From: an uncultured Acidobacteriota bacterium | GTDB lineage: Bacteria; Acidobacteriota; Terriglobia; UBA7540 | Assembly: GCA_963804995.1 (NCBI GenBank) | Contig: CAWDSK010000003.1 | Location: forward strand, 1,024,001-1,088,000 | Length of the DNA: 64,000 nucleotides | Direction of reading: 5' to 3' | Shown here: positions 1-64,000 of the stretch, piece after piece | Layout: the number at the start of each line of letters is the position of its first letter | Position numbering within the stretch: the stretch's first letter is position 1 | Notes under the pieces: model-generated | What the model was told of the DNA's origin: nothing | The model's input: the letters and a program-made list of their open reading frames with translations, nothing else | The model's database searches: none | Made by a program: the position numbers and the translations under genes

Positions 1-740
1 GTGTTCTGCAATAACGCGATCGCCTCACGGCACGTCCGCCGTGTCAGAATTCCCGCGATCAGCGCATAGGTTGGAATGCCCACATCAGGTGGAACGCTGG
101 GGTGAGTGCCCGACGTGGTCCACACCAGTGACAAACCGTGCTCATTCATCCCAGCGGCGGTCCAGAGTCCCGGGTAGGCGTAAGTCAGGGTAGCCGGCAT
201 GGAGTCACTCTGCAATCGCACGAGGCTGGACCAGAGATAAACAGATGGAGACCAATCCCAGTTCTGGCCGATCACGGCTGATCCATCCACCGTGCCCTTC
301 CCGGTGGCGCCAATGGCTGTGCAGCTATGTGTGTGCCCGATCTCTTCATGAAGGAGCAGCAGAACAATCTCCTGCATCGAGCGTCCACTTCCTTCTGCCA
401 TGCCCTGGATAAATTCCCAGACGGGCTTCTGCCATTCCGCCAGAACTTTGCCACAGCTTTCGGCGTAGGCCAATCTGAGGGAATCGGGTGCGAGCTCCTG
501 GTGGAGAAAAACCCCTATCGCTTCTGCCTGACTATTGCCGTAGTCACGTCCACAATCACGCGCTGTCCCGCGAAATTCGGCCAATTGGTAATTGCTCTTC
601 TGGCGCGGCCGCGCTGCGGGCATTTGGGTGGAGGAGAGCCGCTCCATATACTTTGCGAGTGATCCCTTGGCGGTGGATAAGCTGTCGGTCAAGCAAACTG
701 TTGACAACCCCAATTGTTTCAGCATGCGCCTTCGATTCAT
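1..740 (-). CDS. C45-family Ntn hydrolase/acyltransferase (AAT-like) with Tat-like signal; runs off window edge
   Basis: Not in ORF track. Manual translation: MNRRRMLKQLGL...HEEIGHTHSCTAIGATGKGTVDGSAVIGQNWDW...AGMNEHGL (C45 CT...GQNWDW and GMNExG motifs); AGGAGGAGG RBS upstream of the ATG at 740. Confidence 0.85.
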   Translation of the reverse strand, partial: MNRRRMLKQLGLSTVCLTDSLSTAKGSLAKYMERLSSTQMPAARPRQKSNYQLAEFRGTARDCGRDYGNSQAEAIGVFLHQELAPDSLRLAYAESCGKVLAEWQKPVWEFIQGMAEGSGRSMQEIVLLLLHEEIGHTHSCTAIGATGKGTVDGSAVIGQNWDWSPSVYLWSSLVRLQSDSMPATLTYAYPGLWTAAGMNEHGLSLVWTTSGTHPSVPPDVGIPTYALIAGILTRRTCREAIALLQN

Positions 741-1014
741 ACGTGCCCTCCTCCTGCTGGATCCCGGTCAATTTCGATGTCAGTTTTACTCTATAGTTCA
801 ACTCAACACAATTGTATTCCCGCGGGCGGGCGCGCGCGTTGCCGGTAACCACCCTGGCGCGACTGCGGCACCCCTCCTGAATCAGAAGGGGTGCCGCGCA
901 AAAAAAGCAGGGTATCAGAGTCTATGCTTTTCACACTCTGCGGCTCTTAATATGATGAATATACACTGTATTATTAACACGCGGGTTTGACACCGGAGGC
1001 GGTAATGCAAAAAA

Positions 1015-1130
1015 CAGGTGACAGGGAATAGGGAACGGAAGTACAGGGAACAGGGAATAGGGAACAGGGAACAGCGCGACAGTCACCCGCGACGAGCGGA
1101 AAGGCAAGAGATTGGGAACAGGGAACAGAG
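1015..1130. repeat. Degenerate heptamer tandem repeats (GGGAACA/GGGAATA)
   Basis: acagggaatagggaacgg...cagggaacagggaatagggaacagggaacag...gggaacagggaacag. Confidence 0.8.
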
Positions 1131-1233
1131 GCGCAGAGGCTTGAAAACAAAGGGTCATTTCTCTGCGTCTCAGCGTCTCAGCGGTGAAAATGGTATTTTT
1201 TCACACCTTCGGACGCCCGTGGCACAGCGGACG

Positions 1234-2562
1234 CTATCGGGCCTGCCCGTTAAGGTAGGTAATCACGCCGTGCGCGAGATCTTCTCCCCCCTCTTCGGTG
1301 AAGGGCGAAACGCCAGGTTCGTAACCTCCGTAACCGAATTCAGTCTTGGTGGGCAGATAGCCGAGCCAGCCATTGGTATATCCGAAATAGAACGTGTAGG
1401 GGAACTGCGAATGGTTCCGCACGTCCATGGAGATTTCGCAGAAAAGTTCGAGCGGCGCGGCCCAGATGGCCACATCCTTATTGATCCGCAAGAAGCGCAC
1501 CGGCATGCGAATCATGGCGCCTCCCGTGCTCGTCGTGCGCAGGTAGTTGCCGAGGTCAGGCGCCCAACCCAGTCCTGCTTTGCGCGGCGATTCCACAATT
1601 GTCTCACCCGTGGTGAGATCCACCTCCGAAGTCGTGGGGCCCAGGCGCGCGTTGGCCGCGATAATCGGGTCGCCCAGCAGCACCTCAAATGCCTCCAGGT
1701 GCCCGCTCTCGAAGTCCGGATAGACGGTATAGATGGGCGCCTGGTTGCCCGCCGCCCCGTTGATATAGAGCACCGGTGCGCCCAGTTTCCGCTCGACGTA
1801 AGCCTCCACGGCGCCGGGGGCGTCGCCGCTGATCAGATTATTCTCGCCGCCCAGGGCGGTGCCGTGCATGCTGTAGTTGGCGATCAGGGCCAGCAGTTTT
1901 CCATCGGCCTTCTCCAAACGCAAGAGCCCGATCTGGTGATCGACGGGGCCGTCGGGATTCAAGCCCAGGAACGTCGGACCGTCCTCATTCCGCGCCCGGC
2001 GGTTGATGGCCGCGTTCGCGTATCCCCAGCCCACGCCCAACTTTGCCGGCTCCAACTTCTCCCGCGCTTCCTTGATGCCATCGAGCAATTGCTTCTTCAC
2101 CTGGGCCGTGTAGACGCTGTTGTGATCGTGCTCATACCGCCCCTTCAGGAAGGCTTCTCCCATCCCCGGCGGCCCCACCTCCGGAGCGGCATGCGTGTGA
2201 GTCGTACTCCACCAAACCGTGAGGTTCTTCGTTCCTGCCTGCTCCTTCGCTGCCCGGGAGATCTCGTCATAAACCGAGGGAGAGACAAGGCAGATGTCGG
2301 TCGAAATCAGGATGAACTGGGTCTTGCCATCGTCCATCGCGACGATGCGGTGAAAGATGTGATCGTGCGTGCCGGTCGATTGTCGGGGGCCGTAGCCCAG
2401 CAGCCATTGCGGCGTGTCCGGGGTGATATCAATCTTGACCACCGAGGCACGAAACTGGCCGGCCAGGGCGGTGAGGGAACTCATCACCATCGCCAATAAA
2501 AAAACCGGGATGATAGCCACCCTGCCCCAGCGGTTTACTTTTGCCACTCGCCTGTTCACCAT
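1234..2562 (-). CDS. Neutral/alkaline ceramidase-like family secreted hydrolase
   Basis: Signal peptide; DITP...GY, THTHAAP, NYSMHGT, NGAAGNQ and GYLPT...YE motifs. Confidence 0.8.
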   Translation of the reverse strand: MVNRRVAKVNRWGRVAIIPVFLLAMVMSSLTALAGQFRASVVKIDITPDTPQWLLGYGPRQSTGTHDHIFHRIVAMDDGKTQFILISTDICLVSPSVYDEISRAAKEQAGTKNLTVWWSTTHTHAAPEVGPPGMGEAFLKGRYEHDHNSVYTAQVKKQLLDGIKEAREKLEPAKLGVGWGYANAAINRRARNEDGPTFLGLNPDGPVDHQIGLLRLEKADGKLLALIANYSMHGTALGGENNLISGDAPGAVEAYVERKLGAPVLYINGAAGNQAPIYTVYPDFESGHLEAFEVLLGDPIIAANARLGPTTSEVDLTTGETIVESPRKAGLGWAPDLGNYLRTTSTGGAMIRMPVRFLRINKDVAIWAAPLELFCEISMDVRNHSQFPYTFYFGYTNGWLGYLPTKTEFGYGGYEPGVSPFTEEGGEDLAHGVITYLNGQAR

Positions 2563-3010
2563 GATTTACTCCTTCTCACTGCGTTTTTGAAAATTGCGGG
2601 GGTTGCGCCGGAAAGAACCGAAGCCCGCCTGGTCTCTCTCCCCGTTGGCTAACTAAGAGTCTTCCCCGGGTGTGTACGGCCCCTTTTTCAATTCGGAAAA
2701 TATTTGAGCAACATCCTGGGAAGACATGCCACTCTTCACAGCGGCTTTATCTACCCGCCGGGATGATATGGTTATCTAACTTCGCTGTCAAACTTGAATT
2801 GGCGGATTTGTCTTGCGGGAGAGGAAGGGTTTGTAATGAAAGCCGCCCTGCGCTACCCGCGGACCATCGCATGGCAATGAATTCGCCTAAACAGAATCAG
2901 GCGGGGCAGATTGGGTAGCGCAGAGTGTGGGCCTTTCACACTCTGCGGCTCTTAATTTGATAAAGATGCGCCGTAACGTCATGTCGGCGAGCGTGAGCGT
3001 GTCTGAAGAA

Positions 3011-3300
3011 GAGCCGCAGAGTCTCGAAAAGCACGAGACTCTGCGCTACCTACCGAGACACGCTGTGCAATCTGTGTTAAGGCTTGAGAGGTACGGAGGA
3101 CACAGAGAGCCGCAGAGTCTCGAAAAGCGCGAGATTCTGCGCTACCTACCGAGACACGCTGTGCAATCTGTGTTAAGGCTTGAGAGGTACGGAGGACACA
3201 GAGAGCCGCAGAGTCTCGAAAAGCGCGAGATTCTGCGCTACCTACCGAGACACGCTGTGCAATCTGTGTTAAGGCTTGAGAAGTACAGAGGACACAGAGA
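3011..3300 (+). repeat. Three tandem 96-bp units, each with a REP hairpin (GCAGAGTCTCG-loop-CGAGAYTCTGCGCTAC)
   Basis: Units start at 3011, 3107 and 3203 and are near-identical; each hairpin ends in CTAC (GTAG-type REP). Confidence 0.95.
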
Positions 3301-3360
3301 GTTTCGTTTTGCTTTTGGCCCCGCCGCGCTGCGCTACTTGCTTCGACATCAAGGGAAGAG

Positions 3361-3393
3361 CCCACGGTCAAAACGACATTGACCGTGGCTACC
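3361..3393. repeat. REP hairpin family 2 (CCCACGGTCA-loop-TGACCGTGGCTAC)
   Basis: Same motif recurs at 46820-46853, 60144-60179 and 60295-60328. Confidence 0.85.
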
Positions 3394-3461
3394 CGCTGGG
3401 GTATGAAGGAGATGAATTTGGATTGCCGGTCAAGATCTTGCACGGCGGAGGAAACCCTAAA

Positions 3462-5785
3462 ATGAACAGACGGGAATTTCTGGGCAGCAGCGTGGTTCTA
3501 GCGTCAGGGATCGCCAAGGGCACGGGCACGGGAGGAGAGCCCCAGACCCCGGATCGCGCCCGATCGCTGCTGGTCCCTGGTCCGGACATGCCGGAGCTGG
3601 TCGTTGATGCTCGGCAATCGCCCGGCTGCGCTCACTCCACGCGGCGAGGGAGAAGCCACCCTCCGGGCGCCGGAATCCGAGGTGACGCTCGAGGCACGCT
3701 TCTCGCGGGAGGGACCTTTCGAATTCTGCCGCATACGGCACGCGCCCGGCTCATTCCTGGCTCCGGAAGAGCTGAAGCTCGAGTGGGGATTTCCCATGCA
3801 GTACAACGAGTCGATGACCTTCGACGTCGACGCGCTCGCCGGCCATCCCCTCTACCTTCCGGATAGCTCCATCCCGCCTGCGCATTATCTGAACTGGGGA
3901 ACGCTATTCTACAATCGCGAACGTAATCTGGCGATCGGCACCAAGCTGCGTGGCGCGCCGCCAGCCGCCGGCCGCTGGGGCGCGCGAACCGGCCCCACCA
4001 GTCCAACCGAACTGCACATCTGGACGGAAACCGGCTCGCCGGATCTGGAGGTCACCATCTTTACGTGGCATCCCGCCGACCCGCGTCTGTGGTGGGCGGA
4101 GTGGTATCAGGAGGAGGAACGACGCGAGCCGGGCGTGCATCGGTCCATGTTCCCGGTGCTGAGCGCGCTGCAGATAAGCTGGGCGCCGGGGGAGCGGCAG
4201 ACCATCCAGATCGTGCCGGGCCCTGCCGACGACGGCCGCGCCATGGTTTGGACGCTGATCGACGATGTGTCGGGCCAGGTGGTACGCCGAGCGCCATTTC
4301 ACTTACCAGTTGCCTGTCACGAATCTCACCGTCGAGGTGGGTAATTGGCCGACGGGATTGTATCGCGCCGTGGTGACTCCGGCCGGCGAGAAGGTGGACG
4401 GCTCGGTGCGCCGGCTCAGCCAAAAAATGATGAACCTGATCGTGCGGCCTCGCGCAAAGCTCGCGTCAGGTTCTGTTTGTCGCCCCCACGGACATGTGGC
4501 GCGCTTACGCGAGTAACGGCGGCCACGCCATGACCTCCTGGCGGGAATCCTGGCATTACGATAGCGTCGGCTACTCGCCCACTGTGCTGAACACGCGATT
4601 CCGCCGCAGCAATCACTACTACTACGGCCTGTACGAGCGCTGGTCTGACATCAAACACTATCGGTACCTGCGCGAGTTGGCGCGGCAGGATGGCCTCGCA
4701 ATCGACTACTGCACGCAGGACGACATCGCCGGCGGCCGCGTGCGACTTGACGATTACCGGCTGGTGTTGCTGGGCAATCACGCCGAATTCACCACGCTGC
4801 CTTGCTTCATGAACTTTCGCAGCTACCTGGCGCGCGGCGGTGCGGTGATGGTGCATGGCGGTGATTCGTTTGCGGTGATTGTGGAGTATCTGCCCAGCCC
4901 CGAAGAGCGCCGCTATATCTGGCAGCGGGAGCACGTCTGGATGCACCTGACGTATTCGAGCGATGATTTCCAGCCGCCCGAACTGCTTCCGCTCGATGCC
5001 GCCGCCGATACGCCCATCACTCATCCCGAGGCCGGAGGCGCGGTCGATTATCTGAATGTGTTTCATGTGAGCGTCGCGCATTGGACGGACTCCGGACGCG
5101 CCGTCGTCTCAAACGTGGACCATCCCATCGTGCGCGGGCTGGGATTGAAGCTCGGGGATCCCGTGCCGGGGCGCTGGGCGGGCGAAGCCGATATGATTTA
5201 CGAGCCGGCAGCGTGGGATGTTCTGGCTCGGTCGGTAGAGGCAATTACCGAGCCCGCGGAGGATTTCCAGGAGCGTGTCAAGCAGGCCCCGTTCCATCGC
5301 CCGGGAATCTCCGTGCACAAGAACCTGCGGCTGGCCGTGATTTCCGGCGAAAATTTTACCGGCATCCTGGATGATCCCGCCAACACGCTTTTCCGTTCAC
5401 TCTACGCGCGAACCGTGCACTACTTTCTCGATAGCGCTCCGGTTCCGGAAGATGGCCAGGCTTTGCACGCGACTGGCGACGGCACGGAGTTCGTCTTGGC
5501 TGCGCCCGCGACCATCCGGGCGATTCGGTATGAGCTTCCCGAGCTGATCGATTTTTCGGATCCCCTCTGGTTCCGCAAGCCCTGGCCGTATGCGCATTAC
5601 GTGGTGGAGGTTCGGAAGATGGGAGCACATGGACGGTGCTTGCCGACCGGCGGCATGGTCCGTGGCGCGGTTTGCAGACAGATCGGTTCGCCCCCGTCAA
5701 GGTGTCGCGAGTGCGGCTGTCAGGCACTCTATCGAACGGCGAAACTTTCCGTGTCAATAACGTTCGAGTCTTCGGGAGCGAATGA
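3462..5785 (+). CDS. Tat-exported protein with an N,N-dimethylformamidase beta-subunit-like C-terminal domain; several frameshifts
   Basis: MNRREFLG Tat motif. The coding frame passes through ORFs 3604-4344, 4265-4516 and 4494-5831; contains a MWRAYASNGG (TWQAYNxWGG-like) and an LLGNHAEF motif. The reconstructed end is ...NNVRVFGSE* at 5785. Confidence 0.6.
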
Positions 5786-5844
5786 CCGGAGCGGCGCTGG
5801 CGCGGGCCGAACGCCGTTCGGCCCTATTTAGGTGTAGCCGTGAA

Positions 5845-6438
5845 TCACGGCTTAGGCGCGCTGAAATCCACCTTGGGAGCTTGGCGCGCTGACTCGGCAG
5901 CCGCAAAGTAGTCATTATTTCGCTGGAAGCCAGCCCAACCGGCAAAGATGCTGTTGGGGAAAAGGCCGATGTAGGTGTTGTAATCCTGGATGGCCTCGTT
6001 ATACCGGCGGCGTTCGACGGCGATGCGGTTTTCGCTCCCGGCCAGCTCATCTTGTAAGGGCCATGAAGTTCTGATCGGATTTGAGATTGGGATAGTTCTC
6101 GACAATGAGCAGCAGCCTGCCCAGAGCGCCATCCAGTTGGCCATTCGCGGCGATCTTGTCGGCGGGTGTCCGGGCATTCAGCAAACCGGCGCGGGCATTG
6201 GCGATGTCTCCGAACACGGTCTGCTCCTGCTTCGCATAGCCCTTCACCGTTTCCACGAGGTTGGGAATCAGGTCGGCGCGCCGCTGCAGCACCACATCCA
6301 CCTGCGCCCAGGCTTGCTTGATGGCTTCATTCTTGCGCACCATTTCGTTTTTGCTGCTGACGTAAGATCCCCCAATGATGAGGGCCACCAACACCAGTAA
6401 TGCCACCACAACTCCCACCACAGCCAGCGTATCTTCAT
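5845..6438 (-). CDS. lemA: LemA family protein (frameshifted near 6060 and 6430)
   Basis: [58 protein letters not shown]. Confidence 0.92.
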
Positions 6439-6526
6439 GACCTTCCTCCGAGTAATGTAGAGGCGGCGGAACCTGTCCCGATCTGATCGGAACGCCGCCA
6501 TATGGCGAGGTAAACTCGCCGCTACT

Positions 6527-7262
6527 CTATCCCTTTGCCGGTGGAACTGCCAGCCGGCGGTCAATCTCGTCCGTAACCTTGGAGACCCTGTCCAGGTACG
6601 CGCCGAATGTTGCCTGGACATCCACATCACGTTCCCGCTTGTGCCCTTCACGAATTTCGAAGATGGTGTGAAAGGGAGAGGGATCAAACCCCAGCACGGA
6701 TCCCAGGCGGTCCACGGAACTTCGCTTGCTTGGCGGTGGCTCCTCCCCCAGAGCAATCAAGGCATGCCGGAACAGCGCGGCAAACGTGGAAATGGAGGAG
6801 GTCATCAGTTCCAGGGTCTTCTGGGAGTCCGTAGGATACCTCAGGTAGTGCTGCCGCAAGCGCAGCGTATTGTTCCGCAGCTCTCTTTCCACTTGCAGGC
6901 GGTGAAGGTCCATCGGAACGTCCAGCGAGGCCATCACATCTTCGCCGTAGAAAACGCGATGCGCCGCTTTGATGTCCAATAGTTCGATGGCGAAAACATC
7001 GGCGGAATGGTGAAGCTCGACAGAGGGTAAAGAAGAGCGGCGCGGGGTGCCCCTTCTTGGCCCACCAGGCCGAAGCATCGCGCAACTTGCCCAAATCGTC
7101 CCGGCCCAGACTCTGCATGATGCAGAGAGTATTCAAGTCAGAATGCCCTGGGTGGAACTCTTCGGTGGCTGCCGAACCGTAAAGTACTACGGAGAGCAGG
7201 TTGCTTCCCGCGGCATCCTTCAGTCTAGTGACCAGGTCTGCCAGGTCCTTTTCTGCAATCAT
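6527..7262 (-). CDS. Nucleotidyltransferase-fold protein (frameshift near 7030)
   Basis: VVLYGSAA...SDLN pol-beta-like motif in 6684-7262, continuing in the frame of 6527-7078 (SADVFAIELLDIK...LRLRQHY). Confidence 0.8.
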
Positions 7263-7301
7263 AGTTCTCGCTCCCGGAGTGTCTCTCGGTGAGATGATTG
7301 G

Positions 7302-8126
7302 TTACCAGCTTCCGCCGGCTCCACCCCCACCTGAGGAACCTCCACCAAAACCCCCGAAGCCTCCGCCGCCTCCACCCCCGCCAAAACCCCCGCCACCCCA
7401 GCCGTCGCTACGTCCTCCGCCTCCGGTCAAGAGAGACAGCAGAAAGAGTGGACCAAGGAACTTGAGTAAAATCGGCACCACGACAATAAAAATAATCACG
7501 AGAAGGATGATCTGTCCCGGTGTCAGGTTTAATTCCTGCCCCCCGCCATTGCGAGCGGGATGAGCCACCGCCGGGGAGTCAGCCAGGCTGTCCAGAGAAA
7601 CGTGGCTGTCCTGCGCAATCACCGCCGCGATCTGGCTCACCATTTGCACGACGGCGCCGTTGTAGTCGCCCTGGCGCAACAACGGAACCATGCTGCGTCC
7701 GAACCCACCCACTTTGCCGTCAGGAAGGATAGGTTCAAGGCCGTAGCCGACCTCGGTCCAGTACTTGTGATCGTCCGTGGCAAGCAGGACCATCACGCCG
7801 CGGTCCGTTCCCTTGTACCCCACGCCCCACTTCTGGAAAAGGTGGTTGGCGAAGTCTTCCACCGCGTCACCTTCCAGAGTCTTGACGGTGACCACCGCAA
7901 TCTGCGCCTTGGCTTTTTGATCGACCTCCGTACTCAGCCGGGTAAGTCTCGCAACCGCCGTCGGGCTGAGCACGCCGGCAAAGTCATTGACGTACCCCTG
8001 GGGGTTGAGCTTTTGCCACTGGTCCGCGTGGACAGGCGCACCGGGAATAGCCGTGAGAAACAGGATGAATATGGGAAGCGGGGTGCAACGGAAAGGCAAT
8101 TTGAATTTGCTGGATATGGACCGCAT
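7302..8126 (-). CDS. TPM domain (YgcG-like) membrane protein with Gly-rich tail
   Basis: YVNDFAGVLS, QIAVVTV, EVGYGLEPILPD, one TM helix, GGFGGGSSGGGGAGGSW tail. Confidence 0.92.
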   Translation of the reverse strand: MRSISSKFKLPFRCTPLPIFILFLTAIPGAPVHADQWQKLNPQGYVNDFAGVLSPTAVARLTRLSTEVDQKAKAQIAVVTVKTLEGDAVEDFANHLFQKWGVGYKGTDRGVMVLLATDDHKYWTEVGYGLEPILPDGKVGGFGRSMVPLLRQGDYNGAVVQMVSQIAAVIAQDSHVSLDSLADSPAVAHPARNGGGQELNLTPGQIILLVIIFIVVVPILLKFLGPLFLLSLLTGGGGRSDGWGGGGFGGGGGGGGFGGFGGGSSGGGGAGGSW

Positions 8127-8597
8127 TATTCCCCGGGGAGTCGATCCCCAAAAGCTATTTGCCGGAGTCGCATCATTGTGCCATTAACTCAGGATCGCGC
8201 GCGCCGCTAGCTTACCCTTTATCGTACACGGCATCGAAACCCGGCGCAACTTCCGGGACTTCGATCGACAGCCGGGTAACTAGGGTCCATCCCGGAGCAG
8301 CGCCGTTGTGCATACGAATCCGCTTGATGATCCACCTGACACATGCCTCCAACCGGCCCACTGCTGGCGCGCTGTGTGGACTGGGAAAAAAATGGTGTAT
8401 ACTCATTAATGAGTCAAGGGCAGATAAAGAAACTTAAGGGCAGTACGACCTATGCTCCGCTTAAATAGCCAAGGCCTGGCGGGTGAACCGGCGCACAAAT
8501 GTTCGCCACATCGCCCCAGCGGCGGTCGTTGATTTCCAGGAAACAACGCAGCGGGATCACGTTGAACGCGTCACATTGACGTTATTCCCATACACTG

Positions 8598-10997
8598 ATG
8601 ACATTCTCTGAGACTCTGATGCGCCAAGGTTTGCGCCTGGGCTGGCCGCCCCATACATTCGCAACGATAAGGCGATCGACTTCATTTGCCGCGATTTCGA
8701 TCCTCCTGCTTACACTGATTGCAAAGCCCGCGAGCGGATCCCCATCCCCCTTGGCCAGTCTAGCCGGGACGGTGATCGATTCCAGCGGCGCGCCCATCCC
8801 CAAGGCCCACGTCATGGCAGCGGGCCACAGCTTCCGTCTGACCACCACCACGGACGACCAGGGCCGCTTTGCATTTGAGAACCTACCCGCGTCGACCGGC
8901 CAGCTCACCGTCCAGGCTCCGGGTTTTACCCCCTTCACTCGGAATTGGAACGCTGGCGACCCCGAAAGCGCGCGCCTCCAGATCACCCTTCAGCCTGCTG
9001 CGGTTTCACAATCGATGACGGTAACCGCCACGCGCACGGCCACACGCCTTGACCAGACGGCCGCCGACGTTACCCTGGTGAACTCCACAGACCTTACCTC
9101 CACCGGGGCCATCGTGCTCGACGGCGCCCTGCGCCAAGTGCCCGGTTTCAGCCTGTTCCGCAGGTCCGACAGCCTCACCGCCAACCCCACTTCGCAGGGT
9201 GTCTCGCTGCGCGGCGTGGGAGCCAGCGGGCCCAGTCGCGCGCTTGTCCTGGAGGATGGCATTCCCATCACCGATCCTTTCGGCGGCTGGGTCTACTGGG
9301 ACCGGGTACCACGGCAATCCATCAGCGGTGTCGAGTTCGTCGCAGGAGGCTCTTCCGACCTCTATGGCTCAGACGCCATGGGCGGCGTCATTAATGTGCG
9401 CACATGGCCGCTTGATTCTTCCCACGTTTCTTTTGAGACTTCCTTTGGCAACCGGACGACGCCGGATCTTTCCGTTACCTCGGCGCTGGTGCAAGGCAAG
9501 TGGGGCTTGGGAGTTTCTGCTGACGGCTTTCACACCGACGGCTTTTACCTGGTGCCCGATAACCTGCGCGGGCGGGCCGATACCCTGGCGGGCGTGGACG
9601 ACCGGGCAGTGGACTTGATCCTCGATCGGCGCCTCACCGACCAGGCGAGGGTCTTCGTGCGTGGCGACTATCTGGGGGAAGCCCGCGGCGCGGGTCTCCT
9701 TAATGAAGCCAATCACACCACCCTTCGGCAGTTGGCTGCGGGCGCCGATTGGCAATCAGCCATCGTGGGCTCGTTCTCGCTTCGAGGTTACGGGGGGGAC
9801 GAGCTGTTCGACCAGAATTTCTTGTCGGCCTCCACGACTCGCGCCACGGATACGTTAACGAATGTGCAGCGCGTGCCGGTTCAGAACATCGGATTCAGCG
9901 CGCAGTGGTCACGCACCGCCGGTTCCTTCCAAACCCTGGTGGCAGGTTTTGAAGCAGAGGGGGTGCGCGGGGCGAGTAACGAGCTCAAGTTCACCGGCGG
10001 GAAGCTGACGCCCAGTTCCGCCGTGGGAGCAGGGGGACGCCAGCGAACCCTTGGGGGCTATGGCGAGGACGTTTTCAACTTCAAATCCAAGTGGGTGGTC
10101 ACGGTCGGCACGCGGCTAGACCACTGGCTGAATTATGATGCCCTCTCGACCACCTCGACCCTGCCCGGCCCCACCGCCAGAACCGTGAAGATCTTTCCCG
10201 ATCGTACGGAGCAAGCTTTGAGCCCGCGCCTCTCGGTCCTGCGACGCCTCCCGGGTGGGTTATCGCTGACCGGTTCGATCTATCGAGCCTTCCGCGCCCC
10301 CACCCTGAACGAGCTCTATCGCTCTTTCCGGCTTGGTAACGTGCTGACCAATGCCAACAACTACCTGGAAGCGGAGCACTTGACCGGCGCGGAAAGCGGC
10401 GCCACTTGGGCTTCTGGCGGGGGTCGGATGACGGCGCGCGGTGTCTTCTTCTGGAGTGATATCACCCGGCCCATTGAGAACGTCACCTTGACCATAACTC
10501 CGTCCCTAGTCACGAGGGAACGCGAGAACCTGGGCCGCACTCGGTCGCGCGGCGTCGATTTCGACTGGTCGGAGGACTTAACCCGTGCATTCCACTTGAA
10601 CGCGGGATACCAGTTCACGAATGCTACAGTTGTCAGCTACCCTGCCGGCATAAGCCTGGTGGGGCTGCGGATTCCGGAAGTCCCCCGTCACGAAGCGACC
10701 TTTCAGGTGCGTTATTCCAATTCCGGCACCACTCACCGGATGGGGCGAATCACGGCGGCCGTCCAAGGCCGCGCGGAGAGCTCCGCCTACGACGACGACC
10801 AAAACACGTTGCGCTTGAAGCCTTACTTCACGCTCGACGCCCTCCTGTCGCGACAGCTAGGCGCAAATACCGAGGTCTTTGCCGCCGCCCAAAACCTTAC
10901 CGATCAGCGCTACCAAACGGCGCTCACGCCCTATATCAATCTGGGTCCGCCGATCCTTTTCCGAGCTGGGGTCCGCTTTAACCTCGGCCGCCGATAA
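8598..10997 (+). CDS. TonB-dependent receptor with N-terminal carboxypeptidase-regulatory-like domain
   Basis: GTVIDSSGAPIP N-terminal domain; plug motifs LRGVG...LEDGIP and SDLYGSDAMGGVIN; FRAPTLNELYR; C-terminal barrel strand. Confidence 0.92.
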   Translation: MTFSETLMRQGLRLGWPPHTFATIRRSTSFAAISILLLTLIAKPASGSPSPLASLAGTVIDSSGAPIPKAHVMAAGHSFRLTTTTDDQGRFAFENLPASTGQLTVQAPGFTPFTRNWNAGDPESARLQITLQPAAVSQSMTVTATRTATRLDQTAADVTLVNSTDLTSTGAIVLDGALRQVPGFSLFRRSDSLTANPTSQGVSLRGVGASGPSRALVLEDGIPITDPFGGWVYWDRVPRQSISGVEFVAGGSSDLYGSDAMGGVINVRTWPLDSSHVSFETSFGNRTTPDLSVTSALVQGKWGLGVSADGFHTDGFYLVPDNLRGRADTLAGVDDRAVDLILDRRLTDQARVFVRGDYLGEARGAGLLNEANHTTLRQLAAGADWQSAIVGSFSLRGYGGDELFDQNFLSASTTRATDTLTNVQRVPVQNIGFSAQWSRTAGSFQTLVAGFEAEGVRGASNELKFTGGKLTPSSAVGAGGRQRTLGGYGEDVFNFKSKWVVTVGTRLDHWLNYDALSTTSTLPGPTARTVKIFPDRTEQALSPRLSVLRRLPGGLSLTGSIYRAFRAPTLNELYRSFRLGNVLTNANNYLEAEHLTGAESGATWASGGGRMTARGVFFWSDITRPIENVTLTITPSLVTRERENLGRTRSRGVDFDWSEDLTRAFHLNAGYQFTNATVVSYPAGISLVGLRIPEVPRHEATFQVRYSNSGTTHRMGRITAAVQGRAESSAYDDDQNTLRLKPYFTLDALLSRQLGANTEVFAAAQNLTDQRYQTALTPYINLGPPILFRAGVRFNLGRR

Positions 10998-11333
10998 TTT
11001 CCTGTTTGCCGTGAGAATAGCTCCCCTCCTTGACTGAGGAGGGTATTAAGGAGCTGTGGGATACGGGGACAAATCGCGCGGCTCAACCACCCACTAACCC
11101 CCTCCTTATCAAGGAGTTGAATCACCCACTGCTCTGATTTCTTGGCTACCCCTTAGCCCCAAGGAATCATCATATATACAATCAGCCTTAATGTCAGTTG
11201 CGCACCACCTGACCTTCCCTATACAATGCGCCCCAGATTCATTGGCCACGGCCTTCCGTGGATTCTCTTTCCGGAAGTGATCCCGTTCGCGATGACCGTG
11301 GGGAGCCAGGTTCTTTTCCAAAGGAGTCATGCT

Positions 11334-12072
11334 GTGAAGACATGGGCACACATTAAAATCAGGTGGATTATTCTGTTGGCCGGATTGGCCCTGGCAACCG
11401 CACTGGTCGGGTGTAAGAGCAACCCGGTATCCTCCGAAACTTCCGGTAATGCGCCGAAACCCCAACCCTCGACCCCGGATACGACTGACGCAAGGCGGTT
11501 GAGCAACGGCGCGAATAAACTTCTCGACGCACTCACCAAGCCGACCAACTCCTTCCACTTCTCGTATAAAGGGCAGGTGAATATCAACGAGAAGTATTTT
11601 CGGGATAGAACCCAGGCGCCCCATGTGGGCCCAGTGAACGTGGAGGCAGACGTTTCCACCGGACGAACTTGATCTAGTGGAGACACGCGGTACAACCAGG
11701 AAGGAGTCCAAAGCCAAAAAGGGGGATGAAATGAAATTGGCTTTGGCGAACATGACGTTGCTGGGGCTCATGACCAATGTGAATTTCTCCATCGCGGTGG
11801 GCTCCACGGTGAGCTCCTTGCCGAGCAGCGACATGCTGGGAACGAGTTTGGCCGACAAATACACCTTCGACACGAAACAAGCCAATCCATCCCAAAAGAT
11901 GGGGCTCGACGTGGCCCGCGGGATGCTCGCCCCCATTCAGGAGTCGGCGGGCACGGCCTGGATCGCGAGGAATTCCGGCTTGCTGGTGAAATTCAATATC
12001 GACACGGACTACCTGGATAAGAACGGCCACGCCTGGAAAGAACACTACGAGGGTGAGGTAACCCCGAAGTAG
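11334..12072 (+). CDS. Hypothetical lipoprotein (frameshift near 11670)
   Basis: GTG start after AAGGAG; hydrophobic stretch ending in lipobox LVGC; continues into ORF 11677-12072. Confidence 0.65.
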
Positions 12073-12933
12073 CTCCCCACCCGAGGAGGAGACGCGCAGA
12101 GAGGAAGATCTTACTCTTCCCCGTAGGAAGAGAACATAGGGTTCCCCAACGGCCTTCTTCGGAGGCTAGACAGGCTACAGGGTGACGAAATGAAGATTTA
12201 AGGATTATCCTAACCCTGCCTTACCTGCCAACCGGAAGGCATGAAGACGCGTTGAGTCGCTTGACTGCCACAGCATTCTATGTATTTCCAATAACATACA
12301 AGGGATCCCGTGCGGGCCGGCGGCCGTTTCGCCCGTCCCCCCCCGAGCCATAGGCTACAAGTGCAGGGTTGGCCCCTCCCGGAAGTCGGCTAGACTCCGG
12401 AACAATATTTCTCTGCCGCCCAGCCTAACTCGCAGGCGGGGAGCAAAAGAGCCTGACCTCAACCTGAATACTGCCATGTCTCGCGGGCAGAAGGTTGTTG
12501 GGGGTCCTCCTCGAAACCTCGCCCAGGTGGGGCTAGGAGCACGAGCGGAGATCGGAGGACTAGAACGGCTAGAACGTGAGGTTCTTCCAGATGCGTTGTG
12601 CCTGGCCCCAGGGCTGCCAGGAGGGGACGGCAGGCGGGCGACCCAACTTCAGCACCCTCAGAAATGGAAAGCGCCCACGGGAAGCCGTAAGTCTCTATTA
12701 GATTGATACATTTGATATTAAGCCATACTTGCGATCAGCAATTTTTCCCATCTGCCCCGGGCCTCATTCCGAGAAAAACCCTGACATCCTATGGCAATGC
12801 AGAATCAAAACGGTGGCTAGAAAACAAAGGCTAGCCGTATTCTAAGAAGTAACCCGCGAGGGTATTCTGGCGAGGGCTAAGCCTTCCACAGAGTGGGTGA
12901 GCTCGATATCGGAGGGCACGGGGTCAAGTCGAC

Positions 12934-14058
12934 TTACGAATTCTTGAGCACGCGCTGGTAGAGGTCCTCATAAAGGGGGATGATGGTGCTACTGCAGAAA
13001 TTACGCTGGGCGCGCTGACGGGCAGCATGAGACATCTCGGCGTGACGTTCGGGGCTGGCAAGGATTTCGAGCGCGCAGGCCGCCATCTTCTGAACATCGC
13101 CGACTTCCACCAGGAAACCCTCCACGCCATCGCGCAGAACCTCCGGCACGCCACCCACGCGCGAGCAAACGGCCGGCACACCGCACGCCATCCCCTCCAG
13201 TGCCGCCAAACCGAACGATTCCAATTCGCTGGGCAGCAGAAGAACGTCTGCACAGTTCAGCAGGTCCTGCACCTGGTTCTGTTTGCCGAGGAATATCACA
13301 TCCTGAGCTATCTTCTTTTCGCGGACCATCCACTCGGCCACGGTGCGGTCCGGGCCGTCACCGATCATCAGCAGTTTGACGGGCATCTCTTGATGGACGC
13401 GGGCGAAGATTTCGACGACGTCGGGCACGCGCTTCACGGCGCGGAAATTCGAAAGATGGGCCAGGATTTTCTCGCCCCCCGGGGCAAACTCCTCACGACG
13501 GCATTTACCGCTGGCCGGACGGAAAACATCACAGTTGACGAAGTTGGGTACGACTTCAATCGGATTACGGATTTCAAACTCACGTATCGTGACTTGACGC
13601 AGGTATTCAGAAATCGCAGTGACCGCGTCACTTTCTTCGATGGAAAAGCGGGTGATCGGGAGGTAGGAACGGTCTACCCCGACCAGCGTGATGTCCGTGC
13701 CATGCAGTGTCGTGACGAAGGGTAGCCGCCGGGGTTTCAACATGGCGCGCGCCAGATAGGCACTGACCGAGTGCGGGATCGCGTAATGGACGTGCAGCAG
13801 ATCGAGCGATTCAGTGACCGCTACATTGGTCATGGCAGTCGCGAGCGCCAAGGTGTAAGGCGGATGATCGAAGAGCGGGTAGTTGAGCATTTCGACTTCG
13901 TGGAAGTGAATCCGTCCGGCGGCTTCGCTGATGCGCACCGGCATGGCGTAACTGATGAAATGCACTTCGTGCCCGCGCGCGGCGAGCTCGATGCCGAGTT
14001 CGGTCGCGACCACACCGCTTCCGCCATAAGTGGGGTAACAAGTGATGCCGATGCGCAT
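12934..14058 (-). CDS. bshA: N-acetyl-alpha-D-glucosaminyl L-malate synthase (GT4)
   Basis: IGITCYPTYGGSGVVATELG, HVHYAIPH, TTLHGTDITLVG, HLSNFRAVKRV, ESFGLAALE. Confidence 0.95.
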   Translation of the reverse strand: MRIGITCYPTYGGSGVVATELGIELAARGHEVHFISYAMPVRISEAAGRIHFHEVEMLNYPLFDHPPYTLALATAMTNVAVTESLDLLHVHYAIPHSVSAYLARAMLKPRRLPFVTTLHGTDITLVGVDRSYLPITRFSIEESDAVTAISEYLRQVTIREFEIRNPIEVVPNFVNCDVFRPASGKCRREEFAPGGEKILAHLSNFRAVKRVPDVVEIFARVHQEMPVKLLMIGDGPDRTVAEWMVREKKIAQDVIFLGKQNQVQDLLNCADVLLLPSELESFGLAALEGMACGVPAVCSRVGGVPEVLRDGVEGFLVEVGDVQKMAACALEILASPERHAEMSHAARQRAQRNFCSSTIIPLYEDLYQRVLKNS

Positions 14059-14099
14059 AGAGGTCCTGAGAAAGATGCCAGCCCGCCTGTTGCGCTGCG

Positions 14100-14604
14100 G
14101 CTACGAGGGGGGGCCTGCTTTTTGGATTCGCCGGCAAGAATTTCGATGCGTTTTACGGTGCGGTGATCGGCATGGAGCTCGAAGAAGACGATCACATTCG
14201 TGCCGGGAATGAGGTTGGCCGGCTTGAGCCGGGTGCCGTCAGTCGTTACTACCAGCGTACCCTTTTTGACGGGAAAAATCTCCGTGACGCCGCCCTCAAC
14301 CGAGTTGACATTCAGGATATTACGCTTTTCATCAAGGGATTGTACGGTGCCGCTGAAGGCTTGGTGTGAGGCAGCACTGGTGATCTTGTCGATGACCGGC
14401 AACTTGCTCGCGCCATGTTCCTGCGCGGTCGCCAGCATAACGGAAAGCAGCAAGGCGGAGGTCAGGAAGGCCAGCGGACGGCCCCAACCCCAGAGCGCGT
14501 CGAGACACGACACCCGGGGATTAACGTGCCTGGCAGTGAAAGAGGAAAGCAAAATCGGTATCAAGGTTGAACTCGTTACGGTGAATTCTCGGCTCGGCCT
14601 CATG
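14100..14604 (-). CDS. Hypothetical exported protein (OB-like beta domain); start uncertain
   Basis: Signal-like LTSALLLSVMLATA then FSGTVQSLD...VKRIEIL. The natural stop near 14100 appears to be bypassed by a G-homopolymer indel. Confidence 0.55.
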
Positions 14605-14791
14605 CTAGGCGAGCCCCGGCTAGCTGTCAAGTACTGCATCGTGAGGCGCCCTTCGGCACCTTTTGCGCCAAGCGTCCATCGTGCCTGGCAGAGTGGGCGC
14701 GCCACAGAGGCGGGAATAACTGAGGAAGGCGGAAATTCGTCCTGCACGTTTCCGAGAGCCGATGGGACGCAGACCCCACGAATGCTAAAGA

Positions 14792-15145
14792 TTACTCTTC
14801 TGAATTCGCCTCGCCTGTATGATGGCTGTCCCCCTCATGGTTTCCGCCGTTTTTGGATTCGCCCTCTTTGTGCATGTAGCGGATGCAGGATTTCATTATG
14901 AGGAGGTTCGGTTCGTTCTGGCGGTGGACCTTAATGCAGTTCCGGTCGTACCACTCGATCACGCCATGGATTATTTCACCCTGGTTTAACACAACCACCA
15001 TGGGTGTGCGCGACTGCATTTGCTTCACGTAATAGAAATTTTCAGCGTTCGTCTGGTCCGGCGGCGCGGGCTTCTTGCGCTGCATCCGCGAGCCAAGCTG
15101 GTCCTGTACATCAGACAGGGAAGGACGAATGAGTCGTCGATTCAT
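14792..15145 (-). CDS. Hfq/Sm-like RNA chaperone (divergent)
   Basis: ENFYYVKQMQSRTPMVVVLNQGEIIHGVIEWYDRNCIKV...LLIMKSCI aligns by eye to the Sm1/Sm2 motifs of Hfq. Confidence 0.75.
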   Translation of the reverse strand: MNRRLIRPSLSDVQDQLGSRMQRKKPAPPDQTNAENFYYVKQMQSRTPMVVVLNQGEIIHGVIEWYDRNCIKVHRQNEPNLLIMKSCIRYMHKEGESKNGGNHEGDSHHTGEANSEE

Positions 15146-15546
15146 GCTGGTTTACTCCTGGAGCCCAAACAGATGGGCACAGATTAATAGCTTCTCCCGG
15201 GTGAAATCGCCAAAGGCCACCTTTGTAGACGCCTGGCCCGTTGCAGCGGTTTCCTACGGCCAACACAGAAAGAACATACAAGGAAGATAGCCGCGAATGC
15301 ACTGCATACTAACATAGACTCCCATGAGCCGCAAATCGTTTTGACCGTAACGAGGGACTTTCATTATTCATTTGTCCGACAACGGATGGATATGGGCGTT
15401 TGGGATTCATAAATTGGATGACCCGGAGTTGTTTACCGTTGCCTGTCATCCGGCCGGGAAAGCGCCGGGGGCAAGATCAAACTCTTGTGCGCGATCCGGG
15501 GTGAAAGGCAGGTCTTCAGGTGGGGCCCGCGAGGAAGATCCGAAGG

Positions 15547-16629
15547 CTAGCCGGGCTTGCGGCCCGACATCATCTCGATGCCCAGAGTCTCGAAGCCCAG
15601 TTGGGGGTTAACATTGCGAATCTGCAAGCGATAGGCCTGATCGAGCCCGGCCTTTAGTCGCTCAATTCCCTCCAGGCCGAGCTTCGGGGCCCAGGCCTGA
15701 AGGCGCGGCTGCACGTCAATATTCACAACCACCTCGGGGGAGCTCGCCAACAAGACATGCAGTAGATCCGCCAGCACGGAATAACCAATTTCGAGCGTGC
15801 CGGCAAAGTCATCGCGATTTTCGGTGAGCCCACGGGCGGAGTCGAACAGCAGGCGCCAGTCCGGTGACGCCCCGGGAGCGGCGCGGCCCGCAGTGGCTTC
15901 CAGGAAATCCAGCCAGGGCTTGCGGCGACGCTCGTATTCAGAGGGGTCAAAGGCACGGGCGCGCGCCACGCTGCCCGCCGCCACGCGTGCGGCGAGAGCC
16001 AGTTGGGGCTTCGTGAAATCTTTCTCGCGGGCGAGAAGTTCCTGAATGAGCGGCTCCTCTACGGGCTGGAAAGGGAGGCGCTGACAACGCGAACGGATAG
16101 TCGAGCGCAACTCATTGGCATTCGGGCAAACCAGGATAAAGCGGGTCGTCTCCGGCGGTTCCTCCAGCACCTTGAGCAAGAGGTCAACGGCCTGCCAATG
16201 AATGGTCTGCGCGTCGTCGAGAATGAAGAGGCGGAGTGGGAACTCAAAGGGCCGCGTGTAAGCTATGGCGCGAAGTTGGCGGATCTGTTCCGTGAGAATG
16301 AATTTGGTGAACGGCTCAAGGATTTGGAAATCGAAGTAGACCAGGCCCTCCACGCGGCGGGCGGCCTCCTTGATTTCACGGCGCCGTGCCGAATCTTCCC
16401 GCGCGGCAGCGAACATCTGCTCAGCCTTGCGGCAGCGTGCGCAATGGCCGCAGAAATCTCGAGGGCCGGTCTCGCAAACCAGCGCCTTGGCCAGCATCAG
16501 GGCCAGGGTCTTCTTGCCCACGCCGTCCGGTCCGGTAAAAAGCAGGGCGCCCGGCACACGGCCAGTCACCAGCATTTCACGAACTGCGGCCACCGCCTGC
16601 GGATTACCGAGAAAAGAGTCGAAGCCCAT
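15547..16629 (-). CDS. holB: DNA polymerase III subunit delta'
   Basis: LLFTGPDGVGK, Zn module C...FCGHCARC, LLKVLEEPP, TIRSRCQ; start taken at MGFDSFLGN. Confidence 0.93.
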   Translation of the reverse strand: MGFDSFLGNPQAVAAVREMLVTGRVPGALLFTGPDGVGKKTLALMLAKALVCETGPRDFCGHCARCRKAEQMFAAAREDSARRREIKEAARRVEGLVYFDFQILEPFTKFILTEQIRQLRAIAYTRPFEFPLRLFILDDAQTIHWQAVDLLLKVLEEPPETTRFILVCPNANELRSTIRSRCQRLPFQPVEEPLIQELLAREKDFTKPQLALAARVAAGSVARARAFDPSEYERRRKPWLDFLEATAGRAAPGASPDWRLLFDSARGLTENRDDFAGTLEIGYSVLADLLHVLLASSPEVVVNIDVQPRLQAWAPKLGLEGIERLKAGLDQAYRLQIRNVNPQLGFETLGIEMMSGRKPG

Positions 16630-16832
16630 GTATTCCTCAGAGAAAGCCTTGGGTTTGTGTATCCGTCCTGTGAACTCACCTTTCCCCGGGTTTGTCACTT
16701 ACGTGCGATGGCGAGCTGGACACACATCTATGCGCCAGGGTTATTGCATAACAGTCAACCTTGTGGTGAAGCTGTTCGAGGGGGCCCAAACTCTAACGCA
16801 AAGACAACTGGACATTCTTTTGCATATTTTGT

Positions 16833-17423
16833 CTAGGCGCATTTCGAAATAGCCAACACGTCCCCAAGCTCCAGTCCCACCCTAGCACGGAGTTGGCGAT
16901 TCAGCTGGCGTTTCTGTAAGGGGATTGCTGACAATACGTAGAGGTACTCGTTCAGGTATTCATCAGTAGCCAAGGCGACGAACAATCGCTTAAGGTCGAG
17001 AGGCCTGACCACTATGCAATCACTGGGTAAGGTCCTGGTTGACGCTGCAAATTGGGGAGAGAATATAACCGAGAGTCTAGCGGGAGGCTTGTTGAGATGA
17101 CGTTGGGACAGTTGTTTTAGGCGGTGATCAGAACTCCCGTAGTACCCAAGGGCTCTGCCCCTCACATTCGAACCTGAGCGCAGCCGGAGGCTCAGATCGA
17201 TAATGTCGTAGTCTCTTCGGTGAGCCACCCGTAGAAAACTAAAACCGCTTGCACGCAAGTAGTCTTTGAGCGCAGGCCGGCACTGAGCCAGAGTTCCGGC
17301 TTTCCATTGATTTTCGAAGAACGCCTCGGCTGCTTGTATGTAGCGACGGTAAGTGTACCGATAATTAAGATACCTTTCAGTAAAATGGCTTACGAGATTA
17401 CGCAGAGGTGTTGAAGTTTGCAT
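16833..17423 (-). CDS. Hypothetical 196-aa protein, possibly a degenerate Mrr-like PD-(D/E)xK fold
   Basis: ATG at 17423 with AAAAGGAG inside the end of the upstream gene; YLRASGF...DIIDL...VIFSPQF...IVVRPLDLKRLF resembles the Mrr_cat pattern. Confidence 0.6.
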   Translation of the reverse strand: MQTSTPLRNLVSHFTERYLNYRYTYRRYIQAAEAFFENQWKAGTLAQCRPALKDYLRASGFSFLRVAHRRDYDIIDLSLRLRSGSNVRGRALGYYGSSDHRLKQLSQRHLNKPPARLSVIFSPQFAASTRTLPSDCIVVRPLDLKRLFVALATDEYLNEYLYVLSAIPLQKRQLNRQLRARVGLELGDVLAISKCA

Positions 17424-17427
17424 GCCG

Positions 17428-18198
17428 TTAACTCCTTTTCCTGCGCAAGAGAAGGACAATTCCCAATGCCGCCAAGGCGGCTCCACCTACGAGTGTCCGG
17501 GAGGGCAGTGGCAGGATTGCAAACAAACTCAAGAAAGCTGCAGCTACGACAGCACCGACCGCGGCCAGGAAAATCCATTCTTGAATCCTCTGGCTCACCG
17601 CAGTGAGAGCCTCCAGCCGCTCAAACCTGTAGTTGACTGTGCTTAAAGTAGAGGTCATCTCGTCCAGCCGTTGGCTGATCTCTATGATGCTATAAGAAAT
17701 CCGTTTCGGCACCGCCGGGGTTTGCTGGGGTTTGCTGATTTCCTCTCCGCCTTTGTACTTACAACTGGCCTGATTGTTGAGATGTTCGAACTCGCAGGTC
17801 GCAAGCGGGTCTTCATATACTAATTCGATCGGCGAATCTGTAATGTTTGCCAACGGGAAAAAAAGTAAACCGTTGTAGCCGGGGTCAATGAGCCCGCCAG
17901 AGTAAAATAACCCACGAAGTTGATGAAAGGAGCGCAACGATAGCCGACCTGCCATATTCTGCGGTAGCTTAATCTTCTCCCGACTCGATACAATGCAGGA
18001 CTGGCCGGGCTGCAAACTAAACGAACGTTGGATAATTAGTGAGTAACCACGAAGTCCATCTGGATGTGCAACGATTACGGTTTCTCCGATCCTGAAGTCA
18101 TAAGATGCGCCCTTTAGGCGGTTAGGTTCGAAAGGGGATATAAGACCTTGTTCCTCGGCGGCGGCTTCAATTTCTGTATCAACAAGTGTCTTACCCAT
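17428..18198 (-). CDS. dCTP deaminase/dUTPase-fold protein with C-terminal coiled coil and two TM helices
   Basis: ISPFEP...ASYDFRIG, LQPGQ, EKIKLP, LRS, GLIDPGYNG; then heptad segment ISQRLDEMTSTLSTVNYRFERLE, two hydrophobic helices and an RRKRS tail. Confidence 0.85.
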   Translation of the reverse strand: MGKTLVDTEIEAAAEEQGLISPFEPNRLKGASYDFRIGETVIVAHPDGLRGYSLIIQRSFSLQPGQSCIVSSREKIKLPQNMAGRLSLRSFHQLRGLFYSGGLIDPGYNGLLFFPLANITDSPIELVYEDPLATCEFEHLNNQASCKYKGGEEISKPQQTPAVPKRISYSIIEISQRLDEMTSTLSTVNYRFERLEALTAVSQRIQEWIFLAAVGAVVAAAFLSLFAILPLPSRTLVGGAALAALGIVLLLRRKRS

Positions 18199-18205
18199 GT
18201 CGCCA

Positions 18206-18921
18206 TCACCTCTTGTCAGTTTCGACGCTTTCGATCAAGTCCAGTTGCTCCGAAGAATCATATCCAGACTCTGAGAAAGCTCGCTTCACAATAGTGAAAA
18301 TGTTCTTGCGGACAACCTCAATCGGCTCATTGCCATCGACTGTGAAAATCTTATGTCCTTCCGATTGCAGCCGCTTGATGCAAGTTTGGTAGTTGTCGCG
18401 AACAAGGGTCAGCCTTCCTATATCCTCGAATAGTTCCACGTGCCAACGCTGTGCATCCATCCTTTTCTTTGCTATCTCAGACGGCACGTCCAAGAAGATA
18501 GTGACATCAGGGGGCAGACACTTGAGGTTTATTTGACGGACCCACTCAAACTCTAAGTCGACGCTCTGATATGCGAAGCTGGAAAGCCAGTACCGATCAG
18601 CAACTACGGTTATCCCCTTCTCGAGTTTTGGAAGAATATCTGTTGCAAGATGGTCCATTCTGTCCGCAGCAAACATTAGTGCCATGGCGGCTGAGTCGAG
18701 ACTAGAATAGCCACCTTGCGACGCAGTTGTGGAGTTTGTGGGAGAAAAGAGGCGCCTAGACAAAGCGAGGCGGATGATGGCGCCAACAGGGCCAGCGGTT
18801 GGCTCCTTGGTTAAGTACGAGAGTCTGTTTTGTTTGTCAAGCCACTTCTTGAGTAACTCAGCCTGAGTCGTGATGCCCGACCCGTCTGTTCCCTGAGCAC
18901 TATGAACCTACCCCGAGCCAT
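18206..18921 (-). CDS. tmk: Divergent thymidylate kinase (1-bp frameshift near 18895)
   Basis: MARGRFIVL[E]GTDGSGITTQ...TKEPT...LMFAADRMDH...VADRYWLSSFAYQ...PDVTIFLDV. The ORF track captures only 18206-18763. Confidence 0.85.
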
Positions 18922-19042
18922 CTGTCACCCCTTCGGAAAATTGGAATTCAACATCGTGAAGCGCGCATATCTTACCACACGCCGCAGTCGAGCTCTCGTT
19001 TTCACAAATACAAGTATGCCACACTGTACCTCGCATATATCC

Positions 19043-19192
19043 TTACTCTTTGGCATTTCGCACATTTCTCACAACGTCCCGACTCCAATATACATAGCCC
19101 CCTCGAAGCGAGCGCTGAAACGGAAATCGAAGCTGCGTGCTCTTGCCGGTGCCGTCAATCCCTTCGAAAGTGATGAAGAGGCCGGGTTGCAT
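19043..19192 (-). pseudogene. tmk: 5' stub of the native thymidylate kinase
   Basis: Manual translation MQPGLFITFEGIDGTGKSTQLRFPFQRSLRGGYVYWSRDVVRNVRNAKE*: canonical TMK P-loop, then loss of homology and a stop after 49 aa. Confidence 0.85.
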
Positions 19193-19477
19193 TGTTCGCT
19201 TGCCCTTTGTCAGTTGTCCGTTGTCAGTTGCGCGGGTCGCGACTGCGGATTACAGGGTTTGGGATTCAGGTCACACCCCTTGGGTTCAGCCATGTCACCC
19301 GAACCCATCAACGGACGACGCACTACGGACGTCTTTCTAATCCTGCATCCTAACACTCGCCGTGTGGCCGTAACAAGCTGCGAACGCGCGAGGCAACGAA
19401 TGGTAGAATGGCATCGTTTCAATTCGTCATCAGGTATCGGGAATGTGCGCCCCGCTCGACCGAGGTGAAGTCTTCCC

Positions 19478-20179
19478 ATGGAGAATGTAATCAGCATTAC
19501 AGAAAACGTGGCGCGCGTCGAAGAGCGCATCACCGCCGCCTGCCGGCGCAGCGGCCGCAAACGCGAGGAGGTGCGTCTGGTGGCAGTTTCGAAAACGCAT
19601 CCGCCAGAGCAAATTCGCGCGGCCTTTGATGCGGGCCTGCGTGACTTCGGTGAAAACCGGGTGCAGGAAGCAAAGGCCAAGCGGCCGGCGCTGGCAGACT
19701 TGGCCATTACCTGGCACCTGGTGGGGCATCTCCAAACCAACAAGGCGGGGGCCGCGCGCGAAATGTTCCATTGGGTACATTCTGTGGATTCTTGGCGCCT
19801 GGCTGAGAAGCTCGCGCAGCTCGCCTCGCCAGACGCTGCGCCCTTACCGGTGCTAATGGAAGTGAATTTGGGTGAGGAGGCATCCAAAGCGGGCATGCGC
19901 GTGGCCGATGTGCTGGATAGCGCTGCGCAGATTGGTCAGCTTCGAACGCTCGACCTGCGTGGCCTGATGGTGATTCCTCCGTTTCTCGAGGATCCCGAAC
20001 AGGTCCGGCCGTACTTCCGGCAATTACGCAGACTGGCGCGTGAGATTGAGGCGCACAACTTGCCGAACGTCTCGATGCGCGAACTTTCCATGGGCATGAG
20101 CCACGATTTCGAAGTGGCCATCGAAGAAGGCGCCACGATCGTACGCGTGGGAACGGCAATCTTTGGAGCGCGTGGTTAG
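19478..20179 (+). CDS. yggS: PLP homeostasis protein, YggS family
   Basis: LVAVSKT, FGENRVQE, WHLVGHLQTNK, LSMGMSHDFEVAIEEGATIVRVGTAIFG. Confidence 0.96.
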   Translation: MENVISITENVARVEERITAACRRSGRKREEVRLVAVSKTHPPEQIRAAFDAGLRDFGENRVQEAKAKRPALADLAITWHLVGHLQTNKAGAAREMFHWVHSVDSWRLAEKLAQLASPDAAPLPVLMEVNLGEEASKAGMRVADVLDSAAQIGQLRTLDLRGLMVIPPFLEDPEQVRPYFRQLRRLAREIEAHNLPNVSMRELSMGMSHDFEVAIEEGATIVRVGTAIFGARG

Positions 20180-20302
20180 GAATGCAGGATTTCGACCCGG
20201 GGTTGGAACAATGCTCCCAATAGCCTGGTGCAAGTTTGTTAATCGCTGAAACCTGACCGATGAGTACTGCATGCTGACACCTGGCACCTGACACCTTTTC
20301 AT

Positions 20303-20623
20303 ATGCCGGAATTCCAAATCGAACGCGAAAACGTGAGCTTCTGGTTGCGCGTCAAACCGCGTGCGGCCCGCGAGCGACTGACAGTGGACGCCTCCGGTGA
20401 GCTGCGCCTGGAGATCCACGCGCCTCCCACCGAGGGTCGCGCCAATGAGTCCTGCGTGCTATTCTTCGCCCGTGCTTTGCGCTTGCCCCAAGCTTGTGTT
20501 GTCATCCTCTCCGGCCACAAAGCGCGGCGCAAGTTGCTGCGCGTGACGGGGCGGTCGGCTGAAGAGACCGTTACACAGCTCAAAATCCTTGCGGCAGTGC
20601 CCGGGGACGGGAGGCCACGTTGA
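20303..20623 (+). CDS. DUF167/YggU family protein
   Basis: LRVKPRA...APPTEGRAN...ILSGHKARRK; downstream of yggS. Confidence 0.9.
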   Translation: MPEFQIERENVSFWLRVKPRAARERLTVDASGELRLEIHAPPTEGRANESCVLFFARALRLPQACVVILSGHKARRKLLRVTGRSAEETVTQLKILAAVPGDGRPR

Positions 20624-21891
20624 GCTTCACCGAGCGGCTGGCGGAAATTCGTACGGGATTCAAGCCCGCCTTCTGGGTGGCGAATTTCACGGAACTTTTC
20701 GAACGCCTCGCTTACTACGGCGCGAGCGCGGTGCTGGCCATTTACCTCACCGAGCAACTGCATTTTTCGAAAGAAGTCACCGGCTGGATGATGGGGACTT
20801 TCGGATTTGTGGTCTGGTTGCTGCCGGTGTTGGGGGGGACGCTCGCTGACCGCTTCGGCTTTCGCCGCGCGCTGATGTTCGCGTATCTGGTGATGACCAT
20901 CGGCTACTTTCTGCTGGGATCACTTTCCGCCCCGTGGATGCAGGGGGCGCGCCAAGCCCTCGGCGACAAGTGGCTGGTCTTTGTCATCCTGATGGTTCCA
21001 GCGCTGGGGCCCGCGGTGGTCAAACCCTGCGTGGCAGGAACGACGGCGCGCGCTTCGGCGGAGAACGTCCGCTCCATCGGCTATTCCATTTATTACACGA
21101 TCGTCAATATCGGCGGCACGCTCGGCCCGGTAATGGCCTGGCTGGTACGCAAGCAACTGGGTTGGGGCATGGAAAATGTCTTTCGCGTTTCCGCCCTTAG
21201 CGTTTTCCTGATGTTCCTTGTCACCCTGGGCTTCTTTCACGATCCGGATCATTCCGGCGAACAGAGGGTGGCGAGCGTTGCGGTCGCCATCCGCAACATG
21301 TTCGTAGTTCTCGGCAATTTCCGCTTTGTTCTATTCCTGCTCATCTTTTCGAGTTTTTATATCGTCTTCTGGCAGGAATTCATTTCTGCGCCATTGTTCT
21401 TGCGGGGCTACGTGGACCCGAACGCCAATGCCGATCTGCTGCTTTCGATCGATGCGCTCACGGTGATCTGCTTCCAAATACTGGTGAGCTATCTGACCCG
21501 CAAGATTCCGACTTTTCCTGCGATGACCTTGGGTCTGCTCATTTCGAGTCTGTCCTGGTTAATCCTGGCCATCCATCCGTCAACCCTGGGACTGGGAGCG
21601 GCACTAGTGGTGTTGGCGCTTGGTGAAATCACCCAATCGGCGCGCTACTACGAATACATCTCGCGGCTCGCGCCTTCGGGCCAGCAGGGGCTCTATATGG
21701 GCTACGCATTCCTCCCCATTGCCATCGGGTATTTTATCGCCGGACCGCTGGGCGGATACCTTCTGCATGAGTTCGGCGACGTCCTGCACCGGCCGCAGCA
21801 AATGTGGTGGGTGGTCACGGCGGTGGGACTGGTGGGCGCCGTGATGATGGTGATCTATGACCGGGTCTTCAAACTTGGCGAAAAGACATGA
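20620..21891 (+). CDS. MFS transporter (POT/peptide transporter-like)
   Basis: ELFERLAYYG (ExxERxxYY), GGTLADRFG, YYTIVNIGG; about 12 TM helices. Confidence 0.9.
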   Translation: MSFTERLAEIRTGFKPAFWVANFTELFERLAYYGASAVLAIYLTEQLHFSKEVTGWMMGTFGFVVWLLPVLGGTLADRFGFRRALMFAYLVMTIGYFLLGSLSAPWMQGARQALGDKWLVFVILMVPALGPAVVKPCVAGTTARASAENVRSIGYSIYYTIVNIGGTLGPVMAWLVRKQLGWGMENVFRVSALSVFLMFLVTLGFFHDPDHSGEQRVASVAVAIRNMFVVLGNFRFVLFLLIFSSFYIVFWQEFISAPLFLRGYVDPNANADLLLSIDALTVICFQILVSYLTRKIPTFPAMTLGLLISSLSWLILAIHPSTLGLGAALVVLALGEITQSARYYEYISRLAPSGQQGLYMGYAFLPIAIGYFIAGPLGGYLLHEFGDVLHRPQQMWWVVTAVGLVGAVMMVIYDRVFKLGEKT

Positions 21892-21949
21892 TCATTGTTG
21901 GTGAAGCACATCTGCGCATGCTGGGTGATTTTCAGAGAGGGAACATCAG

Positions 21950-24491
21950 TTGAGAATTCGACCCCTTGCACTTTTTCTTGGCGTGATGATTCTGGGGATG
22001 GCGCGCGCTGCATCCGGGCAGAGCAGCGGCAACCTGGCCGATTGGACGATCTACGTAACGAACGACACGTGTCCTGATTACACGTGGGGATTCTCTGAGG
22101 ACGTGACGCGGAGAAGCTTTGCCGATCTGGTGCGGGCGCATCTGGATGAAATGCAGCGCACCGACGGCGAGCGCGTCGAGAACCGTGACCACTACAACAT
22201 GGCGGTGACGCAGGAGGCACTGTGCTTCCTCAAGGTACCCGGAGCGGCGCGATGAACTGGTTCGGCGCATTCACGAGGGCAGGGTGTTCGTCAGCCCCTT
22301 CCTCAATAACTCACTCTGGGGCTTCCAGAGTGTCGAAGGAATGATCCGCACGCTATATCCTGCCCGCCGCCTGGAACGAGGCTGGGGCATGCCTATGACG
22401 GTGGCCCATCACATTGAACTGCCCTCCTTGCCCTGGGGTGTCGCATCAATTCTCGCCGGCTGCGGAGTGCGCTGGCTGCTGGTGCCGTTCTACGATTTTG
22501 ACTCGACGTTTGCAAGTCTGGACAATCCACCGCTCTTTGCCTACGAAGGGCCGGACGGGGCACGACTGCGGGTCATCATGGACCCGTGGGCCTCAGGAAA
22601 ATGGAGCTATGCGCAAGGCGCCGCGGTGCTCGGCAATCCCGAACTGATTTCCCGACAGTGGCTGCCCCATTATGCAGGTTTGGGTGACAAGTACCCTTTA
22701 AAGGCGGTACTGGCCAGCGGCACGCACAGCGATTACTCGCCCCGGAGCGCGTCGCAGGCGCCGGGATTCGCCGACGCAATCATCCATTACAACGCGAGAC
22801 CGGGGCCGCATCCCCGACTGGTGAACGCCATTCTCCCCCAATTCACGGAACAGGTTGACCAGGAGGAAGCACACCGGCCCTTCTTGAGAGTCCTGCGCGG
22901 TTCGTTTGGAAATTCGTGGGAGTCGTGGCCGGTCAGCCTGGCGAAGTACGCAGCCGCCATGCGTGAGGGCGAGCGACGTTTCCTGGCGGCGGAAGCGTTG
23001 ATGGCCCTGGCAGGGTGGCGAAACCCTTCGGCGGTAGACTCCAGTCGCCCCGACCGCGAACGCGCTGAATGGGATTTGGCAATGCTCGGCGATCACGCTT
23101 GGAACGGCGCGGACGAAACCAACAAGCAAGTGAATGCGGCTCTGCGGCGGAAGTGGTCGGAAGAGTTGTTGTCAATTGACCAGCGGCTGGCCCGCCAGGC
23201 ATGGGCCGGAATTGGGCTCAAGGAGCACTCGGATTCATTAATCGTATTCAACAGTCTGAGTTTCCCGCGCACGGGCCTGGTTTGCGTGGAGCCGGCGCCG
23301 GGCGTGACCGGCGTAGCGACCGAAACGTCGGGGCTGAATGCCCAGTGGGTCGATGAAAACGGCCGGCACGTGTTGTGCTTTGTATCGCCCAGGGTGGAGG
23401 GGTTTGGATTCAAGCGCCTGCTCATGACGCGAAGTTCGACCACACCCGCGAGGGCGGAGAACCGCCTTCGCGCGACTGACCGCGAATTGGAAAGCCCTTA
23501 CTACAGTCTAACGGTTGACCCGGCAACGGGCGGAATCTCGAATCTGGTGTGGAAGGCCACCGGCAGGCAGCTCCTCAAGAGTAGCCAGGGACGGACGGTT
23601 GGGCAAACCCTCTTTTTTGACGGGCAAGACCATCCGCTCGAAGATGTGAAGTCGGAGGTTGTCTCTACCGGGCCGGTGCTGGCGCGGTTGAAGATTGTGG
23701 GGCGAACCGCCGGCATTGATCTTACGACCTTTGTGACGGTCTATGCTGATCTCGATCAGGTTGATTTTGATATGCGTGTAAAGAAGCCCCTCTCGTCACA
23801 AGAACAGCGGCTGACGCACATTTTTCCCGTAATACCATCGGGGGCAATGCTGCGAATTGAAACCACTGGGGCGGTGGTTCGGCCGCAAATGCAACCCGCG
23901 GGGGATATGTTGCCAGGCTCGGACTTGCGGCGCTTGGTGGTGCAGGGGTTCGTCGATGCTTCTCTCGCGGGGGGTGAGGGAGTTACCCTGGCCCCCCTCG
24001 ATTCCTTCCTCCTGCGCGCCGACCTGGATGCTGTGACTTTTGAAGCCCTGGGCAACGATCAGGACTACAAAGAGGTGATCAGGGACCAGGCTGGAGAGAC
24101 GGAGTTCCGCTTTCGTTACAGCCTGCGAGCCCACCGGGGGGGTTACCAAAGCGCGGGCGCATTTGCCTGGAGCCGGAGTGCGGCTACTTCCTTGTTAACA
24201 GCTTGGGGTGAGTTATCGCGAAACTCCTTGCCCCGGCTGGTGGTAGATCAAGCCCGTGCCATCGCCACTGCTTTCAAGCCTGCGGACGAGGGGTCAGCAC
24301 GCGGGGTAATCGTTCGCCTGTGGGAGACGGGAGGAACTTTCGGACCGCTTCGGCTGGGCACAGGGGGGTTCCGGCGATCGTATCGCTGTGACCTGCTGGA
24401 ACGTGACCTGGGGGAATTGAGAATGGACGAGGGGGAAGTGGCGGTGCCGCTCGAAGCCAACGGTTTTGGATCAGTTCGGCTGGTTCGGTAA
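21950..24491 (+). CDS. Secreted GH38/alpha-mannosidase-like glycoside hydrolase (frameshift near 22235)
   Basis: Signal peptide; DYTWG, DHAWNG, IVFNSLSFPR, LESPYYSLTVDPATGGI, AFKPADE...IVRLWE GH38-like architecture. Confidence 0.7.
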
Positions 24492-24538
24492 CTCCCCAGA
24501 CGCGGTTACGCCCCCGGAGGGGGCGGGAAGGAAAACCT

Positions 24539-25720
24539 ATGGATCTTGAAGCAATTCAAGCTGCGTTGCGCGAAGCGAACCTGGATGGTTGGCTTTTCTA
24601 CGACCATCACCATCGTGATCCCATCGCCTATCGCGTGCTCAAGATTAACCCGGTGATGTGTACGCGCCGCTGGTATTACTTGATTCCCAAGCAGGGTGAG
24701 CCAGCGAAGCTGGTGCACCGTATCGAGTCACAAACCCTGGCGGGCTTGCCGGGCACCGAGGAGCGGTATTCCTCCTGGCGCGAGCAACGGGAGGGCCTGG
24801 GAAAGATGCTCGCGGGAAAACCTCGCATTGCAATGCAGTATTCCCCGCTCAATAACATCCCTTACGTGGGCCTGGTGGACGCCGGGACTGTGGAGCTGGT
24901 CAGAAGCTGCGGTGTTGACCTGGTCTCTTCCGCAGACCTCGTGCAGCAGTTCGAGGCGCGCTGGACAGAGGAACAGTTTCAGTCACACCTCGCGGCCGGT
25001 CAGGTGGTGCATGAGGCCGTCAGCGTGGCCTTCGCGACGATCCGCCAGGCTGTACGAGAAGGCAAGACGATTGGCGAATACGACGTGCAGCAGGAAATGA
25101 TGCGGCTGTTTGAGGCGCGGGGCGTCATCACGGACGAAGCTCCCAACGTGTCGGTTAATGCCAACACCGGCGACCCGCACTATTCACCTTCGCGCGAGAG
25201 CTCACAGCCTATTGCTGCCCGTGACTTTGTCCTGGTAGACGTTTGGGGCAAGCAGAACAAACCGGGCGCCGTCTACTTCGACATCACCTGGACGGGTTAC
25301 GTCGGTGAAGTTGTACCGCACAAATATGCGAAGATATTTGAAATCGTCCGCGAGGCGCGTGACGCAGCTATCAAGCTGGTCGAGAAGTCCATGCGTGCTG
25401 GTAAGCCCTTGCACGGCTATGAGGTCGATGACGTGGCGCGTGAGGCCATCACGGGAAGAGGGTATGGCGCTTTTTTTGTGCATCGCACCGGCCACTCGAT
25501 TGGTGAAGAGGTGCACGGCAACGGCGCCAACCTGGACAATCTTGAAACGCGCGACGAACGGCGGATCATCCCCGGAACCTGCTTTTCGGTTGAACCGGGC
25601 ATTTACCTGCATGATTTCGGTGTGCGCAGCGAAGTGAACATGTTTGTGGAAGAACGGGACGCGCGCGTGACCGGAGAAATCCAGCAGGCGATCGTGCCCA
25701 TCCTTGCTGCGCAACCCTGA
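24539..25720 (+). CDS. M24 family Xaa-Pro aminopeptidase
   Basis: PHY, LVDVW...DITWT, HRTGHSIG...VHG, FSVEPGIY...GVRSE. Confidence 0.93.
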   Translation: MDLEAIQAALREANLDGWLFYDHHHRDPIAYRVLKINPVMCTRRWYYLIPKQGEPAKLVHRIESQTLAGLPGTEERYSSWREQREGLGKMLAGKPRIAMQYSPLNNIPYVGLVDAGTVELVRSCGVDLVSSADLVQQFEARWTEEQFQSHLAAGQVVHEAVSVAFATIRQAVREGKTIGEYDVQQEMMRLFEARGVITDEAPNVSVNANTGDPHYSPSRESSQPIAARDFVLVDVWGKQNKPGAVYFDITWTGYVGEVVPHKYAKIFEIVREARDAAIKLVEKSMRAGKPLHGYEVDDVAREAITGRGYGAFFVHRTGHSIGEEVHGNGANLDNLETRDERRIIPGTCFSVEPGIYLHDFGVRSEVNMFVEERDARVTGEIQQAIVPILAAQP

Positions 25721-25864
25721 GGTGTGTTAGCTTTTAGGGTTCCGCTTTGAGCGATGGCCTGCCTATTGTATCCAGCTTGGCGCCCTGCTTAACCGAGCGG
25801 AATCCATTATTACCCGATACTTCTATGTGAGGACGGCGGTGGCCGATCCTCCGATTTCAGCCTC

Positions 25865-26281
25865 ATGGCGAACAAAGCCGTTCAGGAAGCCGCAGCCGTC
25901 AAGGCCCAGCCTAAGCTAAGTGACTTGGTGCGATTGTGCGTGGCAGCGTGGCTGGTGCCCGGGCTAGGGCATTTCTTACTCGGCCGCAGGTGGCGGGCAC
26001 TGATCTTGTTTGCGTCGATTGTGGTGATGTTTCTAATGGGCATCGTCATGCAGGGTGAATTCTTCGCCACCGGCTCGGGATCGTATCTGCAGACATTAGG
26101 TTACTTCGGCGAGTTGTGCGTGGGCATTGCGATGCCCGCGGCGCGCTTTTTCGGGTATGCGGGGGGCGACCCGCTCTTCGTGAGCGCGGATTACGGAACG
26201 GCTTATTTGGTGGCAGCAGGAATGCTGAACGTGTTGGCGATTTTCGACGTATACGATATCGCCATGGGCAGAAAACCCTAG
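25865..26281 (+). CDS. Membrane protein (DUF6677-like)
   Basis: AWLVPGLGH, DYGTAYLVAAGMLNVLAIFD. Confidence 0.8.
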   Translation: MANKAVQEAAAVKAQPKLSDLVRLCVAAWLVPGLGHFLLGRRWRALILFASIVVMFLMGIVMQGEFFATGSGSYLQTLGYFGELCVGIAMPAARFFGYAGGDPLFVSADYGTAYLVAAGMLNVLAIFDVYDIAMGRKP

Positions 26282-26391
26282 GGAAATTAATGAGTAAGCA
26301 AAAGACGAAACCCGAAACTAGTCGCGATTTTCGAGCTTCGATTTTCGAATTTCGGCCCTTGCTGTGTTGTAACTAGTCACAAGGTTCTAAA

Positions 26392-26565
26392 ATGGCTGTT
26401 CCGCATATTGTCGCAATGGTTCTGTTCTCCTTCCTGGTCTCCGTCGTGTTCGGAGTCCTTAGCAAAAATACGCCGCGCGAACGGTTGGTGTACGGCGCCA
26501 AAGTTTTTGCCGCTTTTGTGGGCATCGCACTGGTGCTAGGCTGGGTGATGTATCCCGTACCCTGA
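26392..26565 (+). CDS. Small 57-aa two-TM membrane protein
   Basis: Below the ORF-track cutoff: MAVPHIVAMVLFSFLVSVVFGVLSKNTPRERLVYGAKVFAAFVGIALVLGWVMYPVP*. Confidence 0.75.
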   Translation: MAVPHIVAMVLFSFLVSVVFGVLSKNTPRERLVYGAKVFAAFVGIALVLGWVMYPVP

Positions 26566-26716
26566 TCGCTAAGGACAAAGTTTCCAGCCCCGTGTCGCCT
26601 GCCTTGACTTCCCTGCGGTCCAGCCTTAGAGTAACCCTCACTTGCAAGCATAATCGTCCGCACAGCGACGGTCCCTCCCAAGGTGGAGCCACTTTTCTGG
26701 TGCGGAGGCTAACGAC

Positions 26717-27259
26717 ATGATTCTCTTGGCAGACACATCAGCGTTCGTCACCTTCCTGGCCATTGCCGCCTTTGGTTTCGTCTTCCTGATCGCCAGCTCG
26801 ATAATGGGCGACCTGTTCGAGCACGGTGACTTCAGCCACGACACGGATGGGCACGGCGCGGGGCCCAGCATCCTGAGCAGCCGCATCCTAAGTGTGTTCG
26901 TGACCGCGTTCGGCGCCTTTGGCGCCATCGGGATTCACCTGGGTTATGGGGTGGGTGTGAGCACTGCGATGGGCTTTGGAGGTGGGATACTGTTTGCGGG
27001 TGTAATCTACGCTTTTGCCAGCTTTCTCTATAGTCAACAAGCCACGAGCCATGTCCGGACAGGCGATCTAGCGGGGCATACAGCGCAGGTGAGCGTGGCG
27101 ATTCCCAAAGGTGGAATGGGCCAGGTGCGCTGCACCCTGGGCGATACGGTGGTGGAAAAGGTCGCCCGCGCCGCGAACAACGAGGAGATTCCCGTCAACA
27201 CTCTGGTCAAAATTAACGTCATCGCCGGGGAGGTCGTGTTAGTGGAGCGCATGGAGTAG
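26717..27259 (+). CDS. NfeD-like membrane protein
   Basis: Three TM helices plus C-terminal OB domain (LAGHTAQVSVAIPKGGMGQV); upstream of flotillin. Confidence 0.85.
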   Translation: MILLADTSAFVTFLAIAAFGFVFLIASSIMGDLFEHGDFSHDTDGHGAGPSILSSRILSVFVTAFGAFGAIGIHLGYGVGVSTAMGFGGGILFAGVIYAFASFLYSQQATSHVRTGDLAGHTAQVSVAIPKGGMGQVRCTLGDTVVEKVARAANNEEIPVNTLVKINVIAGEVVLVERME

Positions 27260-27409
27260 CAGAAGAGTGAACGCTGTCGTGTGAAAAGTTTCGAGCAACC
27301 GAAAGATGAAAATCGAAACTCGCCGCGATTCCTGAGCTTCGATTTTTGAATTTCGGTCCCAGTTGGCTCGTTACTTGTCACTCGTCAATCTTGAGTTTCC
27401 CCCGGGAGG

Positions 27410-28990
27410 ATGATCATGCCCTTCTCACCCTTCGTCATTGGCCTGGCGGCCATTGCCGCCATCGCACTGCTCGTCGCAATTTCACGATTCGCCCGTAACT
27501 ACATCAAGGTACCGCCGAATGCGGTGGCGATTTTCAGCGGGCGCAAACACAAGTTGCCCGACGGCCGCATCGTGGGCTATCGCATGGTGCGGGGAGGCGC
27601 GGCGTTTCGTTGGCCGTTGCTCGAGCAGGTGGATTACCTGTCGCTTAACGTCTTCACGATTCCCCTGGAAATCAAGCGCGCCTATACGCTCAAAGGCGTG
27701 CCAATTTCCGTGAAGGCCGTGGCCAACGTGAAGATCAAGGGCGATGACATGTCGCTCTCGGCGGCCGCGGAGCGCTTCCTGGGCATGACGCATGACACGA
27801 TTCAGAAGGTGATTTTCCAAACGCTGGAAGGCCACTTGCGGTCGATCCTCGGCACGCTGACAGTGGAAGAGGTAAACAGCGACCGCGCCAGCTTTGCCCA
27901 GAAACTGACTTCGGAGGCTGCGCTGGACCTGGAGCGCATGGGTATTGGCGTGGACGTCCTGACTATCCAGGACATCAGCGACGAAGAAGGCTATCTCGAC
28001 GCCCTGGGCAAGAAACGCACGGCGGAAGTGAAACGCGATGGGACCATCGGCGAGGCGGAGGCCACACGCGACGCAAAGATCAAATCCGCCGTGGCGATGC
28101 AGGAAGGCGAGAAGGCGAAGTTTGACGCCGACGCTAACATTTCGAACGCGCAGCGCGACTTTCAGGTAAGGCAGGCGCAGTACCAGGCCGAAATCGAAAT
28201 GGAAAAGGCCAAGTCCGCACAGGCCGGCCCCCTGGCGGAGGCGAAAGCAAAACAGGCAGTAGTAGCTGAAGAAGTGCGTGTGGAGCGCACCCGCACGCAG
28301 GAACAGATCGCGGTCCAGGAACAGGAAGTGCTGCGCAAGCAGAAGGAACTTGAAGCCACGGTCATCAAGGCGGCAGAGGCGGAACGGCAGGCGGCCATCG
28401 TGCGCGCGGAAGCCAAGAAGCAGGCGGCAATCCTGGAAGCGGAAGGCCAGAAGGCCGCGCAAATCGCCCTGGCGCAAGCTCAACAAGAAAAACTGAAGCA
28501 GGAAGGTATGGGACGCGCGGCGGCGGTGGAAGCGGAAGGCCGCGCCGAGGCAGCGAAGATCGAGGCCATGGGCCTGGCGCAAGCGCGCGCCATTGAAGCG
28601 CAAGGCGTGGCGGAGGCCCAGGCCATCTTGAAGAAGGCGGAGGCGTGGCGCCAATTCAACGACGCAGCCAAATTGCAAACCCTGCTCGAGAAGCTGCCCA
28701 GTGTGCTGCAAGCCTCGGCAGGGATTTTTGGCGCTGTGGCTGCGCCGCTCGGGAATATCGACAAGGTTGTTGTCATTGAGCAGGGCAATGGCACGACGGG
28801 CAATGGCACGAGTGGGATCGGACGCATCGCCCAAGCGGGGCCGGCGCTGGTGTTCGGCTTGCTGCAACAACTCCAAGCCCTGGGCCTGGATATTCCCACG
28901 GTGCTGGCGCAACTCGGGGTCGAAGGCGAGAAGCTGACGGGAAAGCCCACAGCAGTAACGAGCGAAGAAAGCACGGGGAGGAAGGCATAA
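27410..28990 (+). CDS. Flotillin/SPFH domain protein
   Basis: N-terminal TM; LEGHLRSILGTLTVEE; DEEGYLDALG; AEA-rich coiled coil. Confidence 0.95.
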   Translation: MIMPFSPFVIGLAAIAAIALLVAISRFARNYIKVPPNAVAIFSGRKHKLPDGRIVGYRMVRGGAAFRWPLLEQVDYLSLNVFTIPLEIKRAYTLKGVPISVKAVANVKIKGDDMSLSAAAERFLGMTHDTIQKVIFQTLEGHLRSILGTLTVEEVNSDRASFAQKLTSEAALDLERMGIGVDVLTIQDISDEEGYLDALGKKRTAEVKRDGTIGEAEATRDAKIKSAVAMQEGEKAKFDADANISNAQRDFQVRQAQYQAEIEMEKAKSAQAGPLAEAKAKQAVVAEEVRVERTRTQEQIAVQEQEVLRKQKELEATVIKAAEAERQAAIVRAEAKKQAAILEAEGQKAAQIALAQAQQEKLKQEGMGRAAAVEAEGRAEAAKIEAMGLAQARAIEAQGVAEAQAILKKAEAWRQFNDAAKLQTLLEKLPSVLQASAGIFGAVAAPLGNIDKVVVIEQGNGTTGNGTSGIGRIAQAGPALVFGLLQQLQALGLDIPTVLAQLGVEGEKLTGKPTAVTSEESTGRKA

Positions 28991-29106
28991 AACTAAGTCC
29001 CGGGTTCGGGGTCCAAAGCCGCGGGATGAGCTTCCTGGCTAATCTTCGGGAGCGGCTTCGATTCCCCCGCGTGGGGTGTGTCCGATAACCTGAAGAAGGA
29101 AATCGC

Positions 29107-29571
29107 ATGTCGAGTTCTCAACTCTCGTCATCACTGCACCGGGCGGATGCTGAAGTCCTTGCCATACATTGTAGTGACCATCGGTTCCAAGCAGGATTCC
29201 ACGAGTTCTTGAATCTCAAGCTGGGACTCGATGAGAACTACGATCTGCTGGTACTGCCCGGCGGGCCGCAATGCCTGACCCTCGTCGAATACCTGCCAAA
29301 GTTTTCCTGGGCGGGTTGGAAGTGGTTTCGGTACTTGGTAGAGGCGCACGACCTGAGGCGGCTGATCCTGATCCAGCACCAGGATTGCGGCTGGTACAAG
29401 GAACTGCCCTTTCACCTGCATTCTTCCACTGAGCCACGCCAGCGCCAGGAAGAAGACCTGAGGCGCGCCCGCGCGGCGCTTGCGAAAGAGCGGCCGGAGT
29501 TGAACGTGGAACTCTACTACGCCGGCTGGGACGCGAGCGAGCACATCACCATCGACCCGGTCTCCGGCTAA
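29107..29571 (+). CDS. Beta-carbonic-anhydrase-like protein
   Basis: CSDHR and HQDCG zinc-ligand motifs, LPGG. Confidence 0.75.
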   Translation: MSSSQLSSSLHRADAEVLAIHCSDHRFQAGFHEFLNLKLGLDENYDLLVLPGGPQCLTLVEYLPKFSWAGWKWFRYLVEAHDLRRLILIQHQDCGWYKELPFHLHSSTEPRQRQEEDLRRARAALAKERPELNVELYYAGWDASEHITIDPVSG

Positions 29572-29603
29572 GGCAATCCACTCCTCCAGCATTTCGTGTT
29601 AGG

Positions 29604-30626
29604 ATGCCAACCATGCGCAAATTCCTCCTGATTGCTTTCTTGACATTCCTCAGCGCGCCGCTGCGGGCGGCGGGCACACTCGATGTTTACTTTATTGACG
29701 TGGAGGGTGGGCAATCCACACTCTTCGTCGCCCCTTCTGGCAAATCGATGTTGGTAGATTCAGGCTGGCCGGACTTCAATGGTCGCGACGCGGAACGCAT
29801 CTCAACCGTCGCCAAGGCGGCGGGCATCACGCGCATCGACTATTTAGTGATCACCCATTTTCACGAGGATCATGTGGGAGGTGTGCCCCAACTTGCGGAA
29901 CGCATGCCGGTCGGGACGTATGTAGATCATGGAAAAAGCGTCGAGACGGGGAAAGAAGCCGAGGAGCTGTTCCGAGATTACGTACAGGTAAGAGACCACG
30001 CCTCCCATCTGATTGTCAGGGCTGGGGACCAGATTCCCATCGAGGGAATGGAAGTGCGGGTCGTCGAGTCAACCGGCCAGGGGATTCTCCGGCCGCTGCC
30101 GGGCGCAGGTCAAACCAATCCGCTCTGTGCGGACACGAAACGGCGGGCCATTGACCACTCTGAAAATGCCCAGTCGGTGGGCATGATTATCAGCTATGGC
30201 AAGTTTCGCATAGCTGACTTCGGAGACCTTACCTGGAACAAGGAACTGGATCTCGTCTGCCCGAATAACAAGTTGGGGAGGGTGGATGTCTACCTGAGCA
30301 CGCACCACGGGTTGAACGAATCGAACGCGCCGCCCATCGTGCAGGCGCTGCGGCCCCGGGTAGCCATTGTCAATAACGGCTCGACGAAAGGTGGGTCGCC
30401 GGAGGCCCTAAGAACTATCCGGACTTCCCCGGGCATCGAGGACGTGTGGCAGTTACATTACTCCCAGAACGCCAGCATAGCGGAGAATGCCCCCGAGCCT
30501 TTCATCGTGAATGTAGATCAGGACGCAAGCGTGAGCTGGATCAAGATCGCGGCTCAGCCCGATGGGCAATTCACTGTCACCAACAGCCGTAATGGAAAGA
30601 CGAAAACTTACGCGCCACGCCACTGA
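29604..30626 (+). CDS. Secreted ComEC/Rec2-like MBL-fold hydrolase
   Basis: FIDVEGGQSTL, THFHEDHVGG, GDLT, THHG. Confidence 0.9.
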   Translation: MPTMRKFLLIAFLTFLSAPLRAAGTLDVYFIDVEGGQSTLFVAPSGKSMLVDSGWPDFNGRDAERISTVAKAAGITRIDYLVITHFHEDHVGGVPQLAERMPVGTYVDHGKSVETGKEAEELFRDYVQVRDHASHLIVRAGDQIPIEGMEVRVVESTGQGILRPLPGAGQTNPLCADTKRRAIDHSENAQSVGMIISYGKFRIADFGDLTWNKELDLVCPNNKLGRVDVYLSTHHGLNESNAPPIVQALRPRVAIVNNGSTKGGSPEALRTIRTSPGIEDVWQLHYSQNASIAENAPEPFIVNVDQDASVSWIKIAAQPDGQFTVTNSRNGKTKTYAPRH

Positions 30627-30777
30627 TCGGGGTGGCGGCGGAGATGAACAGAGTGCGGAGTCTGGGGAATGAAGTGGAGCCAACAGTATAAGGACCTGGG
30701 AGATGCCATTTTCAAGGCTAAGACCGACGCATCAAATGTTGATCTGCTGTATGGCAGAGTTAACCTCACCCCCGTCA

Positions 30778-31284
30778 TCAAATTGTATCGTGGCAGGTTC
30801 GGCAGGTGGCGGGCGCCCCTTTTTCCTTGTGGCAGGTGATGCAGGCTGGCATCGAGGTGGGTTTCTCTTTGGTTAATACGTCGCGTTCGCGGACGGGGCC
30901 GTGGCAGACCTCGCAATCAAGTTTTGCCTTGTTGAGGTGAGTTCGGTGTGAGAAATAGACGTAGTCCGGCACCTTGTACACCTGCACCCACGGTACGGGC
31001 TTTTTCTGCGCAAAATACTCCGCGAGCTTTTGGATAGCGGGACTTTCTACTTTGATGGTTGCGTGGCACACCATGCATTTCTCTTCCTTCGGATAGCTCA
31101 TCGTCCAGCCGTCGGAAGCGAGTTGGTGGCAATCCAGACACTCCGGGAAAAATTGTGTATGCAGCTTGTGGCTGAAGGAAAGGGGTTGCGGCTTTGTGGC
31201 CGGCAATGGCGTCTTGTCCTCAGCGCACAGTGCACAGTTCCAAGTAAGTACAACCAGGGTAAGCGCGATGACGCCGGGGCCCAC
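30778..31284 (-). CDS. Pentaheme c-type cytochrome (c3/c7-like); start uncertain
   Basis: CLDCH, CMVCH, CEVCH, CITCH, CRTCH; QPLSFSHKLH and PDYVYFSHRTH motifs; signal-like segment. Confidence 0.88.
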   Translation of the reverse strand: MGPGVIALTLVVLTWNCALCAEDKTPLPATKPQPLSFSHKLHTQFFPECLDCHQLASDGWTMSYPKEEKCMVCHATIKVESPAIQKLAEYFAQKKPVPWVQVYKVPDYVYFSHRTHLNKAKLDCEVCHGPVRERDVLTKEKPTSMPACITCHKEKGAPATCRTCHDTI

Positions 31285-31351
31285 GGCAGATTCTCGCTGA
31301 TTGAGGAATGAGTTTATTCGGCGTACGCGCCTGACGGAGTTGCGCAGGCCT

Positions 31352-33238
31352 TCACGGCAGCGCGAACGCCACATAGGCATCTCCCGAGCGGGTACGAGGC
31401 TTTCCCCCACCACCCGCCGCGATGACCACATACTGTTTGCCCTTCGCTTCATAGGTGCAGGGGGTCGCGTAGCCACCGGCGGATAGTTGCGCTTCCCACA
31501 GGACCTTCCCATTCTTCTTATCGAAGGCGCGGATCATCTCATCCTGGGTCGAGGCGATAAACACCAATCCGCCGGCCGTCACGATCGATCCTCCGATGTT
31601 CTGGGTGCCTGTGGGCGGAATTCCACGCGCGGTGAGTTCCTTAAATTCGCCGAGCACCGCCTGCCAGGCGATTTCCCCCTTGTTCAAATCAAAGGCGGTT
31701 AGTTGTCCCCAGGGTGGTTTAATGGCGGCGTAGCCTTCCTGGTCAAGAAAATGGTTATAGCCCGTGTGCCCATACGGGTAAGTGACGTCGGCGTGCGTAG
31801 GTACGAGCGTCATTATCCAGGGCTCATCATGCGAGTTGATGTAATACCAGCCGGTAGCCGGATCGAACGAGCCGCCGCCCCAGTTCGAGCCGCCGTCGAA
31901 GCCCGGAAAGATGATCGTACCCTCAAGGCTGGGAGGTTGCCAGGTGCCGCTGCGCGATTTCTTGAAGGTCTCCATGATGAAAGCGTGCGCTTCCGGGGAG
32001 ATATTTGTTACGTCGTCCTCCGTGAAGAGCTGCCGCGTATACGGCGGCGGCTTCAGCACTTGCTGCTGGGTGGGCCAGGCCTTTTCGCCCGGTATATCGG
32101 AGGGGGGGACGGGCCGCTCTTCAATCGGAAAGAGTGGCTGGCCAGTCTCGCGGTCTAGCACAAAGAGCTGGCCGAACTTGGTGGGCTGCACCACGGCGTC
32201 AACGCGTTTGCCGTTGACCGTAACGGTCCCGAGCGCGGCGGCACAGGGAAGATCCCGATCCCACAAATCGTGATGCACCACCTGGTAGTGCCAGATGCGC
32301 TTGCCGGTAGTTGCGTCCAGCGCAATCACACAATTCGCAAACAGGTTTTGTCCCAGCCGCTGGCCTCCGTAGAAATCGAATGCCGCAGAACCTGTGGAAA
32401 CAAAAACCCAACCGCGTCTTTCATCCAGCGTCATGCCACCCCAATCGTTGGCTCCGCCCGCGGTACGCCAGGAATCGCCCTCCCAAGTCTCATTCCCAAC
32501 CTCGCCCGGACGGGGGATGGTGTGAAAGATCCAGGCCATCACACCGGTGCGCACGTCAAAGGCGCGCACATGGCCGGGCGCTGAGGGCGACGGACCTTCG
32601 CCGCACATCGATCCCATAATGATCAGGTTCTTGTAAACGATGCCGGGTGAAGTGACGTCATACTCGAGGCCGCTGATATCGCGCCCCAGGCCTTTGGTCA
32701 GGTCCACGCTGCCCCCTTGACCGAAGGTGCGAACCAGCTTGCCCGTATTGGCGTCGAACGCCATCAGTTGCGCGTTCGCCACCAGGAAGATGCGCCGGTC
32801 ATTCCCGTCTTCCCAGTAGGCCACGCCCCGATTGACTCCGCGGGGCTTGTCTTCATCCACGCCTTCGAAGGGATCGAACTGCCAGAGAAGCGTTCCCGTG
32901 GCGGCATCAAGCGCGCTGAGCTTCAGTTGCGCGGTGGTGAGGTACATCACACCGTTGACGACCAGCGGGTTGCATTCGATAGTGGTGGAGGGCTTAAGGC
33001 GGCTGTCGCCGGTGTGGTAAGTCCAGGCGACCTGCAGCTTGCCCACGTTCGAGCGATTAATCTGATCGAGCGGCGAGTAGTGCCATCCGGCGGAATTGCC
33101 ACCGTAAACACGCCACTCGCGATCTGCGATGGTTGCGGACTGGCCGGTGGCGGAGGCTGGGGCAGGCCGCGCCGAAACGGCAAGCAACGTGGAGGCGCTC
33201 TGTTTGAGGAAGGTACGGCGATTTACCCGCTTACGCAT
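31352..33238 (-). CDS. Tat-exported PQQ-dependent sugar dehydrogenase (glucose/quinate family)
   Basis: NRRTFLK; YSPLDQIN; WHYQVVHHDLWDRD; PPWGQLTAFDL; YATPCTY PQQ propeller repeats. Confidence 0.93.
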   Translation of the reverse strand: MRKRVNRRTFLKQSASTLLAVSARPAPASATGQSATIADREWRVYGGNSAGWHYSPLDQINRSNVGKLQVAWTYHTGDSRLKPSTTIECNPLVVNGVMYLTTAQLKLSALDAATGTLLWQFDPFEGVDEDKPRGVNRGVAYWEDGNDRRIFLVANAQLMAFDANTGKLVRTFGQGGSVDLTKGLGRDISGLEYDVTSPGIVYKNLIIMGSMCGEGPSPSAPGHVRAFDVRTGVMAWIFHTIPRPGEVGNETWEGDSWRTAGGANDWGGMTLDERRGWVFVSTGSAAFDFYGGQRLGQNLFANCVIALDATTGKRIWHYQVVHHDLWDRDLPCAAALGTVTVNGKRVDAVVQPTKFGQLFVLDRETGQPLFPIEERPVPPSDIPGEKAWPTQQQVLKPPPYTRQLFTEDDVTNISPEAHAFIMETFKKSRSGTWQPPSLEGTIIFPGFDGGSNWGGGSFDPATGWYYINSHDEPWIMTLVPTHADVTYPYGHTGYNHFLDQEGYAAIKPPWGQLTAFDLNKGEIAWQAVLGEFKELTARGIPPTGTQNIGGSIVTAGGLVFIASTQDEMIRAFDKKNGKVLWEAQLSAGGYATPCTYEAKGKQYVVIAAGGGGKPRTRSGDAYVAFALP

Positions 33239-33374
33239 AAATCAAAGCTCCCAGGCCCAGCATTTGAGGGTACAATGCCGGCGACGTATTCGTGAACTTT
33301 TGTTCTATATGCAGCGGCATCTTACGCCGACCCGTAGGGTGAATGCAATCAGCTTGGCTTTAAGTAATGGTTCT

Positions 33375-33426
33375 TGTAGCGCCGACCTTGAGGTCGGCAT
33401 GTGTCCCGAGAGGTCGGGACGCTACA
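33375..33426. repeat. GTAG-type REP doublet
   Basis: tgtagcgccgaccttgaggtcggc...gaggtcgggacgctaca. Confidence 0.6.
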
Positions 33427-33510
33427 ACACGACCCTGACAATCACCTGTACCGCGATTTGAGCCGCACTACACAAGGGTAGCCCGATTTTCGACTTCGAG
33501 GAGAAATTGC

Positions 33511-33945
33511 ATGATGCTCCAGGGAGCGCTTACATCAAAATGGTTCTGGTATTCGATTCTGTGTGTGGTCTGCTGGGGGGGATGGACGATTCTCGCCAAG
33601 CTTGGCTCGCAGCAGATATCCGCCGAAGCCTCGCAATTCCTTTTCGCTTGGGGCATGTTGCCCGTCGCCGCCGTGCTGCTGGCGGGCCGGCGCTTCCAAC
33701 TTGAGAAAAATGCCAAGGGGATTTTCTATTCGATCGCCAACGGCGTGCTGGCCGCGATTGGAAGCTGGGCGCTGTTCGCGGCGTATCGCACGGGTGGCAA
33801 CGCTTCGGTCATCACCGTGGTGACGGCGATGTATCCGTTGTTCACAGTGGTACTGGCCATGCTCGTTTTGCGCGAGCGGCTGACCAAGCTTCACGTGATC
33901 GGACTCATCTTTGCTGCAGCCGCGTTCGTTATCTTCTCACTTTAG
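33511..33945 (+). CDS. EamA/DMT single-domain transporter
   Basis: Five TM helices; GGNASVITVVTAMYP...LRERLT. Confidence 0.9.
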   Translation: MMLQGALTSKWFWYSILCVVCWGGWTILAKLGSQQISAEASQFLFAWGMLPVAAVLLAGRRFQLEKNAKGIFYSIANGVLAAIGSWALFAAYRTGGNASVITVVTAMYPLFTVVLAMLVLRERLTKLHVIGLIFAAAAFVIFSL

Positions 33946-33956
33946 GTGATTTCTTT

Positions 33957-34373
33957 ATGCACTTACCGCCGTGGTTCTGGTTTTCACTGATTGTACTGGT
34001 GACCTGGGGTATTGTGGGGTTACTGCAAAAGCTCTCGACCAACGAAATCTCCGCTGAATCCGCACTGATCTGGCTGGTAGTGGGATTCTTCGTAGTGGCG
34101 CCGGTCTTCTATCCTGGCAAAGTCTTGTTCACTTACTCCGCTCGCAGCTTGCTCTACATCCTGCTAAGCGCGGTGCTGAACGCAGTGGGAGCGTGGGCCC
34201 TGCTGGCGGCCATGAAGAGTGGCGGCAAGGCTTCAATTGTGGTGCCGCTCACGGCCCTCTATCCTCTGATCATGATCCTGGCGGCTCCCGTCATCCTGCG
34301 GGAGTCCATCACGGCGCTCCAGGGAGTCGGCGTCGCGTGTGCGCTGATTGCCATCGCCCTCTTGTCGACTTAA
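33957..34373 (+). CDS. EamA/DMT single-domain transporter (paralog of the upstream gene)
   Basis: GGKASIVVPLTALYP...LRESIT. Confidence 0.9.
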   Translation: MHLPPWFWFSLIVLVTWGIVGLLQKLSTNEISAESALIWLVVGFFVVAPVFYPGKVLFTYSARSLLYILLSAVLNAVGAWALLAAMKSGGKASIVVPLTALYPLIMILAAPVILRESITALQGVGVACALIAIALLST

Positions 34374-34394
34374 AACCCACGACGGAGGGGCCCC

Positions 34395-35015
34395 CTAAGC
34401 TTCCGATGCCGATTCCGCGGTGGGTCTCAAGACCTCGGCGGTCGTGACCAGCCGGACGCCGACGGCGGTCATTTCCTCAAGCGCCTTCCGTCCCCCTTCC
34501 TCAGTGATGGGCTGGATGGCATCCACAACCAAATCGACCGGAAAGCCGTGCTGGCGTAGGGCCAGCGCATCCGCGCGCACGCAATACTCCGTGGCGACTC
34601 CGAACATTACAGCGTGCCTATGGCCAAGGGCTCGCAGCACATTTTCAAAGTTGGGATTATCCTGCGAAGTGTAGGTGGGTTTTTCGAGAATGAACTGCCC
34701 CACCCACCGCGCCGGGGGCGTAAAGGCATTCGGGCGGCTCGGGATGACGATCGCATCAACGAACTGCGTTTCCGGAATCCGCCGCTGCCCGGGAGTGCCG
34801 ACAACGCAATGGGGTGGCCAGATTTTGAACTCGGGGTCGTCGGGGGCATGTGCGTCCGCGGAGGAGATCACGGGTATTTGGTGGGCGCGGGCCCAATACA
34901 TCAGCCGAGCCAGATTGGGCACGATTTGCTCGGCGCCCGGCACGTAGAGTCTCCCGGTGGGGACCATGAAATCCACCTGCGTGTCCACATCGTAGAAAAC
35001 TAGGGACTCACTCAT
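34395..35015 (-). CDS. pncA: Nicotinamidase (isochorismatase family)
   Basis: DVDTQVDF, DAH, WPPHC, GVATEYCV; adjacent to pncB; start taken at MSESLV. Confidence 0.9.
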   Translation of the reverse strand: MSESLVFYDVDTQVDFMVPTGRLYVPGAEQIVPNLARLMYWARAHQIPVISSADAHAPDDPEFKIWPPHCVVGTPGQRRIPETQFVDAIVIPSRPNAFTPPARWVGQFILEKPTYTSQDNPNFENVLRALGHRHAVMFGVATEYCVRADALALRQHGFPVDLVVDAIQPITEEGGRKALEEMTAVGVRLVTTAEVLRPTAESASEA

Positions 35016-35037
35016 CACTGCGCTCCAACTCCGGACT

Positions 35038-35262
35038 CGGGATACGGGACACGGGACACGGGACACGGGATACGGGACACGGGTTTAGGGATTAGGAGTC
35101 AGGGAAAGACTGCGAATGTAAAGCGGCCTGTCGGTGTGAACTTGGCGAGGCTAACCCGCCCAGCATTCTGGAGTTGATGAGCCGCTCGCGCCGAACCGCA
35201 AATCGAGGGTGAATTCCGTGTCCCGTACCCCGTGTCCCGTCTCCCGTGTCCCGTGTCCCGTA
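35038..35262. repeat. Inverted pair of heptamer arrays (CGGGACA)n / (TGTCCCG)n
   Basis: 35038-35083 and 35217-35262 are mutually reverse-complementary. Confidence 0.9.
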
Positions 35263-35264
35263 CC

Positions 35265-36656
35265 TCACCGTCCTCCCTCCGGATGGGATGCTTCGATCGC
35301 ACCAAAGTGCTGCACGCGAACCTCTTCCAGTAATTGTTCGAGCGCCACGCTCTTCTCAACCGGATACGCGGGCGCCTCGCGCAAAGCTTGGTACGGTTCC
35401 GGCAGGTTAGCGAGATTCTGAAGCGTGCGCTCGCGGATTTCCAACACCCGCGGGGAGGGCGCCAGGCGGCGGCCCTCGCGCATAACGGGTTGAAGCAGCG
35501 ACGAGGCATTGTAATCTTCCCCCGCGCGCGCGATGAGGTCGTGATGATATTGCCCGCCCTCCGAAAATCGAAATACCTGTTTGCGGCCGGGCCAATAAAC
35601 CTTTTCCTCGCTGAATTTCGTTTTCGGCTGCACCACGCCACCCATTTCGGTCTCTACCAACTTATAAACCACGCTCAGCGCCGGGACGTCGCGAGAAGTA
35701 ACTAAATCCGTGCCGACTCCGAAGGAATCAATTGGTGCGCCGGCCTCGACCAGCGCCTGGATCTTGTGCTCGTTCAAATCGCCGCTCGCCACAATCTTCG
35801 TGTCGCGCAGGCCGTGCCGGTCGAGGATGTCGCGCACCCGCTGGCTTTTTTCCAGCAAGTCACCGCTGTCGAGCCGTACCCCCGGAACCTTTTTCCCCAG
35901 CGTTGCGGCGATTTCCGCACCCGCCAAAGGATCGTAAGTATCAATCAGCAGGATTGCGGAATCAGGGAAAGTTTCAAGCAGCGCCGCGAAGCTGCGCCGC
36001 TCGCTAGGGAACACCTGCGTCCAGGAATGCGCCGCGGTACCAGCCAGGGGCAGGCCGTAAAGCGCTCCTGCCAGCACGTTGGACGTGGCCACACAGCCGC
36101 CTACGCAAGCGGCCCGCGCCGCGCGCAAGCCAGCTTCCGGCCCGTGCGCGCGGCGCGTACCGAACTCCAGCACGCTGCGCCCGCCCGCCGCATGCACCAC
36201 GCGCGCCGCCTTCGACGCCACCAAGGTTTCAAAATGCATAACCGAGAGCAGGTAGGTCTCAACAATCTGCGCTTCCAGGACGGGCGCAGTCACTTGCAAA
36301 AGCGGCTCATCTGCAAAACCCAGCGCTCCCTCTTCGACTGCCCGCACGTCTCCGTGGAAACGAAACTCCCGCAGATAGTTAAAGAAGTCCGGTGAAACCG
36401 TCCGGAAGGCGGGCTGCCCGCGCAGAAAACGTATATCGGCATCGCTGAAGCGCAGGTTCTCAAGGTAGGTGAGGGCTGAGTCAAGGCCAGCCGCCACCAG
36501 GTAAGAGCGCTCCGCCGGCATGTGACGCACGAAGAGCTCGAACGTGGCGCGGCAGTCAATGCGGTGCTCGAAATACGCCGCCGCCATGGTCAGCTCGTAC
36601 AGGTCAACCAGCAAGGCGTGATCAGTATTCAGCTCAGCTCCGGGCATCGGTTGCAC
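35265..36656 (-). CDS. pncB: Nicotinate phosphoribosyltransferase
   Basis: DLYELTM, EFGTRRAHG, TSNV, GTAAHSW, LIDTYD, VRLDSGDL, FGVGT. Confidence 0.96.
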   Translation of the reverse strand: MQPMPGAELNTDHALLVDLYELTMAAAYFEHRIDCRATFELFVRHMPAERSYLVAAGLDSALTYLENLRFSDADIRFLRGQPAFRTVSPDFFNYLREFRFHGDVRAVEEGALGFADEPLLQVTAPVLEAQIVETYLLSVMHFETLVASKAARVVHAAGGRSVLEFGTRRAHGPEAGLRAARAACVGGCVATSNVLAGALYGLPLAGTAAHSWTQVFPSERRSFAALLETFPDSAILLIDTYDPLAGAEIAATLGKKVPGVRLDSGDLLEKSQRVRDILDRHGLRDTKIVASGDLNEHKIQALVEAGAPIDSFGVGTDLVTSRDVPALSVVYKLVETEMGGVVQPKTKFSEEKVYWPGRKQVFRFSEGGQYHHDLIARAGEDYNASSLLQPVMREGRRLAPSPRVLEIRERTLQNLANLPEPYQALREAPAYPVEKSVALEQLLEEVRVQHFGAIEASHPEGGR

Positions 36657-37168
36657 CTTATCGCCGATCGTCGAGTCACTCGGAAAATCGTTTCCGCTCC
36701 GCCATCGAGTTAGCGGAATTCAAGTATGTCGTTGACTGTCAAGGAGAGTCAAGCGCGGGTGGAGATGCAGTTTGAAATTAGGCGAAGGGACCAGTTTAGC
36801 CAGTTTCCAATGGGCGTTTTTCAGGCCCAATTCTGCTTAAATGGTGGGGTGGGCAGTAATTTACAGCTATTGGTAAACCCTTGGCGACAAGACAGGAGCT
36901 ATTTCCTCGAACCCCGTTTGAACGAAGCCGCTGGGTGGCGGACGCTTCGCGTGCGTGGAGTCGGGACAAGGATGTACCCAGCGGACCACTCGAAGCTTAC
37001 CCTCCGGGTGCCCGACGATAATGGTTTCTTTGCCCAGACCTTCGGGGTCCCCGCCAAAGGCATGAATGGCCCTTCCGTGACCCGCATGATCACCTTACAC
37101 TGAAACTCGATTCACAGTTGCATTGGGTAGCGGTGTGAAGTACCTTTTGGGTCAACGGAAGGTGGATC

Positions 37169-37780
37169 GTGAAACCCCCTGAGGGTATGTCGCGATTGCC
37201 GCAAGACCAGCCCATCACAGCTCTGCTGCATGAGTTCGCCTCAGGGGACAAAAGCGCACTCGACCGCCTGGTACCTTTGATCTACCCCGAACTGCGGAGG
37301 CTGGCGCGGGGCTACATGCGCCACGAGCGTCCTGGCCATACGCTGCAACCAACCGCCTTGGTGCATGAGGCTTATGTCCGGCTAATAAAGCAGGAGCAAC
37401 CGGATTATCGCAGCCGTGCGCACTTCATGGGCGTAGCGGCGCAAGTGATGCGCCAGATCCTGATCGACCACGCACGTACTCGCGATGCGGAGAAACGTGG
37501 TGGTGGAGCGGCGAAGTTGTCCCTGGAAATGGCTGCCGGCATGCCCGCCGGTCAGCCTTTAACGATCATCGCCATTGACGAGGCCCTGGATCAATTGGCG
37601 CGGGAGGATTCCCTGAAGGCGCGGTTGATCGAGATGCGTTTCTTCGGAGGGATGAGCGCCGAGGAATCCGCCGAGGTTTTGAAACTTTCCGTCACCGAGG
37701 TGCGGCGTCATCTCCGCGTGGGCCAGGCATGGTTGCAACGTGAGCTGGATCAGAAAGCTGCCCCTGACGAAAAGTCCTGA
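37169..37780 (+). CDS. ECF sigma factor of the STK-associated type
   Basis: IYPELRRLA...HTLQPTALVHEAY...MRQILIDHAR...KRGG...EMRFFGG. Confidence 0.93.
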   Translation: MKPPEGMSRLPQDQPITALLHEFASGDKSALDRLVPLIYPELRRLARGYMRHERPGHTLQPTALVHEAYVRLIKQEQPDYRSRAHFMGVAAQVMRQILIDHARTRDAEKRGGGAAKLSLEMAAGMPAGQPLTIIAIDEALDQLAREDSLKARLIEMRFFGGMSAEESAEVLKLSVTEVRRHLRVGQAWLQRELDQKAAPDEKS

Positions 37781-37850
37781 CCTGGGTGCAAATTTCTCCG
37801 GCCTTTTTCGCCTTATTACGTGGGGTGCTGATCGGTTCGAAGGAGAGACT

Positions 37851-40773
37851 GTGTCCAGCAACAACTGGGACAGAATCCAGGAGATTTTCTTTGAGGCTGC
37901 CGATTTGCCTGTCTCCGAGCGCGATGCGTTCCTGGCGCGCGTCTGCAACGGGGATGCCGGGTTGCGCTCTGAGGTAGAGTCCCTGCTCCGGGCTGACGCC
38001 GCCGGCGGCTCCGCCATCGCCGCGGCCATCGAGTCTGAGGTCAGTGCGCTGCTCGACGACGATGCGCCGCTGGTCGGCACGCGCATGGGACCGTACCGTT
38101 TGTTGAAGGAAATCGGGCGTGGCGGCATGGGATCGGTGTACCTGGGTGAGCGCGACGACGAACAATACCGCAAGCTGGTGGCCATCAAGGTGGTCAAGCG
38201 CGGCATGGACAGTACGGAAGTGCTGGCGCGTTTTCGCCATGAGCGCCAGATTCTGGCGGGCCTCGAGCATCCCTACATCGCTCGTCTCATCGATGGGGGC
38301 ACAACTCCTGATGGCCGTCCGTTTTTTGTTATGGAGTATGTGCAAGGGCAGCCGATTGACGCCTACTGCCGCGAGCAGGGTCTCAATCTGGAACTTCGTT
38401 TACGGTTGTTCTTGCGAGTTTGCGAGGCCGTCTCGTATGCCCACCGTGGGCTGGTAGTCCATCGCGACCTTAAGCCCGGCAATATTTTTGTTGCCGCAGA
38501 GGGAATTCCCAAACTCCTTGATTTCGGAGTGGCCAAGCTGCTGGATCCCGGCAATGATCCCGGACTCACCTCCACTTCTGCCGCGATGGGCCCCCTCACC
38601 CCGGAGTACGCCAGCCCCGAGCAAATCCGGGGCTTGGCGATAACCACTGCGGCGGACGTTTATGCCTTGGGGGCCATTCTCTTTGAGCTGCTGACGGGAA
38701 GCCAGGCCCAGCGGATTGCTACCCATAGCCCCTCGGAAATTGAGCGCGTGGTCTGCCAAACGGATACCCCACGCCCCAGCACCGTTGCCCGGGCCGCCGG
38801 CGCACCGCACCGGCTGGACGGCGATCTGGACAATATCGTTCTCATGGCGATGCGCAAGGAGCCCGAACGCCGCTATGGATCGGTGAATCAGTTTGCCGAC
38901 GATATCGTGCGCTATCTGGACGGCCGGCCCGTCCTCGCCCGGCAGGCTTCGGTGGTCTATCGCGCCCGCAAGTTTGTGCGTCGCAACCGCCTGGCCTTGG
39001 CGGCGACCTTCCTGATCTTCCTGAGCCTGCTCGGGGGGATTGTTCTGGCGGAGAGGCAGGCTCGCCGAGCCGAGAGTGCGCGCCGCTTCGCGGAAACCCA
39101 GAGGCAGTCTGCCGAGCGCGAGCGGGAGCGTGCCGAAGGGCAGAGGCAACTGGCCGAGCGCGAACGGGCCCGGGCAGAAGCCGAAACCCAAGTCGCCAGA
39201 ACTGAACAGGACCGCTCCCGACGCCGTCTCGCCCAGATGCTGGAATTGGCAAACAGTTCGCTTTTCGACGTGCACACGGCCATCGAAAAACTTCCCGGCG
39301 CAACGGAGGCCCGGCGTCAGATCGTGGTGACGACGCTCCGATTCCTGGAGGACCTGTCCAAAGATGCCGGCCAGGACGACGGACTTGCGGTTCGTGTTGA
39401 GCGCCTCCTATTTTAAAGTCGCGAACGTTCTGGGTTATCCCCTTCAGCCGAATCTGGGTGACACCCAGGGTGCATTGGCGAATTACGAAAAATCCGTCGC
39501 GTTGATTGAGCCCCTTCTTGCTAAAGATCCCGATCGTTCGGAGTACGTTTTGCAGTGGGTGCAAACGAAAGTCAATTGGGCAACATTGCTCGCCCGGACG
39601 AGTGAAGAACCGCGGGCGTTGCAGATGATGCGTAACACCCTGCCGGCGGCTCAACGGCTCCCGCGGTTGTGTCCCAAGGACTCCCAATGCCTCTCTCGCG
39701 GAGGGCCAGGTGTACTCGGTGATGGTGAATACACTGGTGACCACGCGATTCCGGCGCTGCTCTCCACTTCTGCACAACTGGAGACGCAGGCCATGGAGCG
39801 AGCGCTGCAATTTTCCCCGAGTAACACCGACATTCAACTTGAACTCGGGACGGCCTATAGCCAGGAGGCGAGGGTATGGAACACTCGGGGGGATCTGCGG
39901 GAAGCCGTGGAGCGATACCGGCAAGCTGTGGCGCTGAGGGAAGGCGCATTGGTGCGCAACCCCTCCGATGTCCTGACTCGACGCAGCTTGATGATCACCT
40001 ACGGCAACCTTGGCGGCGCCTTGGGGAGCCCGCTTTATCCGAACCTCGGCGATACCGCGGGAGCGCGCGAATACTACGGGAAGGCACTCGCCATTGCTCG
40101 CGATCTGGCGAACGCTGACCGCAACGATCAGCTTGCGCAATATGATCTTGCCAACGCCCTGCTGTTCCGCTCATCGTTGGACCTTCCCAAGGAGGAGTGG
40201 GCGGAATCCATGGCGAATCTTCAAGAGGCGGACGGAATTCTCCAGAAACTCGTGGCGGCTGACCCTCGGTCGATTGCCAAGTTGCGGGCGCTGGCGACAG
40301 TCGAGGAATATGAAGGCCAAGCGCCTGGAAGGCTTGGGAAGAAGTGACGAGGCACTGGTCAAAAGCTCGCCAGTCCCTTGCCACTGCCGAGCAGGCGCTG
40401 GCCCGCAGCCCCGTCCGACCTCGGCATGGTCTCGCAAGCGTTGGCCAGCGAGGAGAGCATTGCGGAGATCCTCGCCCATCAGGGCGATCAACCCGGAGCC
40501 CTCGAGATGGCGCGAAAAGCGATCGCGCGGGCGGAGCGAATTTCCGCGCCTGATTCCGAGCGGGATCGCGTAACCCGTTCGGTTGCCTCGGCGTACCAGA
40601 ACCTTGCAAAGGTTGAGGTGACCTTCGGGAACTGGAGTGAGGCCCGGGCGGCCGCACAGCGCGCGGTTGACGGGTGGCGGCAAATGATTGCCTCGGGAAG
40701 CCGGCGTGCCGACCCCGCCCAGGCGGCCCTTGCCGAAGCCCTGCTCAAAGACTGCAACGCGCATTTGCGCTAA
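37851..40773 (+). CDS. Hanks-type Ser/Thr kinase with TM helix and TPR-like C-terminus (about three frameshifts)
   Basis: IGRGGMGSV, VAIK, HRDLKPGN, DFG, YASPEQ; continues through ORFs 39364-40347 and 40378-40773. Confidence 0.88.
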
Positions 40774-40866
40774 AAAGTTCTTTTCCTCCTGCGCAAATTC
40801 CACCCTGGTTTTTCGCCTTAATAGATAGGGACCCAAGTAGAGGTCCTGAACACTCCTCCAGTTAGC

Positions 40867-40901
40867 ACGGACTAATCCCGCCTCGGGCGGGATTAGTCCG
40901 T
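40867..40901. terminator. Perfect 16-bp stem hairpin downstream of the kinase (possible terminator)
   Basis: ACGGACTAATCCCGCC-TCG-GGCGGGATTAGTCCGT; no strong U-tract. Confidence 0.5.
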
Positions 40902-40924
40902 CTCTTAGGTTCTATGTGTTCTAG

Positions 40925-41767
40925 GTGGTGCGCATGAGTAATCCGGCGAATATCGAACAACTCGGCCCGCAAGCGCACATTGCGGCGGCGCTTATGCGGT
41001 GGGAATCACAAAAGAGGGAATTCTGGGTTCTGATCATCTTTGCGGGTGTGGTCCTTGTCCTGGGAGTTTCATCCTTCTTTTCCCCTCACCGGTTCTGGGA
41101 AGGGGGCGTCTTGCATGTCAGTCTCTCGCCGCAGGTTCTTTTTGTCATCATGGTGGGCACGGTGCTGGCATCGTTGTTTTACGCTCGGCGAGACTTTGAG
41201 GTCCAAGGTCTTCGGCTGGCCAATATTCAGCAGTACATGTGCTCGCAGGAAGAGCAAGCCAATAGCAGGATCGATGCGGTGACCAACGTGTTCACTCGCG
41301 CCTTGCTGCATGATCTCCTGACCGGCGAAATCTCCCGCGCCGAGCGCACTCACCGCTCGCTGGCGCTCATCATGTGCGACCTGAACAACTTTAAGCAGGT
41401 CAACGATCATTATGGGCACCTCATCGGCGACTACGTGCTCTCGCAGATTGCCGCCATCTTAAAACTCTGCGTCCGTGGCTCCGACTATATCGTCCGTTAC
41501 GGCGGTGATGAGTTCCTCATTTTGCTTCCTGAAACCGACCAAGATGGGGGGGAGGTCGTGCGCCAGCGCGTGCATCGCAAGGTCGCCGAATGGGACCGCA
41601 GTAACCGCGTGGGCGACTTGCCGATCTCCATCAGCCTGGGCTTGTGCTTCCACGTGACCGGCCATACAGCGGAGATGGATGTCGCGGAAGCCGATGCTCG
41701 CATGTACGCGGATAAACAAGCCACCAAACACGGAACCATCGCAAGCGCCTTACCCCTGGCGCAATGA
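40925..41767 (+). CDS. Membrane-anchored diguanylate cyclase
   Basis: Two TM helices; DLNNFKQVNDHYGH; RGSD I-site; RYGGDEF. Confidence 0.93.
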   Translation: MVRMSNPANIEQLGPQAHIAAALMRWESQKREFWVLIIFAGVVLVLGVSSFFSPHRFWEGGVLHVSLSPQVLFVIMVGTVLASLFYARRDFEVQGLRLANIQQYMCSQEEQANSRIDAVTNVFTRALLHDLLTGEISRAERTHRSLALIMCDLNNFKQVNDHYGHLIGDYVLSQIAAILKLCVRGSDYIVRYGGDEFLILLPETDQDGGEVVRQRVHRKVAEWDRSNRVGDLPISISLGLCFHVTGHTAEMDVAEADARMYADKQATKHGTIASALPLAQ

Positions 41768-42080
41768 ATTTAGTCGCGCGCAGAACCCCGTCACTGCTAA
41801 CCGCCCATGGCCTTCGCCATCTGAATAAGTTTATAAAATAGAGACGTTGGCGAATTATCGAGCGGGCCACCGTCAGTGGTTTGCTGACTCTGGGCTTTTC
41901 TCCTGCCCGACTCCCCAAGGACAATTGCCTATTGACAATTGGGTTATGGCACGTCGCTATCGTCGTCTAATCCAAAGCAAAATTGTTGTTACTCGGCCGC
42001 CGGGAGAAAAAGCCAAGTACTACCCGAGCGCGGGCGAGGCAATTTCAGCCTCATCCGAGGATTCTGTTTGGTATGATCGG

Positions 42081-43169
42081 CTAGTGTCCTGAGTCAGAAG
42101 TTCGCTTACAAAATCGGGCCACGGCTTCAAGAATTTGGTCAGCCGTTTTGGTCCAAATGAAAGGTTTAGGGTCTTGGTTATAAGTTTCCACGTAGTGCCG
42201 CAAGGTCGCTTCCAGTTCTTGGGTGCTGCGGTGTACTCCGCGCCGGAGTTGTCGTTCGGTCAGGGTCGCGAACCAGCGCTCGACCAAGTTGATCCAGGAC
42301 GACCCGGTGGGAGTAAAGTGCCAATGGTAGCGAGGATGGCGCACCAGCCAGCGTCGAATCGAGGGCGTCTTGTGCGTGCCATAGTTATCCAGAATCAGGT
42401 GCACGTCCAATTGGGCGGGCGTGGCGGCATCGACCGTGTCCAGAAACTGGCGAAACTCGATGGCGCGATGCCGACGATGGCACTCGCCGATGACTTGGCC
42501 ACTGGCCATCTCCAGAGCGGCAAACAGCGAGGTGGTGCCATGGCGCTCGTAATCGTGCGTTCGCCGCTCGATCTGCCCGGGTCGCAGGGGGAGCAAAGGT
42601 TGGGTTCGGTCCAAGGCTTGGATCTGGGCCTTTTCATCCACGCAGAGCACCAAGGCCCGTTCGGGCGGGTTCAGATAGAGTCCCACGATATCCCGCACCT
42701 TCTCGATAAACAGCGGGTCGCGCGACAGTTTGAAGGTTTCGCTGCGATGGGGTTGCAAGGCAAAGGCCCGCCAGATGCGGCTGACCGCACTCTGGCTCAT
42801 CCCGCAACGCCGGGCCATCAGTCGGGTGCTCCAGTGGGTCGCGTTCGACGGCATCGATTCCAGCGTCATGGTCAATACCTGTTCCACCTGCGCGTCGTGG
42901 ATCTGGCGCGGTGCTCCGGGGCGGGGTTCGTCCAGCAGCCCCTCCAGACGCTGGGCGACGAATCGGCCTCGCCACTTGCCCACGGTTCGCTGACACAACC
43001 GCAGGGCAAGGCTCACTTCGGTATTGCTTTGGTCCTCCGCGCAGGCCAGTACAATGCGCGCGCGCAACGCCAGCGCTTGCGCCGTTTTCGGCCGCCGTGC
43101 CCAGCGCTGCAAGGTTTCGCGCTCTTCCAAGCTCAAACTCAATTTCGGTATAGGGCGTCCTCGTGGCAT
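42081..43169 (-). CDS. IS630 transposase
   Basis: HTH N-terminus; [24 protein letters not shown] (DDE); stop codon uses the flanking TA. Confidence 0.96.
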
Positions 43170-43241
43170 TGGATTCCTCCTGGTTATAAACCCAATGCAC
43201 GGGAACTGCCATTTATTGAGCGAACTTCTGACTCAGGACAC
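42084..43241 (-). mobile_element. Complete IS630-family insertion sequence
   Basis: 23-bp perfect TIR GTGTCCTGAGTCAGAAGTTCGCT (28/31 extended); TA on both flanks (CTAG context). Confidence 0.96.
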
Positions 43242-43495
43242 TAGTGTCATGAGTCATAAGTTAGTCAGCCCGCAAAGCGGGCGAAAGATCGTAGCCCGCG
43301 GCGACCCTGCTACGCGGGCTGAATTGCACGGTCCCAGGGCCGCACGATTTACACATCGAACTTCTGGGACACGACGCTGGGGAAAAGCGCTTTGGTGCTA
43401 AGCGGTGACTGGGAAGCAAGCTGGCTCGCGCCGGAGGCTCAATGTCAACCTGATCGGAGGATCGTTTCATGCCTGTACAACTATCCCGTTGAGAG

Positions 43496-44569
43496 ATGAT
43501 CAAGACCGTAGGAGCAACTGCGCTATTAAGCCCGCTAGCTTCGGGGGCCGTCACGCCAGGGCTGCACGACGAGGGTCCCGATACCCCCAAAATCTGCCTG
43601 GAAATCAGCGAAGGTTGGAACGGCCCGAATGAGGCCAGCATGCGCCGCATAAAGCAACTCGGCGTAAACCATGTACTCACCGGAGGCCCGCAGATTCCTT
43701 GGCAGGAAAGCCAAATTCGCGCCCTCATGGACCGCCTTAAAACCGGAGGCCTGACCCTGGGAAACCTTATGATCTGGGGGTTCCCCAACACGCTCTATGG
43801 AAGGCCGGGGCGTGACGAAGAGATTCGCCTTGTTCAGCAATCCATCCGCGCGGCCGGGGCAGCGGGCTTGCCAGTGGTGGAATACAATTTCTATGCCCAT
43901 CGCATAGTGGAAGGTTATTACGAGGAAATTGGCAGGGCAGGCGCGGGGATGACAGCGTTTGACTATGAGCGCGTCAAAAACCTGCCTCCGCTCCCGGACG
44001 AGGGCGCGCACAACCTCGAAGAAATGTGGAGCAACATTACTTATTTTTTGAAGGCCGTCGTCCCGGTCGCGGAGCAATCGGGAGTGCGGCTCGCCCTGCA
44101 TCCGAACGACCCGCCTGCCCCCCTCAGCCGCGGGTCAGAGCAGATCATGGGAACCTTGGCAGGGTGGAAGCGCCTTATCGATATCGTTCCCAGCAAATCG
44201 AACGGGATCACCTTCGACTGCGGTGTAACCCGCGAATTGGGAGAAGATCCGGTGGAGGTGTGCCGCTACTTCGGATCCAGGGACCGCATCAATCACATGC
44301 ATTTTCGCAACGTGCGGGTGGCGAAACCTCGTGAGAGGTACACGGAGGTTTTCCTGGACGAAGGTCAGGTCGATATGTTTCGAGTCATGAAGGAGCTGGT
44401 GCGGCAGAAATACCCGCGCCTGATCTTTCCTGAGCACCCGCGCGGACTCGACGCTGACCAGGTGAATCCCGATTTCAAGTCTGGCTACCCCGGGGGAGGC
44501 GCCTACACGGGCTATGCCTACAACGTGGGTTACACCCGCGCTATGCTCCAGGCAGCGTTGGAGGGCTGA
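43496..44569 (+). CDS. Mannonate dehydratase (UxuA) family protein
   Basis: GRPGRDEEI, YNF, LALHPNDPP, HFRNV, FPEHP. Confidence 0.85.
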   Translation: MIKTVGATALLSPLASGAVTPGLHDEGPDTPKICLEISEGWNGPNEASMRRIKQLGVNHVLTGGPQIPWQESQIRALMDRLKTGGLTLGNLMIWGFPNTLYGRPGRDEEIRLVQQSIRAAGAAGLPVVEYNFYAHRIVEGYYEEIGRAGAGMTAFDYERVKNLPPLPDEGAHNLEEMWSNITYFLKAVVPVAEQSGVRLALHPNDPPAPLSRGSEQIMGTLAGWKRLIDIVPSKSNGITFDCGVTRELGEDPVEVCRYFGSRDRINHMHFRNVRVAKPRERYTEVFLDEGQVDMFRVMKELVRQKYPRLIFPEHPRGLDADQVNPDFKSGYPGGGAYTGYAYNVGYTRAMLQAALEG

Positions 44570-44605
44570 GGGCGCACCACCAAGCCATGCAGGCACGGGC
44601 TGGCG

Positions 44606-46518
44606 GTTGCGGTAGGGATACCGGTTACCCGGTACCCCCCGCACGGATCCGTACGTGCGCTGGTTAGCGCATACGGCTCTTATCTCGGATGTGTGGCGGC
44701 GAACCGTTGGGATGGCCAAGGATGCACAACGTGCGGAGCAGGCAACCAGCAGGCCGCAAGCTTCCCCAGTCGGTCCCAGTTGAGGCGGTGGCGTTGACTG
44801 CGTTGACGCAGTTGTGTTCGCCACAGTCGGGTCAACCGTTCCCGAAAGATTCGCAGGCGGTTGAGGTTTCCCGGTACCGCGTGATAGTTGAAGTAGCCTT
44901 GCACGACCGACCGGAGCCATTTACCCGTATCCGCGATGGGATCGTGCCGACGCTGCCGGAGTTGTTGCTTGAGTTCCTGCAACTTCCCCCGCAGGCGCTT
45001 GCTGATCGTCTTCCGCTTCACGGTAAATTGCCCCCTCCGGTTCTTCCCGCTGATATGCGTGAAGCCCAGAAAGTCGAACGTCTCCGGCTTACCTTCTCCT
45101 CTCCGTTTCCGGTAAAGTTCGGCAAACGGCCCGAACTCGATCCGGCGCGTTTTGTCAGGATGCAGTTCCAATCCAAACTTCCCCACCCGCTCCCGGAAAT
45201 CCTCCAGAAAGCGGTCGGCTTCCGTCTGCGCTTGGAATCCAAGGACCGTATCGTCGGCATACCGCACCACGACCACGTCTCCCCGGGCGTGCTTCTTGCG
45301 CCACGCCTGCACCCACAGGTCAAAGACGTAGTGCAGATAGATATTCGCCAGCAGGGGCGAGACCACCGCCCCTTGTGGCGTACCCATCTCCGTCTCCGAC
45401 CATTCGCCTTCCTCCCTCACCCCGGCTTTCAGCCATTTCTGGATGAGCCGGAGAATCCGGGGGTCGGCGACGCGATGCTGCACGAACTTGAGCATCCATT
45501 CGTGGGATATCGAATCGAAAAATCCACGAATGTCCGCGTCAAGAACGTAGTTCACGTGCTTCACCGTGAGCGCGTACGAGAGCGCGTCCAGCGCTTGATG
45601 CTGGCTGCGTCCCGGTCGAAAGCCATACGAGAAGCCCAGAAAGTCTTCCTCGTAAATCGCCTTGAGGATGGTGACCACGGCCTGTTGGACGATCTTGTCC
45701 TCCAGTGCCGCAACCCCCAACGGACGTTGCCGCCCGTCGCCTTTCGGGATATACGCCCTTCGCGAGGGCTTCGCTCGGAATGCTCCGCGGTGGACCCGGC
45801 TGTGCAGATCGACGAGTCGACCTTCCAGCCCGCTTTCATACTCCTGCCACGTCATGCCGTCTACTCCCGGTGCAGCTTTTCGCTTCAAGGCGTAAAAGCT
45901 TTCCCGCAGCAGATCGACCGTTAAGTGGTGGAGCAAGGCCGTGAACTTCATCTCCCTGTGTTCCTTCGCGGCTTTCCGCACACCCGCGAGTCCCTGGGAC
46001 ACGCGTGCCCCGCTCTGTGTCGGGTGCGTGTTAGGCCAACGGGTGTTCTCCTTGATCAGCGGCCTTCCCTCCTCATTCTCCGCCAACGGCTTCCCGTCTT
46101 TGTTCAAATGATTCATCGGTACTGTTCCGCTGTCCGACTCCTCGAGAGCGTGCAGGCGGGCTGTACGGCCATCGCCTTTTCCCGCCGTCCGGCCACGATC
46201 TACGGCGGCCGGCGCCTCCGAGGTCTCCCGGTTCTCGTGCAGAAAGTGTCTAGGCGTGTCTGGGGTCTACGACTACGCAGGACTGTGCCGGAACTCGCGT
46301 TGGCGTCCCGGCCTCATGTTGCCTTCCGTTTAGTCTGAAAACGTCGGCGTCCTGATTGGACATTTTCGAAGCTCAATACCCAGCCCACCTATTCCCCTGT
46401 TTACGCTTCACCGTGCGCCTCACGACGCCCAGCGCAAAACTCGGGGCCGAGTGGATTGCTGCTCCTTCCTCGTGAGAAATTTTCATTCTCTGCTTTCTGC
46501 CGGTTTATCCCGGCGCAC
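44606..46518 (-). mobile_element. Group II intron, copy 1 (1913 bp)
   Basis: 5' GTGCG; domain V GAGCCGTATGCG...CGCACGTACGGATC (AGC triad); domain VI ending ...CCCTACCGCAAC; boundaries confirmed by comparison with copy 2. Confidence 0.96.
44680..46116 (-). CDS. ltrA: Group II intron reverse transcriptase/maturase, no endonuclease domain
   Basis: APGVDG, RPLG, FSYGFRPGR, GTPQGAVVSPLLANIYL, RYADD, FDFLGF; resembles bacterial class E IEPs (class is inference). Confidence 0.95.
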   Translation of the reverse strand: MNHLNKDGKPLAENEEGRPLIKENTRWPNTHPTQSGARVSQGLAGVRKAAKEHREMKFTALLHHLTVDLLRESFYALKRKAAPGVDGMTWQEYESGLEGRLVDLHSRVHRGAFRAKPSRRAYIPKGDGRQRPLGVAALEDKIVQQAVVTILKAIYEEDFLGFSYGFRPGRSQHQALDALSYALTVKHVNYVLDADIRGFFDSISHEWMLKFVQHRVADPRILRLIQKWLKAGVREEGEWSETEMGTPQGAVVSPLLANIYLHYVFDLWVQAWRKKHARGDVVVVRYADDTVLGFQAQTEADRFLEDFRERVGKFGLELHPDKTRRIEFGPFAELYRKRRGEGKPETFDFLGFTHISGKNRRGQFTVKRKTISKRLRGKLQELKQQLRQRRHDPIADTGKWLRSVVQGYFNYHAVPGNLNRLRIFRERLTRLWRTQLRQRSQRHRLNWDRLGKLAACWLPAPHVVHPWPSQRFAATHPR

Positions 46519-46589
46519 CAGACTCCTGTACTTTGGAGTCTGCGATGTCCCAAAGGGACACTCGCTCGGCAATGGATCAGGTCCACTCT

Positions 46590-46718
46590 GGGGCACCGCA
46601 GACCCCAAAGGTCGGGGGTCTGCGCCAGCCGGTGTACAGCCTGGGACCACTGCATTTCAGAATGAGCCTCAACCCGGGGCACCGCAGACCCCAAAGGTCG
46701 GGGGTCTGCGCCAGCCGG
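46590..46718 (+). repeat. Two identical 43-bp REP units (GCAGACCCC-AAAGGTCG-GGGGTCTGCGCCAGCC), 86-bp period
   Basis: 46590-46632 and 46676-46718. Confidence 0.92.
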
Positions 46719-46957
46719 CGTGGGTTTTACCCGGGCGATGCTCCAAGCAGCGTTGGACGGCTAGCTCCATGCAGATTGACTGCGGACGGTTGCCACTGGG
46801 ATATCGGGCGTGAGAAGCGCCCACGGTCAGAAAAAACGCTGACCGTGGCTACCTCCTCCTGTTTCTTGGGCACTGCGCCAGCCGGCGGTCCGAAGGTGCT
46901 CCGCAACAAGGCGCTCGAACCAAGTGGGGGGAGTTCTCAGGACTTGCGCAATCCGCT

Positions 46958-47899
46958 ATGATGCAGGCCATGGACGTTGCCATCCGCTGCCGCCAACTCC
47001 GCAAAACCTACGAGGGCAATATTGAAGCTGTCCGCGGCCTCGACTTGGAAATCCAGGCCGGTGAATGCTTCGGACTGTTGGGCCCCAATGGCGCAGGCAA
47101 GACAACTACGATTGAAATCCTGGAGGGATTGCTTGAGCCCACCTCCGGCGAGGTTGAAATCCTGGGGAGCACCTGGGACGCGCATAATCGCGAACTGCGT
47201 GAAGTGCTGGGAATATCGCTTCAGGAAACGCGCCTGGCGGAGAAGTTGACCGTGCGAGAGACGGTGGAGCTGTTTGCCAGCTTCTATCGCCGCCCGCGCC
47301 CGCCGGCCGAAGTCATGGCGGAAATAGGGCTCACCGAAAAGGCTGACACCTGGGTGGGGAGGCTTTCCGGCGGGCAGAAACAGCGCCTGGCCGTGGCCAC
47401 CGCCTTGGTGGCAAATCCAAAGATTTTGTTCCTCGACGAGCCCACCACTGGCCTTGACCCGCAGAGTCGCCGCCAGGTATGGGAGATCATTCGACAGTTC
47501 CAGGAGCGGGGCGGGACGGTTCTATTGACGACGCACTACATGGACGAAGCCGAGCGGCTCTCAGACCGCATCGCCATCATCGACCACGGGCTCCTGATTG
47601 CTTCCGGCACGCCGGCGGAATTGATCGAGCGCCTGGGTGGCCACCACATCGTGGAATTCGACGCCTCCGGGGATGGCCTTCGTGACTCAGTTGAGTGGCG
47701 CTCGCTTCCCGGCGTTGAGGCAGTGCACGAGGAAGGCGGCAGAATCCTCTTGAGTGTGCGCGAACCACATCAGACCATCCCCGCGCTGCTGGCAGCCTTG
47801 GAAGCCCGCAACTCGCACCTGCTGCACCTCACCACGCGCCAGGCCAGCCTGGAGGACGTGTTCGTGCATCTTACCGGGCGCCACCTGCGTGAGGAGTAA
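46958..47899 (+). CDS. ABC-2 exporter ATP-binding protein
   Basis: GPNGAGKTT, LSGGQKQR, FLDEPTTGLD, TTHYMDEAE. Confidence 0.95.
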   Translation: MMQAMDVAIRCRQLRKTYEGNIEAVRGLDLEIQAGECFGLLGPNGAGKTTTIEILEGLLEPTSGEVEILGSTWDAHNRELREVLGISLQETRLAEKLTVRETVELFASFYRRPRPPAEVMAEIGLTEKADTWVGRLSGGQKQRLAVATALVANPKILFLDEPTTGLDPQSRRQVWEIIRQFQERGGTVLLTTHYMDEAERLSDRIAIIDHGLLIASGTPAELIERLGGHHIVEFDASGDGLRDSVEWRSLPGVEAVHEEGGRILLSVREPHQTIPALLAALEARNSHLLHLTTRQASLEDVFVHLTGRHLREE

Positions 47900-47979
47900 A
47901 CGGGGTAGTGTGATAGTTTGTGAAGGCTTGTGAGGGGTTGTAAAGGATTCGGCCAGCTACGCCCAACCAGGAGAATAAA

Positions 47980-49052
47980 GTGGGTTCCACCGAAGTCGCG
48001 CTCGAAAACGGCCGCTGGGAAGGATACGCGCACCTGCTCCTGGCGCGCCTGAAGGAAATGTATCGCGAGCCGGAGGTCATCTTCTGGGTGTTCGCGTTTC
48101 CTATCCTTCTGGCACTGGGGTTGGGGATTGCCTTCCGCAACAAGCCCGCCGATACCAGCCGCGTGGTCATCGTGGCGGGCCCGGAAGCGACGCGCGTCTC
48201 ACAACTCCTTAGCGCTGCGACCGCCGGGGGCGTGATTCATGCCGAAGTGCTCCCCGCCGCCGACGCTTTCAACCAGTTTCGCCTCGGCAAATTCGACCTC
48301 GTGGTAACCCCGCAATCTGGCGAGTATGAATACCGCTACGACCCGGCGCGTCCGGAGAGCGTGTTGGCACGCAACACGGTGGATGACGCCCTGCAGACCG
48401 CCGCGGGGAGAAAGAATCCGGTGCCCACCAACAGTCGCGTTTCGAGCGAGGCGGGATCGCGATACATCGACTTCCTGATTCCGGGTTTGCTGGGCATGAA
48501 TTTGATGAACTCGGGCATGTGGGGTGTCGGGTTTGCACTCGTCGATATGCGCCAGCGGAAGCTTCTCAAACGTTTTGTGGCCAGCCCCATGCGACGGGGG
48601 GATTTTCTGCTCGCACTTGCCAGCAGCCGCCTAGTTTTGATGTTAATTGAATTGGCGCTGCTGCTTGGCTTTGGCGTGCTGGTTTTTCACCTGCGCGTCA
48701 TGGGCTCGCTGCTGTCGATCCTGTCATCAGCACGCTAGGAGCGCTTTGCTTCGGTGGAGTAGGCCTGCTCACAGCCAGCCGCGCTCAAAAAATCGAGAGT
48801 GTCAGTGGGCTGATCAATTTGGTCATGATGCCGATGTGGATTCTCTCCGGCGTCTTCTTTTCCTACGAGCGATTCCCTGCCCTCCTGCAACCGCTGATTC
48901 AAGCCCTGCCTCTCACCGCGCTGAATGACGCGCTCCGCGCCGCGATCCTGGAGGGCGCACCGCTCACCCACCAGGCGGTGCGACTCCTCGTGCTCTCCGT
49001 GTGGGGGGTCGGTTCTTATTTCCTGGCCCTGCGCTGGTTTCGGTGGACGTAG
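47980..49052 (+). CDS. ABC-2 exporter permease (frameshift near 48725)
   Basis: FWVFAFPILL, RYIDFLIPGLLGM, LSGVFFS...LPLT. Confidence 0.9.
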
Positions 49053-49054
49053 GG

Positions 49055-49240
49055 GAGAAGTTAGGAGCTAGAAGTTTGGAGATGGGAGTTATGAATTATG
49101 AGTTATGAGTTGAGCGTTAGGATTCAGAGTTGAGGGTTATGGAATCGACATCACGCTAACACCTGACGCCTAACTCATAACTCATAATTCATAACTCATA
49201 ACTTCTAACTCCTAGCTCCTCGCTCCTGGCTCCTGCCCCC
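49055..49240. repeat. Inverted heptamer arrays (GAGTTAT)n / (ATAACTC)n between convergent genes
   Basis: ggagttatgaattatgagttatgagtt ... aactcataactcataattcataactc. Confidence 0.88.
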
Positions 49241-49245
49241 GCTCC

Positions 49246-49905
49246 TCACCGCTTCTTCAAAGTGACCGCCAGCCCGCCCCCCTGCATGTAGAAAATGGTT
49301 TCCAGGTCCTGGTTGGAGGTCACCGCTTTGACGTAATCAGGAACCATCTCGACGTTATGAGCCAGAATCAATCCACCGGGCCGCACGAGGGGCAGGACCT
49401 TATTGAGGTAATCCACATAGCCGGGCTTATCGGCATCGATAAAGGCCAGATCGATGCGCATCTTCAGCTTCGCAACGTTTTCGTGCGCGTCACCCTCCAC
49501 AACCGTGACCAGGGTCTCGACACCGGCATCCTTAAAGTGCCCACGCGCCATTGCTGCCCGCTCGTGATCGATCTCAAACGTGGTCAGGTGGCCGCCTGTC
49601 TTCTCAAGCGCCAGGCAAAACCACAGGCCCGAATACCCTGTCGAAGTACCGATCTCGACAACCTGCTTGGCGTCGGCTGTTTCGGCGAGCAATCGCAGCG
49701 CCTCGCCGTCTTCAAGCGGGACGCTGAGGTAGGTCCGATGGAACTTCACCATGTGATCCATGATGGGCAGAATCTTTTTCTCCGCTTCCGTCTGCGCGAC
49801 CGGGGGATTAGAGGGAAGGGCCGGACGTGCCGGCCGATCTTGGGGTAGAGCCATACCCACCACCGCCAATAGAATACTCATAACTATGACCATGCGCTTC
49901 ATCAT
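49246..49905 (-). CDS. Class I SAM-dependent O-methyltransferase with signal peptide
   Basis: VEIGTSTGYSG, FIDADK...Y, RPGGLILAHNV; N-terminus MKRMVIVMSILLAVVGMA. Confidence 0.9.
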   Translation of the reverse strand: MMKRMVIVMSILLAVVGMALPQDRPARPALPSNPPVAQTEAEKKILPIMDHMVKFHRTYLSVPLEDGEALRLLAETADAKQVVEIGTSTGYSGLWFCLALEKTGGHLTTFEIDHERAAMARGHFKDAGVETLVTVVEGDAHENVAKLKMRIDLAFIDADKPGYVDYLNKVLPLVRPGGLILAHNVEMVPDYVKAVTSNQDLETIFYMQGGGLAVTLKKR

Positions 49906-49944
49906 TTCCAGTCTCCTTAAATGCTATGCTCTCTTGGGCAGGCA

Positions 49945-52668
49945 TTACTGGCCCGTGAGTCGAAAGGAATAATCTCCTGACCCCACCTCAATGGCAAAGT
50001 CGTGGTGCTCCTCCATCACCTTGGTAATTCCCGGATCTCCGGAAACATATTGGCCCTTCTCCCAAATCACTCGGCCATTTTCCTCGATGACAAAATCCGA
50101 CATCCCCCTCGGCTTGGGGATAATCACGCGTGCGTCAGCGCCCACGGGAATCGCCACTTTGAGCGTGACTGCGCCCGGCGATTGGGTCCAGGAGGAAGTA
50201 AGGGCGCCTCGAATCGTTTCCACCGTAGCGGAAGTCCAATCGAGGTCTTCCACAATCTGGGGTTGGATGCGGATGTGCCGATACCCCGCGCCATCTGCGT
50301 CCACATTGAGGCCCGCCAGCGCCTGGTAAAACCATGAGCCCACGCTGCCGAACATGATGTGATCGTGCGAGTTCATCCCGTGCCCGGTCTTTTCCTGCCA
50401 CAGCTCCCAGAGCGTCGTGGCGCCTCGCGCCAGCATATACCCCCAACTGGGGTAGGTAGTTTGCACCGCAAGGTCATAGGCCAGATCGGAGCGCCCCACG
50501 GCCGTGAGCGCCGGCATCAGGAACTTGACGCCGATAAGGCCTGTCGTGACGTGGGTATTATGATAATAGACTATATCATTGGTAAGGTTCATGGCCACCG
50601 CGCCGCGCCGGTCCTCTGGAACCAGATCGAGGTACAGGGCCATGGCGTTGGCGGTCTGAGTGCCGTTCGCATACTGATTAGTATCGGCGTGGAAGAAGGT
50701 GCGATTCAAGGCCTCGCGAATTCCCTGCGCAAGCTGGCTGTATGAAGCTGCCTCCGTGGAATTCCCCAGAACTCCCTCGATTCGCGCCAGAGTCTCCACA
50801 TCGTCGTAGTACCAGATATCCGCAATGTAATCATAGGGAGTGTGCTCAATCTCCACCCAATCCCCTTCGTGTCCGAAGTGGGCGCGGAAAACATTGTCGG
50901 TCGCCTGGCGGCGGAGGAACTCCACATATTTCTTCAGACCCTTCTCGTTTTGCTCCAAAATGCGTCGATCCCCGTACTGCTCCCACATGTACCAACAAAG
51001 CAATGGATAGGCCGTCTCCCAGCCGAGGTCTGCCGGGTACATGCCGTACTTGCGCGGGACGGTGGCGGGCAGCGCCCCGTCCGGCCCCTGGGCGTCCGCG
51101 ATGTCGCGGATGAAGTTGGTGTAGAACGCCGCCATATCGAAATTCAGCATGGCTTCTTCCCCGGTCGCCCAGGCGTCACCCATCCAACCCTGGCGCTCAT
51201 TGCGCTGGTCGCAATCGGTCGGAACGCTCATCAGGTTGGTGAGCTGGGACCAGTGAATGAGCCTCTGGATATCATTGAGGATGGGCTTGGAGGCCAGAAA
51301 GCTTCCCGTTGTGTTTACAGCCGTGTGCACCACCCGCCCACGCAACGAATCCAGACTGGGAGTTCCGGGGAACCCCGTCACCTCAACGTAGCGGAATCCA
51401 TGGTAGGTGAACCGCGCCTCGTAAGTCTCAACCCCCTCCCCACGCAGGGTATAAACATCGCGGGATTTAGCTGTATTGATAGTAGCACGGTTGAGCATAC
51501 CGTTCTCATAAAGCAACTCGGCATAGCGCAGAGTGACCTGGGTCCCTGCCGGTCCCTGTACCCGCAAGCGGGCCCAGCCGCTCATGTTCTGCCCCATGTC
51601 GAAAAGGTACACCCCGGGCTGAGGACTGGTAAGGCGCACGGGGACAAGGGTGTCGACAACCCGGATGGGTGGCATCATCTGCGCGGAGCGAATGCCCGCC
51701 GAGCCTTCGACCGTCTGTGCGGCGCTCCAGGCGGAGTCGTCGAATCCCGGTGTGTCCCACCCCGTCGTTTCGCGGCGCGCGTCATAAACTTCGCCATCAA
51801 AAATGCTGTCTTCGAGGATCGGCCCGCGCGTGGTTTTCCAGGCGCCATCACTTGCGACGCTGAGTTGCCGGCCACCCTCCATCTCAATATTCATTTGCAG
51901 GAGAAAGGCGGGTGACTGGTAGTAGGCAAAATCCGCAAACTGCGTTGCCCAACCGCCGCCCAGCGTGACGGCAACCGCATTCGGCCCCTGGCGCAGGGCG
52001 GAAGAGATGTCATAAGTCGAATAGAGGACCCGCTGCGGATAGGTCGTCCATCCCGGGTCTAACACATTCTGGCCGATCTTCCTTCCGTTTACTCTTAACT
52101 CGTAATAACCCAGGGCGGTTATGTAGACGCGGGCGCCCGTTGCCCCTGCGCTCAACGTAAATTCTTTGCGGAACTCATTGCCCTTGCCGCTCCCGCCGCC
52201 GATCCAAACCCCCTTCCACTCGTCTCGAGACAAGAGTCCCATGCCAAACCGCGCCGTCCGGCTATAGCCGCTCCCCTTCCCTTCCTTGTCCCAGTACCGC
52301 ACCTTCCAGTAGTAGGCCCGGCCACTTTCAAGTGCCTTGCCACCGTAGACGACCTGGGTGGAATCCTCCGATTGCACCTTGCCGCTGTCCCATTGGTCAC
52401 CGCGATCTTGCGCCAGGGTGTCAGGCTTGGTGGCAACCAGCACCTGGTAGGCGACCTGTTTCTCGCCGCGTTCGGAATGAGCGAGCACCCAGGAAAAGCG
52501 GGGCCGTGGCGTATCGACACCCATCGGATCAGAAAGGTACTCACAGCGCAGGTTCGCGGGCGCTCCGGGTCCGCTGACAGTCTGGCAATAGGACGATGCG
52601 AGCCCGTACCACACTGACAAAATCCCAACCAGGACGAACCTCGTGAAGAAGTTATACATTTTGAACAT
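49945..52668 (-). CDS. Alpha-L-rhamnosidase, GH78
   Basis: NLRCEY, FDMGQNMSG, FTYHGFRYV, PTDCDQRNERQGWMGD, GATTLWE, NSHDHIMFG. Confidence 0.95.
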   Translation of the reverse strand: MFKMYNFFTRFVLVGILSVWYGLASSYCQTVSGPGAPANLRCEYLSDPMGVDTPRPRFSWVLAHSERGEKQVAYQVLVATKPDTLAQDRGDQWDSGKVQSEDSTQVVYGGKALESGRAYYWKVRYWDKEGKGSGYSRTARFGMGLLSRDEWKGVWIGGGSGKGNEFRKEFTLSAGATGARVYITALGYYELRVNGRKIGQNVLDPGWTTYPQRVLYSTYDISSALRQGPNAVAVTLGGGWATQFADFAYYQSPAFLLQMNIEMEGGRQLSVASDGAWKTTRGPILEDSIFDGEVYDARRETTGWDTPGFDDSAWSAAQTVEGSAGIRSAQMMPPIRVVDTLVPVRLTSPQPGVYLFDMGQNMSGWARLRVQGPAGTQVTLRYAELLYENGMLNRATINTAKSRDVYTLRGEGVETYEARFTYHGFRYVEVTGFPGTPSLDSLRGRVVHTAVNTTGSFLASKPILNDIQRLIHWSQLTNLMSVPTDCDQRNERQGWMGDAWATGEEAMLNFDMAAFYTNFIRDIADAQGPDGALPATVPRKYGMYPADLGWETAYPLLCWYMWEQYGDRRILEQNEKGLKKYVEFLRRQATDNVFRAHFGHEGDWVEIEHTPYDYIADIWYYDDVETLARIEGVLGNSTEAASYSQLAQGIREALNRTFFHADTNQYANGTQTANAMALYLDLVPEDRRGAVAMNLTNDIVYYHNTHVTTGLIGVKFLMPALTAVGRSDLAYDLAVQTTYPSWGYMLARGATTLWELWQEKTGHGMNSHDHIMFGSVGSWFYQALAGLNVDADGAGYRHIRIQPQIVEDLDWTSATVETIRGALTSSWTQSPGAVTLKVAIPVGADARVIIPKPRGMSDFVIEENGRVIWEKGQYVSGDPGITKVMEEHHDFAIEVGSGDYSFRLTGQ

Positions 52669-52896
52669 GGATATTTCCTCCAAATGCGGAAAGTGGGACG
52701 ACATCGGGACAAAACCGGGAAGAGTTATTGCGACTAATGTGTATCACACCGGGGCGCGAGGAGTCGACACCTGAATGCGGCCACCGGCGCTGCGCCGCCT
52801 CGCTGAAGAGCGCGTAGCGCACCGTCGTTAAGGTCTGCGGTTCTTCGTTTGCCGATTGAATAAATGTATCGTGGTGCAGAAGCCGCCCGTGTAGCG

Positions 52897-54809
52897 GTTG
52901 CGGTAGGGATACCGGTTACCCGGTACCCCCCGCACGGATCCGTACGTGCGCTGGTTAGCGCATACGGCTCTTATCTCGGATGTGTGGCGGCGAACCGTTG
53001 GGATGGCCAAGGATGCACAACGTGCGGAGCAGGCAACCAGCAGGCCGCAAGCTTCCCCAGTCGGTCCCAGTTGAGGCGGTGGCGTTGACTGCGTTGACGC
53101 AGTTGTGTTCGCCACAGTCGGGTCAACCGTTCCCGAAAGATTCGCAGGCGGTCGAGGTTTCCCGGTACCGCGTGATAGTTGAAGTAGCCTTGCACGACCG
53201 ACCGGAGCCATTTACCCGTATCCGCGATGGGATCGTGCCGACGCTGCCGGAGTTGTTGCTTGAGTTCCTGCAACTTCCCCCGCAGGCGCTTGCTGATCGT
53301 CTTCCGCTTCACGGTAAATTGCCCCCTCCGGTTCTTCCCGCTGATATGCGTGAAGCCCAGAAAGTCGAACGTCTCCGGCTTACCTTCTCCTCTCCGTTTC
53401 CGGTAAAGTTCGGCAAACGGCCCGAACTCGATCCGGCGCGTTTTGTCAGGATGCAGTTCCAATCCAAACTTCCCCACCCGCTCCCGGAAATCCTCCAGAA
53501 AGCGGTCGGCTTCCGTCTGCGATTGGAATCCAAGGACCGTATCGTCGGCATACCGCACCACGACCACGTCTCCCCGGGCGTGCTTCTTGCGCCACGCCTG
53601 CACCCACAGGTCAAAGACGTAGTGCAGATAGATATTCGCCAGCAGGGGCGAGACCACCGCCCCTTGTGGCGTACCCATCTCCGTCTCCGACCATTCGCCT
53701 TCCTCCCTCACCCCGGCTTTCAGCCATTTCTGGATGAGCCGGAGAATCCGGGGGTCGGCGACGCGATGCTGCACGAACTTGAGCATCCATTCGTGGGATA
53801 TCGAATCGAAAAATCCACGAATGTCCGCGTCAAGAACGTAGTTCACGTGCTTCACCGTGAGCGCGTACGAGGGCGCGTCCAGCGCTTGATGCTGGCTGCA
53901 TCCCGGTCGAAAGCCATACGAGAAGCCCAGAAAGTCTTCCTCGTAAATCGCATTGAGGATGGTGACCACGGCCTGTTGGACGATCTTGTCCTCCAGTGCC
54001 GCAACCCCCAACGGACGTTGCCGCCCGTCGCCTTTCGGGATATACGCCCTTCGCGAGGGCTTCGCTCGGAATGCTCCGCGGTGGACCCGGCTGTGCAGAT
54101 CGACGAGTCGACCTTCCAGCCCGCTTTCATACTCCTGCCACGTCATGCCGTCTACTCCCGGTGCAGCTTTTCGCTTCAAGGCGTAAAAGCTTTCCCGCAG
54201 CAGATCGACCGTTAAGTGGTGGAGCAAGGCCGTGAACTTCATCTCCCTGTGTTCCTTCGCGGCTTTCCGCACACCCGCGAGTCCCTGGGACACGCGTGCC
54301 CCGCTCTGTGTCGGGTGCGTGTTAGGCCAACGGGTGTTCTCCTTGATCAGCGGCCTTCCCTCCTCATTCTCCGCCAACGGCTTCCCGTCTTTGTTCAAAT
54401 GATTCATCGGCACTGTTCCGCTGTCCGACTCCTCGAAAGCGTGCAGGCGGGCTGTACGGCCATCGCCTTTTCCCGCCGTCCGGCCACGATCTACGGCGGC
54501 CGGCGCCTCCGAGGTCTCCCGGTTCTCGTGCAGAAAGTGTCTAGGCGTGTCTGGGGTCTACGACTACGCAGGACTGTGCCGGAACTCGCGTTGGCGTCCC
54601 GGCCTCATGTTGCCTTCCGTTTAGTCTGAAAACGTCGGCGTCCTGATTGGACATTTTCGAAGCTCAATACCCAGCCCACCTATTCCCCTGTTTACGCTTC
54701 ACCGTGCGCCTCACGACGCCCAGCGCAAAACTCGGGGCCGAGTGGATCGCTGCTCCTTCCTCGTGAGAAATTTTCATTCTCTGCTTTCTGCCGGTTTATC
54801 CCGGCGCAC
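52897..54809 (-). mobile_element. Group II intron, copy 2 (1913 bp)
   Basis: Offset 8291 bp from copy 1 with the same GTGCG...AAC ends; about 8 substitutions seen by eye. Confidence 0.96.
52971..54407 (-). CDS. ltrA: Group II intron reverse transcriptase/maturase
   Basis: Near-identical to 44680-46116 (five amino-acid differences seen). Confidence 0.95.
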   Translation of the reverse strand: MNHLNKDGKPLAENEEGRPLIKENTRWPNTHPTQSGARVSQGLAGVRKAAKEHREMKFTALLHHLTVDLLRESFYALKRKAAPGVDGMTWQEYESGLEGRLVDLHSRVHRGAFRAKPSRRAYIPKGDGRQRPLGVAALEDKIVQQAVVTILNAIYEEDFLGFSYGFRPGCSQHQALDAPSYALTVKHVNYVLDADIRGFFDSISHEWMLKFVQHRVADPRILRLIQKWLKAGVREEGEWSETEMGTPQGAVVSPLLANIYLHYVFDLWVQAWRKKHARGDVVVVRYADDTVLGFQSQTEADRFLEDFRERVGKFGLELHPDKTRRIEFGPFAELYRKRRGEGKPETFDFLGFTHISGKNRRGQFTVKRKTISKRLRGKLQELKQQLRQRRHDPIADTGKWLRSVVQGYFNYHAVPGNLDRLRIFRERLTRLWRTQLRQRSQRHRLNWDRLGKLAACWLPAPHVVHPWPSQRFAATHPR

Positions 54810-55161
54810 CAGACCTCCGTCGTTGAGGTCTGCGGTTCTTCGTTTGCCGATTGAATAAATGTATCGTGGTGCAGACGTCGGGTGGAAGATTTGTGGGTAT
54901 TCATTACGAAAAACCGCGGACCCCAAAACCGGGGGACCGCGCTACGAAACATGTCCGCGCTGCGCTTACTTGAATCAACCACCCTCGGTTGCCGCGGCGA
55001 CAGAGGAGGGACCGCGTAGCGGCAGGGCCCCCAGAGAAAAAATAAGCGCCTGATTACCCAAACGGATGTATAGTCATTTCGATAGTCCCTCAAGGCAAAA
55101 ACTTAAACCAGAGTCGGCGAAGACCCAGTGCATGAATTTCCATGAGGCGGAGGATAGAGTC

Positions 55162-56583
55162 ATGAAAACTCAACGCAAAACGGCGGTCAGAGTTCTGCTT
55201 GCTTTCGTCGCAGCAGCCTTGATCATACCTGTGGTTCGCACCTCGGGCGGACCGGCAAAAGGCCCGGTTGATCCTGGGGTGAGGGCAGGCGCGCCCAGTG
55301 CAGGCGATCCTCTCAAAAACCTTACGGCGGATGAAACCGCCTTTTTCCAGGATGGATTCGCCCGGTTCGCGGAAGTTGAGGCTGTGTCAGGAGGCGCGAA
55401 CAACGGCCTGGGGCCGCGCTTCAACTCCAACCAATGCCTGTCTTGCCACTCGCAGCCGGCTCCGGGCGGATCGAGTCCGGCGCAGAATCCCTTGATTGCC
55501 GTGGCCACGCTCAACGGGGCAAAGAACGTCGTGCCTTGGTTCATCACACCGAATGGCCCTGCCCGTGAGGTCCGCTTTAAGCGCAGTGTCAACGGCAGTT
55601 ACGACGGCGGGGTGCACAACCTTTTCGTTGTCACGGGCCGCAGTGACGCCCGGGGATGCAATATTCTTCAGCCCGATTTCCTCCCGGCTGGAAATCCGGT
55701 CACCGGCCAGGGCGGGAATTCCAATCTCACCTTCCGCATCCCAACGCCGATGTTCGGCGCGGGGCTTATCGAAGCGATCCCTGACGCGGCCATCCTCGCG
55801 AATATGCAAGCCGACCGGGGCGCCAAGTCGGACATGGGCATCTTCGGACACCCCAACGCGCACCTGGGCGGCAACGCGAACCTCAGCGCCAACGATGGAA
55901 CCATTACCCGCTTCGGTTGGAAGGCCCAGAACAAGTCGCTGTTGATGTTCTCGGGTGAGGCCTACAACGTGGAGATGGGAATCTCGAACCAATTGTTCCC
56001 CCAGGAGCGCGACGATACCCCTGGCTGTCTCTTCATCGCCACGCCCAACGACGCACTTAATTTCACGACCACGGCCACGGGCGCCACCAATCCGGCGGTC
56101 GTCTCCGACATCGAGGCCTTTGCCAACTACATGCGCATGCTGGCTCCGCCCACTCCCGCTCCCGACACGCCGTCCATCGTGAGTGGCCGCGCCGACTTCA
56201 TCAAGGTAGGCTGCGCCCAATGCCACACGCCCTCGTTAACCACGGGCCAGAGTATTGCCAGCGGCTCCTCGAGGGTGCCAAGTGCCGCCCTGTCCAATCA
56301 GAAAGTGGTTCTCTGGTCCGACCTTCTCGTCCACCACATGGGGAAAGGTCTGGCGGACGGCATCACGCAAGGGAGTGCCGGCCCCGATGAGTTCCGCACC
56401 TCGCCGCTCTGGGGCCTTGGGCAACGCATCTTCTTCCTTCACGACGGACGCACCACGGACCTGGTGGAAGCTATCGAGGAGCACAAGAGCCAGGGGAGCG
56501 AGGCGGACAAGGTCGTCGACCGCTTTAATCACCTGAAGGCGCCGGAGAAGCAGAACCTCCTCAACTTCTTGCGAGCGCTTTAG
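55162..56583 (+). CDS. Di-heme oxidoreductase (DHOR) family protein
   Basis: GLGPRFN...CLSCH, FGAGLIEAIPD, RFGWKA, CAQCH, SDLLVHHMG, FRTSPLWGLG, LHDGR. Confidence 0.9.
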   Translation: MKTQRKTAVRVLLAFVAAALIIPVVRTSGGPAKGPVDPGVRAGAPSAGDPLKNLTADETAFFQDGFARFAEVEAVSGGANNGLGPRFNSNQCLSCHSQPAPGGSSPAQNPLIAVATLNGAKNVVPWFITPNGPAREVRFKRSVNGSYDGGVHNLFVVTGRSDARGCNILQPDFLPAGNPVTGQGGNSNLTFRIPTPMFGAGLIEAIPDAAILANMQADRGAKSDMGIFGHPNAHLGGNANLSANDGTITRFGWKAQNKSLLMFSGEAYNVEMGISNQLFPQERDDTPGCLFIATPNDALNFTTTATGATNPAVVSDIEAFANYMRMLAPPTPAPDTPSIVSGRADFIKVGCAQCHTPSLTTGQSIASGSSRVPSAALSNQKVVLWSDLLVHHMGKGLADGITQGSAGPDEFRTSPLWGLGQRIFFLHDGRTTDLVEAIEEHKSQGSEADKVVDRFNHLKAPEKQNLLNFLRAL

Positions 56584-56624
56584 CTGGATTTGTCACCCGA
56601 CTAAACGCAAATCCTTCCACGGTT

Positions 56625-56657
56625 GGCGCAGACCTCGGCTCTTGGGGGTCTGCGCTG
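56625..56657. repeat. REP hairpin (GCGCAGACCTC-loop-GGGGTCTGCGC), same family as the intron targets
   Basis: ggcgcagacctcggctcttgggggtctgcgctg between convergent genes. Confidence 0.8.
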
Positions 56658-56674
56658 GCCGCATCCTTACCTGC

Positions 56675-59600
56675 TCAAAACCGTACTTCAATTTGCAGTG
56701 CCCCTTTTCTCAGTGGCAACCGGATGCGCTGCTGCTCTGGGTCGAAATCGCGCCATGCCTGACCGTCGATCTCGACGGACTGGAGAGGCTTGCCGTCAGG
56801 GGCGCGGACCACGAAGTAGGCAGCCTGGTAGGGATTCCGCTCCGGCAGTTCGACGGTAATGTGAGCGCCCTCCCCGGTCGCTTCCATCCGATAGCTCAGT
56901 GGGCCAAAATACGTCGGGGCATTCTGAACTTCAATCTTCTGCCCGGGAGCGAGCCATCGTCGTGGGACACCCGCCGCCAGCCACAGCGTGTCTTGATCTT
57001 CGCGCACCAGCAGGTCACGCAATCGATTCACGAACTTAGCTTCGTCCGGAACCTTATAAAACGGCCCGCTGGGCGATCGCCACTGGCGGTATTCTTCGGT
57101 GAAAACATTCACATCCGGGTAATAACAGGCTACAAAGTCGTTGTAAAGGTTGCGCAGGGCCGCGGGGATTTCGTTGCGGCGCAAATAGGTGAGAATCGGA
57201 TTCTGAAGGTTGGCTTGAAAGACCATGCCTCCCCGGCTGAACCAATACTGGTCATCCACCCACCCGTGCACGAAGAGCCCCAGCGAAGTTGACATCGTCA
57301 GGTTATCTTCCCAATCATCCAGAACCCAGTTCGCCAGTGGCTCGTCGGCATGAAAGGTGTCCGTAGATAGTAGGATCATCGGCCCGTAGAGCGCCTCACG
57401 CGTGGCGGAAAGCCGGTAGGTGGGAAGAACTTTCACGGGATATCGCGAATAGTAACCAACCCGCAGGGGCCCGAAGAGCCGGATGCGTTGATAGGGCCGA
57501 GTCGGAACGTAGGGAATATAGGTGTTGTCGCGTAAACGCACAACGGGCGCAATCCGCGTAGCGCGCAGCACGGCATCGCGCAGGTCCTGCGTGTAGGCGC
57601 TGGCTTCCTGCGCGTATTGCCCGGCGGAGGGATCGCCCGCGTCAGACAGTGCTTGCGCAAGCCGCGTCATGCCTGCCGCCGCCAGGGCATTTACCGAAAA
57701 CCAATGGCCCCAATCGTCGTTGTCCTCCAGGTGCCCCGCGGGCAGCAGCCCATACTCAGGAATCTTTTCACCCGCATCGCGAAGCTCCGTGAGCTGCCGT
57801 TCTTTAACGACCCAATCCGCCGCCCTCTTCATGCTGGTCGCGGCCCGGCGGAGCCAGTCTTTATCGCGCGTGAAGAAGTAATGTTCGCCCAGCGCCCAGA
57901 GCACCGTGCCGTGGTCAAGGTTGTACTCCGCGGCAGTGTAGTCGTACTCGCTATTGACGCGCGCCCCGTGGTAGACCTCGCGCTGGTCACCCACAAAGGT
58001 CCCGGCAAAGGGCTTCGAACCCTGCAGGCGGAGAAAGGATTCAAGATACTCGGCCGCCAGCGCGTGATCGCCGAGGGCATCCAGCAGCACGCATTGGAAA
58101 GCCGCCTCATTGGCAAAAACAGTGTAGCCGTAGCCTGCCGCCGGAACCATGTAGAGGCCGCTCTTGGGATCCTTGGTGGTACTCATGCGCATGTGCGGAA
58201 TAATCGCCCGCGCAAAGCTCACAAAGCGCCGCTCCGGCACATCCAAGGGAATGGAGAGGGCAGTGACCTGCCGCCAGTAATCCACAACCCGGGCCCGTTC
58301 CTGTTCGTAATCGAGTTTCGCGAGACGCGCTCGCTCCTGGGGAGTGAGCCGGGGAATGAAGGGCAGCGAGAGGAACAGGCTTTTCGCTTCACCCGCTCGC
58401 AAGGGGATTTCCGCGTGAATCCCGTGCAGCGTTTTCGCTCCATCGGGAACGGCCACTGATAAGATTGGATTGGATTCCGCGAGGCGCACGCGCGCCCGAA
58501 CCAGTTGCCCATCCGCGTTCACAAGTTCGCCCTCGCGAAAAGAAAGTTCCTCATCAGGATCTGTGGCGAGCCACAGGTGTGACACCGCCGCGGCGGCGCC
58601 AGGATTGCGAGCAGTGACCTTCAGCATTAATACAGCGGGCATCTGTTCGTTGCGCTGCGGGTCATCGGGTCCCAGAGGACCTGAAAGCAAAGTCGCGAAG
58701 CCCTCCTCGCGATATTCAATTCCGTCGGTTGTCCACAGCGCCGTGGCCACCGGGAGGTAATCTTCCAACACGGAAAGTTTTGAATCTCGTGACGCCGGCC
58801 GGTACTGCGGCGTCCTGCCCGTTCCGATGCGCCAGGAGATGCGGTCGCCCTTCCACTCCAGCCGCCGCAATTCTGCTCCCTTCGCCTTCGTACCGGATTT
58901 GCTGATGGTGATGTTGCCTCCCCATTCAAAGGCAAACTTCTGCCAGCTTGCGTCCGCCGCGAGGGGAAGATACAGCCTGCCCCCCTGCCGCTCCACCGGA
59001 TCGAGCGCCGGAATCTCGCTCGAAGCGCGTTCATAAGTTTGCTCGGGTTCGGTTGCGAGCTTTTCGCGAATCTTCTCACCCTGACGGACGAGGGAAGGCG
59101 AATACTGGCGCGCGTCAGAAGCCAGCGTCACATAGGCGTGAAAGTCCGGAACGTAGACGGGCCCTTTCTCGACATCCGGCGTGGCGAAGGAGAAGGTGCG
59201 ATCTCCCGCCTCGAGCGTAACCACCGTCACATCCTCGGAACCGGGCAGCGAGGGTTCCGCGGCCACGACATTCACGATCAGCCCTTTCGGCTCACCTTGT
59301 GTGGTGACGCGGAATCGATCCCCCTCCGCCGTGTCCCCGGCGCTTCCCTTCCAAATTCCCACGCTGGTGAGTCGCCCGTTGTACACGCGAACTGTGCCCT
59401 GCCAGGTGTGGGCGGCTGTCTCTCCCGCACCCAGTTCCAATCGCAATTCCAGCGGCTCTTCCTGCGATCCGCTGAATACTTCCACCTTCTCTAGGAGCGG
59501 CTTCGAGGCGAAGACTATCCGCAGCTTGAGCGTCCGCCGATAGTCCACGCCCGGCAAATTTTTCGCCTTGGGATTTTCAGCCGGCGCAAGGGGTTGAAAA

Positions 59601-60025
59601 GTGAAACTACACGTCGCGCCGTGGCAATCGGCTTTCGTGGCCGCGCGTAGCCACCTTCCCTGCCAGGGATCATCCACGGGGTCTTCGATAGTAGGCATCT
59701 GCGGCGGCGGGTAAGGCCATTGACGGAACCAGTACTGCACGCTGGCGGGCCAAACTTGTGCGCCAGCCTGAAATTGCACGCGCACGGTGCGGATGTCGCG
59801 CTCCTCGGCCCATTCGAGGCCGTAGATGTATCGGCCATCCGCCGCCTTCTCAGCCTCACTTCCGGCGCGCTGCGCCTCAAGGTAATCAAACGCGACGGGC
59901 AAAGAATGCTGGTCGGCTACGCAGCAACGTTGAGCAAAGGGGGCGATGTCAAAATCGGCAGCGTGGGCTGAAACACCTGCGAGAAGCAGGCAGAGCCACC
60001 AGAGGGTGATGTCCTTCCGCTTCAT
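56675..60025 (-). CDS. Large secreted protein with (alpha/alpha)6 glycosidase-like C-terminal region
   Basis: Signal peptide MKRKDITLWWLCLLLAGVSAHA; HGTVLWALGEHYFFTRDKDWL, GLLPAGHLED, LAAGVPRRWL...APTYFG. Confidence 0.7.
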   Translation of the reverse strand: MKRKDITLWWLCLLLAGVSAHAADFDIAPFAQRCCVADQHSLPVAFDYLEAQRAGSEAEKAADGRYIYGLEWAEERDIRTVRVQFQAGAQVWPASVQYWFRQWPYPPPQMPTIEDPVDDPWQGRWLRAATKADCHGATCSFTFQPLAPAENPKAKNLPGVDYRRTLKLRIVFASKPLLEKVEVFSGSQEEPLELRLELGAGETAAHTWQGTVRVYNGRLTSVGIWKGSAGDTAEGDRFRVTTQGEPKGLIVNVVAAEPSLPGSEDVTVVTLEAGDRTFSFATPDVEKGPVYVPDFHAYVTLASDARQYSPSLVRQGEKIREKLATEPEQTYERASSEIPALDPVERQGGRLYLPLAADASWQKFAFEWGGNITISKSGTKAKGAELRRLEWKGDRISWRIGTGRTPQYRPASRDSKLSVLEDYLPVATALWTTDGIEYREEGFATLLSGPLGPDDPQRNEQMPAVLMLKVTARNPGAAAAVSHLWLATDPDEELSFREGELVNADGQLVRARVRLAESNPILSVAVPDGAKTLHGIHAEIPLRAGEAKSLFLSLPFIPRLTPQERARLAKLDYEQERARVVDYWRQVTALSIPLDVPERRFVSFARAIIPHMRMSTTKDPKSGLYMVPAAGYGYTVFANEAAFQCVLLDALGDHALAAEYLESFLRLQGSKPFAGTFVGDQREVYHGARVNSEYDYTAAEYNLDHGTVLWALGEHYFFTRDKDWLRRAATSMKRAADWVVKERQLTELRDAGEKIPEYGLLPAGHLEDNDDWGHWFSVNALAAAGMTRLAQALSDAGDPSAGQYAQEASAYTQDLRDAVLRATRIAPVVRLRDNTYIPYVPTRPYQRIRLFGPLRVGYYSRYPVKVLPTYRLSATREALYGPMILLSTDTFHADEPLANWVLDDWEDNLTMSTSLGLFVHGWVDDQYWFSRGGMVFQANLQNPILTYLRRNEIPAALRNLYNDFVACYYPDVNVFTEEYRQWRSPSGPFYKVPDEAKFVNRLRDLLVREDQDTLWLAAGVPRRWLAPGQKIEVQNAPTYFGPLSYRMEATGEGAHITVELPERNPYQAAYFVVRAPDGKPLQSVEIDGQAWRDFDPEQQRIRLPLRKGALQIEVRF

Positions 60026-60143
60026 GTGACCTTCTCCTCTCGCGTCCACAGGTTTCCCTCCTCTTTCCCCCAACCCTATCCCGGCGGGGGTCAAGGTTAG
60101 CAGTTTATTGACGATTCTGCTGAGTGTTGTTGGCGTGCGCGGA

Positions 60144-60328
60144 GGGTAGCCACGGTCAGCGATTTTCTGACCGTGGGTTCTTCTAGCGGTGGTCGAGTTA
60201 AAGGAATTTTGTTCTGGATAAGGCGACGGTGGCGGCGTGTCCCATCCAGATTGACCATGTGCGGATGAGGCTGGGATATCGGGCATCAGAAATGCCCACG
60301 GTCAGAAGATCGCTGACCGTGGCTACCC
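60144..60328. repeat. Inverted pair of family-2 REPs (REPIN-like)
   Basis: GGGTAGCCACGGTCAGCGATTTTCTGACCGTGGG at 60144 and its near reverse complement ending at 60328. Confidence 0.9.
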
Positions 60329-60492
60329 CGCTTCACGCGACGCCCCGTACTTTGGTACCAAGGCAGCAGAAGAATTTTCCTTGATTCACCCTCCAGTTTG
60401 TAGTTTATTACGCCGAGATTCACCACGAGTAGATTGGCTGTGCCGTTCTGGTATGCAGCTATGTTCGCTTCACCTTATTGACGGAGACCTTC

Positions 60493-60663
60493 ATGGCAAA
60501 TCCATGCAGCAAGTGTAATGGTACGGGCAAGTGCCCGCAGTGCAAGGGGACCGGCCACTACGGCTACCCCGGCTTCGGCCCGGTGAAGGCCTACCCCCGC
60601 CAATGCATTCCCTGTCAGAGCTCGGGCGTCTGCCCATCCTGCCGTGGCACCGGAAAGCGGTGA
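60493..60663 (+). CDS. 56-aa stand-alone DnaJ-type zinc finger
   Basis: CSKCNGTG-KCPQCKGTG ... CIPCQSSG-VCPSCRGTG; GGAG RBS. Confidence 0.8.
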   Translation: MANPCSKCNGTGKCPQCKGTGHYGYPGFGPVKAYPRQCIPCQSSGVCPSCRGTGKR

Positions 60664-60737
60664 CGGCAGCAACCCCTGCAGTTCCTCGCTCCTAGCTGAC
60701 TTGCTGGGCGGACCGAGGCGAACGGAGGAATCGAAAA

Positions 60738-61148
60738 ATGCTTGAGCCACTCCCGGAAAAGCTGGAACGGGCCTTAAGCCGCACTCTCGCCCCGAACGAG
60801 CAAGTCTTCATTAAGCTGCGGGGCGCGTTCAAGGAGGCGCTGGTCTGCACCAGCCTGCGCATCATCATCCTCAAGGCAGGCTGGATGACGGGCCAACTAT
60901 TTGGGACGGGGATGTTCCAGTGCCCCTACGCCAACGTGGCGGGGGCGCAAATCAATTTTCGTGTCCTCACCGGCTATTTTGAGCTTTCGACGGGTGGCAT
61001 GCAGAACACCCCGAAAAGCTTCTGGAAGACCGACCAGGGCATCAGCGCGGCCAAGGCACCCAACTGCGTCACGATTAGCGGTCCGCGACACGCCGAGATG
61101 TTCCAGGACGCATGCACGTTCATCATGGCGCGGGCGTCCCGGACCTAG
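60738..61148 (+). CDS. Bacterial PH-like domain protein
   Basis: LAPNEQV...EALVCTSLRIIILKAG...CPYANVAG...LTGYFEL resembles bacterial PH domains; GGAGG RBS. Confidence 0.65.
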   Translation: MLEPLPEKLERALSRTLAPNEQVFIKLRGAFKEALVCTSLRIIILKAGWMTGQLFGTGMFQCPYANVAGAQINFRVLTGYFELSTGGMQNTPKSFWKTDQGISAAKAPNCVTISGPRHAEMFQDACTFIMARASRT

Positions 61149-61165
61149 CCTTCGGAAAATTACCC

Positions 61166-63430
61166 ATGACAGCATCTTCGAGGATTGCCAGGCGCATCGC
61201 AGGGATCTTGGCAGCGTGCGCTCTCGCCCTGACCATCTTCTTTAACCCCCAAGCGCATGCCAAGGACAAGGCCCCAAAGGGCGAACTCGAGCATGCGCTC
61301 GTCGGCCAACTCGTCACCTCGAAGATTCTGCTCGGCGCCAAGGCCAGACCCAAGGGGGTACCCTATGATGTAACCGTCCACACGCTCGTGAACGCGGAAA
61401 CCGGCGAAATTGCATACCGAGCCGAAGACCTGCTGGTGTCAGCCGAAGTGCGGCAGGGCGAAATGCAGCATTACTTTGCCAACGGCACGACCTTTCGCAT
61501 AACCGGCATCCACATCAAGGGCAACAGAATAGAAATCAAGTTGGAGGAACTAAGAGGCGGGCCTACAGAAGTGAAGCTCCTGATGGGAAAGGGCTGGCAA
61601 CCCCAATATGATGTCGCCTCCGTTCAATCACAGCTCGCCCGAGTCTTCAACTTTGAGCCATCAGGACAGCAACCGATGGAGGCCGGGCAAGTCCCACGGC
61701 CATCAGAGCCGGCGGAGACCACGACGCAGGCCATCACGCCAGCCACGCCCGCCGCTACTGTGGAAACTCCTGCTCATCAGGTTTCCCTGGCGGCGAATCC
61801 GGCAATCCCTCCAGTGCAGTCAGAACCAGCAAGCCAGGTGTCCATGCGGGTAGCTTTCGTAGATTGCGATACGCCTCAACAGGTGGACCTGTACTCGTCT
61901 CCCACTTTGTCATCCCCATTGGAATCATTGCAATGTGGGGAGAGGGTTACGCTCCTTGACGAGGGGCCTGTGTGGGTCAAAGTGCGGACACAGAGGAATG
62001 TGGAAGGCTACCTATCAAAATACTTCCTGAGATATGGCGAGTCTCTCCCTATCGGACGATCACCGGCAGAACCGCCTGCCGGTCCTGGGGCTCAGCCCGA
62101 TTCGGAGCAACCGGAACCCGCCAGCAACCTTTCAACACGCCCGGCTCACATTGATTGCAAGTCAAGCGACCAGTTGTACCTGTACTCGACTCCCGATTTG
62201 TCATTCGTGGTCAAGTCATTGCAGTGCGACGAAAAGGTTACGGCCCTTGACGAGCAAAACGGGTGGGTCAAAGTCCGGACAGAGCAGAATGTGGAGGGGT
62301 ATCTGTCGAAAGACTCTCTGGCCTATGACGAATCTCCCTCTCTGCCCCAATCATCGCCGCAACCCCCCGCCACCTACACTTCTATCGCTAGACAGGCAAG
62401 CAGGGCGGATGAGGCATGGAGTTGGTACACATACCTGCTTGCCTGCCTTTTGCCGCTGGCTGGTGTTGTACTGTTAATTGGCTTGGCGAGGGCTTCGAAA
62501 AAAAGGCAGCAGGCAGAAGAGGTGAGACGCAGGCAGGAGAAGTTTCGAGTGGAGGCGAAGAACCGGGAAAGGGCGGAAAAACGCGAGAAGGAAGAGCGAC
62601 GCCGCAGAAACCAGGAGGACCATGAACGGGCAGCGGACAAGCGTAAATATGGTGAACTGGTAGCACGGTTTACCGACTTAGTGGCGACTGCGGGGCCTCA
62701 AGCTGAGGAGATATGGCGTGCGGGCCTCGTGCTCGTTGGAAAGAATTACGAGAAGAAATCCGCGTCCGACTTTGTCTTTGCAGATGTCGTGCAAATCCTC
62801 ACCATCGTCTCAAAGCTGAGGGAAAACGTTCCGTTTGAGTTGGGAAGGTTGTGCTCGGCGATATACGGCGGCCTGGAGCCTGAAGCGTCCACCTCAGCGG
62901 AGCAGTGCAACACTTTGATTGACGGCATGCGCGGGGCATCCTATGCACCCGATGTGCCTCACTTGGTGAAAATGCTAAACACCTATGACCAGCAGCAGGG
63001 TACTCGGCTGGCTGCAAAAGCTGCGGAAGCCTATTGGGCGCTCGTTCGTGCCGCGTGCGAAGCCGTGGACAGCAAGCTGGGAGTGGCGACAAAACTTGTG
63101 CAAGACAAGTACCTTTACTTCCTGAGCCCATACTTTTCCGGCACCGACGGCGATGGGGATGGTGAGCAGAAATCCCGGTCGAATGGCGGCGCGGACGATA
63201 GCCAGAGCCGCTTCGGACTGTGCCCCGAGTGTCCGGAAAGCTATGAAGTGCTGGGGGTTGGCCCCAGTGCCACCAGGGAGGAGATTAAGACCGCATACCG
63301 GGACCTTGCCAAGATTTTTCACAGCGACCGCCTCCAAGACTCTGAAGACCGGGTACGGCGGAAGGCTGAGGACAAACTCAAAGACATCAATCAAGCGTAT
63401 AGCCACCTCTCGTCGCACTGGAAATCGTAG
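61166..63430 (+). CDS. Membrane protein: signal peptide, two SH3b-like repeats, TM helix, coiled coil, C-terminal J-domain (HSD variant)
   Basis: Repeats LYSSP...GERVTLLDEGPVWVKVRT...EGYLSK and LYSTP...DEKVTALDEQNGWVKVRT...EGYLSK; YEVLGV...EIKTAYRDLAKIFHSDR...INQAYSHL. Confidence 0.82.
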   Translation: MTASSRIARRIAGILAACALALTIFFNPQAHAKDKAPKGELEHALVGQLVTSKILLGAKARPKGVPYDVTVHTLVNAETGEIAYRAEDLLVSAEVRQGEMQHYFANGTTFRITGIHIKGNRIEIKLEELRGGPTEVKLLMGKGWQPQYDVASVQSQLARVFNFEPSGQQPMEAGQVPRPSEPAETTTQAITPATPAATVETPAHQVSLAANPAIPPVQSEPASQVSMRVAFVDCDTPQQVDLYSSPTLSSPLESLQCGERVTLLDEGPVWVKVRTQRNVEGYLSKYFLRYGESLPIGRSPAEPPAGPGAQPDSEQPEPASNLSTRPAHIDCKSSDQLYLYSTPDLSFVVKSLQCDEKVTALDEQNGWVKVRTEQNVEGYLSKDSLAYDESPSLPQSSPQPPATYTSIARQASRADEAWSWYTYLLACLLPLAGVVLLIGLARASKKRQQAEEVRRRQEKFRVEAKNRERAEKREKEERRRRNQEDHERAADKRKYGELVARFTDLVATAGPQAEEIWRAGLVLVGKNYEKKSASDFVFADVVQILTIVSKLRENVPFELGRLCSAIYGGLEPEASTSAEQCNTLIDGMRGASYAPDVPHLVKMLNTYDQQQGTRLAAKAAEAYWALVRAACEAVDSKLGVATKLVQDKYLYFLSPYFSGTDGDGDGEQKSRSNGGADDSQSRFGLCPECPESYEVLGVGPSATREEIKTAYRDLAKIFHSDRLQDSEDRVRRKAEDKLKDINQAYSHLSSHWKS

Positions 63431-63566
63431 CAAGGACCGCAGGTTTGTGGAGAGAGTGCATGCTCGGCGCGACTGAACAGAAGAGGTAGTAAGAACGGTA
63501 ATTCCATGTGCGCGGGCTCCCGGATCTTCTCACCAAGCTGCCCCGCTACGTCCGAAGGGAACGAAA

Positions 63567-64000
63567 ATGCCCGACGAACAAGATGATTCATTGAAAAAAG
63601 AAATGAAAGCGGTTATCAAACAGTGCAATGAAACAGTTGACTCTTTTGATCAACATTACCAGCTCGGCGGGGAGCTGTATGACAAGGGCGACTGGAACGG
63701 AGCGGAATCGGAGTATCGCAGGGCACTTCGCTTGGACCCTACCAGTGAGGATGCGCATATCAGTCTTGGCAATGCACTCCGGGAGAAAGGTGACCGGGAC
63801 GGCGCGGTCGCGGAGTACCGCGAGGCGCTTCGCCTGAACCCCGAAAACTACCTGGCGAGCATCAATCTCAATATGGTAAGCATCCTCGAAAAATGCAAAA
63901 AACTAGATGAAATTGCGGAAAAATGCAATGAGCAAGTGGCAGAATTCGGGCGCCGATACACCGAATGGGCCAGGGCCACCGGGGCGACCCAGTCCCCCGG
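63567..64000 (+). CDS. TPR-repeat protein, partial at window edge
   Basis: Manual translation MPDEQDDSLKK...HYQLGGELYDKGDWNGAESEYRRALRLDPTSEDAHISLGNALREKGDRDGAVAEYREALRLNP. Confidence 0.85.
   Translation, partial: MPDEQDDSLKKEMKAVIKQCNETVDSFDQHYQLGGELYDKGDWNGAESEYRRALRLDPTSEDAHISLGNALREKGDRDGAVAEYREALRLNPENYLASINLNMVSILEKCKKLDEIAEKCNEQVAEFGRRYTEWARATGATQSP

Follow-up and report, generated by a model that had tools for sequence, protein, structure and literature searches.

A foreign cassette pairing a dTMP-kinase-family gene with a predicted membrane-anchored Dcd/dUTPase-fold protein replaces native tmk in an uncultured Acidobacteriota bacterium

Do three co-oriented genes between yggS and holB of an uncultured Acidobacteriota bacterium, which encode a dTMP-kinase-family protein, a Dcd/dUTPase-fold protein and a small third protein (ORF3), form a nucleotide-centered defense cassette, as the first-pass annotation of this locus had proposed, or are they a metabolic module or mere passengers? 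The locus lies in a window of 64 kb (the whole stretch of DNA that was analyzed; G000:C3:1024001-1088000), which is part of an assembly of 7.55 Mb in 9 contigs. The layout described earlier, with a gap of 7 bp between the kinase and Dcd-fold genes and of 4 bp between the Dcd-fold gene and ORF3, is borne out by the coordinates (Table 1), with all three genes on the minus strand. The identities of the first two genes hold as well, by matches to Thymidylate_kin/TIGR00041 for the kinase (tmk* in the following) and by a Pfam DCD match together with two hydrophobic helices for its neighbor. The cassette is foreign DNA. The insert measures ∼2.5 kb and has a GC content of 50%, the contigs being at 58 to 59%. 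The cassette genes have a GC fraction of 0.49 to 0.51 and a GC3 of 0.53 to 0.54; the five neighbor genes range from 0.58 to 0.63 and from 0.68 to 0.74, respectively, and equally AT-rich 2.5-kb tiles make up 0.23% of the 3018 tiles across the genome. Hence, the cassette is indeed AT-richer than its neighbors. The value of over 70% GC quoted for one line of holB drops to 62.5% when the whole gene is counted.

Table 1. Features of the cassette and its flanks; positions are counted from the first letter of the window.
Feature	Position	Strand	Basis
holB, native, right flank	15547..16626	-	profile match, congener loci
Foreign spacer downstream	16635..16832	-	congener homology restarts ∼16634, just before holB
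ORF3, 196 aa, small unnamed family, accessory	16833..17423	-	family profile, weak fold likeness
Dcd/dUTPase-fold protein, 256 aa	17428..18198	-	Pfam DCD and hydrophobic helices from residues 211 and 233
tmk*, xenologous dTMP-kinase-family gene, ∼238 codons	18206..18921 (ATG 18921, stop 18206)	-	Thymidylate_kin/TIGR00041
Foreign spacer upstream with ribosome-binding site for tmk*	18922..19126	-	homology limits and signal search
Native tmk remnant, first 22 codons	19127..19192	-	73-95% identical to the Tmk N termini of 16 of 17 congeners, 63% to that of the remaining one
yggS, native, left flank, divergent	19478..20179	+	profile match, congener loci

What the first-pass annotation left out is the gene that the insert has replaced. 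In all 17 congener holB loci that were fetched, an intact native tmk is located directly upstream of holB, and yggS is visible in 14 of them. DNA homology to the congeners ends at 19128 and restarts at ∼16634; hence, the native tmk was replaced by the insert from codon 23 onward. The native gene is destroyed, and the 22 codons left retain the P-loop with its Lys, in a frame that enters the foreign DNA and reaches a stop at ∼19043. Neither att repeats, terminal repeats, IS signs nor an integrase were found at the insert, and the upstream spacer contains no promoter above chance. A search of the 136 other genomes of the same order detected no tmk*, which marks the acquisition as recent.

Nine further loci of the close clade were collected, three from a genome scan, one out of eight metagenome matches, three new ones from 401 Anaerolineae-class genomes and two new ones from 401 Dehalococcoidia-class genomes; with G000 included, these are 10 loci that span two phyla, namely Acidobacteriota and, with two classes, Chloroflexota. 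In all 10 of them tmk* is positioned directly upstream of the Dcd-fold gene. L023 contains the same three genes in the exact order of G000, and relatives of ORF3 occur in four of the 10 loci, including L023, L150, and L151, so that the trio does recur elsewhere. The Dcd-fold protein is present in its membrane form in seven loci. L150 to L152, which are related Anaerolineae and not independent of each other, encode a soluble form of 171 amino acids that lacks the membrane part and is followed by a P-loop ATPase; L150 and L151 contain a NACHT protein and the ORF3 relative in addition, and L151 and L152 three kinase paralogs each. The native tmk site is occupied in six of the 10 loci. The yggS/holB interval harbors the cassette in G000, L021, and L062, and in L022, L148, and L149 the cassette lies behind an R3H-AAA gene, a gene that precedes native tmk in four of four control loci. 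Remnants of native tmk flank the cassette in G000, L149, L148, and L022. Such an arrangement is what would be expected of a mobile two-gene core, made up of tmk* and the membrane protein of the Dcd fold, that is joined by variable extras like ORF3, inserts by preference at the tmk site of the chromosome and in many cases disrupts the native gene.

The kinase groups with cassette kinases of other phyla, apart from the native Tmks, in a tree with rough supports; herein, one of the tandem Tmk-like genes on contig C6 of G000 was placed, and the rows L107 and L108 represent this same C6 gene. The equivalog cut-off of TIGR00041 (83.25) is passed by the partial tmk* frame with 98.9 bits and by the intact L021 kinase with 157.5 bits. 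The DRY motif is intact, and the Walker A Lys is replaced by Ile. At this position, all cassette kinases having an N terminus carry Ile, Leu, Thr, Gly, or Val, in a family for which the accessible part of one report describes the Walker A Lys as strictly conserved (10.1101/2022.06.23.497301). The loss of this Lys was considered as the mark of a specialized signal kinase and was rejected, since Lys-less Tmks also serve as sole housekeeping enzymes. Ten matches to such Tmks were obtained among the 401 Dehalococcoidia-class genomes, seven of them without a Dcd neighbor within 1.5 kb. Five of these seven genomes were tested, and each has the Lys-less enzyme as its sole Tmk above the cut-off; in one of the seven, L202, a close tmk* occupies the native site on its own. 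Loss of the Lys, thus, does not imply a dead enzyme.

No full-length canonical Tmk other than tmk* was found in G1201, G1220, and G542, nor in G000 if a divergent tandem pair on C6 is set aside; all of these are metagenome assemblies, in which an absence is not certain. Judged by this gene content, tmk* is read as a functional dTMP kinase of an alternative clade. That it is a dedicated signal maker, as had been suggested, is not obvious for an enzyme that took the place of the essential native Tmk, has no other full-length canonical Tmk beside it in several genomes and belongs to a clade also found alone as a housekeeping gene; these solitary genes weaken the idea. Homologs in housekeeping nucleotide operons had been named beforehand as speaking against a defense cassette, and this applies in part, the tmk* clade being also a solitary housekeeping gene.

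Since Lys-less Tmks stand alone as sole copies, the kinase may even be a mere vehicle. Herein, tmk* would be an ordinary dTMP kinase of the alternative clade that permits a nonlethal replacement of the tmk locus, and the Dcd-membrane gene and ORF3 would be its passengers, independent of the kinase if functional at all. L202 and the five genomes with a sole Lys-less copy fit such a hitch-hiking origin, as do the many Dcd-membrane genes of the wider family that are found alone (6 of 15 loci have no co-oriented nucleotide enzyme adjoining), but the pair is intact in 10 of 10 close-clade loci, even off the tmk site and beside an intact native Tmk, and the kinase is triplicated in L151 and L152, which makes this explanation quite unlikely. 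In five genomes (G543, G544, G757, G782, and G828), a native Tmk is present besides tmk*, and the retention of tmk* next to the Dcd gene despite the native enzyme argues for a functional coupling of the two.

The tmk* frame of G000 has one break, a deletion near 18,895, whereas its orthologs in L062 (74% identity) and L021 are intact. Were the frameshift real, the copy would be decaying and the cassette no longer functional, with dTDP supplied by the C6 tandem pair, which retains the Walker Lys. This is very improbable: 13 of 130 conserved orthologs in the same assembly are frameshifted, dnaX among them, and both the Dcd-fold gene and ORF3 are intact. In addition, TCGA is found within 17 nt of 6 of 14 break points, against a background of 7.3%, and Leu-Glu codons at the tmk* break would create this motif, so the kinase break appears to fit the pattern. 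The control breaks of the assembly are mostly insertions, the tmk* break being a deletion. The frameshift is probably an assembly error, which is the likelier reading.

The Dcd-fold protein consists of a head (residues 1-150), a coiled coil (∼171-210) and two membrane helices that start at ∼211 and ∼233. Its AlphaFold model (pLDDT of 95) contains a Dcd head and two helices, 171-228 and 231-255. By both sequence and fold, the closest matches are the archaeal dUTPases 8y1w and 9ln0, followed by Dcd and Dcd-Dut; the TIGR02274 (Dcd) score of 65.4 bits is under the equivalog cut-off of 92.8. With the archaeal Dcd-like dUTPases (8y1w, 9ln0) and with Escherichia coli Dcd and bifunctional Dcd-Dut (1xs1, 2qxx, 4xjc), the protein has the fold, the trimer, the RS and IDPG motifs and the motif-3 Asp in common. 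The deaminase Glu and the motif-4 Gln have catalytic roles in these enzymes, and the former is also named as catalytic in PDB titles. The Glu is absent from the cassette protein, in which Pro115 corresponds to the E138A site of 1xs4 in the alignment, and among 128 homologs it is not one of the six commonest residues at the position of E. coli Glu138 (together 116 of 128). A short loop and the lack of this Glu are features that the protein shares with the archaeal dUTPases. It differs from dUTPases and Dcd by a Thr (T134) in place of the motif-4 Gln, by a family-specific Glu136 (present in 97 of the 128 homologs), by the C-terminal coiled coil and by the two membrane helices. The motif-4 position is occupied by Thr in 80, by Ser in 28, and by Gln in two of the homologs; 8y1w, 9ln0, and 4xjc all have the Gln. 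The motif-3 Asp (D105), which is described in the available part of PMC4827122, is kept in 122 of 128 homologs, and R89 and S90 of the RS motif (motif 2) are kept as well. Judged from these residues, deamination by the protein is very unlikely and dUTP hydrolysis doubtful.

A model of three copies scored 0.80 (best control, 0.01), with at least 94% of the contacts common to the runs and a pLDDT of at least 78. Among solved self-pairs, 20 of 30 attain the mark, as does 1 of 23 monomers, and the pass may reflect the likeness to solved Dcd trimers. In the model, heptad-spaced contacts extend from residue 174 to 220 and create a three-helix stalk that enters the first membrane helix. The earlier description as a membrane-anchored Dcd-like trimer is supported by the trimer model and by a predicted coiled coil that leads into membrane helices, and the deaminase Glu is missing. 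For Dcd trimers, a cooperative all-or-none switch upon dTTP binding was reported (PMC4827122, in the part available), and by analogy this switch offers a plausible route of signal transmission for a trimer fixed in the membrane.

A travelling metabolic module would account for much of the same anatomy: an active membrane-tethered dUTPase or modified-dNTP pyrophosphatase would form, together with tmk*, a portable thymidylate and sanitizing pathway, and any antiphage effect would arise only from the removal of dUTP or modified dNTPs, with no part played by signaling or membrane damage. The motif-3 Asp and the RS motif are retained, and the best matches, 8y1w and 9ln0, are active although they lack the Glu too. 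Furthermore, the protein is the sole PF00692 match in G000, soluble forms exist in L150 to L152, and the cassette sits at a housekeeping locus. However, the motif-4 Gln of dUTPases and Dcd-Dut is Thr or Ser in this family, G000 encodes a separate canonical Dcd, the occurrence of the cassette is patchy (the 0 of 136 genomes given above), and a stalk with a membrane anchor is of no evident use to a sanitizing enzyme. Taken together, the module is a rather unlikely explanation.

For ORF3, no Pfam, NCBIfam, or PADLOC match was obtained, Foldseek returned nothing at E up to 0.001, and all Atlas leads were <0.9. Its model (pLDDT of 68) has an α/β core that matches restriction-endonuclease-like folds (1y88, XisH 2okf, AspBHI, MspJI, and NucS) at Z 6.1-6.8, tied with unrelated folds. 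In an alignment of the 13-sequence family, neither the catalytic Asp nor (D/E/Q)xK is conserved; the only invariant columns are L19, L56, G60, G84, and G89, with no acidic or Lys residue among them. Compared with the L023 protein, a single-sequence comparison was not significant, and a profile comparison gave a probability of 89.9% and E 1.7e-6. The name "Mrr-like" is, hence, not sustained, as library matches and nuclease catalytic residues are lacking and the fold likeness is weak; ORF3 is probably a nuclease-like, inactive accessory rather than an Mrr enzyme. The protein or a relative of it was seen at just four of the 10 loci.

A position near known defense genes is found for distant relatives on plasmids but not for the cassette itself. 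In a PADLOC scan, no recognized defense system was found beside the 10 close-clade loci, the NACHT protein of L150 and L151 being the nearest hint. The PADLOC model PDC-M51B matches the kinase at 1e-12 and a native housekeeping Tmk at 3e-15, and the other two genes have no PADLOC match; membership in PDC-M51 was set aside, M51B being a generic kinase match. The wider Dcd-fold family is large (44 cluster representatives at E up to 1e-30). Of the 153 top relatives, 106 carry a hydrophobic helix C-terminal to the head, and tandem-head forms exist; in viral contigs and phage records, matches are to the head domain only. Within the order, 16 of 137 genomes encode a member (E up to 1e-20), a count that takes in G000 and the unpublished G441, which is also among the 136 tmk* negatives but enters into none of the other results. 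With up to seven neighbors each at 20 family loci and 16 control loci, no PADLOC enrichment was seen near the wider family (10 of 129 neighbors, at 9 of 20 loci, versus 7 of 104, at 6 of 16 control loci); the counts become 8 versus 1 once generic domains are dropped, a step taken post hoc. From plasmids, four regions out of 10 matches were opened. Herein, a CBASS pair and a Gabija pair are each followed immediately by a distant relative (23-30% identity), and such relatives are also located near PDC-S60/PDC-M37B and beside a CapP-like gene. Partners of the wider family include PurA, kinases, MazG, UDG, ThyX, Nudix, radical SAM, and nucleoside deoxyribosyltransferase-like proteins, of which the uracil-related ones suggest dUTP or a related nucleotide as the preferred ligand. 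Among the 10 close-clade loci, no hydroxymethylase partner was found.

The reading to which we give about an even chance is that tmk* functions as a dTMP kinase and, in addition, feeds a pyrimidine dNTP to a sensor-effector in the membrane that acts in phage infection. Its starting point, the replacement of native tmk from codon 23 on, is established by synteny. As gene content suggests, tmk* would then do the essential job of a dTMP kinase, and this would help to retain the cassette. According to sequence and models, the Dcd-fold trimer would bind a pyrimidine dNTP without deamination or efficient hydrolysis, and the stalk would relay the bound state to the membrane helices. By analogy with other systems, a phage that distorts the pyrimidine pool, either by raising dUTP or a 5-modified dNTP or by lowering dTTP, would switch the trimer and thereby cause membrane damage that aborts the infection, with tmk* phosphorylating the dNMP precursor. 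A ligand of the uracil type is favored; it could activate or restrain the effector, and ORF3 would act as a noncatalytic accessory. In a bolder version, which we consider unlikely, an immune cassette spreads by swapping the essential Tmk for an enzyme of relaxed specificity. The sole route to dTTP would, thus, become a trip-wire: the kinase would pass dUMP or 5-modified dNMPs of uracil- or hydroxymethyl-base phages on to a membrane receptor derived from a dead dUTPase, which would then kill the infected cell.

Several known systems resemble parts of this cassette. In defensive dCTP deaminases such as AvcD, a kinase is fused to a deaminase of the zinc-dependent fold. The kinase-fold part and the cytosine-nucleotide theme of AvcD and of the PADLOC dCTPase systems recall the cassette, but no dCTPase model matches its proteins and the Dcd-fold protein has no deaminase Glu. 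In the Kongming system, as outlined in the portions available of PMC13434031 and PMC13454610, KomA is a deaminase, KomB a HAM1-like receptor and KomC a Sir2 NADase. The logic is alike as far as these portions go, since a housekeeping nucleotide-sanitizing fold that lost catalysis would serve as reader of an unusual dNTP in whose synthesis a dNMP kinase takes part. The folds are, however, unrelated; the putative receptor of the cassette is a pyrimidine Dcd trimer and its putative effector the fused membrane anchor. Moreover, the cassette encodes its own kinase, which replaces the host enzyme, and its core has no deaminase or Sir2 gene; neither the KomA deaminase, the KomB HAM1 fold nor the KomC Sir2 was found among the cassette proteins or the scanned neighbors.

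A nucleotide-binding head on membrane helices is also the arrangement of CBASS, Pycsar, and Panoptes, and for Panoptes the accessible text describes a ligand that can restrain, instead of activate, the membrane effector (PMC13577387). These systems differ in that neither the G000 cassette nor the close-clade loci contain a cyclase or nucleotidyltransferase gene and in that the cassette would sense a linear dNTP. DefensePredictor, in the part of PMC13092281 available, lists the validated DS-4, with thymidylate synthase, dNMP kinase, base-modification protein, and TIR, and predicted, unvalidated systems with MazG, MazG-C, dUTPase, and UDG domains. Nucleotide kinase and dUTPase-fold genes are listed there in a defense context, and MazG-C and UDG match partners of the wider family, so that the wider Dcd-fold family may already have been predicted in print. 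However, the five products listed there for DS-4 include neither a Dcd-fold protein nor a Tmk, and that part of the source refers neither to a membrane anchor or a partner Tmk nor to a displacement of tmk. Nothing that matches the cassette was present in the text consulted of PMC13069673 or in one supplement of it. No published description of a Tmk plus Dcd-membrane cassette was found in the literature searched, which included few subscription papers. The cassette is conserved across two phyla and is a member of no system tested.

If the favored reading is true, the cassette would be a pyrimidine counterpart to Kongming in which a dUTPase-fold receptor is wired directly to the membrane, and such a receptor would characterize a large family whose nucleotide-enzyme partners are interchangeable. 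The cassette would further demonstrate how accessory genes can persist without an integrase or toxin-antitoxin addiction, namely by taking the place of an essential gene, as has happened to tmk in two phyla. Were the cassette to have no role in defense, a Tmk clade that is functional despite the missing Walker A Lys and the repeated in-place displacement of tmk would still be results that can be tested.

Homologs of the Dcd-fold membrane protein occur in several architectures and operons. Ten of these proteins carry two tandem Dcd heads ahead of the membrane helices (P0010–P0012, P0014, P0035, P0048, P0050, P0052, P0055, and P0070), and in several of them the IDPG motif of the head is gone from both copies. 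A recurrent operon, often preceded by an XRE regulator, combines an RNase H-like/DUF429 protein, a kinase, a short PurA-like enzyme, and a Dcd-membrane protein (loci L070, L087, L088, L092, L093, L170, and L172). In the plasmid regions L194, L196, and L197, the Dcd-membrane protein is paired with an FMN oxidoreductase, joined by a small MazG-like protein in two of the three; in two instances, the operon immediately follows CBASS or Gabija. Within the source assembly, G000, a low-GC cluster on contig C5 adjoins an IS21-like element. Its products, labelled by reading the translations, are an E2-like protein, a sigma-like protein, an ImmA/IrrE-like peptidase, a GNAT-ASCH protein, and a 412-aa Dcd that is soluble and has two domains.

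A Tmk clade without the Walker A Lys is represented by L202, L203, and L204–L208, with the gene located behind purH in four of these loci. Such a Tmk is the sole one above the cut-off in all five Dehalococcoidia-class genomes tested. The tmk* proteins of L022 and of L150–L152 (306-aa kinases in the latter), all from close-clade cassette loci, carry a C-terminal extension of ~100 aa that has no Pfam match. Contig C6 harbors two divergent Tmk-like genes in tandem (L193) that retain the Walker Lys and are possibly a back-up kinase; comparable weak pairs are found in genomes G757, G782, and G828.

Coordinates of the features described
Feature	Location	Strand
Inverted repeat	window 16775-16785 / 19097-19107	
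First apparently split gene	window 11226-12072 (ORFs 11226-11672 / 11677-12072)	+
Second apparently split gene	window 21950-24491 (21950-22255 / 22284-24491, pairing uncertain)	- (21950-22255)
Low-GC Dcd cluster	G000:C5:1246596-1251901	
Tmk-like pair	G000:C6:1533581-1535118	
tmk* of L022	L022:4882-5889	
Deaminase-MazG gene	L022:7473-8926	

Frameshifts affect ~10% of conserved genes in the G000 assembly and are enriched beside TCGA; hence, other findings of broken genes from this genome call for caution. Two genes in the window appear split, the first into adjacent ORFs and the second with an uncertain pairing, and both are possibly assembly indels.

The two copies of a perfect 11-bp inverted repeat sit close to opposite ends of the insert; by chance alone, a 3.3-kb stretch would contain about one such repeat. 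In L022, a gene whose product joins a deaminase to a MazG-like region has native tmk, intact, on one side and a duplicate of the tmk 3′ end on the other. In P0171, the start of this deaminase type is joined to a relative of ORF3, the third cassette gene. The deaminase-MazG gene is a second insertion at the same tmk site.

Follow-up and report, generated by a model that had tools for sequence, protein, structure and literature searches.

A foreign 2.5-kb stretch in place of the native tmk gene between yggS and holB in an Acidobacteriota genome

As described by Wirth et al. (2023, PMC10653934), the dTMP kinase gene tmk of Pseudomonas putida KT2440 is split by a 65-kb island, and a T4-like dNMP kinase (dNMPK) serves as the essential replacement. 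Similar tmk islands occur in Acinetobacter, Psychrobacter, and Halomonas according to the same account, which also describes replacements that stand alone between mltG and holB without an integrase and suggests that island genes were purged while the kinase stayed. The general scenario, in which tmk is broken and a replacement is brought in, is already published in this form for Pseudomonas. The term "xenologous gene displacement in situ" is used in PMC1274311, which cites Omelchenko et al. 2003. As given in PMC3169407, GX4GK[S/T] is the standard P-loop motif in the definition of the type II dTMP kinases.

The locus compared here lies in a 64-kb window (the whole stretch of DNA that was analyzed; G000:C3:1024001-1088000) of a 7.55-Mb genome assembled in 9 contigs, with 92% completeness and 1.5% contamination.

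Loss of the native tmk at its own locus

Between yggS and holB, the minus strand carries, in this order, a tmk stub ORF, a second tmk (tmk2), a dcd-like gene, and a third ORF (ORF3). The features of the locus were as follows.

19478..20179, plus strand: yggS, native flank, divergent from tmk (TIGR00044, E 2.4e-63; 66-79% amino acid identity to genus relatives)
19127..19192, minus strand: native tmk stub, codons 1-22, first strand and intact P-loop GIDGTGKST (from the end of DNA homology and the codon table; GC3 0.73, like holB)
19043..19126, minus strand: 27 read-through codons in foreign DNA, up to the stub ORF stop, not TMK-derived (codon table)
18922..19126, minus strand: 5' spacer within the foreign cassette DNA, 48% GC; a purine-rich site resembling a ribosome-binding site lies ahead of ATG 18921
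18206..18921, minus strand: tmk2, foreign TMK-family gene, GxDGSGITTQ, of a clade without the Walker A lysine (TIGR00041, 133.5 bits)
17428..18198, minus strand: dcd-like gene, dCTP-deaminase/dUTPase-fold domain, predicted coiled segment, and hydrophobic, likely two-helix membrane tail (PF22769, E 3.2e-16)
16833..17423, minus strand: ORF3, 196 aa, ATG 17423, near-orphan (one homolog at 66% identity)
16635..16832, minus strand: 3' spacer, 48.5% GC, containing the right junction and without a detectable tmk 3' remnant
15547..16629, minus strand: holB, the second native flank, with native sequence as far as the start codon ATG 16629 (TIGR00678; 70-84% amino acid identity to genus relatives)

The preliminary description of this DNA had reported a 49-codon minus-strand ORF at 19192-19043 with a TMK N-terminus. 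This ORF was confirmed; it starts with MQPGLFITFEGIDGTGKSTQLR, and its residues 1-25 match TIGR00041 (E 4.7e-6). The gradual decay that had been ascribed to it was not borne out. Stub codons 1-22 share 78-95% amino acid identity with the tmk of genus relatives and show no decay, and a sharp break after codon 22 is followed by read-through into foreign DNA. In a comparison of 16 orthologs, codon 22 had an identity of 0.62 and codon 23 one of 0.02. Alignment of the yggS-tmk-holB loci of relatives, which had been proposed as a check, mapped both breakpoints: DNA homology ended at 19128-19134 and resumed at 16629-16634, placing the join at 19127 instead of the position near 19090 given earlier.

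The genus comparison comprised 24 relatives, all with a TMK and a holB match. An ordinary tmk lay just upstream of holB in 22 of them, and in the other two holB was on a short separate contig. The tmk-holB intergenic site also takes small insertions, as four genus relatives (L039, L051, L052, and L056) carry an extra ORF of ~80-95 codons there. In the genome studied here, ~0.6-0.7 kb of native DNA was swapped for ~2.5 kb of lower-GC DNA. The 3' part of the native tmk was found neither at the locus nor elsewhere in the 92%-complete genome, and since no 3' half remains, the event was a replacement and not a plain insertion. The native tmk was thus lost at its own locus by deletion plus insertion. 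The earlier claim that a cassette had landed in tmk holds as far as the loss of the native gene goes, but not as a simple insertion. The lack of decay in the stub residues suggests that the event was recent.

Base composition separates the cassette from its flanks, with a GC content of 0.50-0.51 in its three genes versus 0.61-0.63 in yggS and holB, and a GC3 of 0.53-0.56 versus 0.68-0.73. Promoter and terminator scans of the cassette gave results at chance (shuffle) level. No integrase or recombinase was found among the cassette genes, no tRNA within the window, and no target-site repeat at the junctions, where the repeats detected were short two-copy matches, none framing the cassette.

Ancestry and probable activity of the second kinase gene

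The second gene begins at ATG 18921, 121 nt past the stub ORF stop, and is ~28-37% identical to native TMKs, in agreement with the preliminary description of an unrelated tmk about 120 bp on. Its closest homologs are metagenomic proteins with 73-55% identity, including P0001 at 73% and a gene of genome G041 at 69%. Trees were built with FastTree on 140 rows and with IQ-TREE (LG+G4, quick search) on a 36-row subset, 104 rows being left out for speed. In both, the tmk2 clade was far from the TMKs of the genus, order, and class. Forcing tmk2 together with the genus and order TMKs cost 190 log-likelihood units (p-AU 1.4e-25), and the grouping with host TMKs that had been named as a refutation was not seen. 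Searches of 28 other genomes of the genus and of 400 genomes of the class turned up no gene of the tmk2 type. The ancestry of tmk2 is foreign. Homology breakpoints, codon identity, trees, and the AU test agree with the earlier view that the native tmk was destroyed in place and a foreign one now stands there, and we have little doubt that this displacement is real.

A second carrier of the gene was found in G041, a distant Acidobacterium, where the gene order at locus L065 is likewise yggS, tmk2, the dcd-like membrane protein gene (dcd-TM), holB, and hfq. The tmk2 of G041 has an intact frame, its dcd-TM is 57% identical to the one in the window, and the locus contains no ORF3; no old tmk stub was found there. 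The G041 holB shares 37% identity with the holB of the window versus 58-67% with those of its own relatives, and a search of 350 other genomes from its family detected no gene of the tmk2 type. Of the 29 loci examined, the 10 from relatives of G041 (L187, L188, L190, L191, L193-L197, and L199) had a third kind of TMK, of the GxDGxGKRTQ type or close to it, in the yggS-holB slot, which points to an earlier displacement in situ there. On the simplest reading, tmk2 and dcd arrived twice, separately, in addition to this older displacement. Within the class, at least three replacements have taken place in the yggS-holB slot, two by the tmk2 clade and one by the GKRTQ-type TMK. The slot need not be targeted: foreign DNA that destroys tmk would survive only with a working kinase, and selection alone would gather replacements there.

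A PF02223 search of the whole genome returned three places, tmk2 and a tandem pair at C6:1533625-1534901. The pair adjoins a convergent CHAD gene, and the pair and this gene together lie at L004:7581-10128 (G000:C6, about 1533580-1536130). Beside the CHAD gene, at L004:10683-12119 on the minus strand, lies an ORF that we take to resemble a group II intron reverse transcriptase. The two C6 genes have 2plr/5h70 as their best PDB match (E 2.7e-57 and 3.1e-41, versus about 1e-14 and 1e-12 for true TMKs), lack FAADR and SSFAYQ-type motifs, and form their own clade in the tree. The first of them keeps GSGKSTQ. Pairs of this type are kept beside the native tmk in most genus relatives. According to bioRxiv 10.1101/2024.08.28.610084, the tandem pair of Sulfolobus (Saci_2019/2020) is the polyphosphate kinase PPK3, which makes no dTDP; that preprint treats 5h70 (STK_15430) as a homolog of the catalytic subunit and mentions homologs in Acidobacteriota. 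The tandem TMK-like genes beside a CHAD gene and the best PDB match to STK_15430 are common to PPK3 and the C6 pair, and the C6 pair is probably a PPK3 pair. A PPK3 operon would also be expected to include ppx and sixA. We accordingly rejected it as a refutation of the tmk displacement. Tandem "tmk" pairs in such genomes are probably PPK3 and easily mis-annotated, so that counting PF02223 matches misleads on the essentiality of tmk.

A native-type tmk elsewhere in the genome, which would have told against the displacement, was not found within the 92% completeness, nor was a dNMPK (PF21448); thyX and an ordinary dcd are present. Because the C6 pair looks like PPK3 and no dNMPK was found, tmk2 is, within 92% completeness, the only candidate dTMP kinase found.

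The product of tmk2 scored above the family cut-offs (133.5 bits against 83.25 for TIGR00041; 121.8 bits against 27 for PF02223). Its predicted model (pLDDT 86) gave TMK-family structures among the Foldseek matches listed, with a TM-score of about 0.7-0.8, and by this model the protein has the TMK fold. Its P-loop, GTDGSGITT, has isoleucine at the position of the Walker A lysine and departs from GX4GK[S/T]. None of the 117 homologs with a parsable P-loop (120 listed) has the lysine, the position being V, L, T, I, Q, S, or G, in a search that was seeded with query words and may favor Lys-less matches. We rejected the isoleucine as a mark of decay, the loss being clade-wide. In the homolog alignment, D3 (P-loop Asp), D99-R100-Y101 (DRY motif), and R144 (basic LID) are invariant, and the comparison of tmk2 with the G041 gene (pN 0.20, pS 0.89) indicates purifying selection. 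A Lys-less TMK was the only full-length TMK found in all four other carriers (G041, G042, G462, and G1159, the last with a GTTTH form), genomes whose completeness is not established. Among the loci L071-L150, Lys-less P-loops (GTTTQ, GQSTQ, GASTQ, and others) are common and occur in several branches, and the TMK tree requires at least six changes between Lys and non-Lys. In a neighbor survey covering 52 of 112 neighboring ORFs, thyX, thyA, SHMT, dcd, or dCMP deaminase adjoined a Lys-less TMK at 6 of the 23 loci checked; these six loci fall in another Lys-less branch than tmk2 (L109 being outside the tree). The sole Lys-less TMKs and these neighborhoods speak indirectly for function. A literature search of titles and abstract starts returned no assay of a Lys-less TMK.

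In the assembly, the frame of tmk2 that opens at 18921 reads MARGRFIVL, then leaves the TMK frame and stops after 36 codons. The TMK body (GTDGSGITTQ...) runs from 18892 to 18206 in a different frame, which puts the break at 18895-18893, in codon 10. This break is probably an assembly error. Comparison of 1.2 Mb from three genus relatives with this genome (838 ORFs, 267 with a scorable ortholog) gave frame-changing indels of 1-2 nt in 30 of the 267 orthologs, 61 events, some of which may be alignment noise or errors of the relatives. In six of eight cases inspected, a stop follows the indel junction in this genome, and the affected genes include one dnaK-like and one fabF-like gene, which we take to be such from their sequences. 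The motif TCGA, noticed before its enrichment was tested, lay within 15 nt of 14 of the 61 events versus a background of 6.9% (p 2e-5), and by hand count was nearby in 9 of 17 single-indel genes. This pattern suggests that the long reads were systematically wrong where the motif is methylated. In the closest homolog, the residues at the position of the tmk2 break are LEG, which would put an inferred TCGA at that site. Against an assembly error, base gains made up 48 of the 61 events, and the tmk2 break looks like a loss. With TCGA-enriched indels in this share of orthologs, genes of this genome should be called pseudogenes only with care.

Genes of contig C8 carry several indels each. Within the window, two genes (21950-24491 and 11226-12072) each appear to be interrupted by one frameshift, at about 22240-22280 and 11670, respectively, and the inspected stretches there contain no TCGA. 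The stub and the tmk2 body share one reading frame by chance; a read-through fusion in which the stub would supply the lysine to tmk2 was rejected, with two stop codons and ~78 non-TMK codons lying between them.

The explanation we favor, and hold to be likely, is that the native tmk, from its codon 23 almost to the start of holB, gave way to a foreign stretch of 2.5 kb and that tmk2 supplies dTMP kinase, its frame break probably being an assembly error. The replacement would have been a recent, integrase-free recombination event, viable because a replacement kinase came along, and the cassette may be expressed together with holB. That tmk2 is a working replacement, which would act as the dTMP kinase of the cell despite the missing lysine, seems probable by itself. 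The earlier claim that the cassette supplies a replacement stands as to the presence of a foreign TMK-family gene; as assembled, that gene is frameshifted, its Walker A lysine is absent, and its activity would follow from its family features. The frame is broken in the only sequence available, the lysine is missing, a recently dead tmk2 would still show a low pN/pS, and no integrase, target-site repeat, or tRNA at the junctions accounts for the route of entry; these points count against our reading.

We considered whether the replacement is real and tmk2 is nevertheless a pseudogene or an inactive Lys-less pseudokinase, with the C6 pair or an unseen gene making dTDP, and we judge this to be improbable. 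The break at codon 10 would fit such a state, but the assembly often breaks genes. The absent Walker A lysine would fit it as well, but that loss runs through the whole clade while the other TMK motifs are kept. The C6 pair passes the PF02223 cut-off, and its first gene has the GSGKSTQ motif; against this, its context and best PDB match fit PPK3, and G041 has the Lys-less gene, while a C6-type pair was not found there. The 92% completeness leaves room for an unseen gene. Annotation can also mislead, as a P. putida gene annotated "thymidylate kinase" proved dispensable (PMC10653934).

Probable passenger genes and a possible defense role

If tmk2 is the working kinase, the dcd-like gene and ORF3 would be passengers, each separately losable, whereas excision of the whole cassette would be lethal. 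The lock-in of accessory genes proposed in the preliminary description would then apply to tmk2 alone; for the accessory genes the idea is weak, as ORF3 is missing from G041 and tmk2 would be the one essential gene.

The dcd-like protein is a member of a small family (18 representatives at E<=1e-30) in which a DCD/dUTPase-fold domain is combined with a hydrophobic tail at the C terminus. What we take to be the deaminase glutamate of the "TLE" motif is absent, and the protein may therefore bind or hydrolyze nucleotides without deamination. Dcd-like membrane proteins with two tandem DCD-fold domains were also seen (P0129, P0130, P0131, and P0133). ORF3 had no match in Pfam, NCBIfam, or PADLOC; weak leads pointed to restriction-endonuclease-like proteins (Atlas scores 0.87-0.90), and its single-sequence fold prediction had a pLDDT of 33.

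A defense role of the cassette is possible. The cassette would then be a mobile defense module of a Lys-less kinase, a nucleotide-sensing DCD-fold membrane effector, and a nuclease, with the tmk-holB slot as its target and the essential kinase as its means of staying there, a reading we consider unlikely. Its wider form, in which a widespread TMK clade that works without the lysine and a DCD-fold membrane effector make up a compact, integrase-free defense module that repeatedly overwrites the tmk-holB slot and becomes permanent via an essential step, is likewise doubtful. Consistent with such a module, tmk2 and dcd-TM share the slot in two lineages with just 37% identity between their holB genes, and the leads for ORF3, though weak, are nuclease-like. 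We also take the layout of the dcd-like protein, a DCD fold plus membrane tail, to resemble that of sensor-TM abortive-infection effectors. However, only two carriers are known, and the Chloroflexota members of the clade (G042 and G462) have no close dcd-TM alongside. PADLOC matched neither dcd nor ORF3 and gave only partial TMK-domain matches for tmk2 (PDC-M51B, VakA), and the search of titles and abstract starts returned no TMK plus DCD-TM defense system. No recombinase or attachment-like repeat was found, and viral and plasmid relatives were distant, with <=42% identity in IMG/VR and about 32% for the top plasmid rows. Pseudomonas islands are described as hitting tmk repeatedly (PMC10653934), which would speak for targeting, but an unrelated GKRTQ-type TMK also took the slot, so any working TMK can.

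A chimeric mis-assembly that put a tmk2-dcd contig of another organism into the locus is very unlikely, even in an error-prone assembly, as it needs two false joins that preserve yggS-holB synteny in a 1.76-Mb contig and delete only tmk, in a genome with 1.5% contamination where the missing native tmk part was found nowhere else, and as an independent genome (G041) has the same genes in the same slot.

Comparison with known systems

At this locus, a normally essential gene has been overwritten in place, with the breakpoints resolved. The case extends "tmk as landing site" beyond Pseudomonas and its relatives, with a different replacement enzyme and no integrase, and it makes directly testable whether a P-loop kinase without the Walker A lysine can be the only dTMP kinase of a cell. 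Compared with type II (bacterial) dTMP kinases (TIGR00041/PF02223), tmk2 has in common the fold, the P-loop Asp, the DRY motif, the basic LID, and the HMM score, whereas the lysine of GX4GK[S/T] is replaced in its clade in all 117 homologs scored.

The event fits a xenologous gene displacement in situ whose scar can still be seen, in which the newcomer would perform the function of the old gene. A foreign gene of the same family stands in the native position, gene order is kept, the flanks are native, and the native ortholog is lost within the 92%-complete genome. Beyond such a displacement, a 22-codon scar and two passenger genes remain, and the event therefore looks recent.

As far as the P. 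putida KT2440 island is described (PMC10653934), both it and the cassette are foreign DNA in tmk upstream of holB that destroys tmk and brings a kinase to replace it. In the island this kinase is a T4-like dNMP kinase, whereas it is a PF02223 Lys-less TMK xenolog here; in P. putida its essentiality was demonstrated, whereas here the kinase role is inferred from sequence. The island spans 65 kb and has two tyrosine integrases and a TetR gene, none of which occurs in the 2.5-kb, three-gene cassette. Both tmk halves remain in P. putida, whereas the 3' part is gone here, and the hosts are a Pseudomonas on the one hand and a bacterium of the same class as an Acidobacterium on the other. By this comparison, the cassette appears to work like the Pseudomonas tmk island but is no member of it.

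What the first reader, a model, noticed from the sequence alone, without database searches (positions are those of the whole stretch)
44606..54835. Group II intron that homes into REP hairpins at a fixed base
Seen: removing each intron restores a REP on the minus strand. Copy 1 gives GCAGACTCC-AAAGTACA-GGAGTCTG|CGCCAGCC and copy 2 gives CCGCAGACCTC-AACGACG-GAGGTCTG|CGCTAC. The loops differ but the insertion base is identical. The intron's stem-loop CGTTT-TCAGACT-AAACG (46327-46343; 54618-54634) presents CAGACU, complementary to the exon ends AGTCTG and GGTCTG (one G-U), i.e. EBS1-IBS1; no EBS2 is evident to me. Established: IIC introns target terminator and attC hairpins, but this intron has a full-length AGC-triad domain V and a class-E-like IEP. 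Inference: it exploits an abundant intergenic repeat as a harmless multicopy homing site.
Basis: partly seen in the sequence, partly recalled or inferred. Interest (0 to 1): 0.78.

Follow-up and report, generated by a model that had tools for sequence, protein, structure and literature searches.

The report
Intron homing into REP repeats
A self-splicing mobile intron has copied itself about forty times in this bacterial genome, always into the same base of a small repeated DNA hairpin between genes, most likely by ordinary guide-RNA pairing aimed at an unusually plentiful and harmless target.

Summary
Confirmed and extended. The two window copies belong to a young burst of 38 full and 2 contig-end copies (mean 3.4 differences in 1,913 nt; 37 of 38 ORFs intact) of an endonuclease-less, class-E-like group II intron. 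Every readable junction restores the same base of a GTAG/CTGG-tagged REP hairpin, and two REP-associated tyrosine transposase genes are flanked by these REPs. One correction: the intron has an EBS2 (UGUCC) that pairs with the REP loop and covaries with the exon across 46 relative types. Occupancy follows EBS1 match, EBS2 match, the REP's tagged arm (35 of 295 against 0 of 492) and the G-rich strand (29 of 129 against 6 of 166), as expected for fork-dependent retrohoming. Whether the hairpin itself is recognised is unresolved; most relatives target non-hairpin sites with the same geometry. IS elements are known to target REPs; my searches found no such report for a group II intron. The scan noted this intron in other windows of this genome and similar cases in other genomes.

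The parts
44606..46518 (-). Group II intron copy 1, 1,913 nt (G000:C3:1068606-1070518)
44680..46116 (-). Intron-encoded RT/maturase, 478 aa, YADD, no endonuclease domain
   Evidence: TIGR04416 346 bits over cut-off 300; Pfam RVT_1 and weak GIIM only
46332..46337 (-). EBS1 CAGACU in the loop of the stem-loop 46327-46343; pairs exon -6..-1
   Evidence: fold; identical in 38 of 38 copies; changes with the exon in relatives
46358..46362 (-). EBS2 UGUCC; pairs exon -13..-9, which is the REP loop
   Evidence: occupancy; covariation over 46 intron types
46326..46326 (-). Probable EBS3 (G) facing exon +1 C
   Evidence: inferred from position after the EBS1 stem; +1 is C in 39 of 39; covariation not shown
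44646..44679 (-). Domain V, 34 nt, AGC triad, non-GNRA loop
   Evidence: read; loop compared
44606..44645 (-). Domain VI with bulged A eight bases from the 3' end
   Evidence: read
46519..46544 (-). 5' part of the split REP of copy 1 (5' arm, loop, most of 3' arm; CTGG-tag family)
44598..44605 (-). 3' part of the split REP of copy 1 (last two stem bases and tag complement)
46597..46628 (+). Empty REP, target side on the + (C-rich) strand
46683..46714 (+). Empty REP, target side on the + (C-rich) strand
52897..54809 (-). Group II intron copy 2, 1,913 nt, 8 differences from copy 1
52971..54407 (-). RT/maturase ORF of copy 2, intact
54623..54628 (-). EBS1 of copy 2
54649..54653 (-). EBS2 of copy 2
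54810..54834 (-). 5' part of the split REP of copy 2 (GTAG-tag family)
52891..52896 (-). 3' part of the split REP of copy 2 (two stem bases and CTAC, the complement of GTAG)
52814..52880 (-). Degenerate tandem REP unit next to copy 2 (3' arm partly lost, empty); repeats the 54810-54875 flank
   Evidence: read
54915..54945 (+). Empty REP variant with a stem mismatch at -4, inverted relative to the occupied REP of copy 2
   Evidence: read; 109 such variants in the genome

Best explanation
An active or very recently active, endonuclease-less class-E-like group II intron whose EBS1, EBS2 and EBS3 have been tuned to the strand complementary to a GTAG/CTGG REP. After transcription from flanking promoters and splicing (inferred), the RNP reverse-splices into single-stranded DNA, mostly the lagging-strand template at the fork (inferred from strand bias), choosing the site by EBS1 with -6..-1, EBS2 with -13..-9 and EBS3 with +1, plus probable protein contacts to the 3' tail (C.A at +3/+5) and perhaps the AA at -15/-14. 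A nascent strand primes cDNA synthesis (established for RmInt1, inferred here). Because the genome holds about 295 such intergenic REP sites, ordinary retrohoming gives about 40 copies at little cost. Each insertion cuts the tag and two stem pairs off the hairpin, so the REP should no longer be a RAYT substrate (inferred). Shown: copies, target, pairings, strand bias. Not shown: splicing, mobility, protein contacts, any role of the fold.
For: 38 full copies, mean 3.4 differences, 37 ORFs intact. Occupancy among 295 tag-side REP sites rises with EBS1 match (T at -2: 31 of 181; C: 4 of 114; p 3e-4), EBS2 match (3 or more of 5 pairs: 34 of 211; fewer: 1 of 84; p 9e-5) and G-rich strand (29 of 129 against 6 of 166; p 7e-7). 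EBS2-exon pairing across 46 intron types 109 of 184 against 69.6 +/- 5.3 shuffled, 0 of 2000 shuffles as high. A 93%-identical relative (G001) has EBS1 CGGACU and EBS2 CGUUC and its 6 copies sit in REPs ending ..CCG with G at -9 in 6 of 6. 41 of 46 relative types use non-hairpin targets with the same EBS geometry, and close sisters in the tree are not REP-targeting. One of 3 copies of an 88%-identical relative in G066 sits at a site with IBS1 and IBS2 but no 5' arm (L179).
Against: Non-hairpin sites with full IBS1, 3 or more IBS2 pairs and CGC are almost unused (1 of 79, and that one is a decayed REP), though I did not test how many lie in genes and most lack YA at +4/+5. Among matched REP sites the occupied ones have slightly more stable stems (-11.7 against -10.9 kcal/mol, 25 and 26 sites, p 0.014). 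In all 36 readable precursors IBS1 is predicted to be buried in the exon hairpin (mean -14.8 kcal/mol against -6.3 for EBS1:IBS1), which simple pairing does not explain. GC skew is weak and the assembly has 9 contigs, so leading-strand calls are approximate. No expression or splicing seen.
Confidence: 0.7

Rival explanations
1. The folded REP hairpin is part of the recognition signal: EBS2 lands on the exposed loop as a toehold, EBS1 (which mimics the REP's 5' arm) displaces that arm, and the IEP reads stem or tail, a non-IIC parallel to terminator and attC targeting.
For: In the folded sites IBS2 (-13..-9), the AA at -15/-14 and the +3..+6 tail are single-stranded while IBS1 and IBS3 are paired. 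Non-hairpin look-alike sites 1 of 79 used against 25 of 51 matched REP sites. Occupied stems slightly stronger. A distant relative (61% aa, L180) and an own-genome remnant (C1:441114) with EBS1 CAGAGC also sit two pairs from the base of a REP-like stem.
Against: The same EBS spacing is used by relatives at non-hairpin sites. The G001 relative prefers REPs with a stem mismatch at -4 (5 of 9 against 1 of 16, counted by eye; p 0.012, or 0.028 on distinct flanks), which points to the stem being an obstacle. L179 lacks the 5' arm.
Confidence: 0.2
2. The intron inserts loosely at many GTCYG|CG-like sites and only the intergenic REP insertions survive selection.
For: All 38 full copies are intergenic.
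Against: The mirror arm of the same hairpins is equally intergenic and offers GTCYG|CG, yet 0 of 492 non-tag-side sites are used, 0 of 9 even with full IBS1, IBS2 match and G-rich strand against 25 of 51 (p 0.007).
Confidence: 0.06
3. Copies were multiplied passively, with the REP by RAYT or by recombination, or are assembly artefacts.
For: Several contigs break at intron copies; a few junctions pair a 5' exon of one REP family with the tail of the other; two RAYT genes are adjacent to copies.
Against: Flanks, loops and REP family differ between copies while the intron is over 99.4% identical; 31 distinct intron sequences among 37 equal-length copies; a split REP cannot form the RAYT substrate; other genomes show the same pattern with changed guides.
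Confidence: 0.04

Closest known systems
Bacterial class E (IIE) group II introns, e.g. Sr.me.I4 of Sinorhizobium meliloti, Cl.be.I2 (PMC3753933: sections 4 and 6 and passages read; PMC4244168: supplementary table part 4 read)
   Same: No En domain, IIB-like RNA of about 476 nt outside the ORF, EBS1 and EBS2, IEP 57% identical to the disrupted RT on pRmeGR4b taken to be Sr.me.I4.
   Different: Target is a REP; about 40 copies; domain V loop is not the 5-nt loop described for IIE/IIF. The genomic data support a role of EBS2 in homing, which Nagy et al. proposed after finding it dispensable for splicing in vitro.
RmInt1 of S. meliloti (class D) homing into ISRm2011-2 (PMC5894124: passages read; PMC8914252: search listing with start of abstract only)
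   Same: En-less intron, multicopy host mobile element as homing site, lagging-strand-template preference.
   Different: Different IEP class (35% identity); target is a 30-nt non-coding palindrome present about 295 times, not an IS gene present 4-13 times; 10 copies in strain GR4 against about 40 here.
Class C (IIC) introns at terminators and attC sites (PMC4424553 and PMC3753933: passages read)
   Same: Insertion tied to a repeated hairpin, strand bias, no En domain.
   Different: IIC lack EBS2 and part of EBS1; here EBS1 is 6 nt, EBS2 exists and the insertion point is inside the stem. That IIC introns insert after the stem and have a short domain V is partly recalled.
REP-targeting IS elements ISPsy8, ISPa11, ISPpu9, ISPpu10, ISRm22 (PMC1525189: passages and part of a table read)
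   Same: All copies at one base of a REP.
   Different: DNA transposases, not RNA-guided retrohoming. The same table lists only 2 of 9 P. putida group II intron copies as REP-associated.
Truncated class E and CL1 (IIB) introns behind attC-like structures (PMC7923331: abstract, sections 7 and 12 read)
   Same: Non-IIC introns next to hairpins, with a suggested role of the structure.
   Different: Single or truncated copies at attC, no REP, no guide covariation test.

Membership tests
Group II intron retroelement | GUGYG...AY ends, DI-DVI with AGC triad and bulged A, RT/maturase in DIV | tested here: met
Group II intron retroelement | Self-splicing and retrohoming activity | not testable with these tools
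   Only indirect: young, intact, dispersed copies; no spliced form in the four runs laid, all contigs
Bacterial class E (IIE) | IEP groups with class E references | tested here: inconclusive
   57% to the disrupted RT on pRmeGR4b against 35% to the intact one; their names Sr.me.I4 (E) and RmInt1 (D) are inferred from PMC5894124. The tree had only these two labelled references, both on long branches, and was a quick search. Class E is likely, not proven.
Bacterial class E (IIE) | No En domain | tested here: met
   Pfam finds no HNH at E 0.1; ORF stops directly before domain V
Bacterial class E (IIE) | EBS1 and EBS2 in DId; RNA 450-700 nt without ORF | tested here: met
   1,913 minus 1,437 nt = 476 nt
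Bacterial class E (IIE) | alpha' at the tip of a DId3 stem-loop | tested here: inconclusive
   A CGCYA candidate lies in the DId3 terminal loop facing YAGCG in DIb, by eye only
Bacterial class E (IIE) | 5-nt domain V loop | tested here: not met
   Loop reads AACC closed by U-A (4 nt, non-GNRA); one distant relative (L025) has a different loop
Class C (IIC) | No EBS2, shortened EBS1 | tested here: not met
   6-nt EBS1 and covarying EBS2
Class C (IIC) | Insertion downstream of a terminator or at attC | tested here: not met
   Insertion is inside the stem of a REP, no T-run follows
GTAG-type REP / RAYT system (target) | Short palindrome with a terminal GTAG-type tag, extragenic, hundreds of copies, often paired | tested here: met
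   295 tag-side sites, 225 with CTAC (GTAG) and 54 with CCAG (CTGG); 49 of 87 neighbours under 300 bp are in one inverted arrangement; definition from PMC3733652 passages
GTAG-type REP / RAYT system (target) | Flanks a REP-associated tyrosine transposase gene | tested here: met
   2 of 14 Y1_Tnp matches are flanked on both sides; both pass NF047646 (115.9 and 109.1 bits, cut-off 80); 10 of 14 have no such REP within 2.5 kb
GTAG-type REP / RAYT system (target) | Bound and cut by the RAYT | not testable with these tools
   needs an in vitro cleavage assay

The most novel reading that the evidence does not exclude
A lineage of non-IIC group II introns in Acidobacteriota has repeatedly evolved into hyperparasites of REP/RAYT systems and reads the folded inverse-REP hairpin by toehold strand invasion: EBS2 binds the loop, EBS1 mimics and displaces the REP's own 5' arm. 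The same hairpin in the precursor RNA would throttle splicing, and each insertion would retire one RAYT substrate, including those beside the RAYT genes.
Probability: 0.25. Interest if true: 0.8.

Novelty: new variant of a known kind. Interest (0 to 1): 0.6.

Why it matters
A 2015 review lists three target habits for bacterial group II introns (homing sites, terminators, attC; PMC4424553). This is homing retuned onto a host repeat family, giving a burst of about 40 copies without hitting a gene. It is also a natural experiment with about 295 variant targets in one genome: it gives genomic support to the proposal that EBS2 of class E introns matters for homing although not for splicing in vitro, and makes testable how an intron splices and homes when its binding site is buried in a stable hairpin. 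It links two selfish systems, since insertion splits the RAYT substrate.

Tried and rejected
'No EBS2': rejected. Class C membership: rejected. Stem strength as a predictor: conflicting between this genome and G001, left open. crashed; one search had an excision bug that duplicated part of contig C2, so its counts were dropped and redone. In one search, 55 of 133 loci could not be parsed and were dropped, EBS1 there was chosen by best pairing and so is not an independent test, and 15 registers were tried for EBS2. The tree (78 of 95 proteins, 17 near-duplicates left out) did not finish its careful search, and its 'REP: 1 change' line only compares against three references, so I do not use it; REP-targeting rows are mixed with non-REP rows in one 11-row clade, and L180 lies outside. 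Sequencing runs: no run held half of the words, all four laid were contigs, no joint skipping the whole intron was listed, RNA run X12 gave scattered pieces mostly of relatives, so nothing on expression; one loose end in DNA run X2 continues from the intron 5' end into the GTAG-family REP arm, but its independence is unknown. The promoter scan found nothing above shuffles. Orientation to neighbouring genes is mixed (upstream gene co-oriented in 21 of 35). EBS3 covariation was not shown. Literature: searches found no paper on a group II intron homing into REPs; finds in 10.64898/2026.09.22.753630, 10.64898/2026.10.21.760802, PMC10011109, PMC12584367, PMC6542083 and PMC3733652 showed no such passage. 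Subscription papers (Toro 2002, Simon 2008, Michel 2007, Waldern 2020) were not searchable and bioRxiv supplements are closed, so a prior mention cannot be excluded.
Full report
Observation. The window holds two copies of a 1,913-nt group II intron on the minus strand, at 44606-46518 and 52897-54809, differing at 8 positions. Each has GTGCG and AAC ends, a domain I hit to Rfam RF02005 at 170 bits, a 478-aa RT/maturase over the TIGR04416 cut-off with no endonuclease domain, a 34-nt AGC-triad domain V and a bulged A in domain VI (read).

Genome-wide census. BLAST of the intron against the 7.55-Mb, 9-contig genome gave 38 full copies at 99.4% identity or more and 2 copies cut by contig ends. Exact end matches gave 39 5' and 39 3' junctions, 38 paired. 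All 37 junctions with at least 36 nt of upstream flank end in GTCYG, all 39 3' exons start CGCYA, and all 36 restorable sites fold into a hairpin with the junction in the 3' arm, mostly two pairs from the base. The 37 equal-length copies differ by 3.4 nt on average and form 31 distinct sequences; 37 of 38 ORFs are intact. All 38 are intergenic by a crude codon-model gene call. Close relatives of the IEP come from Acidobacteriota.

The target is a REP. The reverse complement of the target starts with GTAG (or CTGG) followed by a 10-bp stem, the form described for GTAG REPs (PMC3733652, passages). After removing introns there are 295 tag-side sites with at least 8 of 10 stem pairs, 225 with the GTAG tag and 54 with CTGG; 35 are occupied, and the 36th scored copy sits in a decayed one. 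Of 14 Y1_Tnp matches, 2 are flanked on both sides by these REPs, one by each tag family, and in both one flanking REP carries the intron; 10 have none within 2.5 kb; random windows have one within 600 bp in 3.6% of cases. Both proteins pass the NCBIfam REP-associated tyrosine transposase cut-off. The intron enters the inverse strand of the REP and cuts the tag from the stem; GTAG and the palindrome are both involved in RAYT activity (PMC8266576, passages), so the split REP is probably dead as a substrate (inference).

How the site is chosen. Occupancy is 31 of 181 where -2 is T and 4 of 114 where it is C. In relatives the loop changes with the exon, for example CGGACU with ..CCG sites in the 93%-identical relative of G001. 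Sites with 3 or more of 5 pairs are occupied in 34 of 211 cases, others in 1 of 84; holding EBS1 match and strand fixed, 25 of 54 against 1 of 17. Of 133 loci 78 could be parsed, giving 46 intron types; the four bases after the conserved GAAAA pair with -9..-12 in 109 of 184 positions against 69.6 +/- 5.3 in shuffles (0 of 2000 as high), and 142 against 96.6 +/- 4.6 when a one-base shift is allowed. The types are related, so this overstates significance, but the effect is large. The palindrome offers GTCYG|CG on both strands, yet 0 of 492 non-tag-side sites are used, including 0 of 9 with good IBS1, IBS2 and strand against 25 of 51 tag-side, so the 3' tail or distal loop also counts, probably through the protein (inference). 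Insertions favour the G-rich strand, 29 of 129 against 6 of 166, and 16 of 72 against 1 of 90 where skew is clearer. That strand is the lagging-strand template, the pathway reported for the En-less RmInt1 (PMC8914252, start of abstract; PMC4424553, passage).

Is the hairpin recognised? Not resolved. For: non-hairpin look-alikes are unused (1 of 79) and occupied stems are slightly stronger; in the folded form IBS2 and the tail are exposed while IBS1 is buried. Against: 41 of 46 relative types target non-hairpin sites with the same guide spacing; REP-targeting and non-REP introns are mixed in one small clade (quick tree); in G066 one of 3 copies of an 88%-identical relative is in a complete REP, one has only the 5' half and one lacks the 5' arm; in G001 5 of 6 copies are in REPs with a stem mismatch at -4 although such REPs are the minority (5 of 9 against 1 of 16 among IBS2-matching sites, counted by eye; p 0.012; strand not controlled). 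An unexplained point is that in all 36 readable precursors the exon hairpin is predicted to hide IBS1 (mean -14.8 kcal/mol, unpaired probability at most 0.09, against -6.3 for the EBS1 duplex). EBS2 binding to the loop as a toehold would solve this, but it is untested.

Class. On S. meliloti plasmid pRmeGR4b the IEP matches a frameshifted RT at 57% and an intact one at 35%. PMC5894124 (passages) places the disrupted class E intron S.me.I4 and one RmInt1 copy (class D) on that plasmid, and PMC4244168 (supplementary table, part 4 of 10) lists Sr.me.I4 as class E; matching names to hits is my inference. RNA size and EBS1 plus EBS2 fit class E as described in PMC3753933 (sections 4, 6); the domain V loop does not have the 5 nt described there. 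PMC3552965 was read only in its first quarter. I call it class-E-like; it is not class C.

Novelty. REP targeting is known for IS elements (PMC1525189), multicopy homing sites for RmInt1, hairpin targeting for IIC introns, and attC-adjacent IIB or class E fragments have been reported (PMC7923331). Six searches of the open library found no report of a group II intron homing into REPs; closed journals were not searchable. Earlier notes of this scan describe the same intron in four other windows of this genome and similar introns in other genomes; I reached my reading before seeing them and they are not independent evidence. Verdict: real, a new variant of a known kind, most likely canonical retrohoming onto an abundant repeat (0.7), with a one-in-four chance of a new hairpin-invasion mechanism.

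Noticed in passing
window 47980-49053 (+): The ABC-2 permease gene after the ABC ATPase stops early at 48738 and appears to continue in another frame to about 49053: a frameshift or a sequencing error.
   Followed up: no
window 49055-49240: Intergenic run of short 7-nt-like tandem units followed by their reverse complement, between convergent genes (read).
   Followed up: no
window 42081-43169 (-): Intact IS630-family transposase 1.4 kb from intron copy 1.
   Followed up: no
G000:C3:98297-99070 (+): An apparently ORF-less group II intron sits just behind a different GC-rich hairpin, inside a CTAC-like tail, i.e. another repeat and another base; single copy by a 22-nt probe (lead from note e1-7689323).
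   Followed up: partly
L182, L185, L016: About 650-nt ORF-less relatives of this intron; L182 (G001) is in a REP at the same base.
   Followed up: partly
L014, L024, L098-L103, L106, G000:C1:441114: Relatives whose 5' ends read GTAAGCG, GAAAGCG or GATAGCG, two bases longer than GTGCG, with IBS1 directly upstream.
   Followed up: no
L180, L181 (G001): Two other relatives (61% and about 83% aa) inserted two pairs from the base of CTGG-tagged hairpins but on the mirror arm.
   Followed up: partly
G000:C6:2168574-2172663; C7:1-3885: Adjacent REPs both occupied, giving intron-REP-intron tandems; several contigs end at intron copies.
   Followed up: partly
G000: C1:98027, C1:25430, C9:153774 and others: At least three further group II intron types (10 full RT matches) with their own non-REP targets; one appears inserted into another's domain V (C6:293890).
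   Followed up: partly
G000 C6:842676, C2:652257, C5:460087, C1:206552: 5' fragments of divergent relatives without RT, at non-REP sites.
   Followed up: partly
intron positions 58, 373, 858, 910, 1657, 1704: A few variants are shared by many copies (7-17 of 37), suggesting several donor copies, gene conversion or assembly polishing.
   Followed up: no
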